From Pocillopora damicornis (lineage: Eukaryota), in NCBI RefSeq assembly GCF_003704095.1, contig NW_020847472.1, forward strand, positions 310,001-374,000: a DNA stretch of 64,000 nucleotides, read 5' to 3'. A model generated the notes under the pieces. That model saw nothing but the letters and a program-made list of their open reading frames with translations. It was not told where the DNA came from and ran no database searches. Shown here one piece after another: positions 1 through 64,000 of this stretch. The position numbers and the translations under genes are program-made. Positions within the stretch are counted from its first letter, which is position 1, and the number at the start of each line of letters is the position of its first letter.

Positions 1-1048
1 ACGGGCAAAATTTTGGATCGTGCTACGAGAAAAACACCGTAATTGACAGTATTATAGCATACAGCAGGTGTTCGACATTGTCAGTTGTCAAAAAAACAAT
101 GATTCTATGCTAACGCGAGAAAGGAGCACTTACTAGTTTACTTGGCATAAACCAGGATGGATGCACCCAAGAGTTGGACAACTCTCAAAGATCACACTAT
201 TAAATTTTAAAAACTTTCATTACAAATGACTTCTACGACCTTTCTGTTTAAGTTTCCATCTTTCTTTTCACTTTCTTTATCCCCACAGTCCATTGATTCA
301 GTGTCGCCGAAAAGGCGCCACCTACAGGGTAACACAACAGCCTCTTCAACATCTCCCTTAAGAACAGTTCGCATGAAAGGACAGCCTAATACTTTATCAC
401 CTTTATGTTTTCCTTCGTCGTCCAGCCACAGTTTTGTTTGATAACAAAGTTATCATTTTAAATTTTAGGGTGCAAAGAGGACCATAATCCGGGGCACCAA
501 TGTTTGACAAAGTTCAGCTGTTTCAAGAGTTCAAAAACAGATCAGAAAAGCCCAAAAAAATGGCAAATTTGAAAAAAAAAACTTCAAAAAGGCAACCCTA
601 AAATTGGTTTGACAAGCCATACAGTACATGATTCATGCCTAACGTAAACTACTACGTAGCTACTACAAAGGAGGATTATCAATTTCTTTATCTCTATGAT
701 AAGCTGCAGGCTGCATCTCTTACAGTTACACGTGTGTAGGAAAAAACAGAGGGATATAATTAGAATGATACTATACGCACAGCTTTTTAGCTGTCTTCAA
801 CTGTTTTTATTTTTGTTAATTTTAATCACTTTATGCCCATGATTTAACAAAAGCGTGATAACATGGATCACTAAAATCTCCTTTGCAAGACAAAGAAACG
901 TGACCTCATATAGCTCTAATACCTTTGAAAACAAACCTTCTACACTATACTCAACAGATACAACACAACGAGAGTGCTTTTGACCAAAAAAAGATAAAAA
1001 TGTTTTTTTTTCATCGACTATGAGTTATTAATTTACAGGGGTCGTCTC

Positions 1049-2065
1049 TTAGAAGACATCGCCTCTCTCTTCGTGTAACTTCATATGTTTCCTTAACGAA
1101 TTAACCTCACTGAAGCGCTTCTTACACTCCTTCAATCGACACAAGAAAGGTCTGTCTGAGGTATGCACATGCGAGTGCTTCTTCCTGTCACTTGAGTTGC
1201 CAAAACGGCGTCCACAGTCGGGAAAAGTGCATAGAAATGGCTTCTCTCCAGTATGTGTCCTCTTGTGTATTTTCAGATTCTCCGCACGTGAAAATCGCCT
1301 ACCACATCCAAGGTACATGCACATAAAAGGCTTCTCCCCAGTATGAACTCGCAGATGGTTCACTAGCCTGTAGCGTTCCTTGAATGGAAGCCCATTCCTG
1401 GAACAGTCCTTCCAACGGCATACGTATCGCAGTGAGGTGCTGTTGTAAATATGAAGCTCAGTGACATGGCCTACCAAATGGTCTACGGTGCCAAACACTT
1501 GATCGCACACAGAACTAAGCTCTTTATCATGATGCTGAACTACCCAGCAGCACTTTAGTGGGTTATGAGGCGCAGGCAGAGCCAGGCTATAGGTGATGGG
1601 TGGATCCACAGCAATTCCCAACCCTGGCGGTGCATTGTAACTCGCAGCAAAACTCTGAAAATTCAAGTTGCTTCCATCGTATTCTTTTCTGGGAAAGGTT
1701 AGCTGGGCACTTTGAAAGTCTTGATGGGAGTTATCCCAGGCTTGAGGAGGCATTCCATGCTGGACTGTGGACGATAATGTACTGCCCGTGAAGAAAGCTC
1801 CTTCGTAGCAAGATATTGGTATAATATTGGTTTCCAACTCGCCAGAATCTCTTTGAGGCATGGTGTGAACGATTTGGTCACTATCTCTCATAGCTGAAGC
1901 GCAAGGGGAACCTTTGAAAAAGCTGTGGGGCGGCGCCCCACGGAAGCCTAAGGTGCACGAGCTCGACGGCATAGTTGGTCCGACCACGTACGAGTCTGAG
2001 GGCTGCAGAAAGTCCAAACAAGGCAACGCTGGAATTTGGGTAAAGGGCATACGAAAGCCGGCCAT
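1049..2065 (-). CDS. ZIC: Zic-family C2H2 zinc-finger transcription factor, single exon, divergent
   Basis: 338-aa ORF with five tandem C2H2 fingers, CW motifs in ZF1/ZF2 (CCWV, CRWKDC) and Zic-diagnostic strings RAENLKIHKRTHTGEKPF and FGNSSDRKKHSHVHTSDRP. No intron in the finger region. Confidence 0.93.
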   Translation of the reverse strand: MAGFRMPFTQIPALPCLDFLQPSDSYVVGPTMPSSSCTLGFRGAPPHSFFKGSPCASAMRDSDQIVHTMPQRDSGELETNIIPISCYEGAFFTGSTLSSTVQHGMPPQAWDNSHQDFQSAQLTFPRKEYDGSNLNFQSFAASYNAPPGLGIAVDPPITYSLALPAPHNPLKCCWVVQHHDKELSSVCDQVFGTVDHLVGHVTELHIYNSTSLRYVCRWKDCSRNGLPFKERYRLVNHLRVHTGEKPFMCMYLGCGRRFSRAENLKIHKRTHTGEKPFLCTFPDCGRRFGNSSDRKKHSHVHTSDRPFLCRLKECKKRFSEVNSLRKHMKLHEERGDVF

Positions 2066-3957
2066 TTTACAAGCCTCTCTGCGAATTTAAGCGAAACTGT
2101 ACGAGAAGAGTTCAATTATTTGAGTGCTTCGGGTAAACAAAACAAGCTCTAATTATGTAATATCATACAAATCGACCAAGCAGGCCTGTCGATTTTTATC
2201 TTTAATCCGCACATCCTGATAAATGTTCACGTGTTTAATACATCAATCACTGAGCATCCATATTATTGTTATGGTAATTTGCGGCTACTTTCTTTATGGC
2301 GTATCTGCTACGAAAAAATAACGACGATCATATTTCAACACCTTTGTCTCAATCACGTAGTTCGGACAACGTATTGATTCGTTTCCAAGCACGAGTACAA
2401 CTTCGCAAGTGTAATAAAAACTTCAATCAACGTCTCCAAGATAGAAGAGTAAAAACTATGACAAGAGACAAGAAGATTTTCCGTCTCAACGAGCAGAATG
2501 AACCATATGCATTTCTAGCAACTTGTAAACATAGAATCCTTCCCTCTAATAATGGGAAGATGGACAATCGACACTGACAAAGGAAGTTTACCTTACCAAA
2601 TTTCTGGTTTTTCTCAGCATGGCTAAAAGGCACCAAAATGTCGTAAACACATTCACAGGCACTACGATATTAATTAGAATTTTTAGGACTATACTGTTTA
2701 CTTAGCCGATAACATGCTTAAAGACCATTTTATAGTGCTGTTATAGATATTAAAAGATTGCATAAACACCAGCTACGTTAAAAAAATCTCACAACAGAAA
2801 AGGTAGCAGTCAGTAAGTCTGTCGCACAACGAAACGACACTTTTCATCACTGCATAAAGTGTCAGTCACAAGGTAAATGAATTGAGAAGAAAAAATATTA
2901 GGGAGGCCAAAAATAACGGTGACATGATCGGCCATCATGGATTCATGGTTGTCCTTTTCACTATGAAATTGGGAGCTTTTCAGCTTTTTCGCATGACATT
3001 AAATTAATAGTTAAATTACATAATCGGCGAGTCAAAAAGGCTTTTAGCGGAAAATGTTTCACAATAGACTACCCTTATCTCAACTCTACAAAACAAAGGA
3101 ATGAGTTTCCTCAAAATGAGGCGCTTTAATAACAAGATATCTTTCGGTACTTCTTATAAAACTGTCTTCTGTTAGCAAAAGAACAACTAATATCAAATTC
3201 AATTACGAAAGGTATTAAATACATATTCAATTTTCAAGTCAACTTTGAGGCTTTTAATTTCCTCCTCAAGTAATTATGGCTTGACAATATGCAAGTCGTA
3301 GGAGGTTTTCCTAATTAAGAAAAAACAACAAGGACAAGTGAAAAACTAGACCAGTCGTATTATGCATTAACTAAGGGAACATTACACCTCAATTAACCCT
3401 CATATGAATACAAAATGCCACAATGCTCACTATGTAACCAGAGAATCCTTTTTATTATTTTGAGACAATAGTCAATCTAACGCGACAAAACTGCTAACAG
3501 TTGGAATTTAACATGAAAATTCACACGTCCTCTTAAAAACCGTAACCCTTTTTAAGTTTCTTTGTGTATCGTCCATATAAACCAACTTAAATTATAAATG
3601 AAAAACGAAGCAAAATTGATTAAAAAAAACTACCAAGAAGTATCAGTTAGGAATCTCACCATGTTTGTTGTTTAGGAAAAAAACATATATTTATGCTTAG
3701 GAAGAAATGATTACTGTACACCAAACGTTGTACACCTTAGCCTCTTTCATGTCAATAGCTTTGTATACTAAATTTATTCTGTCGTTTTATTTTAGTTATT
3801 GTATCAAAAATACGTACATCGGTTGTTTTTCACATGGCAAGGGAGTCTTATCTAAAAAACTAGGCCATGTTTGACTACCAGGCATTACAAGAGCGACGAA
3901 GACGAGGTTTTCGGAAGACCTTACATCAGAATTCACCGAGGTAAAATTTACGGGGTT

Positions 3958-6900
3958 CTAAACGTTTTCTGCCAATATTTCTGTCCCTTTACCTTCCAGA
4001 ACACCCAAAGCACAAACAGAGTATGCATCAGATCCCGACATTATATTCAAGACAAATACCCGCGTATTTCCTTTAGAAAGATGAATGATATTAGAAGCTG
4101 TTTGAAGCTTGCCGCGAACACCACCTGTGACGTCATGTTCAAGGCTTGATGTTGTTATGGCGTTAGAAAATCCCCCATCGGATTTAACAAACACTTCTCT
4201 AAGTAATGATGCATCTAGAGATGGGATAGTAAAGGTGGATCAGCAATGCTGAAAGCTTTATGTGAGTTAGTAGAATAAGAAAGTTAGTGAGCGTTAAACT
4301 AGGTAATGAGAGAACGACAGATTTTCTTTTCCTGTCAAGGTCCATCTTATTTTGAGGAAAAAAATTATCAGTAATACAAGTGACCCTCTAGTCCCTGGCC
4401 CTAAAATCTAAAATATCCCTTTACCTGGTTTTTCTGGAGGCTTGTCAAAAATCCCATCTACATCTGTCAAAAACACAACCCGTCTGGGTCGAAGCTCTTC
4501 CACCAGTTTCTAAAAGTCATAGAGAGAGATATCACATACTGAGACCTACATATCGCCCGAGAGCCGTCCTAGAACCCATTTTTAACAAAATACATAAATG
4601 AACAGTCTTTCAGGCACAGATATCTAATGGCACCCTGCCCTGTGGCAAACAAAATAATTTGGTTTTATCAACTGAGTTGAGCCTGTGATAAGGTAAATTG
4701 GCCACCGTAAAGAGTTTCGCGCGTCAGCCCTTCGTCAGAGCGAAATGATCCATCTGAGAGAAGTGCCTGTAGTAGACAGTTCCCTCTTCTGAATGTCCCT
4801 TTAATACACGAGACTTGACGATTGAGGTATTTTTAAAAAAACTACAGGCCGCAGTTTGCAGTCTGCTGTTTAGCATGTCCTCGCTTCTCTCATTTAGATT
4901 CGTGGATACTTGTTTACACCTAAATCTTTAACATAAGAGTTCCGCGCGGCGCGTTAACATAATTTTTTTATTATTTTCTTTTACTCGCCCGACGGACTCC
5001 GCCGAAAAGGGGGACTGCTCGTAATCTAATCTTGTCTAATCACCAGGACAAACCTCAATGATTTTGTCTCCACTCAGTATAGCACAACTCTGTGCATCAT
5101 CTAATACACAGTCACCATGGAGAACTGGCACAAAACCCTCTTGCAAAAGTTCTATGATTGGGCTTAATGTCACTCTGTTGACACGGCCTTTCCTTGTTAC
5201 CCATGATCCACAAGGCTTCAATAACACAGAGAAAAAAGGAAAAGAAAGCCATTACTTTACGATTCTAACTGATATTCCACNNNNNNNNNNNNNNNNNNNN
5301 NNNNNNNNNNNNNNNNNNNNNNNNNNNNNNNNNNNNNNNNNNNNNNNNNNNNNNNNNNNNNNNNNNNNNNNNNNNNNNNNNNNNNNNNNNNNNNNNNNNN
5401 NNNNNNNNNNNNNNNNNGGGAATAACCAAGTTGGTATCACTCCAGATAAAAAAATCAGTATCACTCCAGATATTATAGGAGCAGTCAGTGTGTTTCAAAC
5501 CATCTGAAATTCTTTCTTCACGTGCAGTTGAAGATTCTAGTTTTTTAAGTTTCAGAAGAAACTTAGGAATTGTAATAACAGCCAACTACATGTACCAACT
5601 TCAACTTAAAGCGACCCACAGTTGGTGACACTGTAAACAGTTTTACACGGGTGGAATGGACATTCCTTGCCAATCAAAGCTTAGTTGCTTAAGAAAGGCG
5701 ACTTTAGACCGGTTTAAAGGTCTCTTAACAAAGAAGATTTAATGCCACTCAACAGCAAGAAATATTACCTACTGCTATGAGCAAAAACGGCTCCTTTAGA
5801 AACCACCAAATTTGCAAAGCAATGATCAATGTGTAGCACATTTTCCATGGATAAGCCACATCCCTGATTTGTTACAAAACTTTTGGAAGAAAGGGTGCCT
5901 GTGTTAATAGTAATCAACCCATGTTAATGGTAATGATGAGGTATTCAATCAAAGGAAACGAATAAACATGCTTCTTCTGTTATGTTTTACATATTTCCTC
6001 TCATTTTTACCATCAAAAAGAATATTGAAAAAAATAACATCGAAGTAGAGTTATAATTATAACTGCTGGCCAGTCGGTAAATTCTTTAAAAGCACCTAAC
6101 CAAGTCTGGTTAATATTATCAAATTGTGTTGGATTTCATATTGTGCAGGAAAATGTTTCTTCAACCTTAAATGCCCATAAGTGATAAAAATGAAACCTCT
6201 CCCCATAATATCCATAAGTTATCCAGCAAACAGGTAATGAGAATACTCAAACTTATGGAGTAGAAGCTGTTATCTTAATCTAACACCAAACTCTCATCAT
6301 TAATTTACAAGGAAATGTCTAGCAACTAGAGGGGAGGATTAACAATCAGATTTCAGGAGTTAAAAATGGTTGACAAACTAGACTATGTACCAATTCAAAA
6401 TGCAGATTTTTGAACCAAAGAGACTCCTTACATTCAATAAAACACAGTTAAGAAGGTTTTGCACTACATGTGCATGTAGTGTGTAGGTCTGCCATGATTA
6501 AGAGCATTGAACAAGCATTACACTTTGATAATTTTTCTCCACCTATAGGTTGTCACTCAACTACAAAACTGTACCTTCACCCAATATAAGTCATGTTTCA
6601 AGTGATAGAAAATAGTGACAGGATTCCAAATCAACAATCTACTACGGGAAGCTCTCTGCTCCAAAACTGCGGTTTCACAGGCCAGTTGGCAGCAGTACCA
6701 GATTGGTATAAGGAAGAAAAAGGTTTCAGTTTCATGGAAGCTCAAATCACTTTTTCAGGTTTAGCTTGCTGTGACGTAACTACAGCTTACATTTTGTAAT
6801 CAATAATTGTCAACCACTCATCTTAAAAGGACTCACATATGATTTATGATAAAATATGTTTTTCTCACTGAAGGATTATCACATTTGTTACCTAAAGGAC

Positions 6901-8002
6901 TGATTACCTTGGCAAGTACACCTACACTGTACTTACTGAAATTCCCAATGCTGGAATACCACTGTCAACAAACACTTCGGTGATTATATGTAACAGCTAT
7001 CAAAACAGAAAACAACCAAAAAAAGAAAAATGTTATTTTACAAGGACCAAATTACAAGGCTCCTTTTTCAAGGTACAGATACATATGTAGTCTTGAGGTC
7101 AAATAAAGGGCCTATTTTTCCCCTTCAACTAAAAGCACAAACCTATTTTTAAGCTGTCACCTTGTACATTAAACAGTAAGTTGTCTGCAGTCATCCCATG
7201 TCTTTTAAGTCCAACATTCAAAGTTTAAAGTAAATTACGTCAACATGAAAATAAAATGTACAAAACATGTTTCCTTAAACCAAGAACAAACTTTTAATAT
7301 GATGCACCTTGGTCACCGAGAGCCTGGTTTTAGCAAACCCAATACGGCCCTTTGAAGTGTCATTTGAGAATCCATGTGCTGTTCCATACTCATGGGCCTG
7401 AAAGTGTCCAAAGGATCTATAATTCCAGAGGGGAAATACACATAATTATTAACCTTTTACATCAATATGCTTAATTTACCTATTTTTCTCTATTAATATC
7501 CTATGGCGAGGAGAATTTGTTCAACAATCAAGTCCTCCTTGCGTGTGTGGTCATTTCCTGCATTCTTATAACCTTAATTTTTGATTCAGGAGTGATACTG
7601 AATTTAAAAAAAATAAAAATAGATGCTAATCACTCTTACGGATAAAAAAGCCAAACAGTGAAACCTGGCTAACATGTGAGACAACCAAAAGTAAACTCTT
7701 CTGAAATGGCTGTTTAGGGGTGTTGCAATAGTTGAAAGATATTATTCAACTTTGTCACGTTTTAATGTCTTTTGATTTTCCTAAGTCCTCCAGATGAATT
7801 TCTGCAGCACGCAAGAATACCTGCACTGTGCTTCAACCTACCCAGCGCCATGAATGACGATGCATTTTTCCGCGGGGAGTTTTTTCACCAGCTCAGCCGC
7901 AGCTAAGATTGCCTCACGTTTGACAGTTTCAAAAACATTTTTGTGCGTAACTGCAGAACCTCCAAGTTTTATGACGACTTCTACTGCGCATTTGTCCGCC
8001 AT
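3958..8002 (-). CDS. ipk: Isopentenyl phosphate kinase (amino-acid-kinase family), 6 exons, about 277 aa
   Basis: Exons 8002-7842, 7416-7308, 6996-6937, 5215-5054, 4509-4425, 4214-3958, all GT-AG and phase-consistent (834 nt). Motifs IKLGGSAVTHK, IHGAGSFGH (IPK-diagnostic His), PVLHGD, ILSGD, FLTDVDGIF and HDVTGGVRGKL. In-frame alternative ATG at 8008. Confidence 0.88.
4655..4743 (-). mobile_element. Family A remnant in IPK intron 4; hammerhead lacking its cleavage triplet
   Basis: tttggttttatcaactgagttga..taaattggccaccgtaaagagtttcgcgcgtcagcccttcgtcagagcg. The minus strand keeps CUGACGA..GAAAC but lacks GUC-AGC. Confidence 0.6.
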
Positions 8003-8818
8003 AAACATGGACGGAGTAACAAGAATGGTAGATTTCGACAGGCGTTCGTAGGTGCTCTCTTTAGTCCTCCTCTGTAGGAAAGTTGGTACCAGCCTACTGA
8101 AGTTCCTCGGCCAAAATAAATGAATTAAGTATTAAAATGAGTTGGAAAGGGAAATAAAGTGGTCAAAAAGAATAATAATGAAACAAAATGAAAACAAAAA
8201 ACAAAAAACAAGAAAAAAAAGAAAAATCAACAGAAAAATGAATCAATCAAATACATAGTTACAAAAATGTACTCACTCGCACTAAAACATAATTAAAATT
8301 TTCAAAAATATTTACTTTCTAGGGAAACAAATTGAAATTTAATTAAACGATTTGCGTTAACTTTGTTTACTGCCTCTATCACAAAACAAATGGCAACAAT
8401 ATCTTGAATAATCTACAATTTAGAACTACGCCAGTCATTTTTCTGTGTTGTGAAAAATCGATAATATGCATGACAGTTCCATTTCAAGGTGCGGTTAAAA
8501 TTGGCGAGCCTATTGTATACCAATATTTACATTAATTCGCTTGAATGACGCCTGATTCAATTTGTCAGATGATATCACATGTTTTTCAAAAGAAGTCAAT
8601 CGGAATTTGCCTAATGCATTAAACGCTACATTTACAAGAACTGAGTGACATATTTGGTTAGTGGTTTCAGAATTTCAAGGGTTATCTTTCTTTCCACAGA
8701 CCGCGACTCTTAGGAAGGCAGATGTTCTGTGCGCTAAATTGACCACACCACTTTTCCTATAATGACTTTGATTCTTTTAAATATTTCATTGCACGTGCTG
8801 AGTACTGCACCAAAAGCA

Positions 8819-9729
8819 ATGGATTTCGAGCAAAGCAAAATTTATCACAAAGACGGGAGCAGAATTCTCCCGCGGAGAAAATTCAAAAGAACAGTAGGCA
8901 CCAGGCAGCCGGCCACGGGACACATCAACAAAGAGCAACTGACTCAACTGAAAGAAGCGTTCAATCTCATCGACCAAGATCGTGACGGCGTTATAAGCAA
9001 AGATGATCTACAGAAAATCTTAATTTCTCTCGGGCAGAAACCGACAGACAAGGAGGTCAGGGAGATGCTGAACGAGGTACAAGGAAATGTGGACTTTGCA
9101 AGATTTCTGTCCATGTTTGCTTCTAAGATGGGTTCCGCAGACCCCGAAGATCTAATCCGAAACGCCTTTACATGTTTTGACGAAGACTGCGATGGAGTTT
9201 TAAATTTCGACGATTTCAAAGAACTCTTGATGACGATGGGTCTGAGGTTAACAGAGCAACAGGTATCAAGGCAATTTCCAAAATTTGATCAGTTGGTGTA
9301 GTTAATGCTTTCACTAAAATTAATTGGGTCTAAGTTTTTATTTATGTATTTTGCCCGACTCAAGTATAAAGTTCTCAACTCAATTCAGTAGACTCGATTA
9401 GCCTCAAGAACGTAGCGAGAAAAAAAAAACCTCAGTCAACCAAATTTGCTAAGTATTCTGTCATTGCCTATATTATAGGGTTAGGCAATATTCCAGAAAA
9501 AAATATAAAAACAAATGATAAATGCAAGAAGCGGTGAATGACATATTTTACAAAGTGCCCTTCCCTTTATCTACTTCATATAATTTTTCTTTCATATTTG
9601 CCTTAATTTTCTTTTCAATCTTTGAAGGTTGATGAAGTTTTCCTGCAAGGAGCTCTGACTGATGAAGACGGGCGATTTAACTGCGAAGACATCGTGCGAC
9701 TGTTAAAATACGGAGAGGGTCTTAAGTGA
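8819..9729 (+). CDS. Myosin regulatory light chain-like EF-hand protein, 2 coding exons, about 181 aa
   Basis: Exons 8819-9262 and 9628-9729 (upstream in-frame ATG at 8762 also possible). LKEAFNLIDQDRDGVISKDDL, DPEDLIRNAFTCFD, ELLMTMG and C-terminal LLKYG match the RLC pattern. Confidence 0.88.
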
Positions 9730-11944
9730 GGAGGGTGTAACAATCTTTCCTCCGAAGCATGCCAATCTGTGTTCTATGTAACCAGATCGTTTCTAAGAAA
9801 CGCATACGATTTAAGAATGATCATAACATTAAAAGAAAAAACATGGCGTTTTGCGTGAAACTCGCTTCTCTTTTCAGTTAATTAGCTTAAAAGTTTACTC
9901 AGTCACTTTAAGGCTCAAAGGGAATATTTATATGGCCCTGGATACCAAGACAACCCTCCCCTTCGAGAAAAATTTGTGGAGAGTCTGCATCGAGTTGTGA
10001 GTTGTGACAGCGGTCCCCTCACCAGTCTCTCTCGTGACAGGCAGGTTACATGTTGGACAAAATGGTCTCCGCCGACCTAATACACTAAAGCTCCGGAAAC
10101 AATTTGAACCGTCTCGTTCCGAGCAGGCGAGCTGAAGTGTCTATATGAGAAAAAGTTCTCCCGCTTAACAGGGTTACCCTACCTGCTGAAGCGAGACAAC
10201 TCGCCCTCCCGAGTATTGTCGCGGATACCCAAGACCATGTTCCTATTGTTAATTACAATAGGCCCTAAGAAATTTTTATTCATACATGGAGACTTATTTT
10301 CGATACTTAGTCACCTTTGTGTTTTATGCACTAATCCCCATCAGGAGAAAAAAAATCTTATCATTTCCCATTAATTATGAACTACATCTCACCTAGAAAG
10401 CTTGCGTCAGTTTGACTTTATTTTGGCTTAACTGCGGGCAAGCCCTTATTGTATAGGCGATGCGGTACGAAGGTTTCTTCGCCCACGGAAAGTGTAGGGC
10501 CTGGAGCGAGGCCAGCCGGCTAGATATCTGCCTAAGGTCTAGTGTAGCAAGAGGATTTCTAGTTTTTAAGTCTACTGTGCTAATGCTGATGTAATATATG
10601 AAGTTCAACATATGGAAACTGCGGAACTTTTGCTAAGCTCTGCATAGCGTAAAGTACTACCAATTGTTATTCAGCCAGCCGTAAACAGTAGTCTTTTGTT
10701 CGAAACTGTAATTATTTTTAAACTGTAAACGTTACCTGTGTAAGTCCTTCGTTTAGTTTTTATCTATCTGTGTTGTTTTGAAAGTAATTTTAAGATCTAA
10801 TTAAAGGCGAAATTCCTCTCCAGCCAATCGCTCTTATTAAAATGTATTAGATAGTTTAAAGCACGACCAAATCCTTTAGATAATTCATAACCTTACCTGA
10901 CTCTTTGTCTTTTAGGCTTAAATAGAACTGTGTTGTAAAGCTTTCTTTGGTCTTTATTTTGGTCAATTCTTTGGTCAGAAATTTGCCAGAACTGCAGATT
11001 AAAACGTGTGTTGAGGTCAAGTTTGCTGAAAGTTTTTGTCTCATCGATAGTCAACCATCGTAACAGATCTCAACCTTCGTGCTGCCAACGATAGTTTTTC
11101 AGGAAGAGCCCTTTGACAGAGATTTTATTTTAGTTTGTCCCCTGTCCGTCCCCGACGTTATTTGTGAAGGCAAAGACTCGTTAGCGAAACGAACGGTTTC
11201 CGTTACCTGTAGTTGGTCTATCGATGCAGTCTCTTTATGAGGGAGTAGCCCTATTTCTTAAAAAAAAATTATATCAGACAATCCTTTTTTTTGCCTTCAC
11301 ACATATATTGGTACGGACATAGAAAAACTCAGCAATCTCTTCTTTCGGAAGGGTTCCTTCTAAGGGAACACTCGCTGGCTGCGAGAGGTTCGGAATCTAT
11401 TAATTAATATCTTTATACTGTCGAACCAGTCGCATACACAACCTCTCAATTCACAGGACACATCCATCCTAGGGAAACAAAATTTGTTCCCGATTCAAAA
11501 TTTTTCCATAGCCAGTTCATCGGTCACTTTTATTGAAGGGACACTTCTTTTCAGGGGAAACTTTCTCTGCTCCAGAATATGTCCTGTAAAGTCAATTTCC
11601 AGGATTAGATTTTGATACAGGATTTTTGTTTTTCTGGATTGGCCCGACGAGCGAAGATCATATGTCTGTTTTGAACAGAGAGTAATGCGTTCAGTAAAAT
11701 TATTTCATCAAAACTGATCGCAGTTCTTCCATTTTCTTCAAACAGAGGGGAAAAGTTGAGAATTTCCGTAGTCTACCTTTCAGAAAGGTTAAGAAACCGA
11801 TAGTGCTCTACTTGTTTATTTTATCTCTTGTCCTATTATCTCTTCACGTAACCTCTTCCTATTAGATGTTTTTTTCCAACGTGAATGGTATTAGACTTGC
11901 TAATACGGTATCTATTACTCCGAGTCAGGTGAACAAACAAAGCA

Positions 11945-13651
11945 ATGAAACTACCGTCGATCTTTAACTCAGTCGAGAGAATGCTAAGTTTTGTTTTAAC
12001 ACGCGCTTGGCTGAGACTGTTTTTGTATTTTGCGTTCAGTTTCTTATTTTCCGGACTGCTCTTTCTTTTGCGAGCTAAATTTTCCTCGACGAAACATATA
12101 GGAGCTAATTATGAGTTCGAAAGAACTTCAACCGGCGTGGTTAATCTGCACAATGTAATGCAAAAGATCGCTTTGCCGGATAGTCAAGGGAAAATGGTGT
12201 ACAAAGCTTTAAGAGAAAGAGAGGTAAGGACAGGATTACCTACAAAGCTCCAATTCAGTAAATTAGGTGGATCTGCTCATATGGCGAGGGCTACCAAAGA
12301 GGAACATCAAGATTCTAAAATTGGGAAACCAGGAATGATTTATCTTTACGCTAAAACCACGAATTTAAGCCCAGGTACGTTAAAACACCGTCCACTTCAA
12401 ACGGAAAGTATATCGACTTCGTCAAGTATTAGCACCGTGAAGGCTCAAGCGACAACGGAGAGGTCAACAGCGGAAAAATACCCTACGTTGAAAGAAAGGT
12501 CAAATCTACCCTCGCAACAAGAAAAAAACCATGTCTATGGCGAACCGGGATGTCCCGATAACCCCTGGCGGGATGCCGGTTTGACAGAGCTCTTCCAAAA
12601 GTGGATTAACATTTCCAAACAATACAACATTGAATACGTTCTGTGCGGAGGTAGTCTCTTAGGGGCGATGCGAAATAACGATATAATCCCGTACGATTCT
12701 GACATAGACGTCTTGATTGATATCAATTACTTTACGACTATGAGAAGGCTGGCTGAGAGACGAAATTTTTCACGGTCAGACAGGAAGATCCATTTGGTGC
12801 TGCAACCAGAATTCACATTGAACATTCCAGTTGAAAAGAGGAAACGTTATGATTGTCAAGGCAAGGTATGTCATCGGTAGATGTCCTTTTAAAAACAGTC
12901 GATAAATGATCAATCGTTTATCTATTTGTTTACTCATTCATTTATTCTGACATCTAGTGGCCCTTTTAATTCAATAAGTCTGGCCTGTAGGCTATGTGAC
13001 AATCACGTCCATTTTCGACTTTTCGGTTTTTGAAAGATGCTGACATAGTACATTGTTCGTTTCAGACAGTCAGATTTTAAAACTTTGTAATGGCGCTGAG
13101 AAATTTTGAAAAGCATTTGCTTTATTTTGATCCACTTAAGTCCCCCACACAAACATTTACCTGATCATCCTCATGTCATAAGGACTGAGTGGAGCACAAC
13201 TCCTCAGGACGAATAATTCCAACCTGGCGATGCCCGATCCTATCAGTTAGCTTGTCAAAAGACATGTATTTAGATAGTAATTTCATCTGTAGGAACACAA
13301 AAACATTTTGGTTGCTTTGTCTTCCTATTACAGGTGGCGCCAAAGCTTATAGACGAATGTTCTTTCCAGGAGCCACTTGGAAGACTCTTCAAGGGAAACT
13401 TACACATTGACTTTTATCACTTTTACGATAGAGTGCTCTTTGTAGACGATCCAAGCGACGATAAACTCAAGCAGTACCCTAAGAAGGATTTTTATCCCTT
13501 TGAGCCGTGTAACTTCATGGGTTTTGAAGCGTCGTGTCCACGCAACCCTTGGGAAATTTCACGAATCTACTTCAATACTGACGATTTCCTTGAGCCTATT
13601 TATAAATGCAAGAATGGAACTTGGGTTGATGTGAACGGCAGAGCTGCGTAA
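11945..13651 (+). CDS. LicD/fukutin-family nucleotidyltransferase-fold protein, type II membrane, paralogue 1 (about 412 aa)
   Basis: Exons 11945-12865 and 13334-13651 (phase 0). N-terminal TM segment, Ser/Thr-rich stem, GGSLLGAMR, IPYDSDIDV (DxD), HIDFY and FMGFEASCPRNP. Confidence 0.88.
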
Positions 13652-14982
13652 GAGTTTTTAGATCATAGTACAATGCAGCCAAAAATACCTTTTTGGGGGC
13701 CTTTTTTATGCGATATCCCACTTTAAAAATATAAATAAACAATAACAACGGATTAAAGTATTTACGTGCCATTGGATATATCCTAACACACTGCCCCGTG
13801 CGTGGATAGTCACTAGCAGGCACCGTAAGAGTGCCTTCATGTAAAGGTTTCTAAGTTGAGAAAGAAAACAGACTATTAGAAATAAAAACATTTTCAGCTG
13901 TAAGTAAATTATTAACCCATAGGTAGATCTTCATGCACTTAAAACATCACATCAGTTTTGACCCCTGAGAGTGATTAACATCTAATTTCTCCTTACAATC
14001 TCACCCCTGAATCAACAATTAGGAGAATACGCAAACTGCTGGTTTTAGGGTTAAAATGGTTAAACAGCACTTTGTGTATATTCCTGCTGTCTTAAAGTAA
14101 ACTCAGTCTCCAATAAAGCGGGCAGTTTGCGATGAATTATATATTCACTCTGTAACGATGTCTGAGCCATGGGTTTCTCGACTGAAATAAGTGTTGAGGA
14201 TCCTGTGAGGAAACATCTGCTGTGCAGAAGTTAGGAGAAATAACTTTCGCTTTTTTAGGGATCCAACGCGTTTCGACCTCGAAAAAAAGAGCTATAAATA
14301 TTTAAAAGTAAACTGCATAACAACAACGGGGTATTATGATGGCAAGAGCCAAAAACTCGTCAAGATAGTCGGCGCGATCGACGAAGATCGATTAGTTAAA
14401 TATTTTACTCGAGCTCAAAATCATTTAAACAGCTGTAAGATTCTGTTGCGCCACTTTATTCGCTAATATGGTTTGAGTTTTATTTCAGTCGAAATTTTTG
14501 TTTGTACATCACCAGTGGTTGTTGTAATTATTTGATTATATGCACAGACTAAAAGGAATAAGTTACCAAAGCCTATGTCACGCAGTGTGAACACGAAAAA
14601 TTGCTTTGTAGCCACCCACGTAATTCTGAGGTTAACGACAGACCAGTGGCCACGAGGCAGAAATCTGGTTATAGGAAGAGGTCCACTCAGATATGGCTTA
14701 AGGAAACAATGAATTTGACCATCATACTTCCCTTTAGTGGCCAAGAATGAAAGGTAAGTTTCTGTCAGACGCTTCAGTTCGATCCCATATATTCAATGCT
14801 CACCCGTTTCCGGTGGATTAATGTCACTTTGTCCAAGAGATACAACATGGGAATTACTCAACCATGCGTTCAATGCTCCGTGTCAGTGATCTAAAATATT
14901 ACATCATAAGACAGTGAATATTGGGAATCCTTTGAGACCCAGGGGTTAACCTACAGAATACAAGGCCACTTTAAATCATCCA

Positions 14983-15330
14983 CCAAACGAGTCGGCTCGT
15001 TTGGCTCGTTTACTTCTTTGTTAACAATGCTGAGCCAAATGATCCAGTGAATAGATAAACGTAATACTCAACTTGCATTTTCATTACTCCTCGTTCTTTC
15101 ATCCAGTACCGAGCCGAACGAGCCACTAAATGCATAGAACTGAGACTTTATGCATACAGATTATTCCTCGTTCTTTTATCTACTGCCGAGCCAAACGAGC
15201 CACTAGCTTACGCGTATCTTCCATATTACTCGTTCTTATATCCACTACCAAGCCAAACGAGCCTCTAACTGACACTTATATTCAATATTACTCGTTCTTT
15301 TGTCCGCTGCCGAGCCGAACGAGCCACAAG
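14983..15330. repeat. Degenerate minisatellite of about 62-bp period; each unit has a CTCGTT..AACGAG hairpin
   Basis: Units (att)actcgttct..ac.(a/g)ccgagcc(a/g)aacgagccac at about 15083, 15160, 15225 and 15287, a decayed unit at about 15005-15048, and an inverted core at 14992-15007. Confidence 0.8.
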
Positions 15331-16746
15331 ATATACTTCCTTTAAAAGCGGCCTTGTACTGTACTCTTGCTCCAACCCAGGTTCGTTTTGCTTCATTGAA
15401 GAATCACGTTCGTTTCACTTCGTGCCTCGAGAGGACAAACTACCACTTCTCTCTTGTCGGTAAAATAGCTCTCAGGTCCGGATCCACCGATATTGGAATT
15501 ACCATCGCCTCGAATCAAGCTAACAAAAGTCTTAATTAGTATGCTGTTTAATCACCATATGTATTTGTATTTCAAAATTCTAAATTAATTACCCGCCGAG
15601 TTGCTTTCGTATCGTAGATACAATAGCGTTAGATTCTAACTTCATCGATCATTTTGCGATTTATAACGTGCACGGTGATTTGGGAAACGGTTTTCATATA
15701 CTTATAATTTCATCGCTAATAGGAAAAAACAGAGAAAGGTGGTTACGAGAAAGTTTTGTGAATTACAATACCTCGTTCTTTTCAAAAGAAAATGGTGTTG
15801 CGTGACATCACCCTTATATTGAGTTGTGATTAAATATGAAGTGACTTGCAACCTGCAAGGGCGTAGCCAGCTGTTCGACTTGTCGTAATTCTGCAGCCTA
15901 AGGAAGTTCAATATTTGTTTCAACATTTACAAAAGTCATATTACAAAAGTAAAGAAAGTGGAAAAAAAACTGCAGGCCCATGGGCCTAAGGCTGGCTGCG
16001 CCGCTGACCTGCGATAAGCAGTTCTTCGTTCGAGAGAAGCGCCATGGTTTAGCAGCACAAGGGCTTCTAACTTAAGATTTATGAATTCAAAGTTTCAAAC
16101 ACCCTTGCAAATCATGGAATGCATTGAAGAATATCAATTGCTAAGAAAGAAAATTTTTTCCCAAGATATAAAAAATATTTAGTCAAAAATTTCGATTAAA
16201 TTTTGCTCTTTTTTTGCCGGACAATATATCAGCTGTAAGCAAGCGAGGAATGGAATGGAAGGATGAGAGAATTTGATAAAGCTATGCAAATCCGAGATGG
16301 AACGCCACTACCAGGTTAACCGTTCGAAAGGGCGTTCAGGCTGAGATTAACCAAAATTTTAACACCTTAAGAACACATCTTGGCTGAGAGTCAGTAAAGA
16401 ACATCTTCATTTTGCTCTTTATATTGTGTGAAAAGTTTGAAGGTAAAAGAAATGTAAAACTGTGGTCTAACAAGACAATAAACTCAACTACTTTGGGGCC
16501 TTTTTTTAACATTAACGATGCGGTTTTCTTATTGCACGATAAGCTGAAGAACGACCCAGTTTGTAGTCGAACACAGTCTGGTCACGTCCGAATCAATTTA
16601 TTTCAATACTATATCTCACGACTTTGAGAACATGTTAAGAAATTTTTTTTAGGCTCAAATTGCGAAAAAAAAATAAGGATGTTCAGCCCAAGCCTTAAAA
16701 TTAGACGTTCTCCCTTCGCAACACACAGGGAACGGATTGGGTTACA

Positions 16747-16950
16747 TTAACCCTTTACACCCTCACATCAGCATGCATTTTCTCTTTACTGTTGTATGCA
16801 TTTCCCGAGGTGCTAACAAGGAGAATTTGTTTAAAAATCAAGTGCTTCTTTAGTTCTTGATCATTTCCTTTATTCATGTCACCTTAATATGTGAATCAGG
16901 GTCGGTATTGTAAGGAGTAACTAGATGCCAGTCACTCTTAGGGGTCAAAT
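16747..16950. mobile_element. TTAA MITE, reverse orientation relative to 35376-35587
   Basis: ttaaccctttacacc..gagaatttgtttaa..tcatttcctttattc..ccttaatatgtgaatcagg..cactcttaggggtcaaa. Confidence 0.7.
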
Positions 16951-17161
16951 GATGTGACGTTAAATGTTAACACTGAGTGCATGAAGATGAACATATGGGA
17001 TGGCAATTTACTTACATCAGAAGCCATTTTTGAAAATTATAGTGTGTTTTCTTTTTTAACTTAGAAGCCTTCAAATAAAGACTTTACCGTCCTCAAATTG
17101 GAGCACTGTAATCATCACTACTGAAATTCTGAGTGAACTGAAGATTGACAGCATCCCACTT

Positions 17162-19715
17162 ATGACAGCCTTCAGTGCTCTTCAGACTTGGAAATGTTAC
17201 TTCTTCTCAACGTTTGTCGCGGTTGGAATTTTAAGCCTCTTTTACATTTTCCGGCTAGAAGTGGCTGATTCCTATATCTTTAAACAGTTGTTTCGAAAGA
17301 GAAACGTACCTGACAATGAAACGAGCTCATATATAATGATAAATGAAACTAATGCAGAGATTGCAAACCACATTTTCACAAATGCTTATAGACCGACCAC
17401 GCCCGCATCAGTTGAAGAGGAAAGAAGTATTGGAGTTCAGAATGTAGAGATTACAAGGCCCGGGTTCATATCTTGCAAAGGCAATGCAACACGGGAAGCA
17501 TACGGGGACTCAGATTGTTCTGATAACTCAAGGCGAGACAATTTGTGCCATCTTCTTCGTGCCTGGACTATTGCAGCCAAGGAACACAACATTATTTACA
17601 CTTTAGCTGCAGGGAGTCTTATTGGAATGCTACGCAATAACGATCTAATTCCCTGGGATACAGATATCGACATATTCCTCCACGTGAAATATTTCCCGCT
17701 TTTGCAAAAATGGGAGAAAGAGAAAATGTTTACAAGTCTTGAAGAATCAATCTATCTGGCGACTCAGCCAGGACCAGTAAATAATGTTCCCGAGGAAAAA
17801 AGAACGCGTCACAACTGTAACGGAAAGGTAAGTTGGCTCCTGAAATATATCTCGGCGGTCTCACTTGAGCACCACTTACAAAAAGACTTCAATATTAACC
17901 CACTTCTTGTCGCACGTGCGCGGATGAGTATTATGACAGCAATGTTTCAAATCAGTTGTTCTCATGTTTACTCGACCTTCCTCTGGGTTCCCAAGCGTCC
18001 ACCAGGTTTCCCCAAAGCGAAGCTTTTAAGAGTTCTGTAAGGAACTGAAATGTTCCGGCCCAGACCCGACTCCTCCCAAACCTCTCACAAGCTCGCTTCA
18101 TTCGCCGGCTTAAAACCTGCGGGCTTCGCTGCACGTGCCGAGGCACTTATAAAAGACCGTTCGTATGCTAGAACACAGCGGTCGAACGTCGAGCATGCGC
18201 GACGGGATCAATTTTGGTCGGCCGCGCTTCATTTTCGCGCGCAAAAATTCAAAGGAAAACATAAGAACCAACCGCCATCTCGCAAGATTAGCGAAAGATT
18301 TCTGAAACTTTTATCGAAATCTGTAAAAGGAAAACAACAGTATAGAAAAAGAAAACTGGAGGTCAGAGCTTATTTAAGTCCAGGTATTCGGCTGGTTTAC
18401 CATTCTGTTTTGAGCTGTATCAAAAAAGGTTATACACTTTTAAAATAGCATGATTTACTCGCTTGTGTGGTCATTTGCAACTCGTTGATTCAACTTAGTT
18501 CCGACACTCCATGAAAAGGCGCCACCTTATCGTTACAGCGTTCGCACAAGCGCAGACGTTTGACAGCTGTTTTGTATGCTAGTCTATTACTAACTTTCTG
18601 ATAAAGCCTGGTTTCCTGATTATTCTACAAATCGTCAGGATTGTCCTTTTAGTGTCAAAAAAAAAAAAAAAAAATTCAAGACAGCCAGAATATCACATCG
18701 ACCAGACAATCGGGTCGATCACGTTAGCCCCATTAAACAGAGTACTATTCGATTGTGTGAGTCTTACGTGATAATCTGAGTAGTGTTTATAAATCATCGT
18801 CTTGATTGTCTCGAAATATTTTTGCGACAATTGGAATGTTCTCGAAGATCATAAAACTGTGGAAACCAGGCTTTAAGTGACAAATTTGTTATTCCAAGTC
18901 TTAGAAAGTAAAGCATCTGATCTGGCCAAGGTACACATATCGTCAAATTTTGTAGTGTGAAGTTAACCTTTTCCTTAGACAAATAGCCAACAACCTCCCA
19001 TATCCGGAAGCTCGGGCAAGTATGGACTATAGCCATACATTTAATACCGAAAAATTTTGACGCTTCTAGGTCATAAGCTTCTGATTTAATATTGAGCTAT
19101 TTTCAATCACTTTTCAGCTTAATGTTGGCCAATTGGCAGTAGCTGTCGATTCTAATGACAACATTAAGGAGTACTTACATATTTGATTCGTGGTTCCTCT
19201 CCCTTTATCGAGTTAGTCCTAAGCCTGGGCCCTACCCCCNNNNNNNNNNNNNNNNNNNNNNNNNNNNNNNNNNNNNNNNNNNNNNNNNNNNNNNNNNNNN
19301 NNNNNNNNNNNNNNNNNNNNNNNNNNNNNNNNNNNGTTCATGCAGGTTTCCACTCACCCTAAATACGAAGACGTTGACAAATTTGTGATTCTCTTCTCAT
19401 CAGGTGACGTCAAGTTACTCAGACATGTGCTCTTTTCTAGAGCCTATGGCGAGGTTAATAAGAGGAAATTGCTTTATTGACTTTTTTCATTATGAAGAAA
19501 AAGACGACATGGTGGTAGAGCATAAAGAAAATCTTGCTGTTAGCATGCATAAATATACAGATTTCTATCCCTTTAGGCCGTGCGTTTTCATGGGTTTTTC
19601 AGTTTCATGTCCAAACAAACCCTTGGAAGTTTTACGAGTTACTTACAATAGTAAGTCTGACATGAGGAAACCGCCCAAAGTTTGTAAGAATGGTAACTGG
19701 GTTTCTAATAAATGA
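17162..19715 (+). CDS. LicD/fukutin-family protein, type II membrane, paralogue 2 (about 325 aa)
   Basis: Exons 17162-17827 and 19404-19715, with the same phase-0 intron after CxGK as paralogue 1. AGSLIGMLR, IPWDTDIDI, FIDFF and FMGFSVSCPNKP. Confidence 0.88.
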
Positions 19716-19810
19716 AAACTAACAAACAAACTTTAACCTACAACTTTTGACTTGGTTGTAGAATGGCGTATTATTTTGTCACTAGTTAATAAGTTTTGTT
19801 TTTACAGGAA

Positions 19811-19894
19811 GTTCTTGATTTTATCTTGATCTACCGGTTTGCACCATTTTTCGTTCTTGATTTTAACTTGATCTACCGGTTTTGCACCATTTTT
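19811..19894 (+). repeat. Tandem duplication of a 42-bp unit downstream of the LicD-2 stop
   Basis: gttcttgatttta(t/a)cttgatctaccggttt(t)gcaccattttt occurs twice. Confidence 0.9.
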
Positions 19895-22529
19895 AAATTA
19901 CCTGTCTGTATATGTGACTTTTCCAACACGTGTAGTTCAGTGGAGTCGCGAGTAAGGAGTTAAGTTTCAAGTTTCAAGTATTTCCTATTCGATTAGGGAA
20001 AATTTTTATTCGATCAATGAACGCCAATCGAGTTTATAAAATTGTTAATCAGCCAAAGACTAGTTCTAAGTGAGGTTTTGGGAGTATAAAAGTCATTAAA
20101 GAGATCATATTCATATCTAGGCTTAGTTTTAAAGAGACTGACAGGTAATCTGTCCCGAGGAAAATTAATCGAGTGTTGCATGGTTCATGCTGAAAGGGAA
20201 GCGGGGCAGTGAATGAATAATGTATGGTCAGGAAGGCTGGGTGTGGCGACAAGCGTAAACAGCGGGACAGTTGAGGAAAAAAAAAATATGAAGGAGTGGG
20301 GACCCTTCCTTGAAACCCGCGGATTTTCTCTGACCCTTTCTTTCGTTTGGGTCTGCTGACTTTTTGAGAGCCTGCCACTGGCTCTTTTCAGGTCGTCTTT
20401 TTGTTTACATATGCACTGGGAAAACCAAAATTTTTAGTGGTTGGGGTGAGATTTCAATACAGCCTCGTGCCTCTGAAGAATAGCACTGAGAAAAATTGGA
20501 GAGGGATCACAAAATGTGAAACATATAGAGTCCTATTCCTTTAAGGAAAATCCAGTAAGCTGATGAGGCTTATCATGAGATGTGATGAACTCATGAGCTT
20601 GTGGAAACGTTTACTTTACCTACTCCTCTCCTGTAATTTCTTTTCATAATTTTCCCCAATTTGCTCGAGCAGATTTTCCGAGAGTTCGGTATACTAGCAC
20701 ATTTCACCATTTCTGATATTTTGTGGAAGGCTAAGTAATATCCATTAAATAAACATTGCAAAGACTTTCTTTCAAGGAAGCATATCTTATATCTTCAATC
20801 AAATGCCTCATCGAGTGCGCATCATTTTGTGATTTCGTGTATTTTTCATCATTAAATGTTCTGATAGTCCTCTTGCAAGACTCAAAAGAAAGACCAAAGA
20901 TTTCAAAGGTAAAGTTTTCTTCTTGAGTGCTCTCAACGCATGTACTCCTTGAGATTAATCTATCTAGTTTTATGTGTAAAAATTGCCAAAATTGTCTTCT
21001 TCCTGCCATTAATAGATAGAGAGAAATACAAAAGCTGACTAAGAACTCGAAATTTCTCAAGGAATACCATGTTCTACACAATTCATTCACTATTTTAAAG
21101 AATCTTAATTTTCAAAATAGCTTCATTCGGGTCTTATTCAAATCATTTGATTATCATTTATTAAGCCATCATCCCACGGAGGATAACCTATGACATCTAA
21201 TACTGAATTGTCGCTAAGCATCAGGATGTACCGTGCAAAGTATAAGAAGGTGTTTTGACCAAAATGTCCATTGTCACGATGTTCATCCCGGTAATTTCAT
21301 GTTTAAAATAAACATTCTGAAGTAAAAATAATTTTCACCCTATGATAAGCAAACTCATTTTCATCGTTAAATACGGATTTCTTATGCAAGAGTAGCTGCA
21401 ATATACGCGGGGAACAAAGGGATTATCTACTTTTTCTAAATCACTAGGAAAATGGGTTTTTGTAGGCCTCTTGTTTAAACGTCTCTGTCAGCTGTTGTGT
21501 GCCCAGTGGTGTCGCTATTTACAGATCAGTGTAATGGCTTTGTAATAAAACTAAGGAAATTTAAAGATCTGATAGGCATCAGAATTAGTGTTGAGTAAAA
21601 CAACAACGTTATCTAGAATCAATGGCTGGGTCTTGCAAAGGGAAGCAAAAAAAAATTATTTGTGGCCATCACATACCTTAAATTTAATTTTTAGAGCTCT
21701 GTATATTTAATTGTTCACAGCCTTGATATACTTTGTGAAAGGAAGTTACATTTTTCTTATGTCAAAAACTTGAAGGTCATGGTTTTCTTAAAATTCTCTT
21801 CCGACTTGAGCTTTGAACTACCATTTGCCAAAATAGCCATTTATACTCTAGGGGTACCTTCTGAGAGGTTGCTGGTAAATGTGGTTGTAAACTAGGTTCT
21901 ATTTCTTTGAAATGGTCACTGATTTTTTCGGTAAATCTTGCAGTAGATTGTGTTTGCATTGTATGATTTATCTCAAGAAAATGGTGTTTGATCTTCCGCA
22001 CGAAAAATCACGGACCCTTACGTCTGCCATTAAATTGCGAAGCCAAATGTCGCCATCGTTGTTTGCTAGTGATGTTAACGTGCGGTAATTGCTCACTAAA
22101 TATTGAGGTTGCTTGACGCTGATCACGAAATTTAATTTCAGGGAGTTCACAAATAATATTCTTTCTTATGCACGAAAAGAGCAGTGAGCACATCATACGT
22201 TCCCTGATAAATGAATGTAAGCAATTTCTCGATTTTCCTACAATCAACATGGAGCCTGCCTGTGTGAATAGAGGGAAGTGGGGGGGAGGGTACTCCTTCC
22301 AATATCTCTTTAAAAATGTGCTATCATTTTTACACAAAAGGAGAGGAAATTGTATGTTTTCAATAAAAACAACGGAAATTATCGCGTAGGATGATTTGAA
22401 TTAAAAGTAACAATCTCTTACATCTCTCATTTTTTACGCTGCCATTCCACTTCTCGAGAGACCTATCGCATTTCGAACGTTTTGCTGATAAAAATCTTAC
22501 TTGAGGAAATTAAAGTTTTTATGACTTGG

Positions 22530-22537
22530 TATAAATA
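22530..22537 (+). promoter_or_regulatory. Candidate TATA box of the WSC-like gene
   Basis: TATAAATA about 80 bp upstream of a strong donor (aag|gtaagt at 22619) that would join the acceptor at 23210, just before the ATG at 23238. Confidence 0.45.
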
Positions 22538-23237
22538 TCACTCACTTTCATGTCGTAGACGGAAGGGAAAACTTTAATCGCCCTTTCTTGATATTCGTCA
22601 CTCCTGAGGAAAAAGAAGGTAAGTTCAAATGAGGCTAGAGCTTTTATCTCGTAATTCTGGAAAAACTAGATGTTAGATACCAATCGTATACTTTGACTGA
22701 TTCCAAATTCGAACTTCATCGATGTTATGAAATAATGCTGGATCATCTGTGCCTCAGCTTACAATTTTCGTGTTAGTGTGGCAGTTTGGAAAAGAGCCAT
22801 TCTCGCGCGAGCCAAGAGTAAAGGCGGAGCCCTACAATTAAGAAAATAATGTGAAAGAAAGCCACCTGTTTAGTGACGAAAAATAAGGATGGATAATAAT
22901 TTCATCAGCGTAAGATTAAAAACACACATACACTCATAAAGAGTCTAATATTGTTAATTTTTTGACCAAAGGACAATTTCTAGTCAATTCATACCGTAAG
23001 CTTTCAAATGAGAAGTTATCTTTCTAAAAATGCAAAATCGCCATTTGCAGAATCCGTTCTTAAACTGATTTGAGAACCACAAGTTCTGTAAAATAGTAAA
23101 TTCAGAGTTAAGGCTTCATATTTTAACGTTGATCCAATTTATATATTCGCCATTAAATAACCTATCAACCTTTTCAGAGAAAGAGTGCACTTGTTCATTT
23201 TCCTTTCTAGGTAAAGGAGGACTCAGTATCTTTGGAA

Positions 23238-26200
23238 ATGACTTCGATATTGTGGTTGGCGTTTTTCAGTGAGTACAATTTTTACGAGACGTACAACTCC
23301 TAAGTTATAGTTACACCACTAAACACCTAGTAAATGCTTTTACTTCCTTAATTTGTCTCTTCCATCTTTATTTCCTTCAGCCGTTTCCTTTCTTTTTATT
23401 TTGCCTTTCTAAATTAATGCTTTCTGTTTCCTATCCTATCAAGGTATAATCCATTTTACTGCTGCTGGAAATATCTGTCGGACAGATTGCGAAGTTCAGT
23501 TTGTACCGAAAGGATGTTACAAAGATAATGGAGTAAGAGCTTATTCATTTTCATTTAAAAAAAATATCAAAATAAATGATTGGAAAAAGTTCAGTTGTAG
23601 CGTAGGAATTTATGAAATGCCGGAGCCAGATTTAAGAATGTGAACTAAATGTTATATGACCTGTACTAATTTAGTAAAAGTGAAGCGTGCGAAATTAAGC
23701 ACATGAGCATTCAATAGGAAAATTGTTGATTTGAAATAATAATGTTGTATTGTCATTTTTGTTTTATTCGTACCTTCTTCCACTTTTATCCCACAAATCA
23801 TTAAAGTTGCAAAGTGATACACTTGTTCTTCCTGACATGATTAAAACAAATACCTTGGTCGCTTGCAACCAGTGGAAGAAGCATTTGGCGGAATACTGCT
23901 AAACTAACTTTTCCAACAAAGTCCCTGGATTCAAAATTTCAAAGCCAATTCAGAAGCCCTTCTCACTTTCCATCCTGCTTCCTTCGCTTGAGTCCTGTTA
24001 TTCAACTGTTTGTTTGAAAAATAAACATTGAGTAAGTGGTCGGAAGGGGAAGGCGAGTATGCCAATACAGCCTGGGAACAAAACACCCAGGTTTCAAAGC
24101 ATTTTACCATTGGCTGTAAGTGTAGTTTTAAAACAATCCAATCCTCAACTGGTGAGGATTGGATCCTCAAGTGTTTAGTTTTCAGGAGGTTTCAGTCAAA
24201 TGAATTAATAAATGCAAAGCAAAATTTCTTTCAAATCTAATCAACAGAGAAATCGAGCGCTGCCTAATTACATCTACAACGAGCGGGATCCACGGGCCAA
24301 GAAAACCTATGGTGGCAGAAGAATTGATTGGTACAACTGGAATGAGTATTATCCCGGCTTTGCGTGTCGATGTGCAGAAAAAGCTAAGGCTCAAGGATAC
24401 GACCTTTTTGGTGTTCAGTTTTACGGTGAGATTTAAATTGAACTTCTTCCATTTATGATGTAATACAGCAAACCTTTAATTATTTCTTTAGTTTATCATT
24501 TGTCATTATACAGCGCTCTGTGTCGAGGAAGAGGCCGGCTCTTTAAGTTTTTTTTTATACGCTGAATCCTTACTTTTTGTCCTTAGGAGAATGTTGGGCT
24601 GGACATAGTGGAAAAAACAACTATTTAAAGTATGGCGAAGATGTGAAAGGATGTATTGAGGACAGTTTCTTGACATGCACTCCATATAGCCGTTACTGTG
24701 TGGGTAAACAGTGGCGCAATATGGTATATCAAATTGGTAAGTTTAGGTTTACTTCCTGGCCATATTTTGGAAAGACAAGAGTCAGAAGGTTGTAACCCAT
24801 GAACCGAGACCGAGCTGCACGGGAGACTCAAACAAAGACGGTGGAGAAAAAAGGTTTAAATTAAAAAGAAACTACTGGAATTTGGCAGAAAAAGTAGAAG
24901 ATTTACGCCATGTAGACTCTTCATATTTACGCGTTTTCATCACCTACGCTATGTTTGTTGAATCAAAACGAAAATCAAACCCCAAAGAGGGGCGGGGTGA
25001 CGGGTGCCTCTAGACCTCCCAGATAAGCCCTTTATTGATATCACCTCATTTATTTTGTGTTTGTTTTTTCTGATATCACAGTGGATGCTACATGCCCTAA
25101 GATCAACTTCGAAAGGGTTGGCTGCTTCGGAGATAAACACCAACCATTCGCAAGACCACTACCAGACTATCTTTTCAACGACAGGGATCCTAGCATTGAT
25201 AACTTCAGCGGAAGGAGAATCGATTGGCGAGCCTGGGATATTTATTTACCAGAATTCGCTTGTAGATGTGCCGAGGCGGCGAAGAAAGCAAATCACACTT
25301 TCTTTGGAGTGCAGTTCTACGGTAAGTGTAAGAAACCTTGCATTGGAGTTTTATTCACAGCGGTACTGGCTTATGCTGCATAGGTTGCGGTCAAAACGTT
25401 AGCGAGAAGCGTCTATGACAAACCCTCAACCTGAAATCTTACCTCAGAGGCCAAATCACATGTCCTAGTGATTTATGCGTTCATCGAGGATTATTCTTTT
25501 GACCTCATGAATTAATCTCAGCTTCCAAACTTTTAACCGTAGTCTTGACTTGACAATTCTCTATGCTTGTGCTGTTTGTGTTAAATTCGTTGTCTTTGTC
25601 TCAAAGGAGAGTGCTGGAGTGGCCTCAACAGCCATATGACCTACGACATCGATGGCCCACGACAAGGTGGCTGTATCAACCCGTGTTACCAGCCCTGTGC
25701 CCAACACAACAAGTTCTGTGCCGGAAGAAACTTTGAAAACTTTGTGTATAGAATAGGTAAGAACTTAGAGAACAAAAAAACAATGCAGTTTTGCTTCCCA
25801 TCATCATAAAGGATGTATACCAATTTATTAAGGGGGTAAGTTTCTAACGAAACTGTGGTGCTGCGTTGGTGGGAGAGTATAGCAGGAAATTTAGTGTTAA
25901 CAACTGGGTTGAAAACGTAAATTGGCTACCGTCACGGTAAAGGGTAAAAAAGCTGACGTTTCGAGCGTTAGCCCTTCGTCAGAGCGTTCGTATACCAATT
26001 TATTACCTACCGTGGTCTGGATCCCAAAGGGTAACAGAACCCTTCTAGAATTATCTTGAAATGAGCCATAAATTTTAATGCAAGCACCATCATTTTCTAA
26101 TACTTAGGAACCCCTCTGCACTTACGCGACATAGCTAAATGGTGGGAACGCGCGGTTCACAAACAGCTATTACTTTGTTTGGCGTAAAACTCATCATCTA

Positions 26201-28278
26201 AATCAACAAACCCTTTTCGAACAGATCACAATAGCATGAAAAAAAAAGGACTAAGTTTATGTCACGCTAAAATATTCGCGACAGATGAAGGAAAATGTCC
26301 TGAGGTTAAGAGGGTCCAGGAGGGCTGTTCGAAGCTGAGTTTAAAGGGCTGAGATAGAATTCTATGGTTCCTTCTGCATACTTCTCATTTACAACTGACG
26401 CATGCGTGCTAATTAAGGCGCCCAGAAGACGTTTTCGATGACCAATTTTCCTTACTTGATTGTGTACAAAAGAAGCGTTTCCGAAGTTTATGTAGCAATA
26501 AATTTGCTTATTAGTTTTCGAACCAGTTCGTTTTTTGCGGCAATGAAAACTGAAGGTTATTTCACGTGCATGATTTACCATCTGAAAGTGTCTTACAGGG
26601 ATCAAATATCTGCGCATGTACTGGTATGCTCGAAGAAAGCAGGAATTAAAAGGAGTTTTCGCCCCCAGTACTTTTAAGAATTATTTACCACCACTTACTC
26701 ACGCTTGTCATCAATTCTCCCTTTTTATTCGAGAATGATAAAATGTATTCATTCTTGTCCGTTCGTTTATCTCGCTGATTAAACTTTGCTTTGTTGGCTC
26801 TTTCGATTAAGCAACTGTTATCATGGCTTCTTTTATTATTCATAAAAATTTCAATTTACTTTCTTTATCATCTTCTAGTGGACGGTTCATGTGAAGTAGA
26901 TATCAGCCCCGTAGGTTGTTACAAAGAAGACTCTGCGATTCCCGCCATGGGAGAAATCTTTCACAACGAAGCTGCACCAGATAAGCCAAACTTTGTCGGA
27001 AATATGATCCAGTCTGTTGATAATTATGAAGCTTACTTCCCAGATTTCCTATGCAAGTGCGCCAGGAAGGCAAGAGAAAACGGCTGGGAGTATTTTGGAG
27101 TCAGAGAACTGGGTAGGGAAATAGGAAAAATATCTGATGGTTTTCTTGTTGGAGAAGTAACGATTTCGTGACTCGTCAATGCCGGCGCTACATGTTTGCG
27201 AGGGAAAGGGTTAGAGCTACTTCCGACACCAGCGTGAAATTCGCAACGTGGGATTGGAAACGATAAGCCTAGCCTTTTCGAAAACGGTGCTCGATCTCTG
27301 ATTGGCTTTCAGTGATCATTACTTCGTTTTGATTGGCCATAGTAATTATTGGTTAAGTTTTATATACCTGGATCAAATTTCTTTATTTTCCCCTGCGTTA
27401 ATTTTATTTTTTTGTAGGAATATGCGTACGAGGGAATCCCCCATCGAATTACGCCCGACACGGACCGTCCCAGCAGTGTTTTGTGGGAAATAGTTCCATA
27501 GCTTGTCCAAACGGTTCCAAATTATGCAGTGGCTTAAATTCAGAGGCTAACTACGTATACAAAGTAACCCTTCCAGGTGGGTGCAAAGTGTCCCTGGAAT
27601 TTCCATCAGTCTATGATGTTATTCTGTTCCGAGTCTGCCTCTGTAAGCTATACAAATCTTATCTACAATATTATTTCTTTAGTTTCTTTCGCGTACAGTT
27701 TTTGCTATTTTGTTGTATCAAATTACGAGATGATCGAGTCAAGTATTCGTAATTACATTATTTTGCCGTTTTAGTCACTTTGAAAACAACTCTTTCCACC
27801 TGTCTCAAGAAGATTTCCAACCTCTGATTTTCTCTATCTTCATCATAGGCAGCGAGTCTCGGTAGTTTAGATCACAGCGTGATTTTCGTCAATTTTTTAA
27901 TTTTCTTTTTAAATCTTAGCCTCCATTTCTTTAAATCTCTGCATCTGAATCTAATTTTGGTCGCTAATCTTTCAAAAATTTTCTATCTTACACTGTTAAG
28001 GCGAGAATGACAAGCTCGTCTGATATCGGATCATTTGAAGACTCGCGGGTTGGGATTGAAGTCCAAAAGAAAATTGAGCCGGCAAAATTTATTCAAAACA
28101 GAATTAAAGTCATGCATTAAGCTTTCAAAATTTTTACCCAACAGGAGAGACCCCAGTAAGAGACGTGGCTCAAGATATTCCAGATGAACGTCCTAAGGCC
28201 GTCCCACCGCCGATCTTTATGCGAAGCCAAAGGCACCCCAAAGCAAAAGCTCACCTATATGGAAAAAGGCTTTTGTGA
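23238..28278 (+). CDS. Secreted protein with three tandem WSC-like Cys-rich domains (about 454 aa)
   Basis: Exons 23238-23268, 23444-23532, 24248-24425, 24587-24736, 25082-25321, 25607-25756, 26879-27112, 27418-27576 and probable last exon 28145-28278 (alternative short end 27849-27865). Signal peptide MTSILWLAFFSIIHFTAAG. Repeat pattern GC[YF]..CxCA..FGV..G.C..C..C..C.G..N.VY, with a phase-1 intron in the Gly codon after FGVQFY/FGVREL in all three repeats. Confidence 0.82.
25831..25989 (-). mobile_element. Short Penelope-like retro-insertion (family A) with 16-bp target-site duplication
   Basis: GTATACCAATTTATTA at 25815-25830 and 25990-26005. The body is shared with the copies at about 4655-4743 and 28771-28990. 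Confidence 0.75.
25952..25985 (-). ncRNA. Minimal type I hammerhead ribozyme motif with intact core
   Basis: Minus strand reads GCU CUGACGA A GGGC-UAAC-GCUC GAAA CG UC/AGC: CUGANGA and GAAA boxes, 4-bp helix II, GCU/AGC helix I, loopless palindromic ACGU helix III and a GUC cleavage triplet. Confidence 0.75.
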
Positions 28279-28770
28279 GGCCTAAGTGTCTCAACACGCG
28301 AAACGGACCTACGGGAGCTTATCAATTGATTAAAGAATGTACGTCAAAAACAAAGACTTCGACAACGAATAGCTAGCCTTCTTTTAACTTAAAGCTGATG
28401 TAAAGGAGTTACGAGCAACAAGTTAAATGTAACGAGTAATGGGTGTATATTAAATTATAAAAATTCAGTCTTGAGCTCTTGAGCACTATCGCTTTGTAGT
28501 AACGAACTGATCTTTCGAATGGATTATTTGAGTTACTTTTTTGTCGCTTGGCGGCTTTCGCTTCTTTGGTACCAGCTAAAAGCCCCGAGATTTTAAAGAG
28601 CCATTTCCAAGATCTCTCTTTTCTCTTGAAAAATGCGCTATGAATTTTAAATTTCAATCGGTAGCTGAGCAAATTAATGCACTTGTTCATAAGTCTTGGA
28701 GAATGCTTTGAACCAGATGGCAATGGATTCAAGATGAGAGAAAATAACGTTCGACAATTTTTGCCAAAAA

Positions 28771-28990
28771 TTTGGTTTTATCAACCGAATTGATAAATGT
28801 AAACTAGCCACCGTTGAGAAATCTGAGCTGACGTGTCTAGCGTTAGCCCTTCGTCAGAGCGTAAGATAAAGGCTAACGCTCGAAGCATCAGCTTTACGGT
28901 GGCCAATTTACATTATCAACTAAGTTGATAAAACTAAATCATCTTACCACGGTGGTACCCTCCGGCGACCGAGCACCATAAACTTACCCT
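28771..28990. mobile_element. Family A Penelope-like remnant with two inverted arms and decayed hammerhead motifs
   Basis: 28771-28860 and 28870-28940 are inverted copies (ttttatcaac..ttga..gccaccg..gctgacg..cgttagcccttcgtcagagc). The GAAA box is mutated to GACA and GAAG. Confidence 0.65.
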
Positions 28991-29309
28991 CTATGTTCAA
29001 TTGTTTCAAACAACATTCTTCTAAAAGCTGGTAAAGTTTCCTTTTTTCTGAAATAACCCAACATTTCCGACCCAAATTTTAATGACGAAGCCGATTCTAC
29101 TGATTCTAGGACTAGGACAAGAAAAACTTTGACTCCTAAGAGATTGAAGGGCCTTTTAGAATTGATACACAATTTTCAGTTTACATAAAGTATCTACTAA
29201 ACGTGTTAGAAGCGCTGGCTCAAGGATATCCCTGGTATAGGAAAATTATCTAATAAAAAGCACGTATTATTAGCTTACTGGGAAGACGCGCGTACGATTA
29301 CCTTTTTAC

Positions 29310-32300
29310 ATGGAAATGAAGGAAATGCCTTTTATATCAACGCGTGCGAAATCCATGCAAAGATACACAAGTCGCCAAGATAAATATCTGACAAGACTTA
29401 AGGCGAATCCCTTTCATAAAACGAAGAATCCACAGGTAGGTTCGTAAAATTATCTTTCGAAGATTGTTCTTTTTTTTATTGATCTTTGATATTTGTGCTG
29501 GCCACTCATGGTAAGGCCTCACAGAATTGGAAGGATATTGGTAAGGATTAATGAATTATGTATCAGAAGTCGAGTCATAGACGGAAGATGATAATGATAA
29601 TAATAATAATAATAATATTAATAATAACAATTATGATAATGATACGTCATTTATTTAGCGCGATTTTTAGTCATTTCCAATTGCGCTTTTACAATGTATA
29701 TTATAATGTGAAACACTGAAAAATAATTTCATGTACAGTAATCATGTACATGTAATCACAAAAAATAAGTTTCTTTAGACTTGTAAGCCAACTCACTCTC
29801 ACCCAGGTGAAAGGTTTATATAGACCATTTTTCCTAGATGGGCACATGTCAGCTTTTCAGTTTAATGATTGGATATCACAATGAAAATCTGCCCATCAGA
29901 ATCTGCTTTTGATTAAAATGTTTTTTATTGTGATGCTTTTAAGGGAATCATTGAAATGATGACCAGTGAAAATCCATTGGCATTTGATCTGCTAAAGGAG
30001 AAGGTATTTAACTATATCCGATGATGTTTAGTATGCATTTGACTTTTAACTGGTATATAAATTTGGACTATCAGTCTTCTTTTGATCTTTGTGCATAGAA
30101 GAGAGAGAATAAAAAGTTTTGAAAATACAGGTCCTTGAAACTGGTGAATGGACTAAAGACACTGAATGTTGATGTGAAATTCTTGGCTGCAAACTTGACA
30201 GAAAACTGTACAGTTTTTCTCATCAATGCTTTAACTTTTACATGAAATGACTCTTAAAGTATGACTTAAGAGTATATCACATGTATGAGATGCTGTCTCT
30301 AAAATATGTGAAATACTTTTCATTATTTGTCATTTAAATATGTGTAACTATAATAAGCTTTCTGATTAACTTTAGTTGTATGACTCCAAATGTGACATTT
30401 GTTATTAGTTTTACAGTCACTGTGTGAAAATGTATTTCATGAAAACATGAGCAGACTGAGTTTTTTTTCAGTTAGAGGAAAAGGAATCATATAATATACT
30501 TCAAGAACATACACAATATTTTTGCTGTGAAGGATTAGAAAGGCAAGGCACCTTTTTGAATACTCAACTGACTTTTTAAGTTCAGTTTAAAGTAATTGTT
30601 CTTTCTGGTTTGACTTAAATACTTTTACTGGTAGTTTGGATAAAAAATTATATGATTATGTGGAGAAGAATGTTTCTGAAATGTTTCTGAATCTCTTGTA
30701 TAAAGTTTTAGAGAAGCAATAGCAGACTTTTTAAACCATTACATGAAACCTGTGGAGCCTATTCTTGCAGAGAATGTATGTATTACAAATTATCTCATTT
30801 TACATTTTCTTAATATGTTTTTCAAGTCAGAAAGGAAAACTAAATAAAAGCACATTAACGAACGTCGATGGTCATCTTGGTAAAGGTCACTCAGCAGACT
30901 GGCTGATTTCCACTATATTTTTGACAGTTAAACAAAGAATTATCCATTTTTTGAATATTAAAGCTGGAACAGAAATTGGGTTAACAAATTGAGAAATTTG
31001 AAAGCATGATTAAATTTATCATTGAACTCGATCAAGGCCAAATCATTTTATTGACAACAACTTAATAAAAAGAAATATCATGAAAGTTACACTTATGACA
31101 GGATTTCAATGCATATATATGTTATATAACTGTACCTATTAAGGTCACTGATTGCTTATGAAAAGACTTAGTCCCAATTTAAAGAAGATTTGTGTTATCT
31201 CTGTCTTCAGTTGATTGTTTCCAATGGATGTACACCAATACTGGATTCGTTAGGATATGTAATTGCTGATGCAGGAGGTAAGTACAACTGTGTGTGTGTG
31301 TGTGTGACTTTAACCCTCTAACTCCCAAGATCTGATTGTTAATTCTCCCCTCTCACTGCTACATATTTCCTATTAAATTGGTAACGAGAATTTGATGTTA
31401 GATCAAGATTAAACAACTACCTGATAAGTTTGAGTATTCTCATTACCTGTTTGCAAAATACTATATATGATTGGATATAATATAGGGAGAGGTTACATGT
31501 TAATCACTTCTGGGAGTTAAAGGGTTAAGAATTTTCGGAAAATAACTTTACCACAAGGAATTTACCTGTGGATCCTTATGTGCAAGATTTGAATATTGAT
31601 TGGAAATATTGTACAGGACTGTTTCTTTTAGAACACACATGTCTGGCAAAGTCTTCCATTTTAGTCCAACAAAATTTTGTTTGCAAGCAGTTATTTTTTT
31701 CTCTTTAAAAACCCAGAGGTAACCCAAAAGGAATTTTTCCAAATAATATCATTACATTTTCAAGCAGGAAGGTAATGAGAAAAAGGAAAAATATCAATAG
31801 GGAGATATTCTTTGATTTAAAATTAAACTTTCAGTTCTCAATTTTTGAGGAAAGTATATGAGCAGTGCAGAGAATTTGTATTTTCATCTTGGGAGTGAAG
31901 TGCTCTATAATGATGTATATATTTCTGGATAGCAATTAGGATTTCATGGGACATGAACCTAATACATTTTCCAATGACCAATTGTTAGTTGCAGCTTTGA
32001 CTTGTATGCTGTGTATTGTGTGTTTTTGTTTCTCTATGTCAATGCATTAGAGGGTTTGTTGATCCCTTCTCCATTTTATGGATCGTTTACACTGGATTTT
32101 CAAACAAGATCAAGGGTGATACCTTTTCCAGTTCCACTTTCCAGTGAGGTTAGTATACTCCTATATACTGAAACTGGTATACCTACATCTTATCTTTATC
32201 TTGTCTTCTAAATTTCATTTGTGGGGAATTCTAATTGCATGGCATTGATCTCTATTTTATTTGGCATAATCTCAGTTTGATTGTATGCCAATTGTAGATT

Positions 32301-35300
32301 GGTCCTGGAGAGACTCAGCCATTTGAACTTACTGTAGCAAGACTAGAATGTGCTTTGAAGAAGGCAACAGAGCAGGTATTGTCATACATACTGATCCTAA
32401 CTTTTGTGGGAGTTTTAGAGTTTTGGAAACAAGAGTGTTAACCCTTAATTTCATTTTACAATATCACCCCTGAATCACACATTAACCCTTTAACTCCCAG
32501 ATCAAATTTGTAATTCTCCTAACTGTCAACCATACATTTCTTCTAATGTTAGTTCAGAGAATTTAGTATTGGATCAACTAACCATCCCCAAATTGATATT
32601 TTTCTCGATTCTCATTCCTCATCTGTTTGATTTTGTATTGATACTGCCAGGAGAAATTATGTCTTGGTCACTCTTGGGAGCTAAAGGGTTATGGTCATAA
32701 GAATAAAGGAAATGATTGCCAACTAAAGAAGCTCTTGATTGTTAAACAAATTCTCCTAGTCATCACCCTAGGAAGTCTAGAGTGTAGTAAGGAGAATATG
32801 CATACAGATGTCAGGCTGTGAAGGGTTAACCAACTCCATATTTTGCACAGAGCCTGTTTCAGGGTGCTGCCTCATTATTAAGGAACTCTGCAAGGACAGG
32901 GAATGATGCGAAAGAGATAAACTTCACAAATAGGGAACTTTGGGCATGTTGAATTGAAATGAGTTTTCTGCTACCACCCCTGTAATACTATCCATTTAAG
33001 GATACCTTTGTTTCAAATATTTACTTTTTTCATAGGGTGTAAAAATCCGTGGTTTACTACTGTGTAACCCAAACAATCCACTGAGCACTACATATTCTGA
33101 AGAACTCTTACAAGATTGTTTAAAGTTTGCAGCAAGGTGTGAGATAGTATGGGAACATCACTGTATTTCGTTGCATGAACAGGGTTACATCAATCAATTG
33201 AATTGTGCTTACAGAAAGTTTGGTTAAAAATGCAGTGTATTACATATCATAAAGTACATTCATTCCTTACGGATTTCTCTGAAATGTCGAAAGTGAGAAG
33301 GAACAAGTGAACATAGCTTACAATTTCATATTACAGATAAAGATCCTGACTTAAAATGGATGAATATCCCATACATGTAGCTTAATTGTTTAAGATTCCT
33401 AGTTAAGCCCTGGTTGATTATTCTCAATGTGATTAAATTATTAAACTTTTCAAATATAGAAAAGAAACAAAAACAAACGTCTCGTTACTTGAGAGGATAG
33501 AACAATTTCAATACCTTTGGTTTTTACTTTACCACCCGAGAGAACTCGAGCCATTCTCTCTCAACCAATCAGACACAGACCTAAGATCAATTGTGACTTG
33601 GTTTCCCGCGTTTTCCCGCGCTTTTGGTAGTTTTCTTATTCTTACTTTGAGTTCTCATTGGCTAATTGCGATGTTTAACTTTGCTCTGATTGGAACTCCA
33701 TTGAAAACTGCTCGAACATAAGTGTTAGTCGTCTTCTTATGGTTTTTGTGCTGTCATAGGCATTCATTACATGTCATTATGGACGAAGTGTATATGTTGT
33801 GTGGATTCAAAGAAGGCTGCTCTGTAACAAATGTGCTGAGTTTAAAAAAGTAGGTCATTTTGTGATTCCTTTTGTTTAAGTTGTCTTTTGGCACTCAACG
33901 GTTTAGAATTTGAGCCATTATTTCTAAAACTTAATTCCAATCACATACCTCTTTCGTTTTTTACGTAGTGTTCCGGACAAGAAGATGATTCATGTCATAT
34001 GGGGTTTTAGTAAGGTACCGTAAAAATCACTGTGATTGTTCAAGATTAACTTTATTTTGTATGTGTTTTAGAAGAAGAATTCGACTATTTAACGCTCGTT
34101 ATTATCCAGGTCGTAGCTCTAAGTGTGAAAAAAATAAATATAACTTGCACCTTGTTTGGAAAAAAGCACACCCAATGCCAAGCGCGGGAAAAAGTTCACC
34201 CAATGCCAAGCGCGGCAAAAAGTGCAACTTATGCCAAGCGCGGGAAAAAGCTCAGCCAGTATCAAACGTGGGAAAAAGTTCGCCCAGTGCCGAACGTGGA
34301 AAGCCAAGCGCGGGAAAAAGTTCATTGAACACAAAGCGAAGGAAAATATTTACCCATAGCCAAGTACGTATGAAAGTGTTCCCGTTGAGCGCGTGAAAAA
34401 TGTGTGAACGACAAATACGATGTATTGTTAAAAATGCGGTTTCCTCAATGCGTATACTTGGTGTTTTTAACTGATAAATTCCTGGAACTGTGAATTGACG
34501 ATGGTTTAATTCCTTTTGCACTACGAACACCCCTCCTCTAACAATGTTATGTGTACATATTTTAGGATTTTGGTTTATCTGGATTTCGCTGTGGTGTTCT
34601 TCATACTTTGAACAAAGATGTTTATCAAGCGATTTCTTCAGGATATTCGAGATTCCAGGACCTACCGACTCCCACGCAGGTATTTTTGTTAGCTTTGTTA
34701 CTGAAAGAATTGTCTTGCACCCAGGTCCGGTATTTGATTGTCAGTTTAGCCATGGTGTTTTTGGCTGCAAGACTTAAGTGGTGTAGGCCTGTTTAACACG
34801 AACCTGAGTTATAACACTCGACTGACAACTCTTCTCTAGACTCTACTGATGACTTCGCTCAGGTTGACAAGACGTCAGTCACCACTACCAGTGACAGTCC
34901 TTCTCAGGACTAAACTCAAACGGGCGATCAGACTTTGCGATCAAATGTTATCGCCGGGTTCACACCATTTACTAAATTTTTTATTCATCATCTTAACATT
35001 CTGTCAAAACCTCTGTTTTTAGATTCTCTTGACAAATCTCATCAAAGACAAAGGTTGGTGTCATGTGATCACACCTGCCCCGCCTTATCTTTCATGTTTA
35101 TTTCTTTTGCATATAGTCCATCAATTTAACTGATTAGCTTAAAATAGCTGTATTTGTAATACCTTTCCGATCCACATTTAGTCTCGGCTGTACGAAAGGT
35201 AGATAGCGTTATGAACTGGATAAATTTCCATCCGGTGGATAGCGAAGTACGTTGTGTTGACACACTTCTCCGCTGGGTTATCGGTTTCACAGTTTCTTCG

Positions 35301-46100: not shown

Positions 46101-49100
46101 AAATCCACCACAATCATACACAAACATGAAAATTTTCCTCGATCCTCGAAGTGACTGCTGCTTTACTTACAGTGCTTGCTCACATCCCACTGATTTACTA
46201 ATAGTGCCTGCTCACATACTGCTTTTACCAATCATCTTGTGAGGTTTACATGTAAGGATTTAATCTTTAATTCCCAAGATCTGACTGTTTATTCTCCCCT
46301 CTACCTGCTACACATTTCCTTGCAAATAAATCACAAAAATTAGGTGTCAGATCAATACTACTAACTTCTACCTGATAAGTTTGAGAATTCTCATAACATG
46401 TTGGCTGAATAATGTGTGGATTTTATAGGGAGAAGTTACATGTTAATCACCAATGGGAGTTAAAGGGTTATTAAAGGAATGTGCTTAATTAAGTTTGCTC
46501 ACATCTGAATTTTGTTGAACCAGTTGGCCTTCGGAGATATGTGAAACTTTGTAATATTGTTTTTGTTTTCAGTTGATTGTTTCTAATGGATGTACACCAC
46601 TAGTTGATACTCTGGCCTTTTCACTTGCTGATGAAGGAGGTATTTCAATTTGTATGTATAATTATATTTTAAGTACAGGCAACAGTAACAACAGCAAAGT
46701 TTACTTTTACTCTTTATAATATACTCTTTCTCGTTCGTCCTATTTGTAGTTACAAAAGCTGTAATACAGTAAATGGTTTGAACCCAGGGTAACATGGAAT
46801 AGTGTGGTCTGATTGTCTGCTGGGGTGAGCATAGTCCTGAGAAAGACTGTTGTTGTGGTGATTGATGTTTTGACAACCTGAGTGGAAGTCATCATGAGAG
46901 TTGAGTGAATAGTTGTTGTCAGTTGAATGTCAACAATGACTGACAAGAACTCATTCAACTGACAACTGACAACAATTCACTTGACTTTGTTAATGACTTC
47001 CACCCAGGTTGTTGAAATGTCAGTCACCACTACTGACAACATTCCTCCTCAGGACTACACTCACCTGGACAATCAAACTACACTATTACAAAAACTGTAA
47101 TAATAAAATTAGGCCAATCCTCCTGGAATAATTACAGTGTGTAGGAGATCCAGGTAACCTACACTAAACAATGCATGGGATATGAATGCATAAGATATCA
47201 GTTGCACTTGGGTTGCATAGTAGTAGTCCACAGATTTTCAAACCCTGTTAGGAAGATCAGAAAAATAATTTGTGAATATAGACAGCTTGTTGTTAAAAAA
47301 ATGAGGAGCAATCTGCATCGCTTTCACTTGGTAGGATTTGTAACAAATAACTAAATTTCTTTAAGCGATGTTTAATTTTGAAAGTGTGACAGAAGCTACT
47401 CAGTCAATCCTCACTTGTTTCTAGAGCTCAGTTTCTCTGTAGTTGCTGATTGTGAACCAGTCGTGGTAAAATTTGAAAAATAATGCATTATTTTTCTGTA
47501 TTTGCACTGTGATCCAACAGAGGGTTTGCTGATCCCGTCTCCATTTTATGGATCATTTCTCCTGGATTTGCAGTCAAGATCAAGAGTGATACCTTTTCCA
47601 GTTGAACTTTCTAGTAAGGTTGGTGTCCTAACATATCAACTGGGTTTCTTGCAAGTTGACTTGGTGCTGTAGTTTGCAAAGACTTCTTAATTACTACTGA
47701 CAGTACTTTCTCAATGACAGTATTGATCTCTGGAATCAAGGCAGGAACTGTATGTTGACTTCTTTTATTTTATGTCTTAGATTGGTCCAGGAGAAACACA
47801 TCCGTTTGAACTTACTGTAGCAAGACTAGAATCTGCTTTAAAGAAAGCATCAGAGCAGGTACTCCTTAACTGAGAAGTTGTAGTTAATCACATATGCATA
47901 AAAGTAGAGTTGGAGAAATTTTTCACAAGAAATCACTTTTGATGCAGCGGGTTGGAAGTTAGTATTTAGCAGGTCAAAATCTAAAATACTTTGGCTTTGC
48001 TCTTAGAGTTTTTCAGTGCTTGGATTCAGGAAAAGTTGCCAAATTTTGACCTCAATCAAATTGAACATTCTCCAAGATGCCAATTCATGAACAACGAATC
48101 AAAGAGCAAATTTCAATCTGAGTTGAAAGCGATACAAATTGCTCCTCATTTTTTTAACAACAAGGTGTCTATATTCACAAATTATTTTGCTGATCTTCCT
48201 AACAGGGTGTGAAAATCCGTGGACTACTACTATGCAACCCAAACAACCCCCTGGGCAATATCTACTCCAAAGAACTCTTACAAGAATGTCTGAATTTTGC
48301 TTCCAGGTGAGGAAAGACGCGGTTTACTCTCACTTACTGCTAAAGGACACTGTAACAGCCAACCAGTTATTTTTTAGAGATTTATTAATTACTGTAGCAA
48401 GTCACAGAAAAGCTGGTGTTTTGCTCATCGTTGGGGCAGAGTAGGGGACTCTGGTTTGCGAGCGTATAAATGAAGTATAGATGTATATTGTTGGGCTTAG
48501 TCAGTACCTGAACAACTGCGCACCTACCCCTCCCCTGACCCAACAACAGTCAACTGATGACAAGGTTGCGTTAATTTTAGGTTAGGGGAGGGGTAACTGC
48601 GCAGTTGCGCAGGTACAAACACTAATTCACTTAACTTCACTCAAGAACTGAATAGGATATTGCGAATTGCGAAGGTCACAAAAAGGAAAGGAACACAGTT
48701 GCGAGTGGAATCACAACGATCATTGAAATGGGAATCTTAGGGTTAGATCCTTGATTCGAACAAACTATTTCTAATTTATTGGGAAAATGAAACCGATGTT
48801 AAAAAATTCCTTAGATTTCCTTCTTTGTTGGAGTATGAAAGCTTACTTGTGATTTCTTTACTGTTTTAGACATTCTCTACATGTCATCGTAGACGAGATA
48901 TACATGATGTGCGGATACAGAGAGGGTTGTTCTGTGACAAATGTGATGAGTTTAAAAAAGTGAGTCACTTGTGCAGGGTTTTTCTCTTGATACGATATTT
49001 TTTCGCTGCTGGTGGCTTTCATCGGTGTCTTTGCTAAGAATTTACATGATTTGGCTGCATCCCCAAACACGATTTTCGGTATGTTAACTTTCTCCTCTCT

Positions 49101-52100
49101 CTTTTCGGGGCCATTGTGTTGAATTCTTGTTCGAGGCACTTTACTTTCACAACGCTTCTCTCTCACCAAACCGTAGTATCAAAATGTTAGGAAACGGAGC
49201 ATTGTTGGGGACTGGTTAGGGAAACCTAGGATTAGCTAGTCTGGAAGCGATAAGGTCTTAGGCTTGTGGTTTCCGGTTGAGGAGACAATCAAGTAAGCGT
49301 TTTTTTTTTTTTTTTTGTATTGATATGGATCATTCTTTAATCGAGTGTCGAAAGTAATGCGGGATTGCATTGGTTTTACTTTACTTTGCTCTGTGATTGG
49401 AAAACTCGCGTCATCCTCACAACTAATAAAATGTAAACTGAAAACCATCGCAACTCGGACATTTGCGTTTTCCCGCGCTTCAAGCAGTTTGCTTGTTTTC
49501 ACTCCGAGTTCTCATTGGCTAATGTTTGTGTAAAAGTTTTTTCTGAATGGTCATTGGGATTACTTTTATTTGGTTTTATGACGCTCAATTGAAAATTGCA
49601 CTGAGTATACGGGTAAATAATCGACCTCGAGTGTCTGTTCTTTTCTTGCAGCATTCCAGACAAGGAGATGGTTCACGTCCTGTGGGGCTTTAGTAAGGTA
49701 GTGTAAATTGAATGGCGAATTCGTATGTAGTGCTTCAGCGAATAGAGAGTGCTCAGTAAAGCTACAAATGTTGAAGGGATGTTTGAAAGTTTTCTAACAG
49801 GCTACATGTAACGGGTTTTTTTGAACCTCAACACTGGACAAGAAACAGAAACGGCCAAAAGAGAACAGAAAAACATTTTTTTGTGAAATGACTGAATGAG
49901 TGACTTACTTGGGATCGTTTGAGAGGGACTAGAACTGAAAACCCATTTGTGTTTGATATCGTTTGATATTGTAATGGCTCCAGAGCATGCGCTGCGTGTA
50001 ACCGGTTTCAAGCGCGGGAGAACAAGTAGCAAGTGCTAGGCACGGAAAATTGCGAATTTGGTGTCTAGCGCGGGAAAAGCATGTAAGCGGTAAAAAGCGC
50101 GGGAATAACTAAGTGTTTGGTTATAACTTGAAACCAGTTTCAAGCGCGGGAAAAATGGGAAGCAGTAAGGGAGTGCAAGAATAATGTGAACTGGTTCTGA
50201 GGAAAGACCTCTATGCATGTTCATCGGAATCTTTCGTACGCACCTACATTCGCCCTCATTGATTTGACTGTTATAAATTTGTAGGATTTTGGAATATCTG
50301 GATTTCGCTGCGGTGTTCTTCACACGTTAAACAAAGAACTTTTCAGACTCATAAGTTCAGGATATCAAATATTCCATGATATACCAGCCCAAACACAGGC
50401 AAGTTATGGTTACTGAATCAATTCTCTGTTATTTGGAATGACGAGTAAAGACACTATCTTGATTTAAGTGATATATTAGTTCGCCAAAAATACTATGAAT
50501 TTACCTGAAAATACCAACTTACAAGATGGGACAACACTAGTAAGGTGGAGATAAACTTTGATGAGGACAGATGGTTCAGACTACTATGAGTAGCAAAAGT
50601 TGTTAGCACACATCCCCTTTAGTTTGTAGGTGGATGACAACCCTCCACGTGACATCATAAACAGAAGTCTTGTAATTCGTCGCCAATCATTGTCTTGGAA
50701 ATTCCTCCTTATCTCTTAACAATGTTGCAAGGAACTAATGAGCACTTTGTTTGCAAAGGGCAACATTGAAATGGGAGAGGGGAAGATAGATGAAAGTTAC
50801 AAAAGAAGGACGCGAAGACTTTTGTCCATTCATTGTAGCTTATACGACAACAAACTTGAACTTTGCATAAAACTTGCCATTCACTAGAGGAGATAACCTT
50901 TTGGTAATATTCGCTCCAAAGTTTTTTTTAAGTTCACCCAAAGACAAGGTTCTTGTGTCTTTTTCCTCTTTTATGATTATCTACGTTTTAAGCTGTTACA
51001 GTTTTGACCAGTTGCTCAGTAGAGCCTTGGGCGAGTGTTGTAAAACCAAAATCAAACTATCAGAACAGCCAATCAGAACATATCTCAGTACCTCGCTTTC
51101 CACTAATGCTATGATGTAACCTTTCCCTTAGGTTCTCCTTACAAATCTCATCAAGGATAAAGGTTAGTACGTTGCTATTTGATTGGGCAGGGTTGGGGAT
51201 TTTTTTCGAGTTAATAACGAACGTATAATAACAACAGTCCTACCCAAACCGTTTAAGGTTTGACGTTTTTTACATGTCATTCTCGCAGCCTCATGCTTGG
51301 TATGAGAATTGTGCATGCACAGCACTTTAAATTATGTGAAAGGAAACGAAAGAGGGAAATTAATGTATTTCTTTCCGAAGTAAAACATGAAAAGAGAGCA
51401 AAACTCTTAGTTTGAAGCAAATTAAAGGTGTGATTCTAATTTTTTTTATTCGTATGGTTTACAGAATGGTTAGATAAAACGTTTTTCCCAACAAATAGAC
51501 AACGGCTTCGAAATGCTTACAAGATGGCTTGTGATGCTCTTGAAGAAGTTGGTATTCCGTTCCTCCCCGGAGAATGTGGACTGTTTATATGGGTCGACTT
51601 TAGGGAGGTATACACATTGACTAATACAATTTATTAAAACATCGTGTGATTTATTTAAAAATAGGCCATCTTACAGTTGTGTTCTTAGTTGCCAAGCCTT
51701 TGATTTGGAGTGAGGCTGAAGGTGACCATGTTGTGATAGAGACCAGTATCTCGTTAGTATGATGACAAAGTAATTTACATGTGAAAAACAGCAACGTTTG
51801 TATCATAACAAGGTCAACCTTAGCCTCACTCCTGTTCAAAGGCTTGGCGACCAAGTACGCAACTGTAAAATGGACTGTTGGTTCATGCAGAGCGTGGATG
51901 CCCGCTGGAAGTTTAGAGAACAGGAATACTTATTATTGTACTGTCTCTTTATCTTTTAGCTACTTCTAACATCATCCTTTGAAGATGAAATGCACTTGTT
52001 AGACTGCATGATAACACATGGTGTATTCATCTTTCCTGGGTCATATTTTCGTTGTCCAGAACTCGGTTGGTTTAGAATAATATTCGCCATGGAGACGGAT

Positions 52101-53035
52101 ATTCTTCAACTAGGTGAGCTTGTTGTAAGTGACTATCTGTCGCCTGGATGAAGAGAGACAAGACAGGAAATAACAATATAAAAAGCTATGTTGCTTTTGT
52201 GTGTATTCTAATATACATTAATTGGAATAGTTATTGAATCTAAGGGAAGAGAGAGTGACGGTTTTCTAAACGAACTAACGCAGCCCTCCGGAGAAGTATT
52301 CAGCACATTGCATTAATGGAGTATTATTTCATTTTCTCGTGGAGTTTTCTTTTTTTGCACCCACATTAGCATACCCCGCCGCGTTCCAGTTTCTACAGAA
52401 TAAAGGTGCTGGGTGTATTGCTATTCCACTTGAATGGCATGCTGTTCTATCGCAGGTTATCCCCGAGGGAATTGTTAGTAGTCGCCTAGAATATTCTGGC
52501 ACTGTAAGTGTGCTGACCCTTGGGTGTGAATTCGGGCCAGTCAAGGCAGATTCCCACATGCCAATCGTCTGCCAGCTTTGTCCTCGCCATGATAATCCTC
52601 TGAATAAAACTTTGATTAGCTTAGCAGAAAGCTCTATAAAAAAGTCTTAGAGGCGCAACTAAGTAAAGAAGTTGGTGGCAATTGCGCGCACTACTGCTCT
52701 CAAGATGCCTTGCTTGCTGGCGAAGATTGTTTCACCTACACACTTTAATACTAAATAACTCCTCTTACTTAGGTTTAAGCAGAATTCAGCAAACTGTGAG
52801 GGAGGTCCGCGCTGGTCTGGCTTCGAAGCAGGATGAGAGAGCTGCCCTTGCTCAGAGAGAAGAAAGTAATAGCTTCGTAGAAAGCGAGAATGGTGAAAGT
52901 CTCGAGGATTTACTTCGAACATTACACCAGCAAATACAAAACAGTGACTGGCTGAAGGAAAATACCGCTGAAAAGTGGATGGAGGAAAATCCTGAACTGG
53001 CTAAAGCCTTTTTAAAGCAAAACGACGAGAAATAA
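43198..53035 (+). CDS. ACCS: ACC-synthase-like PLP enzyme, paralogue 2 with C-terminal extension (15 exons, about 498 aa)
   Basis: Exons 43198-43308, 44480-44539, 45315-45385, 45944-46013, 46573-46639, 47521-47618, 47781-47858, 48206-48306, 48870-48959, 49652-49697, 50285-50398 (GC donor), 51132-51162, 51465-51607, 51960-52113, 52773-53035. Internal exon sizes are identical to paralogue 1. A probable upstream micro-exon 42425-42441 (ATG..CC|gtaagc) splices in frame to 43194, adding MSLKIPK. Confidence 0.9.
43803..44014. mobile_element. TTAA-flanked piggyBac-type MITE with perfect TIRs
   Basis: TTAA-CCCTTTCACTCCCA ... TGGGAGTGAAAGGG-TTAA. Related copies at 55103-55297 and, reversed, at 62543-62750 and 32482-32692. 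Confidence 0.82.
46260..46470. mobile_element. TTAA MITE, same subfamily as 31310-31528
   Basis: cccaagatctga..ttctcccctcta..gctacacatttcc..cctgataagtttgag..gggagttaaagggtta. Confidence 0.75.
46767..47085. mobile_element. Family B Penelope-like insertion with inverted arms, decayed hammerheads and 17-bp TSD
   Basis: TTACAAAA[G/A]CTGTAATA at 46750-46766 and 47086-47102. Arms about 46800-46928 and 46955-47085 are inverted repeats. Confidence 0.7.
48502..48616. mobile_element. Small foldback MITE
   Basis: gtacctg..caactgcgca..tacccctcccct versus aggggaggggta..tgcgcagttg..caggtac. Confidence 0.7.
49990..50200 (+). repeat. About 29-bp tandem repeat with core AGCGCGGGAAAA (ACCS-2 intron 10)
   Basis: Cores at about 50011, 50039, 50067, 50096 and 50143. 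Confidence 0.75.
51661..51879. mobile_element. Foldback MITE with about 75-bp terminal inverted repeats
   Basis: ggccatcttacagttg..gccaagcctttga..ggagtgaggct..gttgtgata versus tatcataac..agcctcactcc..tcaaaggcttggc..caactgtaaaatggac. Confidence 0.75.
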
Positions 53036-53752
53036 CAAGCTAAATGATTTTATTAAATTGCAGAAAACCGCCAGATAAGTTTTCCTTTCAGAAAGTTACC
53101 AAACGATATCTTCAGGGAGGGATAGGTGGAGAATCTATAATCAAGAGCAATGGTTACCTTTCGACATAAACAACGAACAGTCTCATTTTTCTGGCGAAAT
53201 CCGTCAAGTAAGTAAAAAAAAAATCAGCGAAAAAATAAATTGATGTTAGCGCGGAATTCCCAGGGTGAGATATGACGCGCGAACATCCATTTTTGTTGAA
53301 TTTTTTTGCCTCGCGCGACGTATTTCGCCTTAAAGGCGCTGCTCGTGGTCTTCTTTTGACACGGCTGTACAAGTCAATGCGAATATATCTCTTTCACAAA
53401 AGAGAGCAACTGAATTTTATTGAAATCATTTTCTCACTTATTTCACAAACCCTGCCGAAGGACAGAGAGGAAAATGACCGGCAAGTTGTTTGTGATGACA
53501 ATCCACAATAAGAAACTCACACAGTCAAAGATAACTCACTTCAAAATGGACAAATGCACAGGAAAATCACATCACACTTATAAGTATTTACAATATGAAT
53601 GATCTTGTACCAAGTTGATATGAGCATTGACAAATACATAATCGTATGTAAAACATAATAAATAGAATAATTTGAGAAACTAGTTTTACTAGTTTACTGA
53701 ACAATAAGGCACCTGGTACTTCATTTTCACACAAGGCAACTAATAAAAAGAA

Positions 53753-53890
53753 AATAGCTTATGTTCACGGGCATAAATATGTTTAGGGTCCCGACTCACG
53801 TGTCATTTTAGCCCGAGCCATCTAACGAGGTTTAAAATGACTCTGAGAAGGGCCCAAAACATATTTACGCCCGCGAAAATAAGCTGTATT
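53753..53890. repeat. Long hairpin / foldback element between the convergent ACCS-2 and CFAP20DC 3' ends
   Basis: agcttatgttcacgggcataaatatgttt..gtcatttta versus taaaatgac..aaacatatttacgcccgcgaaaataagct. Confidence 0.7.
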
Positions 53891-54435
53891 GCTGTAATTA
53901 TCAATTTGGAGGGCGTTGTGATGTTACGGCATACTGGAAAATGTTGAACATCTCGACGTTTGCTATCAGCTGATTGTACACTAATACGAAAGCAACAATG
54001 AAGTATTGCAGTTTTCTCATGATCTATGCACGTCCTTGTGGATACACCACAATAGAAGAGACTGTATTGCAAGAAAAACGACAACACCTCACTAGGAGTG
54101 TATCAACTACGATCAAGAACCGCTTGCCTTTGTTTCGAAAACGCAAACATTTGGATTGGCACAGAACAAGAGATGTGTTGTGCTATTTTCATGTAGGGTT
54201 GATTTGAGGATCGCTTGCTGTTTGGCTTTTTGCCGTTTGAAAACGTCAAGCTTTAATTTACTGCCTACAAGATGACCGCCACCATTGTGCGGGATTCTGC
54301 TTCAAGGCAGTCGGTTATAACTGGGGTAGATATGTTATCTGTCTTCAACACCGTAACTAGTTTTACTGCTTCACAAAACGACCCAGAATGAACTACATGT
54401 ACATTAAATGTTCAGTTGAGCAGTCAGTTGTTGTC

Positions 54436-57400
54436 CTATGCCAGTTCATAATACTTGTGAGTTCTGGGATCAAAGTAACAGTTCAAACATGGATCATAAA
54501 GTAAATCCAACTCCTCTTCATCTGCTGTGTTGTGGTCCATGCTACAGCTTGGATTACGACTTCTTGGTGGTGATAGGGCAGCTGAAAGAGCCTCCTGTTG
54601 GCCAGCTGTAAAACAAATAATTGTCTTGAGGAAGTATGCATCTTTAACCATCATAGTAGTTTAAATAAAAGCCTGTCAGTGCCAGTCTATTACCACCTAC
54701 AAGACCTTGTACCGCTGTATGATTAGCCTAGGTGCAGGTTCGTGTTTGGGTTTTTCCTTTCAGCCCCTTTTGCTGGTACAACTGTCTGTTATGCCATTGG
54801 AAATCACGTATGGAAAAGTTAGTGAAACTCCTGCATCACATCTCTCCTTAAGAACTCTACAACTTACCGTAACATTTTGATAAATCTGGCTGTGTTAAAT
54901 AAACAAGAGTGTTAAGTGTTGATTACAGGACAGGATTGCAATAACTAGAGATCTCAAACGGTGCAGAACTTTAGCCGTAGATTTATTACAACCTGACTGA
55001 CAGTTTTTTATTATAATGAGAAATAAATGAGTGAACCATATGCGTGAGTACAATGTACAAAGCATACCTCCCCTGTGTCACTGACAGAAAAAAAATAACA
55101 TTTTTAACTCTCGTGAGTGACCAAAAGAGAATTTCTCTTTTCAATACTAATACAACATCAAGCAGACAAGTGATGAGAATAACCATATAAGAAAAACAAG
55201 AATTGGTGGATTTTTAGTTGACCCTGTACCTGACATCAAAACAATTATATAGCAGACAGTAAGGAGAATAACTAATAAGATCATGTGAGTGAAAAGGCAA
55301 GGGCAGAATAACATCTCGTTACTATAGATCACTGCCATCTCAAGAGGAGTGTTTTACTTACCAGTGCTCCGTTTTTGACTGGGTAGTACAATTGGTGGAC
55401 TGAATGCATTCGAATACTCTCTTGGATCCATCGGTAATGTGGCTGTAAGATCTGGCTCTGGTCCTGGGTGCTAATAAGTGCAAAACACATGTTACAACAG
55501 TTCAAACTACTACTTTCCTTTTAGATTAAAAGTAAAACTGATGAGATAAAGAAGACAGAAAAAATTTTTGGTTAGGGTCGGGCCAAACAGAACAACCAAA
55601 ATTTGAAAACATTTCATTCCTTTCCTCATGTTGTTATCCTTTTGTTGTCACATGATGCTTTCCTGCAGCTTTTATGTGTTTTTCACATAGGTAATGTAAA
55701 ATGTAAATGCTACTCCAGGGACACATCTCTCCCAAGGGTGAACCAGACTCTAGGCTTAGGAAATACATATTTATTTCACTGTACATTTAGGTGGAGTTGA
55801 TGAGTGAAGTGAATAAGATGAAGCATCATTCTAAAAGATGTTGACTAAATAACCCACCAGAACTTGCAGTATCAATTTTTTTTTTGCTTTGGCAAACCCC
55901 ACCCCAGTTGCCCACCCTAGAAATTTCAGTTTGCTTCAATGTCCAACATCCAATTCCAGTTGTGGCACAGTTTTATTGTAGATAGTTTCTTAACTCCATC
56001 AATACCCTAACCTTTTAGGATGTTTTGTGGTATGGGCCTCTAAAAACTGTCTCCAACTTATCCGGTCACACTGGATTAATAGCTAGTATGTGCAGCAATT
56101 CATGTGAGCATTAATTTACCACAGACACTACAGATTTGAAATTTTCAGAATGGAAGCTCTAATTCTTGACAAATTCAATCCCACCTCCTCCTTGCCAAAC
56201 TAACACCATTTTACTAACCCTCATTTCATCTAAATAGCGGTGTATCCTCCTGTCAGGGGGAGGTGGTCCTTTCCATGTACTGTATGTTGTATCATCACTA
56301 GAATCACTAAGGGAATCCCCTCCATCATTAACAATGATGTCTTCAGAACCAGTTCCACTACTATTCAAGTGTTCTCTAAATATTCCACTATCATGTCCAA
56401 AAGAGCTGTTAAATGATCTATCCAAGGATTTGTCTAACATGTTGTTACTCATGGCAGATGTGTCAAATCGCCAAGAACTTGCATCTGATTGAACATTCCG
56501 CCACGAGTTTGCATCAGATTGGTAATTCCTTGCATCATATGGCTTTGCATTGCTTTTGCGTGGTGAAGGAATCTTAAGTAAAAAAAAAAGAGAGAGGAAA
56601 AAATTAATAGACTACAATTATAACTTACAATTTCATACTTTCTGACATATCAAATCACCATTTTGAAGCCAATTAATCAATGCCTGAGCCCTGCCCAGAA
56701 AAAAAAAAAAACATCTGTATTCTTTTTATAGTGTACAACCTAAATGTAGTCACTGTATTCATGTGCAGAAGTGGCATGTACTGACAGAAATACCTCTCCT
56801 ATAACTCCAAACATGTATTATTTTTTAATACCAGATCTGTCCAACCTTGTCTCATCCTTGGTTGAACAAAACATAAAAATTGTCAGATGTCTCATTTATG
56901 TCTTATCTGTTTTCACTTAATTTCATGCCCTATTTTCTGGGCAGAAAAATTAATGTCTCTTATATATTTGGCAAATAGTTGTCAACTGTAAAGTCTGGTT
57001 AAGATATGTGTCAATTTTGATGAAACACTATGCAATAACCAAAAGATTTACTGATATACAGGCTAGCTGAAGAATGACCTCTTTTAGTCAATCCTTCACT
57101 TGGATTTCATTTAAGTCTTCACTCACCTCCTTCAACAAGCTACTTCTGATACTCATTCTCAAGATCTGTGAATTTGACAAAGGATCAGGCTCAGGGCTTG
57201 GTAATGGACTTTCCAGAGGGCTCAATTTTGATCCTCTTGAGCTGCACCTTGAATTTCCACTTGCTTTCAAAAAGTTCTGTAAATCATCTTCCTCAGCTGA
57301 ACTTTCTCCAGAAGCTTTGTAGAAGTCATCATCATACTCTGATCTATCACTGCCTTTGCGCAATCGATTCTGTGATTTATTTGTTAGGTCTTTAGAATCC

Positions 57401-59831
57401 ACAGATTCTTGTAATGAAATTTTAATCTCTGGCTTTTCTTCAGCAGGTGTCATACCTGGAATATAATCTGAAGTTTTACGTGGTCGACCCCGAGGTGATC
57501 TGGGTGCGGATCTAGGTCTAGATGAGAAAGTGAAAAGAGACTCTTTTTCAATTTTTGTCGTCGGTGCTGTCTGTTCTTGTGAATTAGCAGGATCAGTATT
57601 GGCATTGCCATTTTGATCCCTATCAGGAATTTTTATTGACAGTTTTTTAAAGCTTGCTGCTAGGCTACTATCATCGCCTGACATCTTCAGTGAATTCTCA
57701 CTTTGTGATCTAGAAATAGACTCCTGATCATCAGAGACATTGTCCTTTGAAGTGGAGGAACCATTCACACCATTCTTAACAGTATTGCTTGTGTTATCCT
57801 TGTCAGTATTATTTGTGTTATCCCCATTGCGAACTTTGGAACTTCCAGGATGTTTGATTCTCAATGGCCTTCTCCGCGTCTTCCCACCTGAGCCAGTTCT
57901 TGGTGGTCTGGGTTGCATTGTTGTTTGAGTAGCTTCCACCTCTAACTGGCTACTGGAAGATTCTGATTGAAAATAAGTAGCATCTGATAAGGACCTCTGG
58001 TATGGAAGTCTATGAGTTAGTCCACTACTTTCACGTCCACTTTCAGGCTCAAGCGCGGGTGAAACAGATGTTAACTGAAGGATTGAGCCACTGTGATTTA
58101 ATCCTGAAGAAGATCGGCCACCTGCAGAAGATGCTCCTCCTTCACGAGAAGACTTTCTTGCATGTTTAGGAATAACAACTTTTGAGCCAAATGCAATATG
58201 CGTGGGTTGTTCTTCTGGTTTGTGTCCTGACACATCAGCTTCAGTAAGGATTGGTGTTGAAGGCGGAGGGAGGCCAGCTCTCTCTCTTGCTTTGATTTCT
58301 GCCTGTAATATCTTGGTCATATTGATGACCTTGAAGAAAAAATACAACAAATTTGTTTTCATAGGATGAGGAAAATTTAATCCTACCAAAGAAGGAAAAA
58401 AATTTTTTATACCTCAATCTTGAAATCAAAGCTGTTGCAAGATGTATTTACTTAGTCATCATTTTATCTAAAACCGAAACATCAAGTACTTGCTGAAAGG
58501 CATTTTAGTTTATGAAATCACATTTATTGAAAATATTTATGGAGTGCTGACCATAACTGCCTTACATGTAACATTGGCTGAAAGTAACGAGATACACCAA
58601 TATTTTTTTTTTCCAAAATATATCAGCATGTGAACCTACTAATAGTAACAGACTCTGTGGCTCAGTGGTTGAGAAATTCAGAGTGCAAAGGCTTTGATTC
58701 CTTACGGGAACTCAGAATTTTTCTCTATCCCTGGTTTGTGACAAGGCAATAAGTCATCCCTTTTCAAATATAAAATAACCATTTCAAAAACAAAATGTAA
58801 AAATACCACCGGCAGTTAAATCACGTCTAACACATTTCTAATCAGCAAGACATAATTCACAAAACAAGGTGTAAAAATGAAGCAAGGGAGACAATTACCG
58901 TCGATAAATTAATTATGGTCCAAACCACAGGAGCAGTCCAACATGAATAGGTTTAATAGCGCTTTCAGTCACCGCATATTAAACGTTAATACAAGTATAT
59001 TACAGTAAGCCTGCACTGAACCAGCTACGTAAACAAAAAGAATAAAAATAAAACAGTACTCATACCTGTGTGTAATAAAGGATGTCTGGTGAAGTCGAGA
59101 GCTGAAGTGATTTGGGTATATTGTCTGACTCTCCGCTGTTTGTATTCTCGCAATTGTAGAGTTCATCGTCGTCCGTAGTATCTAACGGTTGCAACTTCAT
59201 TGTGAAGATTTTCCTTAAACGACAACTCGCAGAAATTGTCAAGTTTTCCAGAGCATTAAAAGACTCTCCCTTGAACGTTTCTCCTACCAGTGATCGTAGA
59301 TCAAAACAAAGATTTAACCAGACACCAAGGCGAAGGATGTTAAGGGGAAATCGCGCGTGAAGTTGTGTTATCGTGATTTCTCTGTGATTTGAGGAGAGCA
59401 GAATGCGACGTTTGTTGTTTCCAGAGCTGTCTGAAACACCAAACTCTAAAGAAAACGAGTGCCCCAGTGGCACATATAATTGCAAAACCAAATACCGCTG
59501 TGTAAGTCCTAACGATTGCTTCTCGTCTTTAGGTAAGCTCATTTTCGTTGTGGTTGTCTCGCCCTCCAAAATGTAAACAAAACTCTTTACGTCCTTATCG
59601 TAAACTTTGTTTTTGGTTGAAGCACTTCCACTCAGCCTCCATTTTGCGACCGGGTCTCGTCCTTGAGCACTGAAAACTTCCACGTAAGAGCCACCCTATT
59701 TACACGAATCGAAAGAGAAATAACAAAACGTTACAGTAATCAAGCTTGGTTTGAAAAATATGTAACCATGCAAGCTAACCGATTTGGCCGCACTATGCTA
59801 ATTTACTTACTTGAAACTCATGCTTAAACAT
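54436..59831 (-). CDS. CFAP20DC: CFAP20 domain-containing protein (C3orf67 orthologue), 6 exons, about 828 aa
   Basis: Exons 59831-59811, 59695-59066, 58329-57127, 56572-56219, 55470-55362, 54605-54436. N-terminal [34 protein letters not shown] (CFA20/DUF667 domain), long Ser-rich linker and C-terminal [21 protein letters not shown]. Confidence 0.92.
58657..58746 (+). mobile_element. Decayed tRNA-derived SINE
   Basis: A-box-like GTGGCTCAGTGG and B-box-like CTTTGATTCC followed by a non-tRNA body; no cloverleaf. Confidence 0.45.
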
Positions 59832-60056
59832 TTTTTGCCGCCACAAACAAGAATCTCTAAGCGAAATATTTCAAAAATAGTCGAAATTTGAAGATAAGGG
59901 TTAATCCGTCGAGGAGACTTCGTTAAAAACGCGAAAAAGGTTCTTTGCTGCCGTACAAATTCGTCGCCATCATTACTCGACCCAGAGCCTCGTTTCTTTA
60001 CATTTATTCTCGTTCCCAGACCTGAACTACTCTCTCGGCCGGTAGGACCTTGGCAC

Positions 60057-60067
60057 AGGAAGTGACG
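60057..60067. promoter_or_regulatory. ETS/half-CRE composite motif in the CFAP20DC-LRR divergent interval
   Basis: AGGAAGTGACG lies in the 845-bp interval between the two head-to-head start codons. Confidence 0.3.
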
Positions 60068-60676
60068 CTCTTCTGAATTCTTGAGACCTTAAAAATTTTT
60101 AGATTTTTGTTCACGTTTACTGTTAAGAGAAAAGATAAACATGACCAAATAATCTTGAACTGGAGTGTCTTTGTTAAATTTATCATGAAACGGATGGACG
60201 CTGTCATACATACGGAAAGAAAAAGCAAGAAATATCCGGAGTTCTCCAAGTACTACAAGTTTCTTCATTTGGTCTCGTCACGCAATCCTAAATTTCTCAC
60301 ATATAAATTTGGTTTTTGATTAAAAAAAGCACCAACCTTAAAAAGTTTGTCAGGGGTCTAAGGTTTTCTCTCCATAAGAGTGTTGCGTGACGGAAATACC
60401 GAGACTAAACCCTGGAAATCATAGAAAGCTATAAAAAATCCTCCAATTTCTCTTCCTTTGTCTTAATCTCAAGTATCTCCCCTATCACCCTGTTCTAGTG
60501 GCTATCTCGGGGGAGAAGGCAAGACCAGTAAATTTACGCCTCCATCCACACCCCCACCCCCACCTCGTCAGATTCTTAGACCAGCTCTAATGCGAAATCG
60601 AGGCTAGCCTAACTCACGTGTGAGCGCCGGAAAACACTGATTCTTTGTGAATGTCACCAAGAGAAATATATTGGCG

Positions 60677-63600
60677 ATGGAAAAAGCAAAAAATGTCCTG
60701 GAAAGAGTTGTTTTGAATGGAGATCCGAATTTAGATTTGTCTTCTTTGGATCTTGACTCTTTGCCGTGTGATATTCTATCTAAAACACTCCGTCATGTCA
60801 CCATTTTGAACGTCGATTACAATGATTTGAAATACTTACCAAACGAGATTTCTGTCTTATTTTCATTGAAAGAACTATCCGCAACGGGTAACCAGCTGAA
60901 AGAACTACCGTATACTATGGTAGAGCTAAAAGAACTGGAATCACTTCACCTAAACGAGAACTGCTTACACGAAGTGCCTGCCTTTTTAGCGCAGCTGCAG
61001 CATTTGCAAATTCTGGACGCCATTGGCAATGGAATCGAATCCTGGAAGGAGGGACTTGCGGAATGTCTGTCGGAACTGCGGCTGGATGAGAATAACCTGA
61101 CAACCCTACCCGAGTCTTTCAGTCGTATGAGGAATCTAAAGGTAATGGAGTTGGGAGATAACAATCTGACAAGCTTGCCAGAGGATATAGGTGCACTGAG
61201 CAAGCTAGAAATCTTAAACTTAAGCCATAACAACTTGTCTAATCTACCACACTCACTGGGAGACCTACTTAATTTAAAGATGTTTGACCTAAGTGGTAAC
61301 AAGATTGAAAATCTACCAGAAAAATTTCATTCTGCCAACACCATAGAAAATCTCTTTATTGACAATAACTATCTGAAGTCCTTGCCTGCTTGGTTTGGAC
61401 AGTTGAGTCACATCAAGAATCTAGGAATAGCAGACAATGAGTTGTCAGGAAATCCTCTTCCAGATTCCTTTGGAACTGCATCTGGAAAGACATTGAAAAC
61501 TCTGGATCTTTCTGCAAACAACATCTCAAACTTACCAGAAACTATAGGGGACTTAAAGAAGCTGGAGAAGCTGAAGCTTGGAAGTATAATTTGTGAACTG
61601 GAAAGAAGGGCATTTCAAAATGGAAACTGGCTTTTAACACTGCCAAGTAGCTTTGGATGGATGTTGAACCTACAGAAGTTGCATTTAGATGAGAATCAGT
61701 TAGTGGAGTTGCCAGAAAACTTTGGTTATCTAGAAAATTTGGAATGGGTTGATTTTGGTCAAAATCGTCTGCAAAGACTGCCTCCCTCATTTTGTTCCCT
61801 GTCTAAGCTTTGGTACCTTCAGCTGTCTCAAAACTACCTAAAAACTCTTCCTGATGATTTTGGCAATCTTACTAGTCTGATTGAATTAAGGTTGAACAAC
61901 AACTACCTTACAGAGCTCCCCAGTTCATTTGCAAATTTGACTAAACTTCAAACTCTTGATTTGTTCCACAATGAACTCACAAAGATTCCTANNNNNNNNN
62001 NNNNNNNNNNNNNNNNNNNNNNNNNNNNNNNNNNNNNNNNNNNNNNNNNNNNNNNNNNNNNNNNNNNNNNNNNNNNNNNNNNNNNNNNNNNGACTAAACT
62101 TCAAACTCTTGATTTGTTCCACAATGAACTCACAAAGATTCCTAAAGAACTGTTGAATCTTAAGATGCTCTTGAGACTGGACTTGGATAAAAATAAATTT
62201 AAACTGAAAGCATGGAAAGTCCCAAAGTTGACAAAGCAAGTTAAATATCCAGACAGAGATCCGAGCTTGAAAGAAGACTGGCGTGGAAAGGTGAGGGAGG
62301 ATTATATCGACACTGGTGAGGTAAAAACTATTGAGATACTTAATGATGTCAATGATACAAGTGAAGATGACTCTGATGAGGATGATGTTGATGGCCTAAG
62401 TTATAGTGAAGCAGCTTTAGAATATGCCATGAAAAGAAGTTTGTCAATTTGGAAGTCACATGAAGGTGGGTAATTTCAGAATTGGCTTTGGATCATGTTC
62501 AATTCTCAGATCTAGAGCTTATTTGTGCAAAGTCCTGATCACTTAACCTTTTCACTCCCAAGATCTCATCAGTAATTCTCCTTGCTGTCTGCCATACAAT
62601 CTTTACAAGGTTACTTTGGAGAATTTGGTATTTGATCTAGTAAATTTTGTGATAATCCCCTCAGTGATATTTTCTTATTATCATCCCTTGTCTGCTTGAT
62701 ATTGTAAGGAGAAATTATGTCTTTGTCACTCATGAGAGTTAAAGGGTTAACAGAACTGAAGCAATGTTTTTAATTCTAAATCGTGGGGCAGGTCTTAGCT
62801 CAAAAACCTTTCCATTTATTTTTGTTTCCTGATATCTGTATTGTTACCCTTAAATAACTTTTATTTTGCTCTTTTTGATTTGGAACATGGTAAACAAAAC
62901 AATTTTGTAGGACCAGTAACTTCAGGACTTTATAACCCTTTGACTGCAAAGATTGACTAGCATCTAATTTCTCCTTCCAATATAACCCCTGAGTCAAACA
63001 TTAAGGTCATGAGAATAAAGGAAATGATCAGCAACTAAAGAAGCTCTTGAATGTTCAACAAATTCTCCTTGTCAGCACCCTAGGAAATGTATAGAGAGCA
63101 GTATGGAGAATATGCATGCTGATGTTAGGGTGTAAAGGATTATGGGAAATGAGCTTCTGATGTCACCTGTAGAGCCTCTATATTCCACACATTCCTCTCC
63201 TGTATCCCTTCATCCTTCTTCTTTTGTCCAATCTGTCCCCCAGCCCCACCTCCCTCTTTACCTTTAAGGCATTTTATCCACTTATTCAATTATTTAAATT
63301 AACCTTTTTTTTTCTCTTTGCAACAGGCCCAGATGAGAGAGAAGTTCATGATAGAGAACAAACTACAAGAGGTTTAATTCCCAAGTTTCCCTCAAAATAC
63401 CAACCTCAGGAGACAGAGACCATTGTTGAACTTTCTAAAACCATTTATACTGAAATTTTCGAAGATGCCGATGATTTATCTGAGAATGAGTCCAATATGA
63501 GAAGTCTAGCTCAGTTGGAAGACCATACAGACACAAAAAATGCGAGCATCAACGATCTATCAAATGGAGCTCTCTTAGAAGGACCTCAGCAAGATGGACC

Positions 63601-63931
63601 TCAGTCAAGAGGGTCTCTGTCAGATGGGCCATTGCCAAGTGCACTGGACACAGTTGAGGACTGGGATAAGGAGATTGAAGATTCCTTGGCTTACAATCTT
63701 GTACTGGAAACGTTTAAGCAAAGGAGTTATAACAAAGTTAATTTTCAAAACCAACTGCAAAACTTGCTTTACTCCTATCCTCCTGCATCCCAAGCCTTCA
63801 CCAAGACAGCAAACTATGAATCAGCTGTTTACTCATTCCCTGCACCACATCTGTGCAGTGATCAGGTGTCTTGCTCCTTAGATGCTGGGCAGTTTGATGA
63901 TGCTGATGAGGAGGTGCTTGCTAAATTGTGA
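60677..63931 (+). CDS. Intracellular leucine-rich-repeat protein (SHOC2/LRRC-like repeats) with acidic C-terminal region
   Basis: Exons 60677-62465 and 63327-63931 (phase 1). About 18 repeats of LxxLxLxxNxLxxLP at 23-aa period, no signal peptide. The stop overlaps a possible donor (gtgagt at 63928), so the gene may continue beyond the window. Contains an assembly gap. Confidence 0.85.
62543..63141. mobile_element. Two adjacent TTAA MITEs (62543-62750, 62932-63141) in the LRR intron
   Basis: TTAACCTTTTCACTCCCA..GAGAGTTAAAGGGTTAA and ATAACCCTTTGACT..GGGTGTAAAGGATTA. Bodies match the other copies in the window. Confidence 0.75.
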
Positions 63932-64000
63932 GTCTTGTTTAAGATACATCTTGTTTGAAGTTTTAGCCAATATCATCAGTTATGCTCTGAACCTCAGAGG

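What the first reader, a model, noticed from the sequence alone, without database searches (positions are those of the whole stretch)
25815..26005. 159-bp retro-insertion carrying an intact minimal hammerhead ribozyme, with a perfect 16-bp TSD
Seen: GTATACCAATTTATTA flanks both sides of 25831-25989, and the 5' end of the insert (minus strand) reads GCU-CUGACGA-A-GGGC(UAAC)GCUC-GAAA-CG-UC/AGC. Known: minimal type I hammerheads whose helix III is reduced to a short palindrome are typical of Penelope-like element terminal repeats and are thought to cleave as dimers; long TSDs indicate target-primed reverse transcription. Inference: a young non-autonomous ribozyme-bearing retro-element, antisense in an intron of the WSC-like gene, with predicted cleavage between 25955 and 25954. 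It is invisible to ORF-based annotation.
Basis: partly seen in the sequence, partly recalled or inferred. Interest (0 to 1): 0.8.

Follow-up and report, generated by a model that had tools for sequence, protein, structure and literature searches.

The report
Truncated Penelope retrotransposon copy with hammerhead
This 159-bp insert is a short copy of the tail end of a Penelope-like retrotransposon carrying that family's usual minimal hammerhead-ribozyme motif; it is one of well over a thousand such copies in this coral genome and an ordinary example of a known kind.

Summary
A perfect 16-bp direct repeat (25815-25830 and 25990-26005) flanks a 159-bp insert. The minus strand of the insert begins with a complete minimal type I hammerhead motif, and the predicted cut lies between 25955 and 25954.

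The insert belongs to a large family in this 234-Mb coral genome: over 2,000 first-look candidates and 1,274 motif matches against 30 for the control pattern. Longer, 5'-truncated copies carry a reverse transcriptase, a CX4CxxC linker and a GIY-YIG endonuclease in one frame, ending about 95 nt before the hammerhead. That makes it an endonuclease-positive Penelope-like element (PLE). Other PLE hallmarks are also present:
- head-to-head inverted partner copies
- two alternative 3' ends (a "tail")
- target-site duplications of 7-16 bp

An RNA contig shows that the insert sits antisense in a 1,122-nt intron of an expressed gene. DNA contigs from three other studies contain insert/flank junctions, and no empty allele was seen.

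Catalysis is untested. Within-genome copies show no covariation, the motif is no better conserved than its flanks, and the predicted fold favours an inactive hairpin.

Minimal hammerheads in PLEs, including in stony corals, are published. An earlier follow-up in this scan (s1-762920) reached the same reading for another copy in this genome. This is a new member of a known kind and of low interest.

The parts
25815..25830 (.). Left copy of the 16-bp target-site duplication GTATACCAATTTATTA
   Evidence: 16/16 identical to 25990-26005
25831..25989 (-). 159-bp retro-insertion: one terminal (pLTR-type) unit of the PLE family, running from the start of the hammerhead to the long 3' end ...ACTTACCCCCT
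   Evidence: homologous over its whole length to more than 50 scored copies (2,260 first-look candidates)
25990..26005 (.). Right copy of the target-site duplication
25948..25989 (-). Minimal type I hammerhead motif. Helix I 5' strand 25989-25983; CUGACGA 25982-25976; unpaired A 25975; helix II 25974-25971 with 25966-25963; loop UAAC 25970-25967; GAAA 25962-25959; palindromic CG 25958-25957; U16.1 25956; C17 25955; helix I 3' strand 25954-25948
   Evidence: sequence; identical to the main-family sequence; its features match those published for PLE minimal hammerheads (PMC4209133)
25954..25955 (-). Predicted scissile bond, after C17 (25955) and before A (25954)
   Evidence: Inferred from hammerhead numbering applied; no cleavage data
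25933..25938 (-). 6-nt insertion (ACCGTG) private to this copy
   Evidence: the 20-mer spanning it occurs only once in the genome
25840..25853 (-). Short stem-loop GUUUC-GUUA-GAAAC just before the 3' end, in the AC-rich 'tail' segment
   Evidence: the position resembles the AC-rich stem-loop where a PLE reverse transcriptase initiates (PMC11167929); inferred
25607..25756 (+). Upstream exon of the host gene
   Evidence: RNA contig record 9 of run X16
25757..26878 (+). 1,122-nt GT..AG intron of the host gene containing the insert, which starts 58 nt after the 5' splice site
   Evidence: joint 25753->26876 (cut +3), depth 567
26879..27113 (+). Downstream exon of the host gene

Best explanation
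The insert is a dead-on-arrival short retrocopy of the terminal unit of an endonuclease-positive Penelope-like retrotransposon (PLE).

Proposed mechanism:
1. The PLE protein (reverse transcriptase plus GIY-YIG endonuclease) made staggered cuts in an AT-rich intron target.
2. It primed reverse transcription on the cut DNA, starting at an internal site near ...ACUUACCCC of a family RNA.
3. It copied to a 5' end that lies at the first bases of the hammerhead.
4. Repair of the 16-nt stagger produced the target-site duplication.

Shown: the duplication, family membership, the linkage to RT and GIY-YIG, the intron position and the orientation.

Inferred: the reverse-transcription steps. Also inferred is that the discrete 5' end reflects a transcript starting about 30 nt downstream of a conserved TATAAA in the element's 3' UTR.

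The hammerhead motif is the family's normal one. In this copy it is a lone monomer on the strand antisense to the host gene. It therefore cannot cut the host pre-mRNA and cannot build helix III by itself. It most likely does nothing here.
For: - **Perfect duplication:** 16 bp on each side of the insert.
- **Abundance:** 58 scored matches from 2,260 first-look candidates, and 1,274 motif matches against 30 control matches.
- **Truncation series:** Copies with variable 5' truncation run up into an ORF whose C-terminus matches GIY-YIG, with RVT_1 upstream in the same frame. Candidate numbers fall from the unit (2,260) to the endonuclease C-terminus (1,272) to the mid-RT region (325).
- **Inverted partners and two 3' ends:** Head-to-head inverted partners end at a shorter 3' site than the main copies. 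This matches the published PLE 'tail', extension from both DNA strands, and inverted 5'-truncated copies (PMC11167929, PMC8557442).
- **Variable duplications:** 7-16 bp in other solo copies.
- **Discrete 5' end:** 22 of 29 whole-unit copies end 1-12 nt upstream of the hammerhead.
- **Intron position:** A spliced RNA contig places the insert in an intron of a plus-strand gene.
- **Motif features:** The extra base after A9, the G10.1-C11.1 pair and the palindromic helix III are those listed for PLE minimal hammerheads.
Against: - No full-length element with both terminal repeats was recovered.
- Pfam scores are borderline: RVT_1 scored 28.9-30.6 against a cutoff of 29.6, and GIY-YIG 18.5-21.4 against 22.6.
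- The transcription-start explanation for the discrete 5' end rests on position alone, because only contigs, not raw reads, were available.
- The 29-copy sample came from the top hits to the full-length query, so it is biased towards copies that contain the whole unit.
Confidence: 0.9

Rival explanations
1. The motif in this copy is a working self-cleaving ribozyme. It would pair through ACGU with a second family transcript (a double hammerhead), cut after C at 25955, and so matter for RNA processing at this locus.
For: All core positions are intact and identical to the family's main sequence. The helix positions form standard pairs in 86.5% of cells, against 19-44% when the partners are slid. 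The self-complementary ACGU fits the published dimer model. Related PLE hammerheads cleave weakly in vitro as dimers, and the anole element PAc's hammerhead is inactivated by core mutations.
Against: - This is a single copy with no nearby partner, and it lies antisense to the only transcript seen.
- The predicted minimum-energy fold pairs CUGACG with CGUCAG and buries the core: -12.3 kcal/mol against -6.2 for the hammerhead fold. Two monomers are predicted to fold separately.
- There is no significant covariation (87-195 of 500 shuffles reach the observed values).
- The motif is no better conserved than its flanks (0.90 against 0.91 and 0.90).
- Copy 5' ends cluster at the start of the motif, not at the cut site.
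- Published work found that cleavage is not needed for PLE insertion in vitro and found no RNA-seq read ends at the cut site.
Confidence: 0.12
2. The unit is a separate non-autonomous 'retrozyme': short tandem repeats with a type I hammerhead, expressed as circular RNA and mobilised in trans, rather than a truncated PLE copy.
For: - Many copies are just the ~150-bp unit with a discrete 5' end.
- A 2026 preprint argues that animal retrozymes derive from PLE terminal repeats.
- One RNA contig (run X16, depth 552) joins the start of one unit, through 25 other letters, to the short 3' end of another.
Against: - None of the 58 and 55 scored matches shows a head-to-tail array. Paired copies are inverted.
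- The 25-nt spacer of that RNA contig occurs only three times in the genome, all on one contig.
- The unit is continuous with the ORF and 3' UTR in longer copies at about 98% identity.
- Coral retrozymes described so far carry canonical, efficiently cleaving hammerheads in 225-245-nt repeats.
Confidence: 0.06
3. The conserved element is mainly a structured hairpin or DNA palindrome (CTGACG...CGTCAG) with another role, such as binding the RT or acting as a promoter-proximal element just after the TATA box. On this view it has kept the hammerhead core only as an inherited relic.
For: - The extended hairpin is the predicted minimum-energy fold by about 6 kcal/mol.
- The motif sits at the discrete 5' end, about 30 nt after a conserved TATAAA.
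- The function of PLE hammerheads is unresolved in the literature, and whole PLE clades do without them.
Against: Thirteen fixed core positions in the correct arrangement, plus the PLE-specific extras, are very unlikely in a simple hairpin. The published RT-binding region of PAc lies downstream of the hammerhead. I have no direct data.
Confidence: 0.15

Closest known systems
Minimal type I hammerhead ribozymes of Penelope-like elements (Cervera & De la Pena 2014, PMC4209133)
   Same: Same core. Same unpaired base between A9 and 10.1, same G10.1-C11.1 pair, same short helix I, and helix III reduced to a palindrome (ACGU). The motif sits in the element's terminal repeat region, most copies are single truncated elements, and some occur as close pairs on opposite strands.
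   Different: Helix II is only 4 bp, whereas the Schistosoma families have 6-8 bp. N7 and the loop-3 bases make CUGACG fully complementary to CGUCAG, which favours an inactive hairpin. I do not know whether that holds for other PLE hammerheads.
Endonuclease-positive PLEs with a C-terminal GIY-YIG domain (Penelope/Poseidon, Neptune, Hydra clades; PMC8557442), and the anole element PAc (PMC11167929)
   Same: RT followed by GIY-YIG in one ORF. Cysteine and histidine pairs lie in and after the GIY-YIG region. Copies are 5'-truncated, inverted head-to-head partners occur, and the tail is present at one end only. Targets are AT-rich and duplications vary in length.
   Different: - The hammerhead lies about 95 nt after the stop codon and has no start codon in or near it. 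In PAc the ORF begins inside the hammerhead.
- The tail is about 50-55 nt here, not 30-40.
- The CX4CxxC linker suggests a Neptune-like clade, but I built no tree.
- No full-length copy was seen.
Metazoan non-LTR retrozymes (Cervera & de la Pena 2020, PMC7229834)
   Same: Both are short hammerhead-bearing retro-repeats, abundant in stony corals and dependent on a protein supplied in trans.
   Different: Retrozymes are tandem arrays carrying canonical, fast-cleaving hammerheads and are expressed as circular RNAs. This unit is dispersed or inverted, carries a minimal hammerhead, and is continuous with a PLE ORF.

Membership tests
Hammerhead ribozyme, minimal type I (PLE variant) | Conserved core CUGANGA ... 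GAAA ... with A15.1/U16.1 and a cleavable H17 | tested here: met
   CUGACGA, GAAA, A..U, C17 at 25955
Hammerhead ribozyme, minimal type I (PLE variant) | Helix II closed by G10.1-C11.1, with one unpaired base between A9 and 10.1 | tested here: met
   A + GGGC/GCUC (one G-U pair); 90.5% of cells paired across 29 copies
Hammerhead ribozyme, minimal type I (PLE variant) | Helix III absent or 1 bp, with a palindromic sequence that allows a dimer | tested here: met
   ACGU; CG in 19 of 29 copies. Most variants are CpG-decay products
Hammerhead ribozyme, minimal type I (PLE variant) | Helix I formed by the flanking strands | tested here: met
   GCU/AGC (93% of cells paired), then one mismatch and three more pairs in the window copy; short, as published
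Hammerhead ribozyme, minimal type I (PLE variant) | Covariation supporting the helices | tested here: inconclusive
   the observed values are reached by 87-195 of 500 shuffles. The copies are too alike, and their changes are mostly CpG decay
Hammerhead ribozyme, minimal type I (PLE variant) | Match to the curated Rfam hammerhead models | tested here: not met
   no hammerhead hit at the gathering threshold or at E<=10. I expect the curated models, built on canonical hammerheads, to score a helix III-less variant poorly, but I did not test that
Hammerhead ribozyme, minimal type I (PLE variant) | Self-cleavage | not testable with these tools
   Only contigs were available, so RNA ends cannot be seen. 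The predicted minimum-energy fold is an inactive hairpin
Penelope-like element, endonuclease-positive | Reverse transcriptase and GIY-YIG endonuclease in a single ORF | tested here: met
   RVT_1 (30.6 bits, cutoff 29.6) and GIY-YIG (21.4 bits, cutoff 22.6) in one frame in L067 and L068, with RYIDD, CX4CxxC and VIYCITC..YIG motifs. Pfam scores are borderline
Penelope-like element, endonuclease-positive | Hammerhead motif in the terminal repeat region near the 3' end | tested here: met
   the motif lies about 95 nt after the stop codon in copies spanning 46-95% amino-acid identity
Penelope-like element, endonuclease-positive | Inverted 5'-truncated partner copies, and a 'tail' at one end only | tested here: met
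   partners end at about position 106-112 of the 159-nt query, while main copies end at 157 or beyond
Penelope-like element, endonuclease-positive | Target-site duplications of variable length | tested here: met
   7-13 bp in other solo copies, 16 bp here
Penelope-like element, endonuclease-positive | Direct pseudo-LTRs flanking a full-length ORF (partial tandem) | tested here: inconclusive
   all copies examined were 5'-truncated, and no more genome DNA could be fetched
Metazoan non-LTR retrozyme | Head-to-tail tandem arrays of the unit | tested here: not met
   none among the scored matches. The one tandem-like RNA joint traces to a locus present three times on one contig

The most novel reading that the evidence does not exclude
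The ~150-nt solo units are not random truncations. They would be full-length cDNAs of a short RNA that starts at the first bases of the hammerhead, driven by a TATAAA box in the PLE's 3' UTR. The hammerhead would then sit at the extreme 5' end of the mobilised RNA, and the templates that get copied would be the uncleaved ones. This would make the unit a SINE-like parasite or by-product of the PLE. It would also give a genomic read-out that hammerhead cleavage is not used to define the ends of PLE copies.
Probability: 0.3. Interest if true: 0.4.

Novelty: new member of a known kind. Interest (0 to 1): 0.18.

Why it matters
It matters little in itself. Minimal hammerheads in PLE terminal repeats have been known since 2014. 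Thousands of minimal motifs have been reported in a stony coral genome. This copy is one of more than a thousand here, it sits antisense in an intron, and the host transcript splices normally across that intron.

The family as a whole has some modest value. It is very young: dozens of copies are 99-100% identical. It also shows discrete 5' ends, two 3' ends and inverted partners cleanly. That makes it a convenient natural data set for testing the recent in vitro model of PLE insertion (internal initiation and priming on both strands), and for asking what the hammerhead is for.

Tried and rejected
- **Rfam:** no hammerhead hit on the whole window at gathering thresholds, or on the 421-bp region at E<=10.
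- **Covariation:** no better than shuffles on 29 distinct copies.
- **Conservation of the motif against its flanks:** no difference. This is a weak test, because inserted copies decay neutrally. The CG-to-UA change in helix III that looked compensatory is just double CpG decay.
- **Retrozyme-like tandem arrays:** none found. An RNA contig with a back-joint traced to three loci on one contig.
- **Empty allele:** no contig skipping the insert appeared in the listed joints of three DNA runs, though only 15 of 68 joints were shown. The assembly has no second locus for the left flank.
- **Family expression:** the ratio of depth over the repeat to depth over single-copy flanks is similar in the RNA run and the DNA runs, so nothing can be said.
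- **Full-length element:** six candidate loci were all truncated or full of N. N stretches were left as they are.
- **WSC domain in the host gene:** no Pfam match at E<=1 with the exons searched separately. I did not build or search a joined spliced model.
- **Dimer fold:** RNAcofold cannot represent the double hammerhead, which is topologically a kissing interaction, so I have only a rough energy comparison.

Full report
**Observation**

The plus strand carries GTATACCAATTTATTA at 25815-25830 and again at 25990-26005, 16 of 16 identical, around exactly 159 bp. Read on the minus strand, the insert starts GAACGCU CUGACGA A GGGC UAAC GCUC GAAA CG U C AGCUUUUUU.

This supplies every conserved hammerhead position:
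- the core C3-A9, G12-A14, A15.1, U16.1 and C17
- a 4-bp helix II closed by G10.1-C11.1
- one unpaired A after A9
- helix I of GCU/AGC, followed by a mismatch and three more pairs
- the self-complementary ACGU where helix III should be

Rfam finds no hammerhead here, even at E<=10. I expect Rfam's models, built on canonical hammerheads, to score a variant without helix III poorly, but I did not test that.

The motif is not a chance match. The descriptor CTGANGA-N13-GAAA-NN-TH-N6-T occurs 1,274 times in the genome, against 30 for the same pattern read backwards.

**What the insert belongs to**

The window's assembly is 234 Mb in 4,393 contigs. The sequencing runs that hold this locus are labelled coral or marine metagenome.

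The 159 bp has 58 scored matches from 2,260 first-look candidates. Most of the best matches are 99-100% identical to each other, and 40 copies are 99-100% identical over 123 nt. The window copy differs from them by 5 substitutions, a 1-nt gap near its 5' end and a 6-nt insertion found nowhere else in the genome. Its hammerhead is identical to theirs.

Seven of the 29 other full-unit copies continue upstream for 0.3 to more than 1.1 kb with variable truncation points. That upstream sequence is the end of an ORF reading ...VIYCITCTYCNKLYIGETGRRLGDRFREH...NERFSFN*. It matches Pfam GIY-YIG and stops about 95 nt before the hammerhead.

In the longer copies L067 and L068, the same frame has an RVT_1 match upstream. 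It also has RYIDD, a KPTD...SSSHP stretch and a CX4CxxC linker ahead of the GIY-YIG region. The Pfam scores are borderline. An RT fused to a C-terminal GIY-YIG endonuclease is the defining architecture of endonuclease-positive Penelope-like elements (PMC8557442, PMC11167929).

Candidate counts fall from the terminal unit (2,260) to the endonuclease C-terminus (1,272) to the mid-RT region (325). This is the gradient that 5' truncation produces. I could not recover a full-length copy with both terminal repeats.

**Family anatomy**

- **Discrete 5' end.** In 22 of the 29 copies, similarity to the longer copies stops only 1-12 nt upstream of CGCUCUGACGA, mostly at 2-3 nt. The contig 'loose ends' at 25985/25986 in three DNA runs have heterogeneous continuations, which agrees. 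The boundary lies about 30 nt downstream of a conserved TATAAA in the 3' UTR. I infer, without RNA-end data, that many solo units are copies of a short transcript that begins there. The sample is biased towards whole-unit copies.
- **No excess of 5' ends at the predicted cut site.** Partner copies start at positions 1-21 of the 159-nt query, with single cases at 34, 59 and 71. The templates that were copied still carried an uncut hammerhead.
- **Two 3' ends.** There is a short one at ...AAAUUACC and a long one about 50-55 nt further on, at ...ACUUACCCC followed by 0-11 nt of UUUAUUCAUUU.
- **Inverted partners.** Many copies have a head-to-head inverted partner whose outer end is the short site, while the main copy ends at the long site.
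- **Variable duplications.** Solo copies have target-site duplications of 7-13 bp; the window copy has 16.

These features match published PLE traits: inverted 5'-truncated copies, a tail present at one end only, two RT initiation sites internal to the RNA, extension from both DNA strands, and AT-rich targets (PMC8557442 and PMC11167929).

**Local context**

A 1,153-nt contig from a poly(A) RNA run joins 25081-25320, 25606-25753 and 26876-27113 with GT..AG ends on the plus strand. The insert therefore lies in a 1,122-nt intron (25757-26878 after the stated cut offsets), 58 nt after the 5' splice site. It is antisense to the gene, and the one spliced RNA contig joins the flanking exons normally.

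The host pre-mRNA carries the complement of the hammerhead, not the hammerhead itself. Pfam gave no match, WSC or otherwise, for the exon translations searched one by one. I did not search a joined model.

DNA contigs from runs of three other studies run from unique flank 29-30 nt into the insert: on both sides in X3 and X13, and on the right side in X9. They stop there, as 31-mer unitigs do at repeats. No contig skipping the insert was listed. The assembly has no second locus for the left flank. The insertion is therefore shared among samples rather than private, and no empty allele was seen. This is not proof of fixation.

**Is the ribozyme functional?**

Computation does not support activity, and does not exclude it.
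- **Covariation.** Across 29 distinct copies, the helices form standard pairs in 86.5% of cells, against 19-44% for slid partners. Covariation is no better than shuffles.
- **Nature of the variation.** Most of it is CpG decay: CG to UG or CA in loop 3, and C11.1 to U.
- **Conservation.** The motif is no better conserved than the ORF tail or the 3' UTR (0.90 against 0.90 and 0.91). It is a weak test, though, because inserted copies decay neutrally.
- **Folding.** CUGACG is fully complementary to CGUCAG. The predicted minimum-energy fold of the monomer is an extended hairpin that buries the core, at -12.3 kcal/mol against -6.2 for the hammerhead fold. Two monomers are predicted to fold separately.

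Published work fits this picture. PLE minimal hammerheads cleave poorly in vitro, and only as dimers or with an engineered helix III (PMC4209133). For the anole element PAc, hammerhead mutants do not affect insertion in vitro, and no RNA-seq reads end at the cut site (PMC11167929).

A lone antisense monomer in an intron is very unlikely to be doing anything.

**Comparison and novelty**

Cervera and De la Pena (2014) described these same features in PLE terminal repeats from cnidarians to vertebrates: the extra base after A9, the G10.1-C11.1 pair, a palindromic helix III, mostly single truncated copies, and some close pairs on opposite strands. Their 2020 paper reports more than 6,000 type I motifs in the stony coral Acropora millepora, most of them of the PLE-like minimal kind.

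The retrozyme alternative is not supported, because I found no tandem arrays.

The scan holds 110 notes that mention 'hammerhead'; the eight shown are from this genome. An earlier follow-up (s1-762920) reached the same reading for another copy. I reached mine independently before seeing it.

**Verdict**

This is a new member of a known kind and of low interest.

The one point that may be worth a specialist's time is the family-level pattern. It combines a discrete 5' end at the hammerhead start downstream of a TATA box, uncut templates, and two 3' ends. It could be used to test current models of PLE insertion.

PLEs are cellular retrotransposons, not viruses.

Noticed in passing
window 28826-28939: An older, decayed head-to-head inverted pair of the same PLE family. 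The left arm is an inverted hammerhead start. After a 5-6 nt spacer, the right arm begins inside the hammerhead and ends at the short 3' site.
   Followed up: partly
window ~4640-4742 (minus strand): Another decayed copy of the family. A deletion removes the GUC/AGC cut-site region, and the copy ends at the short 3' end.
   Followed up: partly
window 25955-25982 (minus strand) and family-wide: CUGACG of the core is fully complementary to CGUCAG (loop 3, U16.1, C17 and the start of helix I). This gives a predicted inactive hairpin about 6 kcal/mol more stable than the hammerhead fold.
   Followed up: partly
L010:1465-1500 and the aligned copies: A conserved TATAAA (TATATA in some copies) lies 29-34 nt upstream of the point where most solo units begin. 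It may be a promoter in the PLE 3' UTR that fires into the terminal unit.
   Followed up: partly
window 25835-25841 (plus strand): The antisense of the element's 3' end reads GGTAAGT, a consensus 5' splice site in the host gene's orientation. The RNA contig shows it is not used.
   Followed up: partly
L070:2647-2678 and L070:6357-6388 (plus strand): Two direct copies, 3.7 kb apart, of a different hammerhead-like motif (CTGAAGA...GAAACGTC). They may be the terminal repeats of another PLE family.
   Followed up: no
genome contigs C32, C228, C335 (rows): A second repeated family matches the loose descriptor (CTGATGAT.TCTGAGAGTGCGAAA.ATC) but has no obvious helix II. It is probably a chance fit within a repeat.
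   Followed up: no
run X16, joint 25986->25884; genome C1583:18545, 50538, 52927: An RNA contig of depth 552 joins the hammerhead start of one unit, through 25 other letters, to the short 3' end of another unit. The spacer occurs only three times in the genome, all on contig C1583, so this is a transcribed locus rather than a tandem-repeat family.
   Followed up: partly
window 46750-47102: Another first-stage note (s1-779088) calls this a second hammerhead-bearing family. My simple scan of both strands for CUGANGA-N9-24-GAAA found no match there.
   Followed up: no
window 24212-27171 (plus strand): The host gene has repeated two-exon modules with the pattern GC[FY].D...C.C....FGVQ..GECW.G. Pfam gives no match at E<=1 when the exons are searched separately. 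A 71%-identical paralogous exon lies on contig C4125.
   Followed up: partly
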